Source: Anthoceros angustus (taxonomy: Eukaryota; Plantae; Anthocerotophyta). From it: DNA of 64,000 bases. Location of the stretch: contig VJWM01000173.1 in assembly GCA_010909165.1 (NCBI GenBank), forward strand, positions 62,001 through 126,000, given 5' to 3'. Both the position numbers and the translations under genes were made by a program. Below are positions 1 to 64,000 of this stretch, one piece after another; position 1 is the stretch's first letter; each line of letters opens with the position of its first letter. Under the pieces are notes generated by a model. It did no database searches. It was given only the letters and a program-made list of their open reading frames with translations, and was not told the DNA's origin.

Positions 1-3000
1 CCTATAAGCCCGGTGATCTCCAGATGGGCTTGTTCCTCATCCCACCACCTTTCCCAACTCACCTTACCGTCAGTAAATCCAACCTCTCGGAAGAATATCC
101 ACTGATTGAAATCCTCCCAATCCTCCACTGTCTTCAGCCAATCAAATCCCGAGGGGTTGAAAACAAAAGGGGCCATTAACCATGTAAGTGCCAAGAACCA
201 GCTGGAAAGTGTTATCAAGATATACACAACCGAGCTCCTGTTCACCCCAAAACACTCGTACACAACGAGAAGCAGAACAAGCTCCAGCCCCTTCACAAAA
301 TGACTCCGAGAGTAGAAACGATAATTTTCAGCGAACTTCTCGTGAGTGACCACAAAGCCTCGCCCAGTGGCACGATACTGCACATGAGAGGATGACAGCC
401 ATACATTAGTACCGCACAAACAGGGACTTCACCACATCAAAACGCCGCGAGGGCAGGCTTCTAGAAGCTCACTCTGGCCCCTCCATGCAGTATAGTGCGT
501 CCAAAATAGTGAGCCCTCGTCCCCAAAGAGAACGTGAAAAATACGGATGACAACTGCAGCTGCATCAGAATAAACTGCCATACAGCCTGCCCAAATCCCT
601 TTTCCAAGGTGTTCTCCACAACCATAGGAAGAGCTGAGAATATGCCCAGTTGGACCAGAAACTGTTGATTCAAGGACGCTGTGAGGGCCTTGTTATCAAG
701 ATGCGCAATGGACGATTCTACTCCACTTAGAGCCAAATACACTCGACCCCAAAGAAAGGCATAAACGCAGAGAACTACAGTCATGTTGCTCACAAAGAAC
801 CCCACTGTCGTGTAATAGAATGATAGCATCCGGAAGAAATCTAAATGGTGCCCAAGCCGGTAGACATCCCTGCTCAAAACCTGTTCCCCATTTCCACTTG
901 CTACTTTACCCTCAAACATAGAGATTTGGTTCAATCCAACATCCCGGCCTTTCCCAACCTGCAAGTGCAGAACCAACGAAAATCTCCATCGTCAAGATGC
1001 CTCATCCAATTAGCTCAAGGAACCACCCAACCACTCAACCAACCAACTAATGAGGCCACAGCCAACTGTCTGCTGCCTTGGCACACTACGAGACTTACCT
1101 GAATGTACTCCTGGTGAGTGACATTTCCACCACGCTCAGTGCAGTTAAACCCTGCAAATATATCCTCGCTGATATTGATCACTTTGGAAGCCTTGCTGAT
1201 GCCACCCCGAGTCAAAAACCAGAGTCTGTCAAACACGTCCGGGTGGCCATAGTGCATACGCACTTTCAAAGGTGTTGCAAGTACACGCTGTCCCAGTGTC
1301 ACAAAGCTGGTCTCCTGAGCAGACATGAACTTGGCCAAGGACGACACTGCACCAGTGAAAACATGTTCCCTCACTCCTAGAATTGTCGGCACTTTTCTTC
1401 CATGGACAACGTGAAATTCTTCCAAAAGGTTGCGCATCTTCAAAGCCTCTTCGAAGTAGTTTTCCTGGAAACATGACCAAGGAAAATGATGTGAGTACTC
1501 CGGAGCAGTAAACATATGCAAACCAGTGAAGGACAGGTGTTGGGTTTGCACCTGGTTCATGTCAATCGTCTGTATTGCATCACCTCTTGTGAAGATTAAG
1601 GCATGATTCTGATTTTCTGGCTTTCCTTCTCCAAGAATCAAAGGACCAGGCAGTTCTACCCGGTAAACCTCCACCTCAGTCTGTGTGGCAGGGTCGTGTT
1701 TCACCAGAACCGAAGAGTACGATGCATTTCTGTAATCAACGTAAGCAACTCTCAGGCCTTCATAGGTCTTCAACAAGTACTGTATTTCTGCTGCTTTCTG
1801 TTCCTTCTTGGCCTTTTGCTCCCCGTACACTTGGCAGGCTGCAACATACGTGAACTTCATCGATGCCATTGCATGATATTTTTCCGCGGAGCTAGCAAGT
1901 CCTGTGTGACGCTCACTAAGTTCTCTCATGGACCTGCTGTCCGCAGCAGCACCTGACTGTTGCAGACCTCCTCCTTCCCGAGCATCCTTAAGTTGCAACT
2001 CTGATGCACTATCAATAAAAGCCAGCAGTTCCAGTGCCCTGTGATCCCATCCAACCAACATCAGAGCATGTGATCCTACTAGCTTGACAGAGGACACCCA
2101 AAGGCTGGCAATCTTTAAATACAGCAGCACGCCAATCAAGGAAATGTTTGTGGCACGTACTTGCTATAATACATCATACCACGCACAGTCCGAGCCAAGG
2201 TCTGTCCTCGGTAAGATGCCCACAGTCTGCGCTCAAACAGGCCCTCTTCAGTTGACTCAATCTCTCGCTCTGAAAGAAAACCATGCCTGGTTTTCATTCT
2301 CTCCACAAAATTTTTCCAGTCATCTGAAGTTTGCAACCAAGTCAGTTGAGGCCACCTTTGTCAATCAGGAACACAGGCTGCATTACCACCGAGGGGTCAT
2401 GCACAAACCTGGAAAAATCTTCTTCAAGTAGAACATTGTAGTCACTCCGTCTTCAGTCTTCTGCTCTAGCTCATCATGCCCGAACAAGACAGCCTCCTTG
2501 TAATAAGGAGTCAAGACACTGAAACCTAGCATCCGATCAACCTGCACATGCCACCGGATCAGTCGCTCATGAGGGAAAGGATTCAATCAAACAAACAGAT
2601 GAGCGCCAAGATTACATTCCAAACAACAACACCTGAGGAGCACGAGGCATATGCATGAATACTGAGTTCGCAAAGAAGGTGATCCTCCTTTTGGCCTCCA
2701 GATTCTGTGGCACATCGGCAAGTGTCTCTTTCGTGGTCAGAGTTGTATGTAGTCGCTTCAGTTGCTTGAAAAAGGTGGTGTCTTCACGATCTGGAAATTG
2801 GAGAGAAGCTTCTGCTGCAAATAGCAGCTCGCCAGCTCTCAAAGGGTAGACATTGCCATTGCCTACGCTGTTAGAAGAGTAGGCACCCCGGTCTTGAGGA
2901 AAATCTCGAATTAGAGTGTCGAACAAATTCTGCACAGCTGTGACTACCTGTGAATCACATCAGGCCGCATCACAAAGTCAGAAGGGACTGGCCTGCAGCT

Positions 3001-6000
3001 TTACAACTCTGCCGGTACAGACTAACAAGCACAGCAGACCTGGGATTTGGACATTTTCTCCTCCCTCCATTTGAGGAGGGCGTTCGCCAGCTCCACAACC
3101 TGCTGGTGAATTGTACGCAAAGGTTTTAATTCAAACTTCTGGAAGAAGTGTCCATTCTTAATTGATACATCAATGTCCTCCAAAATGGTCCTCGTTAGGG
3201 TAAGCTCTGGAGTCTCCTCAGCCACTATCCGGAGAAGGATGTGGCGGACAGATTGATAGCTCTCAGATATTGCAGCCTTCTGGTATTTATTCTGTGAGAT
3301 CTTCCTCCATATGCCCTTTCCATCTTTACCTTTCTTTATGTGTTTCTCAAGTAGCCCAAGAATGACCAATACCTGCAGAGCAGGCACCCTTCAGTACTGC
3401 GGGCAGACAAACGTCACATAGATACTTGGCAAAATAGGTCGCTCGAGTGACCAACCGAGTTACTTATCAAGATAGCTGGCCACTGTACAACACTGATATT
3501 CCATACTGATGGAGGCATCTCCAGAAGCTCCAATTCCCTATCACCAACCAACACATAACATCAAAAAAAGTAATAAAGGCAGGCTGCATCTCTTTCAAAT
3601 GAGCATCTCTTTTGATCTCTATTTCCCATAATAAGTGTATTGATTTGCAATTGGCGACATAGATCACAAGATTTTCCAGAAAAGCTGTAAGAAACGAACA
3701 CTGTTGGAAAAGAGATAAAGTTGTGTATCCCACCTGTCACTGATGATATCCTCCTCCCTGAAGGTTGAGATTATCTTATTCCAAATTATAGAGAACCTTG
3801 ATAGAAGAACGTTTCCTGGTTCCTGTTGCCAGACCCCGATTCCTAGTTAAGCTTTTCTGCCATGCCATCCAACCTTAAAGAAACCTTAAATACCCTTTCT
3901 AACATGAATGGCAAGAATGGAAATGCACCAGTTCAAGGTCACCATCCTGGAGCCTCCACCACCTGAACCCGTATCGAAGTCCGACGCGTGTGAGTCTGTC
4001 CGTAAAATGTTTCCAGCTGCGCGTGAAGGGCTTCTCCCTAAAGGTTCCACCTTGCAAACTGTGAGGGACAGAATCCCCAATCACGCAAGAGGCGAACAAA
4101 TCAGAGAACAGTGAGTTCATACCGTGGACTGTTTACATTGTTCTCAGCCACAAGTGCAAATTGTGAAATTTGTGCAAAGAACTTAAATCGTTCTCCCAGT
4201 TGTCCCACGCTCCTAATCTGCCACCAGCACAAAATCTTAAGGAGAATGAGCACATGAGTTGTTGCAAAAAAAGGCATACCACCAAATGTGCATCAGGCTC
4301 TCCTTTAAACCATCAGGTTCAAGGAGAAAGTCTTCAGCCACTTAGCCTACAGGCTGAAAGCACAGACCTCTCCAATATGGCGGAAGAGTCCAACAAGGGC
4401 TCCCACAAACGAGGAGAAAACACTGTACCATAGCTGCATGTCCATGAAATATATCTGCACAGTACTCAAGATACATGAAGGCATAAGGACAAAGACATTT
4501 ACTGGAACTAGACATCTCAGGAGGTCCTCCTGATAGAGTAAGATGAACTGAACTTACGAGCAGCACCGGTGCCCACATGACCAATATGGCGATGTGATTT
4601 CCTACCAGAAAAATACATACCAATGTAAGCCATGTGCCCAGGGGCAACAAATGATACGAGTTTACTGGCAAAGTACACCCTACACACCTCGACTAAAAAT
4701 CGAATTCCATCGGTAAGCAATTAAACCGGGAGGCAGCTTAAGAGTCTCCTTAGTTGGCCTGATCAATGGTTCGATCTGAAATCACAAGTGTTTCAATCAT
4801 CAAAGTGCTGTAGAATTTTCAAGGTATTTGCACTCTGTTCTACAAGTGCCATCATGAAACAGAAGAAAAGGGGACAAGCTTCCCAAAGTGCCTGCACACC
4901 TGTAAGTAATAGCTGAAAGCGAATTTTGCTGCTGTCACAACGACCCAGAAAATGGCATACCTGCAGAACAAGAACAAGTTTGAGAATCAGAGAAGTGCCG
5001 CGGCTAGCAGCAACTTGACATTGTTGCCAGTCAAGTGCAAATTGCTTTGCTGAGCAGATCAAGCTACCGGAGACCGTCAACAACACTCTCACGCAATCCA
5101 CGGGCTACGTAGACGCGGCTCTGCAAACAAACACACATGTTAGAAGGAGGTGGCAGCTCAGCACATTCTCGGGACAAGTTTTCAGCAAGTAAGAGGAAAA
5201 CCATTGACACTCGGAAATCAACAAACCTGGAACCACCAAGTTAAAATATTGAACAGCCTCCAATTTGACTTCTCCACAAATTTCCGCAGCCATGGGGTGA
5301 TGAACAGGAGCAAAGCCAGGGCCTCAGGGGCAAGGAATGCAGCGACAGCATAGATAAAGTTTCTGAATCGCCTGTTTGATTCTGAACTCCAATTATACAT
5401 CGACTCCTTCTTGCGCTTAGACCACATTGAACTGGCCACCAAACACCCACCAGATCCTCAGATCATAACCACCATCAAAAGGTCCTTTGCAGTCCAGCAG
5501 TACATACGACTGTGCAGAAAGCCCATACCTCCAAAGAACAGCAAAAGCCACTGTCCAGCCTACAGCAACTACGATTTTGAGGATCATTCGGAGCCCAAGA
5601 AGCAAGTTTTGAGATGACACCAACTTGTACTGCGTCACAGCGCTTAGTACAGCTGGAAATAGGAGAAAATATAGCTGTTATTATGGTGCACCTCTCAGCT
5701 ATTCACCCATTCACTTTAAAAGAGGTGCACAAAGGTTTGCAGCCAGCCCAGATACGTAGGAAAACATACCTTGGAGGACTCTTAATCCCGCCCATGTTGC
5801 GAAAATGGAAAGAATACGTGCAACCTGATCTTGGTGTTGCAGCTCCACCCAAAATTTTCTGGGTTCTCCTGCATTCCAAGCCAATATGATTGCTGCCTGC
5901 ATTAAACACCCCACATCCGCTTGTGAGCTGCAGCACCTGCTTGGCCACAATTTAGTGAACAGCGGATTTCCGTTTGACAGAAGCTGTTTTGAAAGCACAA

Positions 6001-7837
6001 CTTAAAACATTGCTGCAGGCCTCCACTCTAACAGAAAACTTGAAGAAGCAATGCCAGCATTGGAGTTCCTCCCTATCAGTCAGTCCCTCAGCCCACATAT
6101 AAGCAATGACAACAGCTTCAGACATTTACAACCTGGAGAAAAAGAATCAATCCGATCCAAAGCCGATCAAAGCTACGGTAGATGTTCCAGAACGTCCGCT
6201 GCTCCACAAACCCCGTCTTTCCAACCTTGTGCCTTGATGCTGCCTGTGCAATGTCAGAACATAATTCAGGTGGACTCTCACGCCCAAATCCACAGCACCT
6301 TCTGGGAAGAGCATAGGTTACATAAGCCTGGAGAGCACATACACTGCCGGGTCTCACGAAATAGTTGCTGCTTCTACTAAGTGGCCATCCAACAGTATCG
6401 AAGCATTTTTTATCCCTGCAATGATTACGTCTCAGTGTTTCAAAACTAAACCCGGCATTGATGATCATTTCAGCTTGCGAGGGGGGACAACAAACGGATC
6501 TCAGCTGACTAGATTGAGGAACATTCTGATCTAGGCAAGGAAACACAGCACACACCAAAAGTACTCATTCATATCATCATAATTTCTCCACCCTGAGTGA
6601 GGGGTTTTGCCTCCATCACAGGCCTTGGATTCCTGTGGATAAGACACATAAATGGCATCAGAAGAAAATAGCCCTGATTTGCCTCGAGAAAGTGACTTCC
6701 AAACATGAACGACCCTGAGTGGTGGCCAGTTGCCATTCCGGAACCGTAGACTCATCAGTGACGATGCCTTACCGCATGGGCAATCTCATAGAGCGGTGTC
6801 ACAACTGCACTGAGAAAGCCACCATTGCAGGAAGCAGGTCTGGCAACTCCACCTAAATTTGCATCAATGCGTTCATCAAGGATATTATGCAACTCCCCAA
6901 GCATCTGCAACAAGACAGCAAATAAAGTGAGGCAGCCTGAAAGACGCATGGATCCTTAAGTGACAAGCGGTGCCCAGGCTTACATGGTGGAAGATAAAAC
7001 ATAGGCACTCCGGCATGAACCGCAAGTTAGCAGCTTCGCCCCAAATAAGGAGGAACAAAGCAGTGTACAACAACTGCATTCGGCCACCTGATGCGGCAAT
7101 CCTGAGCACACAGTGAAGCTGACTTAGAAGCATAAACCACGTCTGCAGCTGCAAAAACACCTCGGTCTGTGCTGAAAGACCTGCAAAAAGAAATAGAGCT
7201 CACCTCAAATTGTTCTGAATACGCAGAAACCTACACCACTGGACATAATTCTTTGTCACCTTTTGACAGAGTTCTGAGACAACGTCATCTGCCAGCTGCA
7301 GGACACAAGGCCACTCAATTACGACTGCAAAACGGCACATTCAAAGACTGAGATTGACGGAGCTCTGTACCTTGTCCATCTCTTGCGGCTGTACCCGCAT
7401 TTGGTGATTTGCAAGTAAGAGACCTAAATGCTCACGTTGATTTTGGATATTACCAGCCTGCATCAAGAAGCCCGAATTTTCAAGAAACAATCATCGAACA
7501 CACTTTCGCCGTTTGCACTAAGCTTCAGTGCGTAGAAATCCCGAACCTGAAAACCGAAGAAGCCGCCGAGCCAATCCAATATATCCATGCCATCTTTCCA
7601 CTCCAGGTTGGGAGGCCTGGGGAGTTTCCCGACCGTTTGCAGTGCTGCAATGGCAGCTCGAACCTGCAAATGCAGCAACTCAATTCAGCAGAGGATCTTC
7701 ACTTGAATCTAGCACCTCGAACAATCAGAACCTGCCACACTGATACTTGATCCAGCAATCAGGGCCAGAACCTCGGGAAATTGCAGCGCGTGGTGATCGG
7801 CTAGAGTGTCGTGGATAGGCAGAATATTATACGCCAT
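1..7837 (-). CDS. CalS: Callose synthase (1,3-beta-glucan synthase), GSL5/CalS12-type; multi-exon (roughly 28-30 exons by manual count), 3' end beyond window start
   Basis: Spliced translation gives MAYNILPIHDTLADHHALQFPE|VRAAIAALQTVG...LDWLGGFFGFQ, LIWGEAANLRFMPECLCFIFHH, WRNYDDMNEYFW, KTGFVEQRTFWNIYRSFDRLW, EAKRRITFFANS, LWASYRGQTLARTVRGMMYY, GEGKPENQNHA, HYGHPDVFDR, VGKGRDVGLNQ and YRATGRGFVV. The introns checked are GT-AG. An in-frame TGA lies 18 codons upstream of ATG 7835-7837. Confidence 0.97.
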
Positions 7838-8235
7838 GCTTGCCACCTTGACCGATCTCAGCAAAAATGGCTGACTTGTCGCTGGAGCTCAGCTCGCCTG
7901 CGTCCCGCCTGAGGTCCTGCGGCCGAACAACCTATGGCGCCTTGAATCCGGACAACAGCGCATGAATATCAGCTGCCTGACGCTGCCTCGGCATCGCGAA
8001 AATGGCAGCTAGGCGGTGTCATACCATCTGTTTGCCGGCAAAGACTGTGTCTGCCGGGAGCGCGTAGCTGGGAAAGCCATACACACGGCGTAAAAGGGGA
8101 AATCCCGCCAATTTGTGCTGCCGCTGCTACGCACTTTCGTCCATCATCCCCGCTCTGCCTTGCACACCCGAACCACACAGCACAGCGCGTAGCTTTTCGT
8201 TTTCACCGCGTTGATCGGGTTTCGACCCTCTACAC

Positions 8236-8445
8236 CAAGTATGTTAAGTGTGTAAATAGAATACGTACAAAGTACGCAAATAGAATACTTATGAACGGTC
8301 TCAGTACAGTATGTAAAAAGCATGTTAAGTGTGCAAATAGAATATGTACAAAATACGTAAATAGAATACTCATGAATGGTATAAATATAATACGTAAGTA
8401 GAATGCATATGAAACGTCTAAATAGAATGCATAGGAAGCGTGTAA
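8236..8445. repeat. Degenerate AT-rich tandem repeat with (A/G)TAGAATAC/TAGAATGC core
   Basis: About seven recurrences of AATAGAATA(C/T) or TAGAATGC at ~22-30 bp spacing; TAGAATGCATAGGAAG at 8423-8438 is also found at 13501-13516. Confidence 0.7.
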
Positions 8446-8566
8446 TACCAATCTGGTCATGTGGTCCACGTTTTTTTAGAGTTATGGATAGAAAGAAATA
8501 GTCCCGCTGCATATGGCGGAACTATTTTGGTATGTCACGCATGACCACATCGGTTGGGGTTGCAGC

Positions 8567-9253
8567 CAGGGTGTCATTTTGACTGAGTACTATCTCAGTC
8601 CCCGGGACCGCCTAGCCTAGCTACGTTCGGTCCCGGACCGAGCAAGGATAGTGCCTTTTTGCGACCCTTGGTCATTAAATATAATAAATATTAAATAAAT
8701 AATTTATAAATAATAATATAAAAATACAAATATCTAGTATATTCTATCGTCAGGGCTGGTCTTTCCAAGCTTTAAAAATACCATTCCAATCTATCTCCTT
8801 AACAGGCGGACCATTGATGGATATACTCATCAATGCATCAAGGGTCAAAATATTAAGATTAGTTCTCATGTTATTCATCACAAAGTTTTGTTTAGAAAAT
8901 CCCCGCTCACATATAGCGTTACTACAAGGTATGACCAAACATAATTCTCATAGACGTAACGTAGAGGGTGTCAGTACTACCCACTCCCGGGTTGTTGAGT
9001 AGATTTTGTAAGTGTCTTTATGACCATGCCAATTATAAGATGGGTCCATGTGTCCGTAATAAATATAAATCCTTGGATATAAAATTAAGTAATTTACTAA
9101 TTTTAAACCGGACCTTTCATCAACCCTCGGTCCTCGAAAAAAATAGGGGACCGAGGGTGGGGACTAGACTCCAGAAGAACTTCCGGTCCCATGTTTTTTT
9201 TAACACATGCCGGGACCGGGACCGAGCTTGGGACGGGGTCAAATGATACCCTG
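8567..9253 (-). mobile_element. Non-autonomous hAT DNA transposon (687 bp) with TIRs and 8-bp TSD
   Basis: Left TIR CAGGGTGTCATTTTGAC; right end GTCAAATGATACCCTG. Perfect 8-bp TSD GTTGCAGC at 8559-8566 and 9254-9261. GGGACCG/CGGTCCC subterminal repeats at both ends, and an internal hAT dimerisation-domain fragment. Confidence 0.95.
8750..8938 (-). pseudogene. hAT transposase C-terminal dimerisation domain remnant
   Basis: IPCSNAICERGFSKQNFVMNNMRTNL matches the hAT 'S.A..ER.FS......R..L' motif. Confidence 0.85.
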
Positions 9254-10149
9254 GTTGCAGCCCCCGGTGTGCCGATGTCGTCAACCTACCCCATGATGCA
9301 CGAAAAGATTTCACGATACACAGAAACTTTTCTTCTCTCTGGTTTAGGGTTGCGTTTAGGTCTTTTGTGTTGCCAAGCCATTGCGGCATGCAATATGCCA
9401 TCTCTGATAACGCGGCATCCACAATTTGTTAGGGTTGTCAGCGGTTGCGTTAGCGCTGCGCTTACTGTTTGCAATTGCGTTTACGCCGCAATCATCGTCT
9501 GTATTTGCGGCGCGGCTGAATGCGTTTGCCCTTACAACACCATAATTCTGTAAGGAGGTTAATATACACTATGGGGGTTTTTTGTCTTTTATACGCCTAA
9601 GGGGGTTTCCAATGGGTCTTGAATGAGGGTTTTCTGGCACTTGGTCCGAAAAAGGCCTTAGAAAAAGGGTGGATACTTGCGCTGAACATAACATTCATGT
9701 CCATATCATGCCGGCAAAGGGTATGGAACCATAGATTGTCCTTCAGTTTAGGCCTAGTTAACGCCCATGTATGAGGACCATTAGTGCCGGTAAAGTTGTA
9801 AAATTATGAGCATTCTACGACAAATCTATGACTAATCATGGTAAGAATAGCCTCCACCTTCGGGTTTCACGCAAGACTTTGAGAACAATCATGACCATTG
9901 GATTTTGAGGGTCCTCAACTCAAGAGACCCTCATTCTTGACAATTTGAGTCACAAGATGTCGGCCGACGTCTTGGGACCTAACTTGTAGACCGACTCCTT
10001 ATTCGCGGCAACATCGCTCTTTACGTAGCCTCTCAAAGTAATGCTATGCTCCACGTTTTGGCGGGTACTTGAACATGCCCATATATTCTTCGAGAACAAA
10101 GCTGCACATAGTATAGTACGAATGAATGAATGAATGAAAATAGGTTCAT

Positions 10150-12260
10150 AGATTTTTTAGAAAATGGGTGCAACCGTGGCATGAGAGAAGAGTTTCAAAA
10201 TACGCATCCATAAAGAAGACGCTGGCTGACCGGCGCCCTTCCCTTGCACGCCCTGCCCATGGGCGCTGGCCGACCGGCGCCCTTCCCATGCACGCCCTGC
10301 CCATGGGCGCCGGCCGACCGGCGCCCTTCCCCAACACGTCATGCCCATGGCGGCCGGCCGGCGCCCATGGGCGCCGCCGGCCGGCGCCCTCCCCATGCAC
10401 GGCCTCCCCAAAGGCGCCGGCCGGTCGGCGCCTTCCCCATGCATATCCTCCTTTGGCTCTCACAGATAAAATAAATAAAGTAGCAGTTCGATGGATTTCA
10501 TAGCTTGGCATAGTTGTTTGAGTGGTTGGGAAATTATTTCGAAGTAAGGAGGTCGTGGATTCAACCCGCTTAGTGTTTATATATAGTAAACCAACTTTGT
10601 TGATTTTAAGAGCGATGGCATGCCCGCGCCCATGCGCCCATCTGCTATCAATTCGGATTATATTGTTTGATAGAAAAGCTAAGGGCATTGACTCACATGT
10701 CTTTATTTTGGCCATAGTTAAGAATTTGTAGTTTTAAACCCAAAATCATGGGAAATATCATCAATCGTTGATCGTGAGTTTGAAATTATATATAACGATA
10801 TATTAATGGTGCAAATTATGAAGGAATCAAAATGGTGAAGAGAGCTATGGCTCACTCAAGTTTCTTCCGTTTATCAAGCTCATTGGAGGCAGATATATTG
10901 TGGAGGTCATAGCTCCTAGGCATGTGTTTCGCCTTGGACACCATCTTTGCGATCGACCAAGGTTGTACATTGTGATTTGACATGTGAAAGATATCATATT
11001 TTTGCTCATTCAATTTGAAACATACATTCAAACGGTTGAGGGAATGGGTTACTTGTTTGATGAAGGCAGTGATTCAAACCCGTGAAAGCCAAAACCCGAG
11101 CGAAACGTCCTCGTAAACCAAAACGGCAAAGGAATGATGCATAGATTACGACCACACACGGACGCTTACGTGCTTGACAAGGTGGTTGGGGAGAATGAAG
11201 ACACCAAGTCCATGGGCAAGAACGATTTTTAGAAAATGGGTGTGCGTGGCATGAGAGAAGAGTTTCAAAATACGCATCCATAAAGAAGACGTGGCCGCCC
11301 TTCCTTGCACGCCGCCCATGGGCGGCCGGCCGCGCCTTCCCATGCACGCCACCTTGCATGGGGCCGGCCGGCGCCTTCTTCATGCCCATGGCGGCCGGCG
11401 CCCTCCCATGGGCGCCGGCCGGCGCCCTCCCATGCACGGCCTCCCCAAAGGCGCCGGCCGGTCGCGCCTTCCCATGCATATCCTCCTTTGGCTCTCAGAT
11501 AAAATAAATAAAGTAGCAGTTCGATGGATTTCATTGGCATAGTTGTTTGAGTGGTTGGGAAATTATTTCGAAGTAAGGAGGTCGTGGATTCAACCCGCTT
11601 AGTGTTTATATATAGTAAACCAACTTTGTTGATTTTAAGAGCGATGGCATGCCCGCGCCCATGCGCCCATCTGCTATCAATTCGGATTATATTGTTTGAT
11701 AGAAAAGCTAAGTGAACATTGACTCACATGTCTTTATTTTGGCCAGCATAGTTAAGAATTTGTAGTTTTAAACCCAAAATTATGGGAAATATCTGTCAAT
11801 CGTTGATCGTGAGTTTGAAATTATATATAACGATATATTAATGGTCGCAAATTATGAAGGAATCAAAATGGTGAAGAGAGCTATGGCTCACTCAAGTTTC
11901 TTCCGTTTTATCAAGCTCAATGGAGGCCGCGACCAGTATATTGTGGAGGTCATAGCTCCTAGGCATGTGTTTCAGTCTTGGACACCATCTTTACGATTGA
12001 CCAAGGTTGTACATTGTGATTTGACATGTGAAAGATATCATATTTTTGCTCATTCAATTTGAAACATACATTCAAACGGTTGAGGGAATGAGTTACTTGT
12101 TTGATGAAGGCAGTGATTCAAACCCGTGAAAGCCAAAACCGGGTAGCGTCTTAAACCAAAGCAAAGGAATGATGCATAGATTACGACCACAGCTGCCGGA
12201 CGCTTACGCAAGTGCTTGACAAGGCAGAAGTTGGGGAGAATGAAGACACCAAGTTCATGG
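10150..12260. repeat. Tandem duplication, unit ~1.07 kb, inside the TIR element
   Basis: AGAAAATGGG...GGCATGAGAGAAGAGTTTCAAAATACGCATCC at ~10160 and ~11231; the downstream blocks align with mostly small indels. Confidence 0.9.
10225..10442. repeat. GC-rich minisatellite built from CCATGG/GGCGCC/CGGCCG palindromes (second copy ~11295-11480)
   Basis: Repeated GCCGACCGGCGCCCTTCCC(A)TGCACGCCCTGCCCATGGGCGC-like units. Confidence 0.85.
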
Positions 12261-12979
12261 GCAAGAACGACGGTTTTAGATGACCCGGAAGTGGAGCACA
12301 TGTGGAACTTAGAAGTGGTCATACATTCAGTGTTGGCTCAAGGCCCGGATGAGTTACAGATTGGTCCTCATGAGGGACCATTCGCGGCGCAGCCGCTTGC
12401 ATATGCTTGTTTTAAAGTTTACCATTTTTGTCCCGGTCGATGTGGACGCCGCCATGTTGGCGTTCACACACAACCTTCGGTTTTGTTTCTTTCCAAAGTA
12501 GAACCATGTAGTTTTGATCTGAATTTATTGAATGGTGTCCACGAACACATCACGGAGGGCGCTGGCCGGCCGGCGCCCTAGACAGGCTCTCTATCATGTC
12601 AATGGAAAGAATGCAGACTTTCTGTTTGTAGACGGAACAACAAGGGTAATGTCATTTTGAACAATGGGCTAAAACCCTCTTTTAAGGACTGTGTCGATTT
12701 CGTCAAGGGGGTTCACAACTAAAAGAAAGGGGTTCGTGTATTAACCTCCTTACAGAATTATGGTGTTTTACGTACAAGGCTGCAGTGTTTGGCACTAGCT
12801 GCATACAGGGCTGCAACGTTTCCTAGGCTTGCTGCCTATGGGGGCACAGTTTCACATAGCACTAACTACCCCGAAACAAGCTTGTACCAAAAGGACCAAC
12901 AGAGAAGGGCTTCCATGAAAACAGTCATAGACATACAAGGCTTGCACCCAAAAAAGCCTGTAGTGCACAAGCGTACACT

Positions 12980-13207
12980 TCAAAGGGCCTGCTGGACTAC
13001 ATAACGCAGCACGGTGATCCTTGTCCACGCCCACAGCGTGGCTTCAGCCTGCATCCACTGCTGGAGGTACTCAGGCAGTGCCTCCCCCCTTCTCTTGCAC
13101 TCCGTGCACAATGTCGTCAATGCCAGGTGCAGGCGGTACATATCGGGGAGTAAGTCCATGCCCTCAAAGCCCTTCACATAGGCATTGTCCCTCACGACAT
13201 GCAGTTC
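12980..13207 (-). other. Isolated putative terminal exon / gene fragment of unknown origin
   Basis: Acceptor-like ATTTTTGTTCGCCAG precedes an open frame ELHVVRDNAYVKGFEGMDLLPDMYRLHL...VVQQAL*; no partner exons identified. Confidence 0.3.
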
Positions 13208-13499
13208 CTGGCGAACAAAAATTTGTGTATGTGTGTCTTGCCTGCCTATTTAACATGTATGTGTGTTGATGGGATCGAAACCCTACAACCCTAAACAAGA
13301 AAACATGTGCATGACACAATCGGAACACCAGGCGTCTGATCGTGTCATACAAAGTTTTTGCCCCGCATACGAACCTACAGAAATATGGTATGTATTATAC
13401 GTATATTATATACAAGTATCGCATATTTCTATAGCGTACACCAAAAAAAGAAAGTCACACACACGCTCCTCTGTGACCAGATCGGCATTCCATATGTCA

Positions 13500-13952
13500 G
13501 TAGAATGCATAGGAAGGGTGTGAGTAGAATACATGAGGAGGGGTGTGAGTAGAATACGAGGATGTGAGTAGAATACATACGAAGGGTGTGAGTAGAATAC
13601 GAGGATGTGAGTAGAATACATACAAGGGGTGTGAGTAGAATACGTACGAGGGATGTGAGTAGAATATATACGAGGGATGTGAGTAGAATACATACGAGGG
13701 TGTGAGTAGAATACATCCGAGGGGTGTGAGTAGAATACATACGAGGGGTGTGAGTAGAATACATACGAGGGGTGTGAGGGGTGTGAGGGGTGTGAGTAGA
13801 ATACATCCGAGGGGGTGTGAGTAGAATACATCCGAAGGGGTGTGAGTAGAATACATCCGAGGGGTGTGAGTAGAATACATCCGAGGGGTGTGAGTAGAAT
13901 ACATCCGAGGGGGTGTGAGTAGAATACACAAGAGGGGTGTGAGTAGAATACA
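13500..13952. repeat. Minisatellite, unit ~24-28 bp GGGGTGTGAGTAGAATACAT(A/C)CGA
   Basis: About 17 recurrences of GTGAGTAGAATAC. Confidence 0.95.
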
Positions 13953-14148
13953 AATCAATTGTGAACGTAGGATCCGTAGTAGGTAGTATACCTCCCGCAG
14001 CAGAGAAGCACGAGAACGATTATTGATGGATTATGTTACAAGGTATGGGAAACCCAGTGCATCTTCCGTGCAGCCTACACCAATAGGAGAGACGACGTCG
14101 TCCGGATCAAGAGCTAGACCATTTTTCTCCTGCAGCGTCTCCAGGCAT

Positions 14149-14360
14149 CCCGCTAGCTCTGGAAAGACGTAATCAGCTGGCTGGCCCCAAGCCCGCCCGC
14201 TAGCTCTGGAAAGACGTAATCAGCTGGCCCCAAGCCCGCCCGCTAGCTCTGGAAAGACGTAATCAGCTAGCTGGCTCCAAGCCCGCCCGCTAGCTCTGGA
14301 AAGACGTAATCAGCTAGCTAGCTCCAAGCCCGCCCGCTAGCTCTGGAAAGACGTAATCAG
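14149..14360. repeat. 43-47 bp minisatellite (~4.6 copies) just downstream of the UBC stop codon
   Basis: CCCGCTAGCTCTGGAAAGACGTAATCAG starts at 14149, 14196, 14239, 14286 and 14333. Confidence 0.95.
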
Positions 14361-14388
14361 GTGAGGTATGAATGCCTACGGGCCGGCG

Positions 14389-15848
14389 TCACGAGGAGCA
14401 TTCCGTGGACTTGCGCACGCACTGCCTCACCCTCCTGTTTGCACATGATCGGGGTAAGCCACAGTAAGCAGAGAGAGTAACCTAGCCTGTGCAATGAGTG
14501 AGACTCACCTGTTATAGGCTTGCATGTCACTCTGGAACAGCTGAGCAGCTTCTGGGTTCGCAGGGCTTGCCGGATAAGGATCAGTCAGCAGAGACTGCAG
14601 CAACACAAGAGAACAATCAAGGACGCGATCTCTGTTAAAGATTCCCGAGAACCATACAAGCTAAGCCAGGAAAAACCAGCAGATCAGCCAAATTTGACCT
14701 GAATTGAAGTCAGAATCGTGCATATGTTGTGGCAGGGAGACCACGCATCCTGGATTATGTCCATACACAGGGTTCCATCACTGTACACTACACTACATTC
14801 ACCACCATTGCAAAATTGAAGTCAGTCCCCAACTTTGCTGGTTCTACTATCAGCATACCGTGAACAGCACCGCGATACTATGAAGGTAGAAAAGGCAACA
14901 TATCAAACATGAGACTGACTTACCATTCGGGTGAAACACCTCTGAAGTAAACCGGACACGCGGGGGCTTTTCAGGATAGTGATCTCCGAATATTAAGCGC
15001 AACGAAAAAATACCACCTGCTTCCCAAATGTCATGCACGAGTGCAGATGAACAGCATATACCCGAACATTTGCACAGTTCAGGCCTCCAAAGCACAAAGA
15101 CTTCACAGCACCTTCGGCAGGAGCGTCGGTCAGCAGTATTACCTTCCCAAGGAGTCTCGTCTGGCCCGAAAATGGTAGCTCCCCATACGAAAAGATTATC
15201 TTCCCCATGGGGACTCGCACTGCAACCCTGCAGCACCAGCGAAGGGTTAGAAAGAAGAGAAGAGCATACTTCAAACCGCTGATGGCCTCGTACCGAACCG
15301 TTTCAATCCTGACACACTTCAATGGTAAGAGATCATTCCATTTCTTCAATAGGTTACCGCCTAGGAAAACATCAGGGGAAAACAGAAACCAGCCAAGACA
15401 CACGACTTTGCCACTCCTTGGTGACTGCTCCTGTGATGCGAAACTCCTACCCTAGCAGTGGCCTTACTGAATGTAACTACGGCGAGGCAAACTAGAGCAG
15501 TTGCAACTCTAATAAACCGTTAAACCCGGACAAGGTTCCCAACACACCCGGACATCTCTCCTTGCACTTTACAGGTGTTTCAAGCAAACAATCGCATGCC
15601 ACGGTTGCATCACAGGCAGGGGTCACAGACCAAGAACACACGACAGCGGCGCAAATCACCGCAATTACAGATCGCACGCAAGCCTCGCAAGATCTCACCG
15701 ACACAAATTCACGCACCGGCACAACGATCTAAACCAGTCAACATGCGGAGCACAAAAATCTTCCTACCTCGGGCGGCTCCTGATTGATGGCCTTCAAGTC
15801 CGACATAAGCCGAAGCTGCGCAGAAGACATGACGGTCCTGGACGCCAT
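14389..15848 (-). CDS. UBC2: Ubiquitin-conjugating enzyme E2, RAD6/UBC2-like, 159 aa. Exons 15848-15768, 15227-15143, 15016-14924, 14787-14699, 14594-14509, 14434-14389
   Basis: [33 protein letters not shown]...[18 protein letters not shown]...[36 protein letters not shown]...[23 protein letters not shown] motif and catalytic Cys present. All introns GT-AG with consistent phases (480 nt total). Confidence 0.95.
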
Positions 15849-16419
15849 CTTGCAGCAAGAAAGCGAGAGCTCTTCCACCTCCACAGCCACGCCGCAGCCG
15901 GGGACGACTGACCGGCACCGCACCCCCTGCCTCCCCGCTCCCCTTGCAGGAAGCAGGGACGGCGCACGAGATCGGAGCTGCGGCACACGACGGGAGCTCT
16001 CGCACCGGATCCCGCTCCCGCTCCAGATTCAGCGCACAGCTGCGGCGATCGAGCGGGTGAGCGAGCCTGCGGCCGCAGCAGCGAGTGCGCGTGCGCTCTC
16101 CGCGAGAGCAACGGCGACGGCAAGGCGCGACGCAGCGAAAGGAGGCGAAGCGCGAGATCGCGATGCTGAAGCAGCGGAACGCCTACCGCTCCCGAGCTCC
16201 GTGCGAGGGACGTCGAGGGGTCGAGTTCGTGAGTCCGAGCCCGACCTAGTCGGCCTGGGCCAAACCCCAGCCCCCGAGGTCGGAGGTTGGAAGTTGGAAG
16301 CCGTGACCGAGTAGGGCGAATTCGAAGAACCGAGCAAATTGCGATCGTCACGACTCGCCACTGTCTGCCGCACGAATCGTCTGTGCATGTGCGGGGTGCA
16401 TAGTTGCGTGGGGGGCCAG

Positions 16420-16480
16420 AGCCGGGCAGGGACAGGGCAGCGGCCGGGCAGGGGCCGGGCAGGGGCCGGGCAGGGGGCAG
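16420..16480. repeat. Short GC-rich repeat (CCGGGCAGGGG-like, ~5x) upstream of UBC2
   Basis: GCCGGGCAGGGACAGGGCAGCGGCCGGGCAGGGGCCGGGCAGGGGCCGGGCAGGGG. Confidence 0.7.
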
Positions 16481-17067
16481 TCCCTTGCTGACGAGGTATG
16501 GCAAGGACGACGGTGCGAAGCATCATCAGCCATGAGGACGGGCGGCTGCCCACTGCCCCTGGACGTGTCCTTTGGGGAGGGCACTTTGGGCAGGCGCACT
16601 GACGATGGGTAGATGGCAGTATCACTCAAGGCTGCTGCTATTGGTACCTGTTGTCATCCACTTGTACCGTGGAGATTCCTGGGGCACACCTTGCTCTATC
16701 CCACACAGCTTGCCCGGCAACGTCACTCCCTTTTCGGACCTTGTATCACATTTTTTGAAGGCATGCTGTGCTGAGGGTGGATTCACACTAAAACTTTCTT
16801 CGTGTGCGAGTCGGACGAGCGCCTTCTTCTTGTGCGAGTCGGGTTTGAGCGCCTGCCCTTATAGGCTTGTGGTGTGGAGCGGTGTGGTGTGGAGCGGCTT
16901 GGAATAGAGCTTGGTACAAATTATCATGCCGGACAATGATAAGAAGCATATTATTCTTTTTAAATTTATATTAAAGTATATTATTCAGATATTGATATTT
17001 TTTTATTTGTTGATATGTGTAGGGACTTAATGACACCATACTTTTAGGGTTAGCAATACCGTGTGTT

Positions 17068-18180
17068 ATGGAGATCATATCCTCCACCCATGTGAGAATG
17101 ATGATAGGAGTTGTTGCAGCAATGATTCAATTACAGCATAGACGTAAAAGAGACACCAGGTGGAATACACGAACTCAATGGGCTATGGAAAGGAGCCACA
17201 TATTTGGAAACCAAGTACTATCGGCAGCATACAGTGACAACATGTTCAAGCAACGTCTTCGAGAGAACAAGGCCACCTTCCAATACATATGTTCAGCAAT
17301 GGCACCACTACTTGCAAGACACTATACTAATTTTTAGAAGGCAGTGCCAGTGGACAAAAGAGTGGGAATGGCACTCTTCACACTGTCTGGTGGGGAAAGG
17401 TTGTGCACAGCAAGTGATTTGTTTAGGTTCATAAATTCTACATCATGTAAAGCAGCGCTTTTGTTTTGTGATGCTCTAGTTAGTATGTTGTATGACACTT
17501 ACATATCGTGGCCTAACAGGCAGTGAATGGCGCAGATGCAGATGAGTTTGCTAACATCAAAGATATCCCTTTTGTAGTTGGAGCAGTTGATGGGTCACAT
17601 ATTCGTATCATTGGCCCTAAGGTAAACAAGGGTGATTATTATAACCGCAAAGGTTTTTATTCACAACTACTATAATTGACATTGTCTGCCAATTGTATCA
17701 AATTGGACTATGACTTTGGTTGAGTAGGTGGTTCGAACGATTGGAATCTATTCAAACGAAGTCAATTGGGCCAAAAATGTCACTAAGGAAACTTGGGTCA
17801 CTATTGCCTTGTAGGCGATGCTGGCTACTGGCCAAGACTTTTCCTGCTTATACTATTCAGAGACTCAAAGGACGAGTTAAGCCGATTGCAACAACATTGG
17901 AACTATGTTCAAAGCAGCACAACAATGTCTGTGGAACGTGCTTTTGGAATCTTGAAAGCACATTGGCGTTGCTTACTGAAGGGGTTGGATGTGAAGCTTA
18001 TGAATACTCCAAAAATGGTGCAGGCTTGTCTTATTTAACACAATGTGTGCATTGTCCATAGAGGTGCCGTTGATGAAGAATGGCTACACCAAGCAGTGCA
18101 AAGAGTGTGAGGGACTGTGAATGACATAGCTCCCGAAGCAAGCATAACAACACGTCAAAGTTTATTTGAATTACATGGAG
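17068..18180 (+). mobile_element. Degenerate PIF/Harbinger transposase (HARBI1-like DDE), frameshifted
   Basis: MFKQRLRENKATFQYIC, PVDKRVGMALFTL, VVGAVDGSHIRI, DYYNRKGFYS, LVGDAGY and TMSVERAFGILKAHWRCL occur in successive frames. Confidence 0.9.
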
Positions 18181-21029
18181 TCCAGCATATTGGTCAATGT
18201 GGACAAGGGAAGAACTGTAGACTCCCCCTTAGGTAGGTAATGGGCGTGTTTTTTTTGTTTTCCTTAGTGTGTGGCGTGGAAAATAAGGCGGAAAAAGGGA
18301 AATAAGGACGAATGGGCTGGATTACGACGGGCAAGAGGGGCTGAAGGAAGGCTCCGGGTCGGACAACGTCGAGAACTCCGGAGTAGGCTACAAGGAACTC
18401 CAGAGTAAACTCAAGGGCGGACCAAGGTAAGTCCGGTGAAAAAAAAAACTGTGGAGAAGGAGTGGAGCGTAATAGGCAAGCGGGACACGTGGGCGACTGA
18501 GTGGAAGACCGATATGCAATGACCGGGATCAGAGTTGTCAACGGCCGTTATAGTGTAACCACGACCAGGACATGCGCCAAGAAGGCGGCAGCGTGAAGTT
18601 GCGTGACACGGCGTGACAGCGTTATTGGTAGTGAAAGGGCGTCTTCCGCGACATACGCCCGACGCCCGGCTACCGAGAAGACCATTTTCGGCCGATTCTC
18701 GACAGCGAGTTCAGATCGCTTAGACACCCCGCTCTTTGGCGCTTTCTCTTCCGACGTCCGAATGCAACGCCAAGTAACCTTCGTTTTCTTGCGGTGCGTC
18801 CATCCCTCCGGAACTCAGAAGCCTCGCGGAGAGCATCACAGTCCACCATACCTCAGCGGTAGAGCAAGCGGAGCACGAACATGGGACCCAAGAAGCCAGC
18901 AGAGGTCTGGGAGCCCTGGCGCTTAGTGGAGAAAAACATTATGACGAGGCACTACCCGGATGTTGGCCCATGGCTGGCCAAAGTAGAGGAGCTGGTGCAG
19001 GAGTGGCACCTCGACATCTTCCAGGCGGTATGGACCTTCGACAACGTGGCACTGGTCCGAGAATACGCTCGGAAGATGTTGGTGGCGGCGACCAAGGCTG
19101 TCCGCTCCAAGAGCTTGAGGGAGGACCCAAGGAGGTGGAGTGGAGCGTAATAGGCAAGCGGGACACGTGGGCATCGAGTGGAAGACCGACATGCATGGAC
19201 CGGACCCGAGAGTTGTCAACGGTACGTTATAGTGTGTAACCACGACCAAGGACATGCGCCAAGAAGGCGGCAGCGTGAAGTTGCGAGACAATGGCGTGAC
19301 AGCGGTTATTGGTAGTGAAAGGGCGTCTTCCGCGACATACGCCCGACGCCCGGCTACCGAGAAGACCATTTTCCGGCCGACCGACAGCTTCGCAGCCGCC
19401 AGATTTAGACACCCCGCTCTTTGGCGCTTTCCGGGACGTCCGAATGCAACGCCAAGTAACCTTCGCTCATGCGGCGTCCATCCTCCCGAATCAAGCCTCA
19501 TGGAGAGCATCACACCCACCATACCTCGGTAGAGCAAGCGGAGCACGAACATGGGACCCAAGAAGCGCAGAGGTCCTGGGAGCCCCGCGCTTAGTGGAGA
19601 AAAACATTATGACGAGGCACTACCGGATGTTGGCCCATGGTCACAAAGTAGAGGAGTCAGGGAGTGGCACCTCGACATCTTCCAGTGTATGGACCTTCGG
19701 CTAACGCGCAATCGTCCGAGAATACGCTCGGAAGATGTTGGTGGCGGCGACCAAGGCTGTCCGCTCCAAGAGCTTGAGGGAGGACCCAAGGAGGTGGACA
19801 GTGGAGGTCCTTCTGGGCGATTGTAAACCGCCCAGCAGAGGAGGGACGAGGCGTAGTGCCGGAGCCCCTGAAGGTGAAGGGAAGAGTGGAAGCGGCCAAG
19901 GTGGCGCTATTGAGGCCGGGGACGCAGCGGTCCTCCAATGGCTGGCTCATGTCGGACCTACTCCGGACCGACGGGTGAGGGCGGTGGCGAAGATAATCGT
20001 CCATTGGAATATGCTCACCAAGGTAAACTACCTTGGTGATAATTTGCTGGTCTTCCAGCACACCTCCAGAGGGGCAAGAGGGCAGATTGGGGGCGAATTA
20101 ATTATCTTCGCTTGAATAGCTCAGGAGGCGAAGAAGCTGCGCAACGAGAGGCCTCCCCCGTCGGCGCTGTCCCCGTTCATAGTGCATATTTGGGGACATC
20201 TTAATCTCCTGAAGGAAGGAGAGAAGGAACGAGCCCTCCGAAGGGGGCTGGCGACCCTACCGGAGGCGGAGCGAGAAGGAGAAACACAGGGCCAGGACAG
20301 CCGCCCGGCTAAGGGGCAACGCGCCCAGGAGGAAGAAGACTGGGAGGGCATCCCAGGCGCCATCCGTCTGGAGCGGACCCCCTCCCCCCCAAGGGAAGTA
20401 TGGGAAGAGATCCCTCCTTCCCTCCTCATGGTTCCTCCACCGGAGCAGCCGTCCCTGATGATTGCTATGACGGGGATGGAGTTGGTGCTAGTAGCATCAG
20501 CAGCCCCGCAACTTGCTCCGGACCAGGCTGTCGAGCCCCGACGGACCAAAACAGAGACGCGAAAGAGGAAGCAGGCGCCCAACTCCACCACCCTAGTGAC
20601 AGCTCCGGTGCCTTTACCCCTGCCAACGGAGTGGGCGTAATAGGCAAGCGGGACACGTGGGCGCATCTGAGTGGAAGACCGACATGCATGGACCGGGACC
20701 GTAGAGTTGTCAACGGCCGTTATAGGCGTGTAACCACGACCAGGACATGCGCCAAGAAGGCGGCAGCGTGAAGTTGCGTATAATGGCGTGACAGCGGTTA
20801 TTGGTAGTGAAAGGGCGTCTTCCGCGACATATGACGCCGGCTACCGAGAAGACCATTTTCCGATCGATTACGCGCTCGCAGCCAGACTAGACACCCCGCT
20901 CTTTGGCGCTTCTTCCGGGACGTCCAATGCAACGCACGTTTATGCGGTGCGTCCATCCTCCCGAACTTAAGCCTCATGAGAGCATCATCACCCACCATAC
21001 CTCAGCGGTAGAGCAAGCGGAGCACGAAC

Positions 21030-24000
21030 ATGGGACCCAAGAAGCCAGCAGAGGTCTGGGAGCCCTGGCGCTTAGTGGAGAAAAACATTATGACGAGGCA
21101 CTACCCGGATGTTGGCCCATGGCTGGCCAAAGTAGAGGAGCTGGTGCAGGAGTGGCACCTCGACATCTTCCAGGCTGTATGGACCTTCGACAACGTGGCA
21201 CTGGTCCGAGAATACGCTCGGAAGATGTTGGTGGCGGCGACCAAGGCTGTCCGCTCCAAGAGCTTGAGGGAGGACCCAAGGAGGTGGATGGAGGTCCTTC
21301 CGGGCGATTGTAAACCGCGTAGAGGAGGGACGAGGCGAGTGCCGGAGCCCCGAAGGTGAAGGGAAGAGTGGAAGCGGCCAAGGTGGCGCTTATTGAGGCC
21401 GGGACGCAGCCGTCCTCCAATGGTCGGCTCATGTCGGACCTACTCCCGGGGCCGACGGTGAGGCGGTGGCGTAAGATAATCGTCCATTGAATATGCTCAC
21501 CAAGGTAAACTACCCAGGTGATAATTTCAGTCTTCCAAAGACACCTCCGAGGGGCAAGAGGCGATTGGGGCGAATTAATTATCTTCGCTTGAATAGCTCA
21601 GAGGCGAAGAAGCTGCAGAACGAGAGGCCTCCCGTCGGTTGCCGCCCCGCTTCATAGTGCATATTTGGGGACATCTTAATCTCAAGGAAGGAGAGGAAGC
21701 TCGGGGTGGCGATGACTCCCACAGGCGAGCGAGAAGGAGAAACAGGGGCCGTGATGTACCGCTGGCTAAGGAACGCGCCCAGTGAGGAAGAAGATCGGGA
21801 GGGCATCCCGTGCGCCATCCGTCTGGAGCGGACCTCCCCCAAGGGAAGTATGGGAAGAGATCCCTCCTTCCCTCCTCATGGTTCCTCCACCGTCCTCGAT
21901 GATTGCTATGACGGGATGGAGTGCTAGTAGCATCGCCACCGCAAGAACTTGCTCCTGATCAGCCGCCGAGCCCCGACGGACCAAAACAGACGCTGAAGAG
22001 GCGCGCCAACTCCACCACCCTAGGAGCCTCCGGCAGCCTTTACCCCTGCCAACGGAGTGGGCAGAGGTAGAAGAGGCTGTGAGAAGGGCGGAACGAGACG
22101 CCGCCCAGGGCGCAGGGGGCCATTGGCAGCAACCCCACCTGGAGGCGGTCCTCTCTCCTACGAGGAGAGGAAAGTGGCAGCTCCCGGACTCCTTCGTCCA
22201 CCGGACCCCAAGCGGAGACGTGCGGAGAAAGAATTGGTTGCGAAGCGGGCCAAGGAGGTCGACGGACCTGCTCCGGACGGACAAGACCCAAGGGTTCTGA
22301 TTGGGTCCGGAGTACCCAACCTAGACTCACTCCGGTCGGCGGTATAGCGGTCCTTAACAAACCGGGAGATGCTGCGTCATCGGCAGGCTTCTTGGAAGCA
22401 TCACCGATGGTGGCGTGGAAAATAAGGCGGAAAAAGGGAAATAAGGACGAATGGGCTGGATTACGACGGGCAAGAGGGGTCAAGGAAGGAGAGAAGACCT
22501 GTGAAGTGGAGGCCACCGGAGGCGAATGGTGAACCCGTGGTCAAACCTGAGGCACAGCCGGAAGAAGGGGAGTCCCCGCCGTAATTGAGGAGGAGAAGCG
22601 CCGAACGGCAGAGACAAAGGCAAAGTCCGCCCAGCAGGACAAGGCTAGGGTGCTCCAGCTGTGCGAGCAGCTGAAGCAAGCCCAGGAGGCTCAGGCGCAG
22701 GCAAAGGACCTGAGCCAGCAAAGGGAAGGAGCAAGGGAAGCTGCGGAGGGAGCACGCACGTGGGGGGAGGAAGCCAGGGAGCTAGCGGAGACTGCAAGGC
22801 GGGAGCAGAGCCAGGCGTTGGAGGCTCAGCTGAAGGGGGCCGGAGAAGCGGAGGCCACTGCCAAGACCGATCGGGACCACTACCGCCGGGACCGGAATCG
22901 CTGGAGGGAGGCGGGCGAGAAGGAGCAAGGGAAGGAGCAAGGGAAGGAGCAAGGGAAGGAGCAAGGGAAGGAGCAAGCGCACACGACCCATGGTGAGGAG
23001 ATGGAAGTGCGGGTGAGAGAGCTAGGAGATCTCCGGCTGCAGCTTTAGGAGGTGGAAGGGGCGTGCCAAGAGATGGAAGGGCAGAACGAGACCTTGGAGT
23101 TGCGACTCCATGTGGTAGAAGAAAGGAATGGACTCCTCCAAGGGCAGATCGAGGACCATGAGCGGGAGATAGAGAGGCTCCAACTCTGCCTGAGAGTGGA
23201 GGAAGGCCGTCGGTGCAGTAAGGAGCAAGACATCGCTGAGCTTGAAAGAGAGCTGGTTGATGCCCGACGTTTGGCGAAGCTCCCCGGACGACTAGAGCAG
23301 GATATGGCGGTCCTAAGTAAGAAGATGGCGGATCAGGACGGGGCGCAGAAGGAGGAGCAAAAGCTGTTGATCCGCCTGCGAAAGGCGAAGGCAGAACTCC
23401 GGACCATGGCGGAGAAGTTGGCGGGGTTGCAAAGGGAGCAGGAGGCGCAGCACACCAACGAGAAGCAGTGGCTCCAAGAGTTAGCGGAAGCCTCCTTAAC
23501 GGCTTCTCGAGATGCGGCTAGGGCCAGGTTGGACAACCTGGCGATGGAAACGGCGCAGCATGCGACTAGGCACGCCCAACTACTAGAGAATCTCTGGAGG
23601 CGGGAATATAGAGTGTGCTTCGAGCCCATGTGGAGAAGGCCATTCAACATGTCGACTCAAACTTCGCCTCATATCACGCGGAGCTCCTGAAAGCGGTGGG
23701 AGCAGTTCACCAAGCCGCTGAGGTCGCGGGACCGCCAGAGGAGTCGGAGGGGACCTAGAAAGAAGAAGGTCTCAGGAAGAGCGCAGCTGCGGGAAATCTG
23801 GGCGCCTTGTTCAGTGACAAGAGCAACAATGAGGAAGGCCAGGAGGATGGGAGGCGACCAGAGGAAGACGGAGGGGCAGCAGCGACAAGGCCAGAGGTAG
23901 GTCCATTGCACCCGACGCCCGACGTGGGGGGTGTAGAGGAGAGAGCTTCGGAGGCGGGGGTAGAGGAAAGAGCTTCGGAGGAGAGAAGCTTGGAGAGGGA

Positions 24001-24271
24001 GGAGGAGATGACGCAGGGGGATGGAGGAACCCAGGGAGCGGGTCCAGACGGGGAAGCCAGGCCATCGGGAGAGGCTCCGGACTTCGAAGTCCGGAAGCCT
24101 GAGAAGGTCTCGAGTCCAATGGTCCGGACTCAGGAGAAGAGAACGGACCCAGCGGTCCGGACTCAGGAGGAGAGGACTGACCCAGCGGTCCGGACTCCGG
24201 AGGAGATGACGGACCTAGAGGTCCGGACTCACGCAGGGGGAACGAACCCAGTAGTTACGGACCACAGGTGA
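21030..24271 (+). pseudogene. Retrotransposon accessory ORF (N-terminal globular domain, Pro/Gly linker, long coiled coil with KEQG repeats, acidic tail), broken by indels
   Basis: ORF pieces 21030-21359, 22057-22347, 22650-23048, 23052-23690 and 23807-24271 are colinear with homologous pieces on the minus-strand elements. Confidence 0.7.
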
Positions 24272-24507
24272 GGCGGGGTGGTTGGGGACCGAGCTTCACC
24301 ACTGGGAAGCACCTGACTGGGACGGATCTAAGGGATGGGGTCCCACCAGTAGCCGAGGGGACGGAGGAGTACTTAATAGTAATAAAGAATTGTCATCACC
24401 TCCGTTTTTGACAGATTAAAGGTATAGGGGAAGAGCCTCCGCGGGATTCCGGGGGTCAAGGATCATCGAATTTGGTGCTCGGTGCTAGAGTGGGATTAGC
24501 CGGCCGG

Positions 24508-24925
24508 TGTCGTAATCAACTCAACAGCCGTACGTAGAAACCCCGGAAGGAAGGGCCACTTGCTCGTGCCTAGTGAGCTGGCCATAGCCCGAATTAGGAG
24601 TGTAATAAAGGCGCTACCTCATGACGTAGTATAAGAGCGAGGTTGCCATTCCAGTAAAGGGATCTTTCTACGGTTGTCGCGTTGCATTTGCGGATCTTTG
24701 TGTGTCCAGTGCTAATGCGAGTCTCGAGTCACCGAGCGGGCGGACTACTCTGGAGAGTCTGATCCAGGTTCTAGTGACGAACCCTAACGCGTGGTGGTGA
24801 GTGCAGGTGTGGAGGACTCGGGACCCCTGCTCTTCTAGGGCGGGAGCTCACGGCGGGGCGACGTAGTTAACCGGAACTCGTGAGGCGTGTAGAGCTGGGC
24901 GGACGACTAGGAACGCGGCGGGGTT
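24508..24925 (+). repeat. Probable LTR of the plus-strand element (end approximate)
   Basis: Starts TGTCG after a G-rich stretch. GTGTAATAAAG...TATAAGAG (24630)...AGTAAAG.ATCTTTCT is shared with the minus-strand LTRs. Confidence 0.55.
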
Positions 24926-25224
24926 ACCTCCCCGTCCCGGCCCGGTCTCCCGTCTGCCGTGTGTCTGATTGGTTTTGACTTCTCATCTTTGATGCTGGTA
25001 TGCTTGCCCCTCCGAGGACGTTGAGTTTGTGGTTGCTGATTGGTGGTAAGGTCTGTGAAGCTAGGAGAAAGGGTTGAATTTGGAGGTGGCAAGAGGCATG
25101 GAGAAAGACATGAAACTAGGAGGAGGTATATATGAAGCTAGGAGGAGGCATGGAACTTGAAGATGGTAGAGGCACTCTAGTAAGAAGAAGTGGCTCACTT
25201 ATGGCAGAGAACTTAGGTTGCCTT

Positions 25225-27560
25225 CCAATTGCAACATCTCGACCGAGATAGGAGTGGAGAGACTCGGACAGGGATTGAGCCCGATGGTCCATCAAGAAAG
25301 GCGAGGGTGCAATGGAAGCCTCTTCTCAATCTGTTGAAAGCAACAATGGAAGAGTTTGGAACATGCAACGTGGGAGGGAAGCCCGCAAGGCTTCACACGG
25401 GAATTCAATTCGACATTCGGAAGGGTACGAAAGAGACCGGGAAGTGTGTTGATTAAGGATGTATAATTTGCATAATTATGGATCATGCTAACTTAAAAAG
25501 GCGCAAGCGATTGGTTCATTAGGCTCACCACCGGGCATATTAGTTTGTACCTGCCTTCACCCCTAGGTACAAATGGCACCATTTTTTCGACCGACCTACT
25601 GATAATGAATGGATGGCCATCTTCTCGACCAATAGTATGCCTTGGGGTTTCAACCGACCACCAGTGTGAATCCACCCTGATATCAAACTTCAAGAAGCAT
25701 GCACACTCCACTAGGTGGATTTGTCAAAGGCACAAAAAACCCTTCAGCGATGGCAACCTCACATTTCCCCGAGAACCGCCGGCGACCTTGGATCACGTTT
25801 AGCCAAATCAACAAATCAAAAGTGAACATTCTACAGAGGAAAGAAGGAGGAAGAACGATACAAGCCCTCGAAATGAGAAGGCATTAAAAGAATCCTATTT
25901 TATTTTGTAAAAAAAAGAAAATATCAGTAATACCCCGAATCTTCTAATGGACCGATCCACATTAGTCTCACAACGTTACCTAATGATCCTTTCTCTGAAC
26001 CGTTCCGATTTGCATTTGTCCGCCTTAGTTTTGGATGAGCTAAACAATAGAAAAGGTAGATTTAGGGTCAACTAAAATATGTATTTATGATTCACTGAAA
26101 TAATTTTAAGATTATAACTTCACCGAGATTGATAAGATGAGTCCAGCGAAATTTAAGACTTGATGGACTACAAAAGAAGTAGAAAATCACTACATATACA
26201 AGCCTCATATTGATTTGGAATATGTGCAAGTTGATCCCATGGATTGCCCTATGTTCTTAATAGCCCTTTGTTTTGTAAGAAAAGTCTTTTCGTATCAACT
26301 CGAATGCGAGAAGGAAAGTTGTTCATCTTTATGGTGCTTCTGAAATTGTTGAAGGTTCTTATGAGATAAAGTGCAAGACATATAGCCTTATGAACCACTG
26401 GAGCAATTGCAACATCTCTCGAGAGATAGGAGTGGAGAGCTCAGTTGAGCCGATGGTCCATCAAGAAAGGCGAGGTGCAATGGAAGCCTCTTCTCAATCT
26501 GTTGAAAGCAACAATGGAAGAGTTTGGAACATGCAGCGTGGGAGGGAAGCCGCAAGGCTTCACACGAATTCAATTCGACATTCTAAGGGTACGAAAGAGA
26601 CCGGAAGTGTGTTGATTAAGGATGTATAATTTGCATAATTATGGATCATGCTAACTTAAAAAGGCGCAAGCGATTGGTTCATTAGGCTCACCACCGGGCA
26701 TATTAGTTTGTACCTGCCTTCACCCCTAGGTACAAATGGCACCATTTTTTCGACCGACCGGCCTGATAATGTGAATGGATGGCCATCTTCTCGACCAATA
26801 GTATGCCTTGGGGTTTCAACCGACCACCAGTGTGAATCCACCCTGATATCAAACTTCAAGAAGCATGCACACTCCACTAGGTGGATTTGTCACAAAACCC
26901 TTCAACATGGCAACCTCACATTTCCAGGAACCGCCGGCGACCTTGGATCACGTTTAGCCAAATCAACAAATCAAAAGTGAACATTCTACGAGGAGGAAAG
27001 AAGGAGGAAGAACGATACAAGCCCTCGAAATGAGAAGGCATTAAAAGAATCCTATTTTATTTTGTAAAAAAAAGAAAATATCGAATACCCCGAATCTTCT
27101 AATGGACCGATCCACATTAGTCTCACAACGTTACCTAATGATCCTTTCTACGAACCCGGGATTTGCATTTGTCCGCCTTAGTTTTGGATGAGCTAAACAA
27201 TAGAAAAGGTAGATTTAGGGTCAACTAAAATATGTATTTATGATTCACTGAAATAATTTTAAGATTATAACTTCACCGAGATTGATAAGATGAGTCCAGC
27301 GAAATTTAAGACTTGATGGACTACAAAAGAAGTAGAAAATCACTACATATACAAGCCTCATATTGATTTGGAATATGTGCAAGTTGATCCCATGGATTGC
27401 CCTATGCTCCCAGAATAGGGCCCTTTGTTTTTTTGTAAGAAAAGTCTTTTCTGTATCAACTCTGGAATGCAGTAGAAGGAAAGTTGTTCATCTTTATGGT
27501 GCTTGCTGAAATTGTTGAAGGTTTACTGGGGATAAAGTGCAAGACATATAGCCTTGCGGA
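25225..27560. repeat. Tandem duplication (unit ~1.18 kb) of an unidentified degenerate, probably TE-derived sequence
   Basis: CAATTGCAACATCTC at ~25226 and ~26403; colinear to GACATATAGCCTT (~26377 and ~27543); many stops in all frames. Confidence 0.85.
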
Positions 27561-28261
27561 GCCACGCTGGAACGGGTGCAAGCTCTTGGACTATTGCTGG
27601 TGCCTACTGCAAATGGGAAGGTGTATGCTTCATGAGGTGTGGACACCTGGGCATATCGCCAACTACCCCCTTGCCAACCCAACTTTGGCATTTAGGAAGT
27701 TCGACTGTGGGTCATATAAATCGAGGCCGAGCTCTTCGACTGTTGTCGGCAACTGCTGGAAATAGGAAAGTTATGTGCTTGAGGTCATAGCTAAGGGCAA
27801 GATTCGACGACTCCCGGAACTTGGGAGTGGTTGGACGAGGAGCGATGTATGTAGCGGTGCAAAGGCGAGTCGGGCACGTCCTTGACATGCAGCCACATCT
27901 CACATTAGATGCAAGCGCATCCCACCTTAGATGCGAGTAGATCCTGCCATAGGGTTAGTGAATTATGAATAATACATATGTGGCTTTTGCTCATACATTT
28001 GTAGCTTGGAAGGTTCGAACCATAGACCCATGTAGAGCAAACTTGAACACATGAAGATGACACCCTCACAAAGATGCGTGCGCCAGCCTAGACCTTGCTT
28101 TACATTATTGCAGACATTATTGCAGGTGTTTGCCAAAGGCTAGGGTAAAAGCACATTTACGTGCTCACTGAAAGCAACTCAATCATTATCACTGCGGGAC
28201 CTCAAAGCGGGGCCTTGAGGAGAGCGGGTGGGCGGGCGCGGGCGGCGGCAGGCCTTGGCGA

Positions 28262-28350
28262 GGCGGGATGTGCGAGCAGAAGGCGGGATGCGCGAGTGGA
28301 AGGCGAGATGCGCGAGTGGAAGGCGGGATGCGCGAGCGGAAGGCGGGATA
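28262..28350. repeat. 20-bp minisatellite GGCGGGATGCGCGAGTGGAA (~4.5x)
   Basis: Direct reading of 28262-28350. Confidence 0.85.
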
Positions 28351-28939
28351 TGCAAATGGGATGCATAAGCGGGAGAGTAGGACACCGAAACCAGGATGTT
28401 GAAGGATGCAAATGAATGATGGGAGAAAGCCTAAACTCGGATGCTTGGGATGTCGAAAAATACATGAGCATGCTGATAGCTGGACAAGCATGCCTGGGAT
28501 CTTCGACCGCATATTGGCACATATATAGAGCTAATCAAGGTGGACCGGCCCACAATTTAATTTCTCTGGGCTTGGTTAGCAGCAAACGCAGATGGCGCAC
28601 TACAAGAAAAAAGCACCTTCCGTCACACCCTATGATAAAACTTTTAAAATCTGTGGTAACAGCCTTCAGGGGCCTACTAACACCTACATTCCTACACCCA
28701 GACCTTTGCGTTCTCTCACTAGTCCTTTTTCCTTTTCTGCGGGCGCTATAGGTGCGTAACCCACACGGTGTTAAACCCCCATCTATAACGCACCGTAAGG
28801 TAAGATAGTATTTTACAGTTACACCTCAAGGTAACAAAAAACATAATTACATGACATGTAATTACCTATTTATTGTAAAATTATGTATGTATGTAAAAAC
28901 GAATAGGTATTCTATTACATTTTACAGTCATAATAATTA

Positions 28940-31690
28940 CAGTGCTAAGATAAGGTAAGATGACCCTTGTAACGTAAGATAGACATGAACGCAAACGGCA
29001 TAAGCCATTCCGATTCCAGGGACTCATCACAGAAGCCAAGAGGAAACATGCGTCTAAGAGAGGCTCCACAACAAAGGCAAGCTGAACAAGGAAGAGGAGA
29101 AGGCGCTGCAAGAGCTACTGCAGCTCTTCCAGCCCATTTCCCAATTGGGATCTGTGTGCGATACACCTTCCCCTTGCTGTCTCTCCTCAACCTCACGGTA
29201 CTCGCAATGTCAAGTCCACACACCTGCATACCTGATTTCCATGTCTTCACATTGTAGAAGGAGTGAGCATTGTGCAACATTTGTTGCTGATGGCACATTT
29301 GTAAGCGTACCTTTAGGCTGGGCCATGGTTTGTTGACTTGCACCGCTTCGTTGATTTCAATGTTCCACTTGGCAGGTTCCGACGTCGATGGACAGGCATT
29401 GACCATAACAAGCTCTTATGGCACCTATAAAAGGAGGATCTGTTCCAAACAAGCAGATCAAAGGAGTCATTATGCAGGCTAAGCTAGAAGCACAGACCGC
29501 ATTGGTCAAGGTTTGCTTAACATTACCTAGCATGATCATATCCTCTCGAATCGGATACCAAGAGGTACAACTCTTCAGGCACAGGCTATAAAAACCCACC
29601 TCTTGTAATCAATTTTTATCAATTAGTAAAGCACTAAACTTTGTTCAAACGCTTGCACAAAGCACCTCAAACTTAGTATCGAGCCATGTGATGCAGCTTC
29701 CTTCTAAGCCTAGGCGGTGAAGAGTAAAGGAAAGGTTGAGGAGAAGGGTAAAGGAAAGGTTAACGAGGGCTCTCCCTCTTTCCCTAAGCATAGTGTTTGT
29801 ACAAGACATATTGATAGAGGAGTATTTACCATGGTAAGGAGATCGCGAGTAATCAGGTGTTCAATTTAAAACTAGGCGCAATACTTTTCAAGCTTCCGCC
29901 ACAGTTTGTAAAGGACCTCAAGCCCCCTGAGAAAGGGATACTTATGGTAGAAGTAGTAAAACCTACTGGCATTTCTTATGATGTGAGAAGTTTGTGGATG
30001 TTATCCTGAAACATGGATTAGAAAAGAAAGTGATTGCAGTAGTTATTGATATGGCCAGCAATATGAAAGCAAGTGGGGAGCATCTATAGGAACATCAGCC
30101 ATGTCTTATTACATTTTGGTGTTAAGCATGCGTTGAATTTATTATTGAATTTATTGTGCATTAGAAGCGATGGTAGGCACAATAGCAATGACTAAGAATT
30201 AGTGCATTTCTTCATAATAATTATGCTAAGATAAGGTAAGATGACCCTTGTAACGTAAGATAGACATGAACGCAAACGGCATAAGCCATTCCGATTCCAG
30301 GGACTCATCACAGAAGCCAAGAGGAAACATGCGTCTAAGAGAGGCTCCACAACAAAGGCAAGCTGAACAAGGAAGAGGAGAAGGCGCTGCAAGAGCTACT
30401 GCAGCTCTTCCAGCCCATTTCCCAATTGGGATCTGTGTGCGATACACCTTCCCTTGTCTCTCTCCTCAACCTCACGGTCGCAATGTCAAGTCCACACACA
30501 CATACGATTTCCATGTCTTCACATTGTAGAAGGAGTGAGCATTGTGCAACATTTGTTCTTGATGGCACATTGTAAGCGTACCTTTAAATTTGGGCCATGG
30601 TTTGTTGACTTGCACCGCCGTTGATTTCAATGTTCCACTTGGCGGTTACGTCGATGGGCGAGGCATTGACCATAACAAGCTCTTATGGCACCTATAAAAG
30701 GAGGATCTGTTCCAAACAAGCAGATCAAAGGAGTCATTATGCAGGCTAAGCTAGAAGCACAGACCGCATTGGTCAAGGTTTGCTTAACATTACCTAGCAT
30801 GATCATATCCTCTCGAATCGGATACCAAGAGGTACAACTCTTCAGGCACAGGCTATAAAAACCCACCTCTTGTAATCAATTTTTATCAATTAGTAAAGCA
30901 CTAAACTTTGTTCAAACGCTTGCACAAAGCACCTCAAACTTAGTATCAGAGCCATCGCGGTCTGTACTTCTAACTGGCTAGGCAGGTGAAGAGTAAAGGA
31001 AAGGTTGAGGAGAAGGGTAAAGGAAAGGTTAACGAGGGCTCTCCCTCTTTCCCTAAGCATAGTGTTTGTACAAGACATATTGATAGAGGAGTATTTACCA
31101 TGGTAAGGAGATCATGGTAATCAGTGTTCAATTTAAAACTAGGCGCAATACTTTTCAAGCTTCCGCCACAGTTTGTAAAGGACCTCAAGCCCCCTGAGAA
31201 AGGGATACTTATGGTAGAAGTAGTAAAACCTACTGGCATTTCTTATGATGTGAGAAGTTTGTGGATGTTATCCTGAAACATGGATTAGAAAAGAAAGTGA
31301 TTGCAGTAGTTATTGATATGGCCAGCAATATGAAAGCAAGTGGGGAGCATCTATAGGAACATCAGCCATGTCTTATTACATTTTGGTGTTAAGCACATGC
31401 GTTGAATTTATTGTTATTGAATTTATTGTGCATTAGAAGCAGTGGTAGGCACAATAGCAACAGCTAAGGAGGTCGTGCATTTCTTCATAGCAAGAACAGC
31501 TTCATAGAAAGAAATTGGTGGGCATGGAAACATGTATGGCGTGATGATAGAGCAAGAACTAAAGTGGATACGGTTAATATGATTGTTTATGTCTTATATA
31601 ACCGTAGAGTGTTCAAATGGCACAATGCTACTATTGAAGCAACAGATTGAGCAACCACTCTCCCAGACACTACATACGTCGCAACTGTGA
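28940..31690 (+). mobile_element. Degenerate hAT transposase region, tandemly duplicated (unit ~1.28 kb)
   Basis: GYKNPP, then VILKHGLEKKVIAVVIDMASNMKASGEHL (cf. hAT/DUF659 'VVTDNASNMKAAG') at ~30000-30085 and ~31265-31350, then TIATAKEVVHFF. The duplication is anchored by GCTAAGATAAGGTAAGATGACCC at ~28943 and ~30224. Confidence 0.7.
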
Positions 31691-33066
31691 GACACAAAAA
31701 GAATGTGTCACCCTCATGAAGAGACTAGGTTTACCTCCAACAGGGGATGGGTTCCACTAACCTGGCAAACCCTCGATCCGACCCCCTTGACCCACTAGGC
31801 GTTGTATGTACCCATAGTCTCAACGTACGCTCTTGTCTAGCCAAAGTCGGGATGAGTGTTCTGGACAGTTTTGAAGACGAGTCCGGTGCACCCATGGTGA
31901 GTTGAGGGACCAATGTTGTTGATTCGAGGAGATGTCCAGATCGCACTATAAACTCAAATGTAGTTTTTTTTGGGGTTATGTGTGTGTGATAAGACGTTTT
32001 GATACAAACAGTGGCTCCAAGCAGGCCAGCTAGCTGCTTCCAAACATAGGGTGAGTGGGCCATAGCCAACTTTATCCAAGGATGCAGAGGATCCTAAGCC
32101 ACAAAAGGGCGCCAAGACGTTGAGGGTAGGTATTTTTAGAACAGCAAAGCCACTACATGTAGTGGCTCGAACACTTGTAAGGAGGGACTAGGCAATATAT
32201 GGGGCTTGACCTCTTTCTCATTTCAATACTTATGGGGCTTGAGAATCTGAGGGATGTTCAAGTCCCTGCTTGGCTAACCATCGGTTGTCCTCTTATGTGC
32301 ATTGATTGGCAGTGTTATTCGAAACTGTAGGCCTGCCTGACTAACGCTATGCACATGTGTGTGTATGTATTCCTGTGAGTGTCCTTGCATCTGCTCATCA
32401 TCGTGGAACCTGTATAGCAAGCACAACAACCACCACGGCCGTGTCCTCTTTAGAACCAGCATTGCCTACTATAGTGACATATGCTTGAATAAGAATGCCT
32501 GATACGTTTGCCATTCCTACCAGTATTGTTGCGCTTGTGTAAACCAACATCTAACAGTTATGATGAGGGCTTCGTCCTCTCGAGTTTCATCAAATAGAAA
32601 CCTTGTGACGAATTGGAACCAGACCACGAACCAAATCAAGATCGTATTACTTATAGTAGATAAAATATCATGAATCAGAAACAAAAGATATTGTTCCATC
32701 AAATGAAAGAAGACGATTTGTCGATAATTTCGGTATGTTTTATATTCAAATATATCCTGATAAGGGCATCAGGAACTGAGTTCGAAGTCCTAAGTTAGCA
32801 GCGGCCCAAAACGGGCTTTGTCCATCTGGGGTAGACGAGGAAAGCATTCCGTTGTATACAATTGGAGTGATCAGATACCAAACGCAGGATGGACTGTCCG
32901 ACACTTCCCGTGAACATCCAGTACGACATGCCCTTCTGGCGCCTCCCCTCATCACAACCGTTGGACTTCGTAACTACGATTTGGACTGCAAACACTCGTC
33001 CCCAAATACAGCGGCTCTCTGGTTACAGAAGGCATTTTCAGCTTTTTGGCATCGTCAGCCGAGTTA

Positions 33067-36000
33067 CTATTTTGAAGAACCAGGTGGGGTTTGCTTGTCC
33101 GGCGTGATCTGATGAGGCACAGGCACGGTATCTACAGGGACGTAAGCATAGCCTTTGGGAAGTCTCAAATTTTGCATCGAAGCCTCGATTGGGGTCATTA
33201 GCTTTTCTCTGTGCAATGGTTCCTGTTACAATCATCCAGTTGACTGGGTTCAGTATGCACATTCCGCAAAGACATTGAAGAATGTGAATGGGATAGACTG
33301 GACTGACCTTCTGCCTTTTATGCTTCCTACGGTCGTCTGGCTGGGTTGTGCGAGAAGAAGATTGAACCGCTTTGTCGTTGGCAAGTCTTGAAATTGTAGA
33401 AGGAAGGGACCCGTCTGCCGGACATCATGGTAATGTTATTTTCATGCGGAGCTTGTGCACAACTGACATTTCAAAGAAGCCTACAATGTTAGTCCTTCAG
33501 AAAGACAAGTTCCCACTCGCGCTCGTTCACCTGTCCATAGCTTCTCATCAGCTCCCCTGTGGACCTTATTGGGAGGACCATGTGCTGAATATCCGTCAGG
33601 AAGATGCTGTTCAGACTGTCCTTGGATGCTGTCAGTAAGAGTCGCAACACGTAGCTGATTGATACCGATATCCTTCAAAGTATGCAGGAGATCTCGCTGC
33701 CAAGTAACATAACAAGTCCTTAAGATTTGCAAGCCACAGCAAACTTGTGTCCTAATAATAAAGCCCTTCAATACTCTAGGAGGAAGCGTGTCAGGATTCT
33801 TTTTGCTCACCTTCACCTTTTCCCGTCGCACAATGCGCTCACAAATCAAGCGCACTTTTTCAAAATCTACCTGCACTTCAAAATCATGTCAAGAAACTTG
33901 TGATCTCATATGTGTGCTGCCTGTGTTTCAATGAGTACAAACACAAGTACAAAGAAGATACTTTGTAAAATTAAGGTTCTAAGCATCGCAGAGCCACACT
34001 ACTTACCCGTATCTGTTTTAGTACTTGCATTTCATCAGAGCCTCCCCTTTGCTTCAGTTCAGCCTGCTCATTAAGAATGATTGGTTCAGATAAGTAGTAT
34101 TCAAAATGCAACTTGAGAGATTAGAGAGCTCTTTGAGAGTATTAGAAGGGGCAGTTGCATGTTGGTTCAACTGTTATTTCTTTTCGCAAATTCTAGTCTT
34201 GAAAACCTCTGCTACCTTGGCTCTCTGCTGAGGGCTGTGGCGCTCGCAGTAAGCCCTGTATTGAACTCGGCCACCAGAGCTAGATTTAACATTCATGTAT
34301 AGGCCATAATCCCGGGCACAGGATGGGTGGAAAGCACCATGACAATGCCCAAAGTTACACTGCAGGTGAAGTTGACATATACAGCGCAATCACACGCGTT
34401 TGTTCAGCAAAACATGTCAGTGCACAGATATCCAATCATAGGCTTGATGACTAGATAACCTGATGGCTCTTAGCACAGACTATAACGACTTGGACACGAC
34501 AAACAGCAAAGACTTTATTCTCCTTGGACCCCTGCTTTCACTGTGATACCAACAGCATACACTTATCTCCCTGGACCCCTTCTTTAACTATGACTCCAAT
34601 AACAGAGATTTATCTCCAGGTAATCAAATGTACTGCCATAAGTTTGCAAGATTAGCCAGTGGACCAACTCTCACCAGTTCAACTGGCAGGGCAGTGAGAC
34701 ATCTGAGAAACCAGAGACACATCTCCTCACATCACATCTCTCACCTCACATCTTTGCTTTTAAATTTTATATTTCACAAACCAGACACAAAGTACATACC
34801 GTCAGGCAAGCACCCTGCTGACGGCGGCAAATGCTACACAGCAAACCATATCGATCAAGTAACACAGTTTCCTGCAGCCAATCCAAGAAGCTCTTCAAAT
34901 TTAAGAAGCACACAAACCCAAACCACCTCATGGGACTGTCCATAGGCCTGTCCTATCAAACAAATATAAGTTTATGCGAGTCCGGAGATAGTCTATTTGA
35001 ATCCTTTAGTAAGTTGTTTTCTCAGAATATAGATAGTAACTTGCCCTTAAATTTCGAAGTGGTCAGGTCACTTACCAGGCCTTCAATGGGTGCAGCCTGA
35101 TCTTTTCCAGCCGTTGTCTCTGGCAACCACTGTTAAGGACATTGAAGTTACTTGACAAGATCCAACAAATAAAAATGGCAAATTGAAATAGTAAGAAAGT
35201 ATGCAGTTGAAGCCCAAGTCTTTCACCTCTCTCAGATGGTGCATCGGAATTTGATCTACCTGTGCACAGAAAACATGTGCCCATCGACCATCACTTGTGC
35301 GCTTGAATGCTCCTGTTCGTGCAGGACATACTGCACACTGGACACCTGGACCCAGCTTCCCGGTGTTGTCCATCACCGGCTTCATATTGTGGAATGAACG
35401 CTGCATTTCGCTACAAGGCTGACACAACCATGCACCCAAAGGAACTCTACCTACACCATAACACTCTTGATGCACCACAACCTGCCAGAATTTTGCAGCA
35501 AAGAAATAAGAGTCAGCTCGGGAAATCTTACATCGCTCAATGTCAGATTCCAGAGGAAAGGTCAACACCTTGCAGCGATCACAGCACACAAGCTTGTTGG
35601 CACGAAGTTCACCAATTCCACAAATGTTGCATAAAGGAGTTTCATCTTCGAAACATCCTGCATTCTCCCTATACAATCCAGACTTGCCAACTTTTGCAAC
35701 TGATATCTTTGATGTGGTTCCCTTCACATGTAAGCCTGAACGAGAAGAGCTAGCTGGGCGGCCAGCTGAAAGAACAAGCTTGGGAGGCCTTGGGACAGGT
35801 GGCTTTGTTGCTCGAGAAAGATGAAAAGCTCCACCACCAACAGTAGCAGGCATAAGGCTTTGGCTGAAACCTGGCTCGAGGCCAGCATCAGAGGCTTGGG
35901 TTATAGGCTCCTCATGCAAGGATGCCCCAGGGGTATCACGCCTCATATAACTGACTCGAGGAGAAGCAGCAGCAGCAGCTGTTGCTGCAGCCAAAACAGC

Positions 36001-39000
36001 CTGCGCTTCCTTGTCTCGCTTCTCTTTCCTCCCCTGTTTCTTGGCTTCCTTAGCTTGCGCTTGGAAATGCTTCACTAAAGCTAGTTCCTGCAAATGCTTT
36101 TGTTCAGTTTGTCGCTCATCTGGTAGAATGTGAAGCAGTCTTGAGATAAGTGTATCTGATCATAACAGTCCCACACGTCATGAGTTACACAGCCAATACG
36201 ATCAAAACAGAGAAACTGAATTTCCTTGATGTCCATTGTTATTCAGGAATGTCAACGTACTGCAACGAGCATGGTTTGAGTGGGCACAATCAACCAACTT
36301 GTCTTGTAAGAGTAAAATTTCTGCAACAATCTCATCTTCAGGGGCTAAATCCAATAGACCCAGTTGTTTTGCTTGTTTCAGCTGTTTCCACTGAGCATTC
36401 CATGAATTCATGTCACCGTCATCGGGTTGAGTGTCAACCAAAATGCCATTCGCTGCATCCGTCTGAAGACCATCTATGGAATCCTCAGGTGACAAGACCC
36501 CCAACACATCACATTTCTGTGCCAGGCTACATTCCTCTGCATGAAGAGAGCATTTCGATCAGAGAATTGAGGCGGTGTTGATTGACCCACTTCAAATCTA
36601 ACTAGGCACGACTGATCTTAAACTGATTACATTTCAACCAAAACTTCCTCCTCACCTGTTCCTCCTTGATTCTCATCTTTTCTGCCAATATCATAGCTTC
36701 TCTGAAGATTCTCAAGCTTCTTCAGCAAAAAAGGATGAGGACATGATTGTGACACTTCCTCTGCGCACCTGAAGAGCACCAGATTGGGGCGCCTCAGTTG
36801 GAAACAAACAAGACAATAGAAGTAAAACAAGCACATGGACCTAAGCGCACAACACAAAGTTACAAGTTATCTTGCCAGTGTTACGATGTGAACTTACTCA
36901 GATTTCAAATCATAACTTGAACCTGAATCCAAATTCTGCAAACACATCTGAGCTTGCTTTTCCTCTTGTGGACTCCCACCTCTATCTGACCCAACGTCCT
37001 GCTGACATCGCACAACACGGCCTGTTGCATCACTCACAATTTTGAACCGAAGCCGGGGCTGATCATTGTGAGGTCGTTTCTCGAAGCCCTTCCTAGAGAC
37101 AGAAATAGCTGATGTCTCATTGCTATTCTCAAAGCCACAACCGACCATGGTGCCATCTTTTGAGCAAGATTTAGAAACTGGCTCTGAGATGCCAGAATGC
37201 ACGTCGGAGCTACCCTGTGGACCAGAGATTGCTGGTCTTAACATTGCAATTTCCTGTGCAGAGTCAACTTTTGCACCAGTTGCTGCAAGCACTCCAGCCT
37301 CAGCCCCTGCTGTATCCAACTGCAATGTTGTCACCAACATGCCAACAATACCAGAAGAGTTTCTGCTTCTGCCCATATCCAGATCATTCCCCTCGCAAAC
37401 TTGACCACCATTCCCAGATTCCAAAAAACCACCCTCTGCTCTTTCTCCAGACCCTATAGTCTTGTCACTGTCGGATGACCTTTCCGGCACCACAAACTCA
37501 GACATTGAGGTCTGGTCTTCCTCTCCAGTCCCTGCCATGTGAAGGTTTTTGCCTTGAGATTCATTAAGTGATGCCCTTCTCTCCTGAAGCAAAAAAGAAA
37601 AGCTCAAACCCCAGCTTCAATACAAACAGAAAGCAACCAAAGACAATATAGGGACATGGCAAAATTCTCTACAAAGCACATGCTCTGCATGCAAAATCAA
37701 ATACACACTGCTTACAGACCTGCACAGTGGCTCGACTAGTACTTGCATCCCCTCGTAGCCCCCGCTGCCTACGTTCCTCATCAAGTGACAAATCGTACAC
37801 ATCGTCACCTGAATCGGCTATTCCTATCACTGCTGTCGGTTCAGAAGCAGGTTTATCTAGCAGACAAGCCTTGGAACCCAAACATCTCAGAGGATTCTTT
37901 GAACTGACATCTACTTCTCCACCAGGGCTGTCAACAATTCCTGCTGCATCTGCCTGATATTCCAACATACATCCTTCCTGGAGCCCAGAGGGAACAGAAT
38001 CAATAGAAAGCTTCTCCACTCCATTGACAGAATTATCTGTCTCATCAATGTCCGCCTGCTTACTGGTGTGACACAGTTCCTTGGTCAAAGCAACCTTCCC
38101 CGAAGAACTGCTATCATGGTTAGGATCTGCCTGCTCTGCAACCCTCTCCACCCGTGAAACCTTCTCATCAACAGCTCTAGCAACCAGCAGTTTCGCAATG
38201 CTCTTGCCAGCAGCAGGTGGAGAATCTGATACAGCATCTAGAACTTCAGAGTAGCCCTTGTTTGTTGATACTCCGTGAATATCTCTGTTTAACCTGCAAA
38301 TCTCCCCCTCATGAGCCACACCAGGCACAGGCAGTGGTAAATCCTTTGCCTCCACACCTTCAGGCTGGCCTTCAAGAATGCCTTCACCAAGTTCATTGCT
38401 CTCACCACCTGAGGGATTTGTCCTTCCACCTCTCGTTGATGAATGCTTTAGACAAAAGGCTCGCAGGTCCACCTGTCATGTGTCAAAGGCGTCAGCCGAG
38501 AAGTCAACGGTAGTAAGAGGGGCTTCAGAAGTACTTTGTTAAAATTACTGGACTCATATAGCCAGGAAACTGAATCATCTAGCCTGCCATCCCACCTTAT
38601 CAGTCAATAGGGGCAGGTCCCATTGACTGATATCAGCCATCCATAGGAGCAGTCCTCAAGTACTTACATCCTCACTGTCTTCTCTACTAGAGACTTCCAT
38701 GCGAAATCTAGCATCCCTTGCACAGAGAGGATGGAACGCAGTGGCACAAAAACCTGGGCACAGACAGAGTGGCAAACAGATTAGATGAGATTGTCTAATT
38801 GGCGATTCTAATCTGTTTGTTTGGACTACACGGGTCAACACAATAAGTCTGCCTTTATGGCATCTATCTATCGACACACGAATGGCACAAATTAGACAGC
38901 TTGATCTGATGTGTTTAGTTGGGTGGCAAGGGATCAAGACAACAACGCTGTCCTTTGGCATTAACATATTGACCCACCATAGACGAAAATATCCAGGTAA

Positions 39001-40814
39001 CTGGCACAAGCTGGCCACCATCAACAATAGGCTCAGTGGAAAGCAGTCTAGATGATGGAGAACGGAAGAACAAACCATAGTCAGTTCACAAGGTGCATTA
39101 CTGCCTTGCACACCTCCTGCTGGGGACATGCAACTATTTACTCAACCCTTCCATTCCTAAGTGCCACCAAGGCTGTTGCCAGTCCTTTCATCACATTGGA
39201 AGCCAAATCAAGTCTCAAGCCAGGGGGGCATCGTTGTACCTCTATCACTCGCAAGAAACGGAAGTACACAATCAGACAAGAAGGTCGCTCACAAACCCAC
39301 AGAACACCACAACATATTCAGTCACTGTCTAGGCCTGCTCTGGGCATAGCTAGACCAAACTACAGCTAAACGAGCCCCCTCCTTGATGAAATATATGCTA
39401 GAAAGCCAACAGCTTCAAAATTTAGTCAGAGTCTCCAACTATATGGCATGATTTCCGTGAGCTGCCCGTAAAAATCATTGTGGTCACAAGGATTTTTACC
39501 ATGGCTGCACTGGATACAAGCCCCATGCTTCTCCTTGCAGATAGCGCAAAGCAGCTTCCAACGCTCTTCTCTGACACCTTCGACATTCTTTATGGGCTCC
39601 ATTGCCTCCATGCTTTGGATGTAGGTCTCCGGCACCCACTGGCAGCAGAACAAGTGCGCGAACCTGGGCTTCCCTGAACCTCTGGTGCTACCATTGGAGT
39701 CTGCTTCGGCGACTGGCTTGAGAGCACCCCCCCTCACAGGACAGAGAACGCAATCTGGCGGACCCGTCTGGACACTAGGGACGTCAGCATGCCAAGCATC
39801 CGTGGCACTGGACTTTCTGTGGGAGACAGTCCTACGGGGGTGCTTATTTTTGAAACTACACCAAGTGCAAATCCACTCGCCCTCTGGCACCACACGGATG
39901 CCATAACAGTCTTGATGCGCGGCAACATCACACGAATCACAGAAGAGAATCTGGTTTGCATGGTCACTATCCCCGCCATAACACACATGGCAGAGCTCGT
40001 CGTCGTCATTTTCCGGGGGGGAAATCACGGTGGTCATCACCTTGGCGTCCGCCGAGCTCGACACCTTTCTCTTCTTGCTCACGGGGCTGGCGGCAAGAAT
40101 CTTCCTCTTAACCCGAGTGACGGACTGCTGGGCCAGCGCCTCCGAGGCCCTGTCCGCTTCCGCGCCATCCTCCCTCGCCCAGCTCTCCGCGTAGTGGCCA
40201 CCCAGCGGTGGGACTGCCAAGCACGGGTCTCGCAAATAGCCCTGGGGAGTCAGGCCCAGGTACGTGGGAGGCCGCAACAGCCTCACATCCTGCGGGGTCA
40301 CCGGCCGGAAGTAGTCCTCCATGTGCAGCCAGAAGGTCCGCTCCCCGGTGGAAGACTCCTTGTCCCCGTACACCTTCTGCTTGCTCCCGTCTCGGCCCCT
40401 GACCTGCGTCTTTTTCCCCCTGCTCCTCCTCTTGCCCTCGGCCCCGACAGCCACCTCCACCGGGGACACGAACCCACCTGCACCCCCGCCATCCTCGTAC
40501 TCCCCAACCACCCCCCTGTCGGACACCACCTCCAGCAGCTGGGAGTAGAGATCCCCCTGCCCACCGCCTGCATCCCGATCCCAATCCCGATCCGGCTCGT
40601 GCTCCTGGTCCGGATCCTGATCCCGCTCCTGCTCATGATATCTGGTCAATTCCGCGTACTCGTCCCTGTCCACCCTGAGCCGCAGCTTAAGCTTCTGTGA
40701 CTGATGCGTCTGCGAGCCCTCTGCCACGGCCTCCTCTGCCTCCTTCAACGTCATCTCCTCTTGCTCCGAGGAGCACCCGCGGGCCACAGGCCGGGCCACT
40801 TCAACTGTTGCCAC
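33067..40814 (-). CDS. PHD finger / zf-HC5HC2H (PZP) x2 chromatin protein, BRPF/Jade-like (similar to Arabidopsis At1g77800 as recalled); multi-exon, start codon uncertain
   Basis: FWLHMEDYFRPV; PHD CHVCYGGDSDHANQILFCDSCDVAAHQDCYG; CVLCP...FAHLFCCQWVPE...CAICKEKHGACIQCSHG|FCATAFHPLCAR...DLRAFCLKHS; second PHD CNICG...CDRCK|VVVHQECYG; CAVCP...WAHVFCAQ|W; FHPSCARDYG...YCERHS; DFEKVRLICERIVRREK; C-terminal SMQNLRLPKGYAYVPVD; stop TAG at 33067-33069. Confidence 0.93.
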
Positions 40815-41643
40815 TCACAGACGGTGGCCAAGCCCTCCCTCACCATCCTAATCTGCCCTCCTGCCCGCCGTGCCATGGGCCTGGGCCGGCCGTGGCCAGG
40901 AACGCCGTCCCTCACATGTCGTGCTCCTCACCAGGGTTTGCTGCTTGCTGCATGCATCTGGGACATGCGATTCCATGGCGGCAAGCACCAAGAAACCCCG
41001 GCCGTGACACCTGCATGCAACGGCCTCGCCCAACGCTTCTTGCAAGCTCAGCCTGAGGTGTGGCCGCCTCGTCAACACCAAACCCTTGCCCAGCAAACCC
41101 TCGTCAGCTGCCCTTCCTGCTGCTGCTTCTGCTTCGGTTCTTGGGGTTTGGCGAATTAGGGCAGAAAGGTGGTGCGAAGGCTAGGGAAAGGTTGCCCTTG
41201 TAACTTCTTCGCCGTTTCCGCCGCCCGCTCCCCGATTTGAATGTTTGAAATTCGTTTCACCGCGGCTCTCCCCGAAAAAGGAATCCTCGCCGCCCTCGTT
41301 CCGTCTTCCCAAACTCGGTACACTCTCCCAACCATTTGCTTTATCTAGACTATATCGCTACACAAATATGTGTACATAACACGCACTCAAACGTCACAGC
41401 TCCCGCTCGGCTTAAGTCCACTCACATATGCTCGGTGGTGGTGTACAATTTTGCAGTACATACATGCGACATGACTTTGCCGGTCATTTTTCCACTCAGA
41501 GCTCGTGACGTCAGAGCTCGTGTGTCGGTTGTGCTTCACAACCGAACACCCACTACACCCTGCTCTATGTGTGCACTAAAGGAGCTACCAGTCTGTCAAT
41601 ACCCAGCATTGTGCAGGCACTGTACGTAACTTCTGGTAGGTGC

Positions 41644-41746
41644 GTCACATAATCGGGTGGGGTGAAGAGCTCCATTCCGCGTTTCCACTGCTCCGGCTTT
41701 TTCAACGTCTGCAGAGGGCCTCGCTCTTCCACCCGCCCGATATGAC
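41644..41746 (-). ncRNA. Candidate pre-miRNA-like hairpin (~103 nt)
   Basis: GUCAUAUCGGGCGGGUGGAAGAGC pairs with GCUCUUCACCCCACCCGAUUAUGUGAC (about 21 pairs) around a 52-nt loop. Confidence 0.35.
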
Positions 41747-42021
41747 CACGTTCGGCTCGAAGAACCACGAAGGGGCTTCAACTCATCATCTGGCAAGAAC
41801 GCGAATGACAGAAATTCGGGATCAGAAAGCACAACACTTGGAAACCCTAAACCCAAAGGACAAACGGCGGCAAAACGTCGACAGAAACCAGCCAAGCGCT
41901 CATACACAAGCAATGGTATCTCTCCAGGTCGTACCACAGCATGTCACAAAGAAGAACTTAAGACACCGGAAGGGAGCACATGACTGCATGACATGAACGG
42001 AAGTCAGAGGCCTCCACACAA

Positions 42022-42099
42022 AGCGCTCATATTCTATGGGTGTAAACTGTCTTCCATGCCGTGGCATTCAGATCGAGGAATTTTTATCATCATCGCACT
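42022..42099 (-). ncRNA. Box C/D snoRNA copy A, predicted guide for 18S rRNA 2'-O-methylation (snoR8-like)
   Basis: C box AUGAUGA (42093-42087); guide AAUUCCUCG; D' CUGA (42071-42068); C'-like UGGAAGA; D variant AUGA (42030-42027); terminal stem AGUGC/GCGCU. Confidence 0.8.
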
Positions 42100-42205
42100 G
42101 GAGACCAAAAGTGACACCAATGGGAGACAAGCCACGCATACAAGATCAAAGAAAGCCTTGAACAAGACCACAGACCAGTGTCCACACGATTCAGACGTCT
42201 CACAC

Positions 42206-42284
42206 CAAGCGCTCAGATTGGGATGTAAAGTGTCTTCAATGCCGCAGCATTCAGCACGAGGAATTTTCATCATCACCGCACTTG
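42206..42284 (-). ncRNA. Box C/D snoRNA copy B, predicted guide for 18S rRNA 2'-O-methylation (snoR8-like)
   Basis: C box GUGAUGA (42276-42270); guide AAUUCCUCGU; D' CUGA (42254-42251); C'-like UUGAAGA; D CUGA (42216-42213); 7-bp terminal stem CAAGUGC/GCGCUUG in K-turn register. Confidence 0.88.
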
Positions 42285-42402
42285 ACACAGGCCTCAGTAA
42301 CATTATCGACCACGACAGCATCCACAAGAACAGAAAACTCTGCCACAACTAAAACCTAACCCTGGACAGATCCAGCAGTCATATCCTGACCTACATCCGT
42401 GG

Positions 42403-42855
42403 CTACGACGCTGCCGGACCGACAAGGACTCCTTGCGCGCTTCCCTCCTTCGGTGCGGCCGCATCAGAACTGTTGTTGTCTGATGCGTCTCCTCTCCGGA
42501 TCTTGATCTTGTACCTTGTCTCAAACTCCACAAGCTCCTTCCTTTTCTTCTCCAGAGCTTCCGCAAGTTTGCCAATCACTTCTTGCAACCCGTCCCTATT
42601 GTTCTGGACAGCGGGAATGACCTCTTCAACAGTTCTCTCCACCAAAACTCCGCCGATCATCCGAAAGCACTTCCTTTTCGCGTCCAGCGGCTTGATAGCG
42701 TTGATGACAAGCGTGTGCTCATTCAGCTCCAGCTCCAGTTCAGAAATCTTGGAATACAGCTGGTTGAGCTCCGAGCGCAGAAGATTCCACTTCCCGACCA
42801 CCGCCTGCTCATTTACTGCCTCCACATGCGACCTCTCCTCCCCGCCTTCCGCCAT
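42403..42855 (-). CDS. PFD2: Prefoldin subunit 2, 150 aa, intronless CDS
   Basis: KISELELELNEHTLVINAIKPLDAKRKCFRMIGGVLVERTVEEVIPAV and C-terminal GSAQGVLVGPA are typical of plant PFD2. Confidence 0.97.
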   Translation of the reverse strand: MAEGGEERSHVEAVNEQAVVGKWNLLRSELNQLYSKISELELELNEHTLVINAIKPLDAKRKCFRMIGGVLVERTVEEVIPAVQNNRDGLQEVIGKLAEALEKKRKELVEFETRYKIKIRRGDASDNNSSDAAAPKEGSAQGVLVGPAAS

Positions 42856-42971
42856 GCTCCAACACGCTACACCCCCACTATCCGCTACTCAGCTCCACGG
42901 CCTCCAGTGTGACAAGGCTCTCCCAAGTCAGCTTTAGCGAACGATAAATCCGAAAAATGAAGGAAGATGGA

Positions 42972-43112
42972 AGAAGTCTATTATTATGGACGACTTGAAC
43001 TAAGATAGAAAAAGTCTATTATTATGGACGACTTGAATTAAGATAAAAGAAGTTTATTATTAAGGACGACTTGAACTAAGATAGAAGAAGTCTATTATTA
43101 TGGACGACTTGA
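42972..43112. repeat. 38-bp minisatellite (~3.7 copies) ~120 bp upstream of the PFD2 ATG
   Basis: AAGTCTATTATTATGGACGACTTGAACTAAGATAGAA(G/A) starts at 42974, 43012, 43050 and 43088. Confidence 0.95.
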
Positions 43113-44666
43113 ATGAAATTTTCTATCATAGTACTGGATAGTTTTCCAACTTGTATGAGGACATCGTGTAGTATATGGCATACCAAAGGGGACAGAGGGG
43201 ATGGGACAATTTTTTTTTCGCGAAACCCATGCAAGGCGTAGGGATCTTGCAGAATATACCCTACATTCCATTACGGTTTCTTTTTTCACAGCACATGGTC
43301 AGAAGGCCGCTTTGGCGCCCTAACCGAAAGCGGCCAAGCACCAAAGGGGACACACACTATGTCCTCAAACGGTGTCCTTGAAATTTTGATGCTTTCACCT
43401 TTGAAAACAAAGAGACGGACACTATGTTTTCGAATGTTTCCACCCTTGTGCCATTAAGTTTTCTTCGATGGCATCCAATGGCGCCAAACCCTAACCTCGC
43501 TCACGGCCGCCCATCCGCTTGACAACCCTACACACAGTATTATGGTATCGCATGCACGACGGACAAGGCGGCACGGCCATGGTTTGCGAACCATGCATGT
43601 GCCCATTTCCGCCTTCGCAGCTATGGACTTTTGACTGTATTCGTTAAGGAACCCGCGATGTCGGAAACAATGAGAACCACGATCCTCTTTCAAACAAGAA
43701 GAAGCACGATCCGCTCGAAGCGAAGAGGGATGGCCATCAAGAATATGAAAGCCGCCTTCAACCTTCACGTGGGCCTTGAGGAGGCGGCAAACCTCTCACC
43801 TTCACCGGGAGAAGGCCAAGAAGACCACATATTGCAAAAGATCAGCCATCGTGCATGGCAACTGGCAACCTTCCAAAGAATCGCAGATTAGGCGACCACC
43901 ACCACCACCGCTCACCCAACAACCTCGCCAAGAATGTTTACGTAAAGAGCCAAAATTCACGGTGAAGGGTGCCATTCCATTGATCAAAAAGGATGTCCAT
44001 CGCACATTGCAAAATTGCAGTGTGTAGCATCAAACCCTATCTCCCATCTGCCTTCCTACGCAGATGCTTCGCCCCTATGCAAAAACCAAAAGCGGCTGAT
44101 GCATCTCTCGACAAGGGATGATGCCGCCTACTTCTCCTCGTCAGTCCATGCGCTTGATCATCCGGAGAACCTTAATTGTGCCCTCAATGGCCTCGCCCGA
44201 GCATTCCATGCTCTCTCTCTGTCCGGTTGGCGGCGTCCCGCCTCCTGAAAGCCGGGCATTGGGCGCCTGAGGCACACGCCGCCGCTGCCCACTTGGACAC
44301 CGTGTCCGACCGTAGTCGCTGCCTCCCCCTTGTGCTCGCCTCCGCTGAGTTGGGGTTGGGCGCACCGCCTCCTTCTTCTTCCGACATACCCGCCCGCCAC
44401 CGTCACCGCAATTGCTCCTCCTCCTCCTCCTCCTCCTCCTCCTCCTACGGTGTGCCGGATGCTTGCTGGAGCTCGCAGCAGCTCGCCCCGCCTCCTTCCT
44501 CCGCCCCGAGCCTCGCCTAATTGCCTGGCTCCACGCCGAGATGCCGCCACCGGTAAATGGTTATTCCTCCCATACGCCTTCCTCAACCGAATCGGCTCCG
44601 CCCCACTGCCGCTGATCGCCTGGCCGGCCGTCCGCCTCCCACCACCACCGCCCCTCCACGCGCCGG

Positions 44667-47600
44667 AGTTCTCCTGCAAAGTAATGGCGCTCTTCTCCGA
44701 GGTGGTGGGCCCCATCGCCCAGCTTCTTGCCTCGCGCCATGACCCATCCCATGTCCATAGCACCTGTCTAGGTGAATATACGTATGAGCGCATACTATAC
44801 ACAACCCGTGGCGGCTGCTCGTTCCATGGCTCCGGTTTGTGGAATGGCGGTTGGGGTTCATTTTAAGCGCGTGCCTAATCGGCCAATCGACACAATCCGC
44901 AGTTTGTCCAAAATCAAACGTGTTCCCAACATTGGGAACGTGTATCACGACAAACGGCCAGCACGACGGCCGCGATCTCTTCGTGGTGTGAGCATGAATT
45001 GCATCGGACTTTCTCGCGGCGGCGTAGGGAGATCGTGGAACCAATGTGTTCAATGGAAGGCTTGTCCATCTGCATTGCCAATGGAATTGTTTCCGAGAAT
45101 GGTGAGGTGAAGAGCTTGAAGACTGTGTAATTTCTACTTTCTGATGCTCCACGCTCACGTCGCAGAAGATGGTGAGACACACGCTGGTGACGCCATCCAA
45201 CACTACAGGGCTCAAGCATTCGCAAGGCAAGGCTCCTTGAAGGATCTGTTACCTCGTAACTTTGCATTCTTCTCATATTGCAATTTCATTCATGGTCGAA
45301 ATGGCATTTGTGAGCAAGGATCTAAGGCTGTTATGTCTACAATCGCCCGGACTTTGTGAGTATGGATACATGCCCTCTCCGATTGTTGGGCATTTCAAGA
45401 AAAGAAGATTTATGGTTGCCCTCAAGCATGGGAAGATGGTTACGAATGTCAAAATAGCCTACGTTTCGGGGATAGAGTGGACGATTTTCTTGCGGGAAGT
45501 CGAGAACTCTGCTCCACAACGCTTGTAAGACGTAATGCGGAACACCACGGACCCGTATATCGTGCTGCCTAATTCACCAAGCTCATATATTAAATATGAA
45601 TGTGCTTACGGACCACAAGATTTTCGCCTCTTACGGTGTGGAGCCTTTCATTGATGTGACAAACCGTCCAAAAAGGGGAAAGGCAGCAGCCGTCACGCAT
45701 GAAGACCGCCGCAGAGGAAAAGGTGTAAATTCAGTTCATCAGATTATTGCAATGGCGAATTGCGAGATACGAATTCACGAATGGCACCACATAGACATGA
45801 ATGGTGATTTCGCCATGGTTTGTTAGCCGATGCCCCGCTAATGTTTCTCTTGCTCCTGCTTTATCTATGGCAAAGCGGAATGGGTAAAGCACAAGCTCTT
45901 ATGCCGGTGACCAATTACCAAATTATGTGTGATCATGAGGAGGATGTGTATCGCAGAAGAAGGACAACCCAAGATGCCACTTGGTCCGGATGATTTCTTA
46001 TTGCCCAAGGATATAAACATACAGCAGAGCTTGATTGCGTGGACATGGAGATTGCATCATCCGATGAGGAAAGTGTGAGAATATGGATGGACTTACACAA
46101 GCATGAGATTTTCTTTTCTTCCTTCACTCTAAGTCTCGACGGTGTCACTTTAAGGTATTCGAGACACCATTTCGACTCATGTATGTTGAGGTGGGGCCAT
46201 AACTCGATTGTCTCTATGGATGCCACGTCGGGACTAACAAATGGAAATTTCGTTGTTTACGTTTGGTCTTGATGACCACATGAACGGCTACCAGTGCATG
46301 GATCATTTCGATAACAAGCGACAATATTAGTGCATGGCGGGGGCTTTAAAGCGATGTTGGAGAAGTCGATCCAGTGGAAGCCCAATGCTTTCTTGGTGGA
46401 TTGCCAAGCCGAGATTAACGCTATCGACAAGTATTCGGCTCTAACATGTTGGTGTTTTGTGTTTGTGGCATGTGCCGTGCTTGGTTGAGACAACTCATAA
46501 AGAAGGTGAAAAATAAAGTCGGAGAGGCGAGATGATGAGCACACTTGGTAAAATTATGTATATGGAGGAGCAAGGCTGCGGTATGGAGAAAGGCATGGGC
46601 GGAGCTTGACGCATTCTACTCGACATACGCAATATGAGCCGAATTTGTGACTTATTTTAAGCGGCAATGGGCGGATTATGACTATGTGGATCAAAGCACT
46701 GAAGTCCCACATGCTGGCCAAGATAAAAGCATAGAAGCCTACCACCAGCACTTGAAATTCGGATGTGCGCTAGCGAAGGCGGCTTACGGTGACGTTAGAT
46801 TGGTTACTTCATATCCTTGTGGATGAAGTCAATCGGCATTTTGGTTCCAATCACAATGCAAGTTGCTGAATATTGTTCACAACACCAAGTTGAGAGACTT
46901 GTGCACCATGCAATTACTAAGGCACTGCAAATTCCAAATGTGGATGTCACACTCCCGACAACGGATAATGCTTCAGCATACGTTAAAAGTCGAAGGCACT
47001 TAAGCAACGTGGGTAGTCGAGGTGCTAAATGGTGGAAGGCGGTGCTTGCAGCAAACAAGGATTGAATGGCTTTGTTTGCAAACATCAAGTGAAGGTTTTG
47101 CTGATGTTAAATCGAATGACAGCTACCAGATGCTTGTGCACAAACTGATGGATATGTCGAAGGAACATGGTACTGATAATTTCAATTTGGCAAGTCAGGT
47201 CATGCACACAACAAGTTATGAGGAGCCTGCAGTGAATGTTTGCAGGATGGGCATGAACTACGCTGCCCCAGAGGATGTTGTCCAAGAAGGGCCCCAAGTA
47301 CCTTGCACTGAACCGGTGTCCAGTCCATGGACGTGAGTTGGGCAGAGATTAGGGGAATGGTGGAGAAGTGGCCACAGTTAGAAAATCATGTTGCTGCCAT
47401 GATGGGACAATTAGTAAGGCAGGTCCAAGGGTTGGGCGCTGATCTTCATCTTCACCAGTTGCATGAAACACCAATTCTACACCACAATCCTGCTCATACA
47501 GACAATTCTCTTAAACGGAAAAGCCTTTTTGGGAAACGGAGGAGTCGGCAGAAGAACGGCCCCAAGATCAGAAAGTGAAATTCCAGTAGGTCAAACAACT

Positions 47601-48192
47601 GCCTATAGTTCCTAGGCCTTAGCACATAGAACTGCCTATAGCTCGAGGCTAAGCTTAGAAAGTTGTGCGAACATGGCACTATTCGAGCCTTGGAATTTTG
47701 CTCTGATCTTGGATGTTCTCCTCTCGGTTGTATGTTTCACCATTTTCTGCCAGTCAGCGTGGAACATGAGCTATCAGAGTCACGCTCCGTCTGCCGATAA
47801 GAGTCCGATCCCATGCGCTCCAAGAGGTGGAGGCCCCGTCGCGTTGCCAAGCGGACGTCTGCCGATAAGAGTCCGATCCCATGCGCTCCAAGAAGAGGTG
47901 GAGGCCCCGTCGCGTTGCCAAGCGGATTGTGTCGATTTGCGGCCGTTTAAAATGTGGCTGTTTGGCGAACTGATTAGGGCACGTTTGCGCTTAAAATGAA
48001 CCCCAACCGCCATTCCACAAACCGGAGCCATGAACGACGCGAGCCGGGTTGCCGTGTATGGTATAGTATGCGCTCATACGTGTATTCACCTAGACAGTGC
48101 TATGGACATGGGATGGGTCATGGCGCGAGGCAAGGCTAGGCGATGGGGCCCACCACCTCGGAGAAGAGCGCCATTACTTTGCGGGGAGAACT
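44667..48192 (+). mobile_element. Mutator-like element with degenerate MULE/SWIM-type transposase between long inverted repeats
   Basis: IR arms at 44667-44900 and 47922-48192. Internal motifs DRVDDFLAG, WGHNSIVSMDAT, QWKPNAFLVDCQAEINAI, DKSIEAYHQHLK and KALQIPNVDV contain a candidate D-D-E triad. No TSD found. Confidence 0.8.
47788..47926. repeat. ~68-bp direct tandem duplication abutting the right IR arm
   Basis: CGTCTGCCGATAAGAGTCCGATCCCATGCGCTCCAAGA(AGA)GGTGGAGGCCCCGTCGCGTTGCCAAGCGGA occurs twice. Confidence 0.9.
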
Positions 48193-48499
48193 AGCCTCGG
48201 CTCCGCCTTCCATCCCCGCCTCGTTCCCGCCTTCGCCGGGCCCTCCCGTCGGCCTCGGTCTCGGCGGCGGGCGGGTCATCGCCTCCGCCACCATGGCGAC
48301 CGGGTCGGGGATGGTGGCGGCGCATGTAGCGCCGCCATGCGAGCTCGGCCTCGGCCTCGGCGGAGCGGCCGTGCAGCCATCCGCCATCCTCCACCCCTCG
48401 ACCTCGTCGGCCCTCGCCCTGCGTGGCGTCCTCCACCCGCCCGGGTTTGGCTTCCTCTTGAAGTGCCATCTCCCCGCTCATTGTTGCCTCACCTTGACC

Positions 48500-49700
48500 T
48501 GCCCCGCTTCATCGGGGAGGGCAACCTCCCTCCCGTCGCTGCGCCTCCGGCCGTCGCCATGGGGAGGAAGGTGCCTCCCCTCCTCCCGTGATGCCCCCTT
48601 TGGCGTTGGGGAGATCACGTGCCCTTCCGCCTCCACTCTGCGCCGCCCCCCACTGCTTCTTTGGCGCCGTCCATGAGGCGGCATGGTGCCATCCGCCAAT
48701 TCTCCTCTCCTCCTCCTTGTGCGCCTACCGTGAGATTTGGCGATAAAACAGCGCCTGGGAGGTATACTGCCTCCTCCTACTCCTCATTGCGCCTACCGGC
48801 GATGTTGTAATGGGGAGGCAAGATGCCCGCCCACCGCTGCCCAGCTAGCCGGGCCCTCAAGCCGCCACTTACGGAGGAGGGGAAGATGCCTCCCCGCCGA
48901 TGCAAAATACTGGTCACAAATTAGCCTCTCGCGATGGTCATGTTTACCTGTCACTGGGAGGGCACTGCCCTCTCCCCTCCCCCTCCTCCTCATGCGCCGT
49001 GCATTTGGCGGCTCACTGGGAGGGCATCTGCTCTCCCCTCCTACTCCCTCATTGGCGCCACACAGTTTGCAATGGGGAGGCAAGATGCCACCGCCCACCG
49101 CTGGGGCGCGCCCTTGCCGGGCGATGTCGCCGCCACGGAGGGGAAGATGCCTCCCCGCTCGATGCGGCTGCCTTGAGCCCCCGCTGGCGATGCCGTCGGT
49201 GTGGGGAGAAATGCGTCTCCTCCCTCCCTCATTGCGCTGGCCCCAAGCCGGGCGATGCCATCGCCATGGGGAGGAAGTGCTCTCCCCGCCTCGCTGAGCG
49301 ACTGGCCCAGAGGCGGAGCCATGGCCGACTTCCCTCTCCTCCCTCGTCTGCTGCTGCCCCCTTCCCCGCCGATGTTGGTGGCACGGGACTTGGTGCCCTC
49401 CACCCGCCTCCGACCTCTGTCAGCGCCCCGCCCCGATGTGGCAGGGACGCTTGGTGCCCTCCACGCCTCGTGCCCTCTGCTGCAGCCTCCCCCGGCCACG
49501 GCTGACCAGGCACGGGACGGCTTGGTGCCCTCCACAGCCTCCGCCTCGCTGCGCCTCACCCGCTGATGTCAGGCGGCATGGGGGATGCAGTTCCCCCCTC
49601 CCTCGCCTCCCCAAGGCCGCCCCTTCCTTCGACCGCCCCATCGCAGGCGAATGGTGCCGCCCCTCACCCAGGCGATGTGGCGGGACTTTGCCGATGGCCG
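48500..49700. repeat. GC-rich region of dispersed short repeats
   Basis: ATGGGGAGG(C)AAG(A/G)TGCC recurs; GGAGGGGAAGATGCCTCCCCGC x2; TGGTGCCCTCCAC x3; CACTGGGAGGGCA x2. Confidence 0.6.
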
Positions 49701-49706
49701 CGCCAA

Positions 49707-50487
49707 TGTACAAGACAATCCTGGGTCGCTTGTAGGAAGAAGTCCTGCTCCCATGGAAATGATAGGCCCGCTTACCGCTGCTTGTGTGATTCTTACCGCC
49801 CCTTAGCCTGCTCTACCCTCAAAGACACACACATACTCCTAACTACTCACAACGCACTGACATGTGCCCGTATGGCCAAACGCTTTAGGACCTGCTCAGC
49901 GTCCGATCGCTCACATACATCCTTCACGATCCGCCTCCTTTCCTCTCCTCTCACGCTTACACCTTCGCCTTAGAAAAGACGCTGGGTTACGCAGACCTCC
50001 TCCGCTGCTCACGCCTCCGTCCGGCTCTACACACCTCCCGAGTTCCTCCGCTCACGCTGCCCAAATTGCTTGCCTGACCGCTGCCCGGACGAGCACCGCC
50101 ACCCTTCCCCGCACACACCACAACGCTGCTAAGTCCGCCACCGTGACCTTGATCAATCTCCCGAGCCGTGCTCGCCTGACTCAGACTCACGTAGCAAGAA
50201 GACTCACAAAGGTCCAAAGAACGCATCAACACCAAGAGAAAGATGCTTTACTAGAGCATTTCACCTCTTATATCGCGCCAAGGTGGCGCTTTATTACACC
50301 CCTATTCTCGAAATGAGCAGCCATATACCCTAATCGGCACCATCATATCCCCTATCTCCTTCGCCGACTGGCTGGAAGGTCCTGGCCCCGCCGAATGGGT
50401 GGTCCAACTCGTCCCGACACAGGCACCCAATCGGATGATCCGTGAGGCGGGCCCCTCTCCCGAATCTCTGTTAGCATCGGCTCGACA
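49707..50487 (-). repeat. 3' LTR (inner boundary approximate)
   Basis: Colinear with 60139-60908; TG...CA termini on the minus strand; TATA-like TATAAGAG at ~50265-50272. Confidence 0.75.
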
Positions 50488-50699
50488 ACCGCTACTACAC
50501 GACGCCATCCTCGGCCTCCTCGGGGTCCTTCACGGTGGGGCCACCACCATCGGCTCCTAGCGTAAGTCGGGGCTCCTCACTCCCACCGGGAGGTCTGCTC
50601 TCGACTCAACTCGAGTCCGGCATTTTCGGTCCTACTAGGTCCGACCTCCTGGGGTCCGGACCTCGGTCCGGACTACGGGTCCCACTTGGTCCGGACTGA

Positions 50700-53390
50700 C
50701 ACGAGGTCCGGACTTGGTCCGGCCTCCTGGGTCCGGACAAAGTCCGACTCACGCCCACCCGGTTTCCTCCTCACGGACCTCCGTGGCTCTCCTCAAGTCC
50801 TCCCACTGCTCCCGATCGCCGACCTTCGCTGGCCCCTCCTTCCATGGTGAGGTGGGTGCGCCTCGTGATCCGCCGCCTCCCTCGCTCCGCCTCCGCTGCT
50901 CCTCTCCGCCTCCCCTCCGTCATCTCCAAACAGGCCACTAGGGTCCCTGTGCCCCTGTGGCCTTCATCTCCTTCGAGCCTTCCTGTGGGTCCGTCCGCGG
51001 CGCGAGAGGCTTCATCGCTTCGGAGCTCTGTGGTAATAGGCAAAGTCCGAATCGACTTGTTGAATTGCCTCTTCCACGTGTGCCCGAGCACCCGATACTC
51101 CTCCGCCATAAGTGTTCCGGAGCGGGCGTGCCGCTTGTTGGGCCACCTCCGCCAGATTTGACACCGAGCCGGTCAGTATCACGCGAGGCTACAAGCCCTC
51201 ACCTGCACTGCTCCACCGCCCAGCCTCCGTCTGCTTCCTTCCATTGCCACCATTACCATAGCGCCAGCTCCCTTCTCTCACCGGGACCTTTTTCTGCCCA
51301 GTGCTCGCGCTCCTCCGTTCATTACGGCCTTAGCCCACCTCTCCAGCGGTCGATACCTCCGTCCGACCCCGGACTTCCTCCAGCCTCCTTCAGCCCGGCA
51401 ACGCCCAACTCCTTGGATAGTCGCCGATTTTCCTCCGCCTCTGACGGAGCCGAGGCACTCTTTTTGCTCAAGGTCGTGGATTCTCTCGCTTGAGAATCAC
51501 CGCCCCGACGCATCTTGGAGTTGTAGCCCAGCTGCTGCCCCTCCATCCGCCGCCTCCCTCTACCTCGCACTGCACTGGAGATCCTCTATCTCCCGAGTGC
51601 CGGCCCTTGCTCGCCTCCATAGCCGTGGCGGCCTCGAGTTAGCCTCTACCGACTCTCTCCACCGGCCCGATCACGTCAGAGTGATCCTGGCGCCACCGCG
51701 GCTCACTCTTCGCCGCTTTACCGGCCTCGCCCACTTGGCGCCGCTAGCCGGCCGCCTCCAGTCCCGAGCTCTGCTTGTGCCCGGCCTCTTCCGCCTCCCC
51801 GCTGCCTCTTCGCCGCAAGGTCCTCCGCCTTGGCCTCGAGCTTGTTTCACTGCTCGACACAAGAACCTTGGTCTGGCCCGAACGCCGGCCGGCCCCGCCA
51901 CCCGGCGTTCCCTTCCTCGATCCGAGCGAGGGACTCCGCCTTTCCTTTGCCCCCGGCCTTCACTTGCTCTTGAGTTCCACCATCCTCCTCCGGGTGGCCT
52001 CCACTTCGGGTCTTCTCCACTGCACACAGAGACCCCAAAGCATTCCGTCCATGACGGTAGCAGACTCGCCGTGTTTCTTCCACGGCCGCCGTGAGGCCCC
52101 ACAAAGTCCGTGAGTGGAGCCGGCATTTCTCGGTCCGCCAAGGACCTCCATACCGCAGGAGTAAGTCCGACTGGGTTCTCGGACCTAATCAGACCCTCGG
52201 GTCCCGAGTGGTGAGGTCCGAGTCTCACCCTCTTGGCCCTCTTGGCCTCTAACTCCTTTGTGCCCTCTTTCTCCTGGGGCTCGGAGGAGGTGAGGGGGTC
52301 AGCAAGCTCTTTTGCCCCGCCGGGACAGACCGGCTGGTGGGCTGCCGCTGACCTCCTTGGGCCACGTCCTTCTCGCCTCCCACCGCCTCTTACCTCTTGC
52401 CACTCGCAAGGTGGTGGGCACCGACCGAGGTTGGTAAGGCGGCACCGCCTTCCGCCTCGGCTCCCGCCGAGTTCGTGGGGCTCGGCGGCCGTCGTGGTGC
52501 TGTTTGGTGCCGAGCCGCCAACGCCTCCGATCGCCCCTCCCTCTGCCGAGGGGGGCACCAAAAGGAGGAAGGGGAATCGCCTCCCAAACTTCCTGGGTGG
52601 TGAGGGGTTCGCTCAGACGTATGGAGTCCGGAATCCTCCCCGTCTCCTCCGAGTCCGCTTGGTCTAAGGACGACCCCACCTCGGCGCCCTTGCACTCTAC
52701 CGGCGGCCTCCGCCCCTTCCGAGCGCCTTCAAGCTCTCCCTCCTTCAGAGCTCGAAATGTCCCCATACATGAATCGTATGGGGTCACCATGGCGAGGCTT
52801 CGCTCCTTAGCTTGCGGGCCTCCTGACTGAACCGGGCGAAGATAATCCTTCCCCAGTCCGCTCTCTTCCCCCGCTGGAGCGCATGCAGGAATACCAACAG
52901 GTTATCACCAAGGTGATCCACCTTGGTGAGCAGGTTCCAATGGACAATGATCCGGGCTACCGCCCTTACTCGACTGTCCAGCAGATCGGATATCAACCAT
53001 CCGTTGGTTGTCCGCTGCGTTCCAGGCCTCAGCATCGCCGCTGTGGCTGGCCCTATCTTCCCCTTCGCCTTAAGGGGCTCTGGCACCACGCCCCCTTCTT
53101 CCTCCTTCGGGCGGTTGTAGGCCATCCTCAGGACCTCCAAGGTCCATCGCCTCGGGTCCTCCCGGAGGTTCTTGGATCGGACCTCCTTGTTGATCGCCCG
53201 ATCTTCGGGCAAACTCCGGACTAGAGTGACGTTGTCAAAGGTCCGCACCATTTGGAACACGTCCAGATGCCACTCCCGACCAATTCCCCGCTTCCTCCCC
53301 AGGCCAAGTCCGGATAGCCGGGTCACAATGTTGCGCTCCACGAGGTCCATGGCTCCTGACTTCGGGCTTTTGGGTGCCATTGCTTCTCCT
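50700..53390 (-). pseudogene. Accessory ORF downstream of pol (sense orientation), frameshifted
   Basis: MAPKSPKS...EWHLDVFQMVRTFDNV...LREDPRRW...DWGRIIFARFSQEARKLR, homologous to 21030-24271. Confidence 0.75.
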
Positions 53391-54489
53391 CCTCTGTTGT
53401 CAGGGCCGAGTCCGGCACGATGTTCCTCCTTCGCTGCTCCAACCTTGACGTGCGCCACGCTCTGTCGCGGCGCCCAAAAGATAGCGAGAGCCGGATTGGA
53501 GCGCAAGGGACTGAGGATTGTCGAGGTCAGCAATAAATGACCTCCCTCGGCCGCGCTTGTGGAAGTAACTGCTGGAAGGCGCCTGTCCAGAATTGTGTCC
53601 GTGCATGGCTTACTCGACCCCACGCTCCGCTTACTGCCTTACGCCGGCGCCGCGGGCGTGAATACTGCATAACGGCCTGGCAAGGTTACGGCCCCGCCTA
53701 CCGCATGCCCGACCTCCACTGTGGCCCACGTGGCGCCTGTCATCCTCACGCCCGCCTCCTAGGTTACTTTCGGGCGATTATCCTATTTTGACTGGAGTGG
53801 GTTCCGGACTTATCCGTTACTCGTAGTCCGAGCTTGCCATAGTGGTACCGGGGTCCGTTGTTCACTCCAGTCCGAGTATACTCCGAGCCTCGTCCGGCGC
53901 TACCCCAATTTATTCCTCCTTTTCCGCCTTATTTATCCTTCAATCCTAAAAAAGAAACCCTACTTATTTCTAACTCCCGAAGTGCATAGCCCACATACTC
54001 CCTTCTCATCTGTGGCGCCTCCGCCAACACTAAGCATGATACTTCTTCACCCGCCACCCTTGAGGCACTCTCCATCTAGTCGCCGTGCCGGACGGACCGT
54101 TGTCATATACTTGCACCACTTGGTACGGACCCATCCATCTCGGTGAAGTTTGGAAAATGCATGTACGACTATCATAAAGGAGGGCCAGTCCCTTCCTTTA
54201 CATACTCCCGATTGTCGATCGCGTGCCAAATCTTCACTGGTTTTGCACCAATTGCATCTTCACCGAGCTTCTTCCCCCTCCTGGCCGACAAACCCCAAGA
54301 GTCGCTCGAGCTGGCTTTCCTCTCGGCCTCCTTCCATCATTACTCGAAAAGTGGGCACTTCAAACCCACCGGCATTACGGAGAGTGTCCGTAGGTCAAGT
54401 AAGCAGGTCCGTGTGGTCACCTTCTGCTGTCCGAACGCCCACATGGATGGCGCCTTGGTATCCCGTCATGGGCGTAGTTCATCGTGAGT

Positions 54490-57400
54490 TTATTCAGATC
54501 CTGCAGATGAGCCCATTTGTCTTCTCCGCCCCATTGGCCTTAGGATTGTAGGGTGCCGTCTTGCGATGATTGATGCCGACTCCGTCATGGCGGCCACCAC
54601 ATCATTAAGGAAATGGGTTCCCCTATCACTTACCAACTGCGGACATCCGTCCGGGTTATGATGTTCTCGTGACAGAATTTGGCCGATTTTGGAGTCCGTT
54701 CTTGTCGCCACCGCCTACCCACCGGTGCGTGAGTTGCCACCAGGATGTATCTCCTTTGTGTGTGTCTTGTCGTAGGCTGTATAGGTCCAACAAAGTCAAT
54801 ACCCCACTTTTCGAAAGGTGCCAGTGCCAATATCGGTACTAGCGGCCACTGTGTCGTCGGGGTTGGCTTTCCGATCCGCTGACAAGCATCACACTTCTTC
54901 ACAAACTGGTGGGTGTCCCCATACATTGTTGGCCACCAGTATCCCGCTTCCAAAATCTTTTTGGTGGTGACCTGTGCTGCGTAGTGTCCTCCCCCCAATC
55001 CTTCGTGCATTCCCTTGACGACCGCTCCTGTCTCTGCCGGTTGTAAGTACCTTCGTTCTACTCCGTCCGGCCCTAATTTGAACACACACCCGTTGTACAT
55101 TCTGAAGGGTCGAGCATAGTGCACGAATGCCTCCCTCCGCCCAAGTCGAGGAAGCTCCATTCCCGAGGTACCGCCTATTTCGTAGGTCGGACGCGGACCC
55201 TCCCTTCTCCGCTCGCTAAGGCTGCCGCCTCGTAGCTTGGGGTTCGGTCGGCCGGGCTCCTCGGTTGTACTTTTCTGCGGCAACCAATGTCTCATCCGGA
55301 ACGCATCTTCACGATCTCTCAACACCGCCTGTTTTCAATCGTGACAGGAAATCTGCATTTTGGTGCTGCCTCCCTTGTCTTGTTTCCACTTCGAACGTGA
55401 ACTCCGCAGCAACAATATCCACCTTGCTATCCGTCCGGACAGTCCGTCTTATTCACCGGACAAGAAAGTGGTCTACATAGAACACAAACTCACCGGGTAG
55501 TAGGTAGTGTCGAATTTCTTGACAAAGATATACCATACCCAACGGCCTCAGTAGTTGTGTATTGCGCGTGAGTGAGCCGCCCAGTAGTATACGGGATAAT
55601 CCCGCCGCTTGTCGTCCTTCTGGCTCAGCACTACTCCGATAGCAAAAGCGGACACATCTACATACACATGAAATTTCTGCTCCAGTCCGGTCCTCTTAGA
55701 ACCGGTGCGCTTACCAAGGTGTTCTGTAAATCCCGAAAGGCCTCCTCTCGCTCCTGTGACCAGGTCCAAACCTCCTCCTTCCGCAGTAGTTCTGTCAACT
55801 TAGCCGCCCTCTTCGCAAAGTCCTTAATAAACCGGCGGTAGTATCCCACCATTCCTGTGAAACCTCTCGGCTCCTTTAGGTTCGTGGCCGGAGAGATCGG
55901 ATGACCGGACCTTGTCCCGTCCACCTCCCCTCCGACACCCGATGTCCCAGAAGATTCCCTCCGTCATTCCAAAGTAGCATTTCTCGGGTGTAGGCTCAAT
56001 TGAGTCTCCGCGCTCAAGCACCTTCTTAGATGCCCAAGGTGTTTGTCCCGCTCCCCATGCACACAAAAATCATCCAGAATATCTCCATGAAGTCCCTCAG
56101 TCACAAGACGTTGGTCACCATACGCATGAACGACCGGGCGCTCGGTCATCCCAAAGGCACTTCTCTTGTAGGCAAACGCATTCCCCACTCGTAGTGAAGG
56201 TCGTCTTGTCCCACCGACTTTAGGTGCAATTGGTTATATCCGGAGTAGCCATCCGGGAAGGAGTAAGTAGTCCGTCCCCACCTTGTCCAAAATGTCGTCA
56301 CGAATGGCATCGGAAGTGGTCCTTCTCGCTGAGCTTCCTCCAATCTTGGCATACCCGAATTTGTCCTGGTTGTTTCTTGGGAACCACCACACCGCGACCC
56401 AGCTGTTGACGATGGGGAAAATGATGTCCGCCTACTTATCAAGGACCTCCTTCACCTTGATCGAATACTTGGGGTTGAGCTTGTATTGTCGGATTGACCG
56501 GCACCGCTCGGCTTCAAATCGATCTTATGCTCTCCCACTTCTTGAATGCCCTTCATGTCCGTGACCTTGAAGGCGAACACCTAAAACTCCCCAGTGCTTT
56601 AGTCCTTCCTTCAGTCCGGAGGCATGCCTTTCTTAAACTTGAATTTGCCCGGCCGGACCTCCACTTCTTCCACGTCGTCCGGGTTCACTGCCTCCCCGTT
56701 CTCGTCCTCACCCAAACCCCTCGTCCTCCTCGGGATCGTCCTCTCGCATCCCCATTCTCTCAAGAGCTCGGAGGTGAATCGTGTTACTCCTTCGATGTCC
56801 GCTTTTCCTTGGTCCGACTTGCCTCCCCTTGCCGGGTCCGACCTCCTCTTCACTTCCTTCCTCCGGCCCGTGGCGGCGAAAAACAATCAACCACTTCCGC
56901 ACCAAAGGCATCCACGTGAGTCCATCTCCTCCTCGGACCGGCGGATCTTGGCGAAAGGGTACGCCTCCTCGGAACTATCTTGTTCGCCGCGTGGAGTCCT
57001 CCGAGGTATACCCTTCGGTAGTGCTCAGTTTCCCACAATAGGTGTCCTTGCTCCGTGTGATAGCAACCCTCCCTTCTCGCACCTTAGGGTCCCACCACCC
57101 ACGGCTTGAAGTGAATCTCCTTCCTTCCAAAGTGTGCTGGCCAACCCCACCATGGCCGCCCAAAGAACACCTCATAAAACTCCCCAGGTACAGTCCTTCC
57201 TTGGTCCGGAGGCATGCCTTTCTTAAACTTGAGAATTTGCGGACCTCCACTTCTTCCACGTCGTCCGGGTTCACCGTCTCCCGTTCTCGCCTCGGCGTCA
57301 AACCCCTCGTCCTCCTCTCGGGATCGTCCTCTCGCATCCCCATTCTGAAGAGCTCGTCGGAGGTGAATCGTGTTACTCCTTCGCTTTTCCTTGGTCCGAC

Positions 57401-58100
57401 TCTTGTCTCCCCTTGTCTTTGGTCCGACCTCCTCTTCTTCCTTCCTCCGGCCCGTTGTGGCGTTTACTCGAAAACAATCAACCACTTCGCACCAAAGGCA
57501 TCCGCGGTAGTCCATCTCCTCCTCGGACCCGGATCTTGGCGAAAGTCGCCTCCTCGGAACTATCTTGTTCGTCGCCGTGGAGTCCTCCGAGGTATACCCC
57601 GGTAGTGCTCACAGTTTCCCCACAATAGGTGTCCTTGCTCCAGGTGATAGCAACCCTCCCTTCTCGCACCTTAGGGTCCCAGTCCACCGGCTTGAAGTGA
57701 ATCTCCTTCCTTCCAAAGTGTAGCTTCGTCTGGGCCAACCCCAGCCATGGCCGCCCCAGCAACACCTCATACCCTAATGGTCCGGCCGGTTTGATCACAA
57801 CAAAATCCAGTTTGTAGGGTGCACCGGCTATGGTGGCCAAGACTCCGGTTAACTCCCCCGCCGGATCTCTTCTTGACATGTCTGCCATTCTCAGAGTCTT
57901 CGTTGAGGGTTCGAAGGATGTGAAGCCCAATTTTCGTGTGGCTTGTGATGAGGTTGACTCGGACCCGTGTCCAACGGTACATCCTTGATGATACATCCAA
58001 TCTCCACTTGTACCATCGGGCGCCCGGGTCCGTATGGGACACCACCCTCACTTCCACTGCTACCCTTCCCGGCTTTGGTGCTCCCGAGGCTGGGTTTCCT
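54490..58100 (-). pseudogene. pol (protease, RT, RNase H, integrase) with an internal ~0.59-kb tandem duplication at ~56570-57720
   Basis: Motifs as listed for the element; CCACTTCTTCCACGTCGTCCGGG at ~56660 and ~57247. Confidence 0.88.
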
Positions 58101-58199
58101 AACGGCCCGGACCTCTTGCCGGTATTTCGGGTTATCCTCGTGCCGAAAGGACACAGGTGCCGATTCATCATCGGTCCGCCACATTAAAGGGGAGAGGCT

Positions 58200-59870
58200 T
58201 CTACCCCAATCGAGGATCCTGCTGCGTCCTCATCCTCTCCCGGTCACTTGTGTTCGGTATTCTCCGGATGCTTGCGCATTTCCTCCGCAACATCTCGGTC
58301 ACCTCCGGACTACGTCCGGTGGAAATCGTGGCGCGGAGGCACCGCCTTCTCCCCCGTCTGCAGGAACTTCCTTGGTAATCCCTCAGCCGCTGCCCCAGCC
58401 TCCTTCATCGGTGGATCCTCCCGGTATTTCCGTTGATTGCCTTCCTCGTCCGTGACGCTTCCTCGATCTTGTTCTTCTTCAATGGCGCCTTTCTCGTCGC
58501 TCCTTCCTTGCTACGAGTAGACACCTCAAGATTTCCGCCCGACTCCCTTCCTTCGACACCCCACCTTCCTTCTTGTTCTTTCCATCTCGCGTACCTGGGA
58601 ATCTCTTCCCACTCCGCCAATCGAGCATCCGACTGCCGTCTTGGAGCCTTAGGAGGTGGCGGTGGTGGTTCTCCGGTGTGGCATATGCACCGTCCTGCGC
58701 GGGGTTGGGACATAGCGTCGCCGCCATATGCCCACCGCTTGCCGCCACACCGCTCAAGTCCCCATTACCTGGTACGGACACGCGTTGGAGTAATGGCGGA
58801 TTCCAGCCCAGCACCACCACTGCACGGAGGATACGAAGGGGCTCCCATGCGGTCGCATCGGGGCTCGTTGTATTGACGGACCTCCGGTGACGGATACATG
58901 GTTTTGGGATATCGCGGCCCGGAGGGGCTTCTGCTGATAGGCCTCTTCCCATTGCTCCTCACCTCCTCGTATTCGTAGTCCACTTGATGCACCGAGGCGC
59001 TTGATTCTGGCCGTGGCCGGCACACGGACACCGAGATGCTCGCACGTAGTCGGTGTTTTCCGCCTCTCGGTCCTTAACCTGGTTTATCGCCAGGTCCTCT
59101 ACTCTCTTTATCACTTTTTCCAGGTCCTCCCGCAGACCTGCTACCTCCTTTGAGGGAGTCGGGTCCGGCGGAGCTTCTCGGACCGGTGCTGGTGTCACCA
59201 CCTCCTTCTTACCCTGCTTCTTTTTAGCCGGGGCCTTCTTGCTCTTCTTCTTGCGGGATACTCTTCCTCGCTAGAGACCTCCGTCTCTTCTTGGACGAGC
59301 TCCTCCTCAAGACACCTCCGATTGGTCTTCCTCCTCCTCCTCAAGACTCTTCCTGAGTCCGAACCCGTTTCTTCTTCTTCTTCTTGCCTCCTTGGATTTC
59401 TTTATCCTCCGATGTAGCGATTCCTCGTAGTTTTGCCGCTCGACCGCCTTGCCCACGTCCTTCTCGGCCAGCGGACGCACGCCATGGGTTAGACCGCGCG
59501 AACCACCGCATCGGTATGGGTTGGATGCCGATCCTCGGGGCATAGAACCCGATGCACGAGCCCCTCCTTCTTCCTCGCTTGATTTTCCAACTTTGATAAT
59601 ACATACCCTCCCGGTCGATCCTCGAAACCGTTCTAAGAAGGCATTTTCAAAGCTTCAAACGAGGCGGGTGGGGCATTCTATGGTCGGTACTTTCTCCGAT
59701 ACCATTGAGCTGTCCCTCGGAGAACCCCTTGGAAAAGCTGGATGAGCGCTCGCCTCCCTCCGTTGAAGTTGGCTTTGGACACGAAGTCCTCCACAAAGGT
59801 CTCGCATCCGCTCCTTCTTCCCTCCGAATATGGAGTACGCTTGTTTGGTCGAGTAGGGGCCATGGCGCGC
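58200..59870 (-). pseudogene. gag region (fragmented)
   Basis: ETFVEDFVSKANF, Lys/Glu-rich segment, KEVAGLREDLEKVIKRVEDLAINQ, Cys/His remnants near 59000; lies between the PBS and protease. Confidence 0.6.
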
Positions 59871-60121
59871 CATCGGGTTAGGCGTGGCCGCCCTACCTTC
59901 TTCCGTTGGCGTCCTCCCGTACTCGTCTTGGTCCGACACCGACCACGTTCTCCTCCTCCGATCGACGGTCTCTCGTTGGGTTTGACGCCTCTCCCTCTCC
60001 ACGGCTCGGAGCACGCGAGGTGACCACGTCCGATCCTCCCGACGGTTCACTCGCTCGACCGCCACGCATTCACTTACCTTCTCTTCCTAAGGACGCACTG
60101 CGACCACGGACCGATTTCATT

Positions 60122-60135
60122 CCCGAACCGCGCCA
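60122..60135 (-). promoter_or_regulatory. Primer-binding site, most like tRNA-Asp
   Basis: TGGCGCGGTTCGGGA lies 3 nt after the LTR-terminal CA and resembles TGGCGCCGTTGCCGGGGA (complement of the plant tRNA-Asp 3' end). Confidence 0.6.
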
Positions 60136-60138
60136 AAA

Positions 60139-60908
60139 TGTGACTTTGCGATGGTAGCGCGCACAATCCGTGTCGTTGTAGGAAGAAGTCCGTTCCCAAG
60201 GGAATGATAGGCCGTTCGCGTTTGTGATTCTACCGCCCCTTAGCGCTCGTTCCTCAACACACACATACTCCTAACTACTCAACGTTCACGTCTGGCGGTA
60301 TGGCCAAACGCGTTTAGGGACCCGTCACGTCCGTTGCTCACATACATCCTCACGCATCCTCCTTTCCTCTCTCTCCTCACGCTACACTTCGCCTTAGAAA
60401 AGACGCACGCAGTCGGACCTCCTCCGTCGTTCGCGGCCTCCGTCCGGGCTCTACACACCCTCCGAGTTCCTCCACCACGCCCACCGTCGGTGTCGGACCG
60501 CGGCACGAGCACCATCACCATCACCCTTCCCCGCACACACCACAACGCGTTAAGTCCGTCACCGGGACCTTGATCAATCTCCCGAGTCACTGTCGTGACT
60601 GTGACTCACGTTAGCAAGAAGACTCACAAAGGTGCAAGAACGCATCAACACCAAGAGAAAGATGCTTTACTAGAGCACCTCCCTCTTATCTGCGCCCAAG
60701 GTGGCGTCTTTATTACACCCCTATTCGAAATGATAGCCAGGTATACCCTAATCGCCGCCTACCCTATCCCCTATCTCCTTCACTGGGAAGGTCTGGCCCC
60801 TCGGAATGGGTGGTCCAATCCCCGCCCCGACAGTGGTGCACCCAATCGGATGATCCGTGAGGCGGGCCCCTCCTCTCCCGGAATCCTGCCGTTGCTCGGC
60901 GGTCGACA
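60139..60908 (-). repeat. LTR shared between the full element and the tandem upstream copy
   Basis: Followed by a PBS on one side; on the other side the sequence is homologous to 50490-53160. Confidence 0.8.
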
Positions 60909-63900
60909 ACCGCCACCACGACGTCATCCTCCTGGCCTCCTCGGGTCCTCACGGGGCCACCACCATCTCCCCTAGCGTAAGTCGAAGGGGCTCCTCCTTC
61001 TCGCAGGCCCCTCGAGGTCTGCCTCGACTCAACTTGTGAGTCCGGCTTATTTCGGTCCGGCCAGGTCCGACCTTGTCTGGGTCCGGACCTCGTGGTCCGG
61101 ATGACAGGGGTCCGGACTCGGGTCCGGACTTATGGACCGAGGTCCGGACTTTCCGGCCTGTCCGGACAAAGTCCGGACTCACGCCCACCCGGTTTCCTCC
61201 TCCTCACGGACTCCTCCGTGGCTCTCCTCAAGTCCTTGCTCCCGATCGCCCGGTGACCCCGTCCCTCCTTCCATGGTGAGGTGCGGGGTGCTTACCTGTC
61301 GCATCCGCCGCTCCCTCGTCCGCTCCTTGCTCCTCTCCGCCTCCGTCATCTCCAAACAGGCCACTAGGGTCCTGTCCCCCCGTGGCCTTCATCTCCTTGA
61401 GCCTTCCAGGGTCCGTGCCGCGCGCCGAGAGGCTTCTCGCCTTGGAGCTCGGCGGTAATAGGCAAAGTCCGAATCGACTTGTTGAATTGCCTCTTCCACG
61501 GTGCCCGAGCACCCGATACTCCTCCGCCATAAGTGTTGGAGTCTGCGCGCTTGTTGGGCCACCTCTCCTGCCAGATTGGAGCCGGTCAGTATCACGCGAG
61601 GCTACAAGGCGGCCTCACCTCCCCCGCACTGTTGCTCCGCCTCCACCTCCGTCGCTTTTCCATCGCCACCTTACCGCCATAGCGCGCTCCCTTCCGCCTT
61701 TCTCACCGGACCAGCCTTCTTTTCGCCCAGCTCGCCTCCGCTCATTCTCGGCCTTTAGCTCCCTCCTCTCCAGGTCGATACCTCCGTCCGACTCCGGACT
61801 TCCTCCAGCCTCAGAGCCCGGCAACGTCCAACTCCTTGGATAGTCGCCGATTTTCCTCCGTCTTGCGAGGCACTGCTTTCGTGCTCAAGTCGTGGATTCT
61901 CTCTTGAGAATCACCGCTCCGACGCATCTTGGAGTTGTAGCTCCAGTGTCCTGCGCCTCCATCTGCCGCCTCCCTTCTACCTCCTGCACTGTGCGGAGAT
62001 CCTCTATCTCCCGAGGCCCCCTGCTCCATAGTCATGGGCCTTCGAGTTAGCCTCTGCCGGCTGCCTCTCCACCGGCCCGATCACGTCTGTAGTGATCCCG
62101 GCCTTTGCCGCGGCTTCCGACTCCTTCGCCGCTTTACGCCCCACTTGGCGCCGCTTAGGGCCGCCTCCGCCAGTCCCGAGCTCTCGCTTGTGCCCGGCCT
62201 CTTCCGCCTCCTGCGCTTCCCCGCAAAGGTCCTCCGCCCGCTTGGGCCTCCTGAGCTTGCTTCACTGCTGACAAGAACCTTGGCCCGGCCCGCCGAACCG
62301 GCCTCGGCCCGCCAGGCGCTTCCCTTCCTCGATCCGAGCGAGGGACTCCGCCTTTCCTTTGCTCCTTCACTTGCTCTTGGAGTTCCACCATCCTCCTCGG
62401 GTGGCCTCCACTTCGGGTCTTCTCACTGCACCACAGAGACCCCAAAGCATTCCGTCCATGACGAGCTGAGACTCGCCGTGTTTCTTCCACGGCCGGTGAG
62501 AGGCCCCACAAAGTCCGTAGTGGAGCCGGCATTTCTCGGTCCGCCAAGGACCTCCATACCGCATCCGAGTAAGTCCGATGGGTTCTCGGACCTAATCAGG
62601 GACCCTCGGGGTCCCGAGTGGTGAGGTCCGAGTCTCACCCTCTTGGCCCTCTTGGCCTCTAACTCCTTTGTGCCCTCTTTCTCGGGGCTCGGAGGAGGTG
62701 AGGGGTCCGGAGCAAGCTCTTTTGCCCCTTCTGCGGAGACTGGCTCGGTGGGGCCGCGTGACCTCCGCCTCCTTGGGCCCCCTTCTCGCCTCCTTACGCC
62801 TCTTGACCTCTTGCCACTCCGCAAGGGGGTAAGGGTACCGCACCTTCCGAGGTGCTGCGTTGGTAGGCACCGTCTTCCGCCTCTTGGCCCCGCCGAGTTC
62901 GTCGGGGCTCGCAGCCCGTCGTGGTTGTTGGTCGCTGTCTGCCGGGCCGAGCCGCCAACGCCCCAGATCGCCTCCTCCCGTGCCTACCGCTCGGAGGGCA
63001 CCAAAAGGAGGAAGGGGAATCGCCTCCAAACTTCCTGGTGGTGAGGGGTTCGCTGAGACGTATGGAGTCCGGAATCCTCCTCCTCCTCCGAGTCCGCTTG
63101 GTCTCAAGGACGACCCCCACCTCGGCGCCCTTGCACGCCCTACTTGGCGGCCTCCAGCCCCTTCCCGAGCGCTCAAGCTCTCCCTCCTTCAGAGCTCGAA
63201 ATGTCCCCATACATGAATCGTATGGGGTCACCGATGGCGAGGGCTTCTCTCCTTAGCTTGTGCCCGATCGAACCGGCGAAGATAATCCTTCCCACCGCTC
63301 TTCCCACTGAGCGCATGTGAATACTAACAGTTATCACCAAGGTGATCCACCTTGGTGAGGTGTTCCAATGGACAATGATCCGGGCTACCGCCCTTACTCG
63401 ATCCGCCAGATCGGATATCAACCATCCGTTGGTTGTCGGCTCCAGCCTCAACGCCACGTGGTCGGGCCCTATCTTCCCTTCGCCTTAAGGGCCGCACCAC
63501 GCCCCTTCTTCCTCCTTCGGCGGTTGTAGGCCATCCTCGGGACCTCCAAGGTCCATCGCCGGGTCCTCCGGACACTGCTACCTCCTTTGAGGGAGTCGGG
63601 TCCGGTGGAGCTTCTCGGACGGTCTTGGTGTCACCACCTCCTTCTTACCACCTTCTTTTTAGCGGGCTTTCTTGCTCTTCTTCTTGCGGGATACTCTTCC
63701 TCGCTAGAGACCTCGTCTCTTCTTGGACGGCTCCTCCTCGAAGACACCTCCGATTGGTCTTCCTCCTCCTCTCAAGACTCTTCCTCCTCAGTCCCGAACC
63801 CGTTTCTTCTTCTTCTTCTTGCCTCCTTGGGATTTCTTTATCCTCGATGTAGCGATTCCTCGTAGTTTTCGGCCGCTCGCCTTGCCCACGTCCTTCTCGG

Positions 63901-64000
63901 CCGGGGCGTGCCATGGGTTTGGCTAGACCGGCGCGAACCACCGTCTGCATCGTGGTATGGGTTGGATGCCGATCCTCGGGGCATAGAACCGCTCGATGTC
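60909..64000 (-). mobile_element. Second tandem copy of the same retrotransposon with ~6-kb internal deletion (no pol); continues past the window end
   Basis: 60909-63570 matches 50490-53164; 63562-64000 matches 59123-59550. Confidence 0.88.

Follow-up and report, generated by a model that had tools for sequence, protein, structure and literature searches.

snoRNAs reside in introns as the norm in vertebrates, and intronic clusters are known from rice. The closest described relatives of the RNAs considered here are AtsnoR8a and AtsnoR8b of Arabidopsis (Rfam family RF01284), a pair of tandem paralogues in which a D′ guide with the core AAUUCCUCG serves 18S Am1579 and a D guide, ACACCCAUAGAAU, serves 18S Um1264, with an AUGC...GCAU hairpin between the D′ and C′ boxes. 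Both methylations have been mapped in Arabidopsis 18S rRNA by RiboMethSeq and both are assigned to At3gCDbox95.1/.2, which are AtsnoR8a/b; the two RNAs are also abundant in fibrillarin coimmunoprecipitates (Azevedo-Favory et al. 2021, PMC8583080). In the fragment G1578-U1584, two methyl groups have been located by mass spectrometry, one at A1579 and the other at m7G1581 (Enroth et al. 2019, PMC6847341). As to its age, snoR8 has been placed among the orphan families and "recent innovations", in a survey that found conservation throughout the land plants for only seven C/D families (Patra Bhattacharya et al. 2016, PMC5122169).

When the window (the whole 64-kb stretch of hornwort DNA that was analyzed) is searched with Rfam cmscan at gathering thresholds, exactly two matches are returned, both to snoR8a (RF01284), both on the minus strand, and both full length (model positions 1-92 each):

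42207-42285, minus strand: snoR8-family box C/D snoRNA copy A, 79 nt; score 38.8 bits (gathering cut-off 37 bits); D′ guide intact, D guide altered by a 3-4 nt deletion
42022-42101, minus strand: snoR8-family box C/D snoRNA copy B, 80 nt; 61.9 bits, E = 4.8e-09; both guides intact

Copy A exceeds the RF01284 gathering score by 1.8 bits only, and a permissive Rfam scan of positions 40500-44500 gave only weaker, overlapping C/D families at the two copy sites. Both copies carry the boxes of the class, and the positions of all boxes, as well as that of the copy B D guide, were verified by script:

42270-42276, minus strand: copy A C box, GTGATGA
42256-42265, minus strand: copy A D′ guide, AATTCCTCGT, followed by one base and then the D′ box
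42251-42254, minus strand: copy A D′ box, CTGA
42233-42239, minus strand: copy A C′-like box, TTGAAGA
42213-42216, minus strand: copy A D box, CTGA
42087-42093, minus strand: copy B C box, ATGATGA
42074-42082, minus strand: copy B D′ guide, AATTCCTCG, followed by two bases and then the D′ box
42068-42071, minus strand: copy B D′ box, CTGA
42050-42056, minus strand: copy B C′-like box, TGGAAGA
42031-42043, minus strand: copy B D guide, ACACCCATAGAAT
42027-42030, minus strand: copy B D box, ATGA

In the minimum free energy and centroid folds, both copies are closed by a terminal stem of 5-6 bp and have an internal hairpin of 4 bp (ATGC/GCAT). Of 82 aligned columns, 65 are identical between the copies (79%), and a spacer of 105 nt separates them. 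Their fold energies are unremarkable and not informative (z of -0.8 and +0.8 for the two copies); the guides of C/D snoRNAs must stay single-stranded, so that ordinary folding energy is expected. The initial annotation had read two minus-strand box C/D snoRNAs at 42022-42284 and had proposed an Rfam search as a check on them; that search, which puts both units in snoR8a above the gathering score, and the location of the boxes and terminal stems bear it out. Judged by their sequences, the two units are true members of snoR8, a plant box C/D family, and paralogues of each other. Chance resemblance to snoR8 was considered and rejected on the covariance-model scores and on guide identity across the family.

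The two hornwort copies share with AtsnoR8a/b the order of the boxes, the D′ guide core, the hairpin between D′ and C′, and the arrangement as two tandem paralogues, whereas the D guide is common to copy B only, copy A being without one. They differ from the known RNAs in length (79-80 nt, compared with 83-90 nt in the fetched snoR8a members, with a hairpin loop 5-6 nt shorter), in having a canonical C box, (A/G)UGAUGA, where the snoR8a family has AUGAUUA, in belonging to a non-seed land plant, and in sitting behind a gene for prefoldin subunit 2 (PFD2) and not within a cluster of other snoRNAs. A wider view of the family was obtained from a metagenome collection scanned with a degenerate C-box/D′-guide motif, which yielded 18 loci. 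All 18 are snoR8a (80-100 bits), angiosperm-like and AT-rich (25-34% GC), with no bryophyte-like sequences among them. Alignment of 11 distinct sequences from this set with copies A and B (n = 13) shows that AATTCCTCG together with the D′ box is invariant in 13/13, and that ACACCCATAGAAT together with the D box is invariant in 12/13, the exception being copy A, whose D-guide region carries a 3-4 nt deletion and one substitution. Both guides of copy B are identical to those of the 11 angiosperm-like family members. The D′ guide had been singled out in the initial annotation as the most conserved segment outside the boxes; this holds between the two local copies, but not family-wide, where the D guide of copy B is equally conserved. 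On metagenome contigs L013, L016, L019, and L021, which are AT-rich plant DNA, snoR8a lies inside larger snoRNA clusters, with snoR97, U36a, Z223, Z278, SNORD25, or Z103 as partners, and the isolated pair behind PFD2 contrasts with these.

There is no 18S gene within the 64-kb window, and the targets of copies A and B were sought by a simple guide scan against the 18S, 5.8S, and 25S sequences of a plant rDNA unit (L042), a stand-in that is by Rfam a complete plant-sized unit (18S, 1810 nt; 5.8S; 25S, 3388 nt); the hornwort's own 18S is assumed to be alike from the conservation of this rRNA. The D′ guide of copy A forms 10 Watson-Crick base pairs with ACGAGGAAUU and that of copy B forms 9, and in both cases N5 lies opposite A1581 of the L042 18S, the equivalent of Am1579. 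The D guide of copy B forms 12 Watson-Crick base pairs with AUUCUAUGGGUG, with N5 opposite U1265 of the same 18S, the equivalent of Um1264. The D′ duplexes are short, at 9-10 bp, and the remaining matches of the scan on the L042 rRNAs are shorter or depend on G-U pairs. For the D guide of copy A the scan of L042 gave no convincing rRNA target, the best match being 8 bp, and elsewhere. These results agree with what had been proposed from the sequence, namely that the fifth nucleotide upstream of D′ pairs in both copies with the A of CG[A]GGAAUU (as seen in the guide scan of the L042 18S), that this A is Arabidopsis Am1579, a target of the snoR8 family (as in the assignment to AtsnoR8a/b, PMC8583080), and that it lies two bases from the conserved m7G (as in the methyl groups at A1579 and G1581, PMC6847341). 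We regard snoR8 identity, together with an Am1579-type target, as close to certain. The second (D) guide of copy B, with its predicted Um1264-type target, was absent from the earlier reading; in copy A this guide has been lost by a small deletion.

The paralogues are predicted to differ in function chiefly by the D guide, which copy B retains and copy A has lost. Lack of a second guide would make copy A either a single-site back-up copy or one that is starting to decay, and a further segment of the locus bears on this choice:

41892-41980, minus strand: possible decayed third snoR8 copy (tentative), from co-linear alignment to copies A and B

What survives in it is the start of the hairpin and, in TATGAGCGCTTGG, the D box with the 3′ terminal segment; its C box and D′ guide are mutated. 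Aligned with copies A and B under +5/-4 scoring it gives z of 3.6 and 4.8, respectively, with 2/400 and 0/400 shuffles reaching the score, and two other scorings give z of 2.2-3.0; it has no Rfam match at E<=10. It may be the relic of a third snoR8 copy, and the locus would then provide a small case of duplicate divergence, with one bifunctional copy, a second that lacks one guide, and a third that may be dead. One could suppose that only copy B is functional and that copy A is a decaying duplicate heading to the state of the third relic. Copy A does score 38.8 bits against a cut-off of 37, its D guide is deleted in part and without a good target, and the likely dead copy adjoining it indicates that copies in the array do decay. 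Nonetheless, it has kept canonical C (GTGATGA), D, and D′ (both CTGA) boxes and a 6-bp terminal stem, and its D′ guide is not only intact but 1 bp longer than that of copy B, and we think it quite unlikely that copy B alone is functional.

The gene behind which the pair sits, and the next gene downstream, are as follows:

42403-42855, minus strand: PFD2 coding sequence, single exon, 150 aa; stop codon TAG at 42403-42405
39426-40814, minus strand: open reading frame of the downstream PHD-finger gene; Pfam PHD and zf-HC5HC2H, BRPF/Jade-like

The PFD2 product matches Pfam Prefoldin_2 (1.4e-22), and the proteins most similar to it come from plants and carry the name prefoldin subunit 2, with 60-71% identity and with Psilotum and Sphagnum at the top; the exact protein has no record in the assemblies, and a word-index protein search gave nothing closer than 71% identity. 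The coding sequence lacks introns here, as it does in the fetched loci of Sphagnum, Marchantia, and Diphasiastrum. For the PHD-finger gene, a Kozak-like gccgccATGG lies near 40975 with a GTGAGG donor about 45 nt later, which suggests a short first coding exon near 40932-40975.

Copy A begins 117 nt after the PFD2 stop codon, on the same strand, and it is quite likely that the snoRNAs are cotranscribed with PFD2. The pair could instead form a dicistronic snoRNA gene in its own right, lying between PFD2 and the next gene and driven by a separate Pol II promoter. Independent polycistronic clusters are the commonest arrangement in plants and in Arabidopsis (PMC8583080, PMC5122169), and none of the 18 metagenome snoR8a loci, several of which lie in multi-snoRNA clusters such as are reported from flowering plants, includes PFD2. 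However, the 117 nt from the stop codon to copy A would have to accommodate the PFD2 3′-UTR, its poly(A) site, and the promoter of the snoRNA gene; this gap contains no TATA-like element, and the nearby telo-boxes lie upstream of PFD2 or downstream of the snoRNAs, with none in the gap itself. An independent gene seems to us highly improbable.

The telo-boxes are of interest in their own right. Such motifs are known from the promoters of translation-apparatus and snoRNA genes in Arabidopsis, and the window contains only two exact matches to AAACCCTAA (0.4 expected), which bracket the PFD2-snoRNA unit:

43486-43494, plus strand: exact telo-box match AAACCCTAA, ~630 nt ahead of the PFD2 start codon
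41842-41850, plus strand: exact telo-box match AAACCCTAA, ~50 nt ahead of the acceptor predicted for the putative intron described below

The first of these is possibly an element of the PFD2 promoter, and together the two may tie the PFD2-snoRNA locus to promoters of the ribosome-biogenesis type. The second could be either an intronic element or part of the promoter of the downstream PHD-finger gene, and the latter assignment would be an argument against the intron model. Between the upstream telo-box and the PFD2 ATG there is also a tandem repeat (42964-43113; 38-nt unit, 3.9 copies, 90% matches), which lies 110-260 nt upstream of the start codon.

How the snoRNAs would be released from a PFD2 transcript depends on whether they are enclosed by an intron, for which there is a candidate:

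41790-42390, minus strand: putative 601-nt PFD2 3′-UTR intron (predicted), enclosing copies A and B and the relic

Canonical splice signals, matched at the level of consensus only, flank the snoRNAs on the PFD2 strand. The donor, ATGTAG/GTCAGG, lies 12 nt after the PFD2 stop codon and carries an uncommon C at position +3; a branch-point-like CTGAT (41821-41825) lies 32 nt before the acceptor and is followed by a pyrimidine tract and CAG/A at 41790. The enclosed block is 35% U, compared with 18.5% in the coding sequence and 23% downstream. In a 100-nt sliding profile of the gene strand it has 29-41% U (one window over copy B has 26%), the flanks have 13-23% upstream and 16-24% downstream, and the profile changes in sharp steps at ~42400 and ~41790. 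U-richness is also typical of plant 3′-UTRs. In several respects the arrangement is that of known intron-hosted snoRNAs, such as those of vertebrates and the intronic clusters of rice: the RNAs share the sense strand with a housekeeping gene, have predicted GT...AG flanks, and lie in intron-like composition, and the putative intron carries several snoRNAs, which is also the case in intronic clusters of plants. It departs from them in that the host would be the gene of a chaperone subunit and not one of the translation apparatus, and in that the putative intron lies wholly within the 3′-UTR, 12 nt after the stop codon. Arabidopsis UPF3 has a 3′-UTR intron 19 nt beyond its stop codon, and it is not this intron that triggers nonsense-mediated decay (NMD) there (PMC4417159); the putative PFD2 intron, at 12 nt, should therefore not trigger it either.

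The same block can be read without an intron, in which case the U-rich region from 42402 to ~41800 would be the PFD2 3′-UTR or read-through transcript, the snoRNAs would be cut from unspliced transcripts by endo- and exonucleases, in the manner of polycistronic snoRNA precursors of plants, and the telo-box at 41842-41850 would be a promoter element of the PHD-finger gene downstream. Splicing has normally no part in the processing of snoRNA clusters in plants, most of which are nonintronic (PMC5122169, PMC4417159). The composition of the block suits a 3′-UTR as well as an intron, the telo-box lies just before the composition step, and the C at position +3 of the donor also speaks for this reading. 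On the other hand, the PFD2 mRNA would be destroyed if a snoRNA were cut out of exonic sequence; the likely start codon of the downstream gene is ~800 nt further on, such that transcription beginning near 41800 would entail a long leader; and the donor, the branch-like site, and the acceptor coincide with the composition steps. No AAUAAA-like hexamer is present from 42402 to 41200, which also counts against an unspliced 3′-UTR, although the lack of such hexamers downstream of the stop codon does not by itself separate the models with and without an intron. We consider processing without an intron unlikely, and put it at about even odds that a spliced PFD2 3′-UTR intron, as predicted from these signals, hosts the snoRNAs.

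The reading that we favor overall, with a probability of roughly 0.6, is that the locus encodes two genuine snoR8 paralogues, likely derived from the PFD2 primary transcript and probably by way of the 601-nt 3′-UTR intron. By analogy with the family, each copy would be bound by fibrillarin and the rest of the core C/D proteins, and the guide of 9-10 nt upstream of D′ would direct 2′-O-methylation of the A in 18S ACG[A]GGAAUU, the equivalent of Am1579. The D guide of copy B would additionally target the U in AUUC[U]AUGGGUG, the equivalent of Um1264. The RNAs would most likely be made from the PFD2 primary transcript and would probably be released from the intron that is predicted to start 12 nt after the stop codon, near enough to it that the spliced mRNA would escape NMD.

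Synteny of PFD2 in related taxa, which had been suggested as a check on the arrangement, does not extend it beyond the hornwort: none of the fetched PFD2 loci, from a moss, a liverwort, and a lycophyte, shows the linkage. No Rfam snoRNA was found beside PFD2 in Sphagnum compactum, Marchantia polymorpha, Diphasiastrum complanatum, or a 67-kb JGI plant contig, nor by PFD2 on a second JGI contig and three short contigs, with shorter Sphagnum-type ones among them; the flanks scanned were ~4 kb on each side for the genomic loci L003, L005, L006, and L008, and <1 kb for L004 and L009, which are short contigs. PFD2, if it is the host, is therefore a lineage-specific one. If the 3′-UTR intron is real, it would be a sign that snoRNAs are expressed from host-gene introns in this lineage, unlike in Arabidopsis, and the PFD2 host arrangement, if confirmed, would be a further instance of intron hosting, which is already known. 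A broader proposal is that hornworts routinely place snoRNA clusters in introns a few nucleotides after the stop codons of housekeeping genes, as here in PFD2. We hold this to be doubtful, but if it were true, each host transcript would give rise to both an NMD-immune mRNA and snoRNAs, the mode of expression would be distinct from the independent polycistronic clusters of angiosperms, and the promoter of a chaperone gene would be linked to ribosome modification.

Both the family to which these RNAs belong and its targets were known already, and the basic understanding of how box C/D snoRNAs work is left unchanged; the modest new point is phylogenetic. A literature search on hornwort snoRNAs found no paper. 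The presence in a non-seed land plant of a full-length snoR8 with both guides unchanged implies an early origin of the family, and this argues that snoR8, as identified here from its sequence, is ancestral to land plants. The plant-specific 18S methylations Am1579 and Um1264 are then probably ancestral to land plants too.

A minor observation arises from the choice of the 18S reference. A scan of the viral collection found no plant 18S, and a looser scan gave only a partial, nonplant 18S, which was left unused. In the genome collection, at least 99 contigs (loci L031-L110 among them) carry both 18S motifs at the spacing seen in Arabidopsis, all in assemblies labelled bacterial; L031 and L042, the sole rDNA loci used, were confirmed as eukaryotic rDNA by Rfam, carry rRNAs of plant size, and come from assemblies of leaf-nodule symbionts (Candidatus Burkholderia). 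Judging by their assembly titles, other contigs with the paired motifs may be host DNA, for example from sponges or corals, and those from human-gut MAGs may be human.
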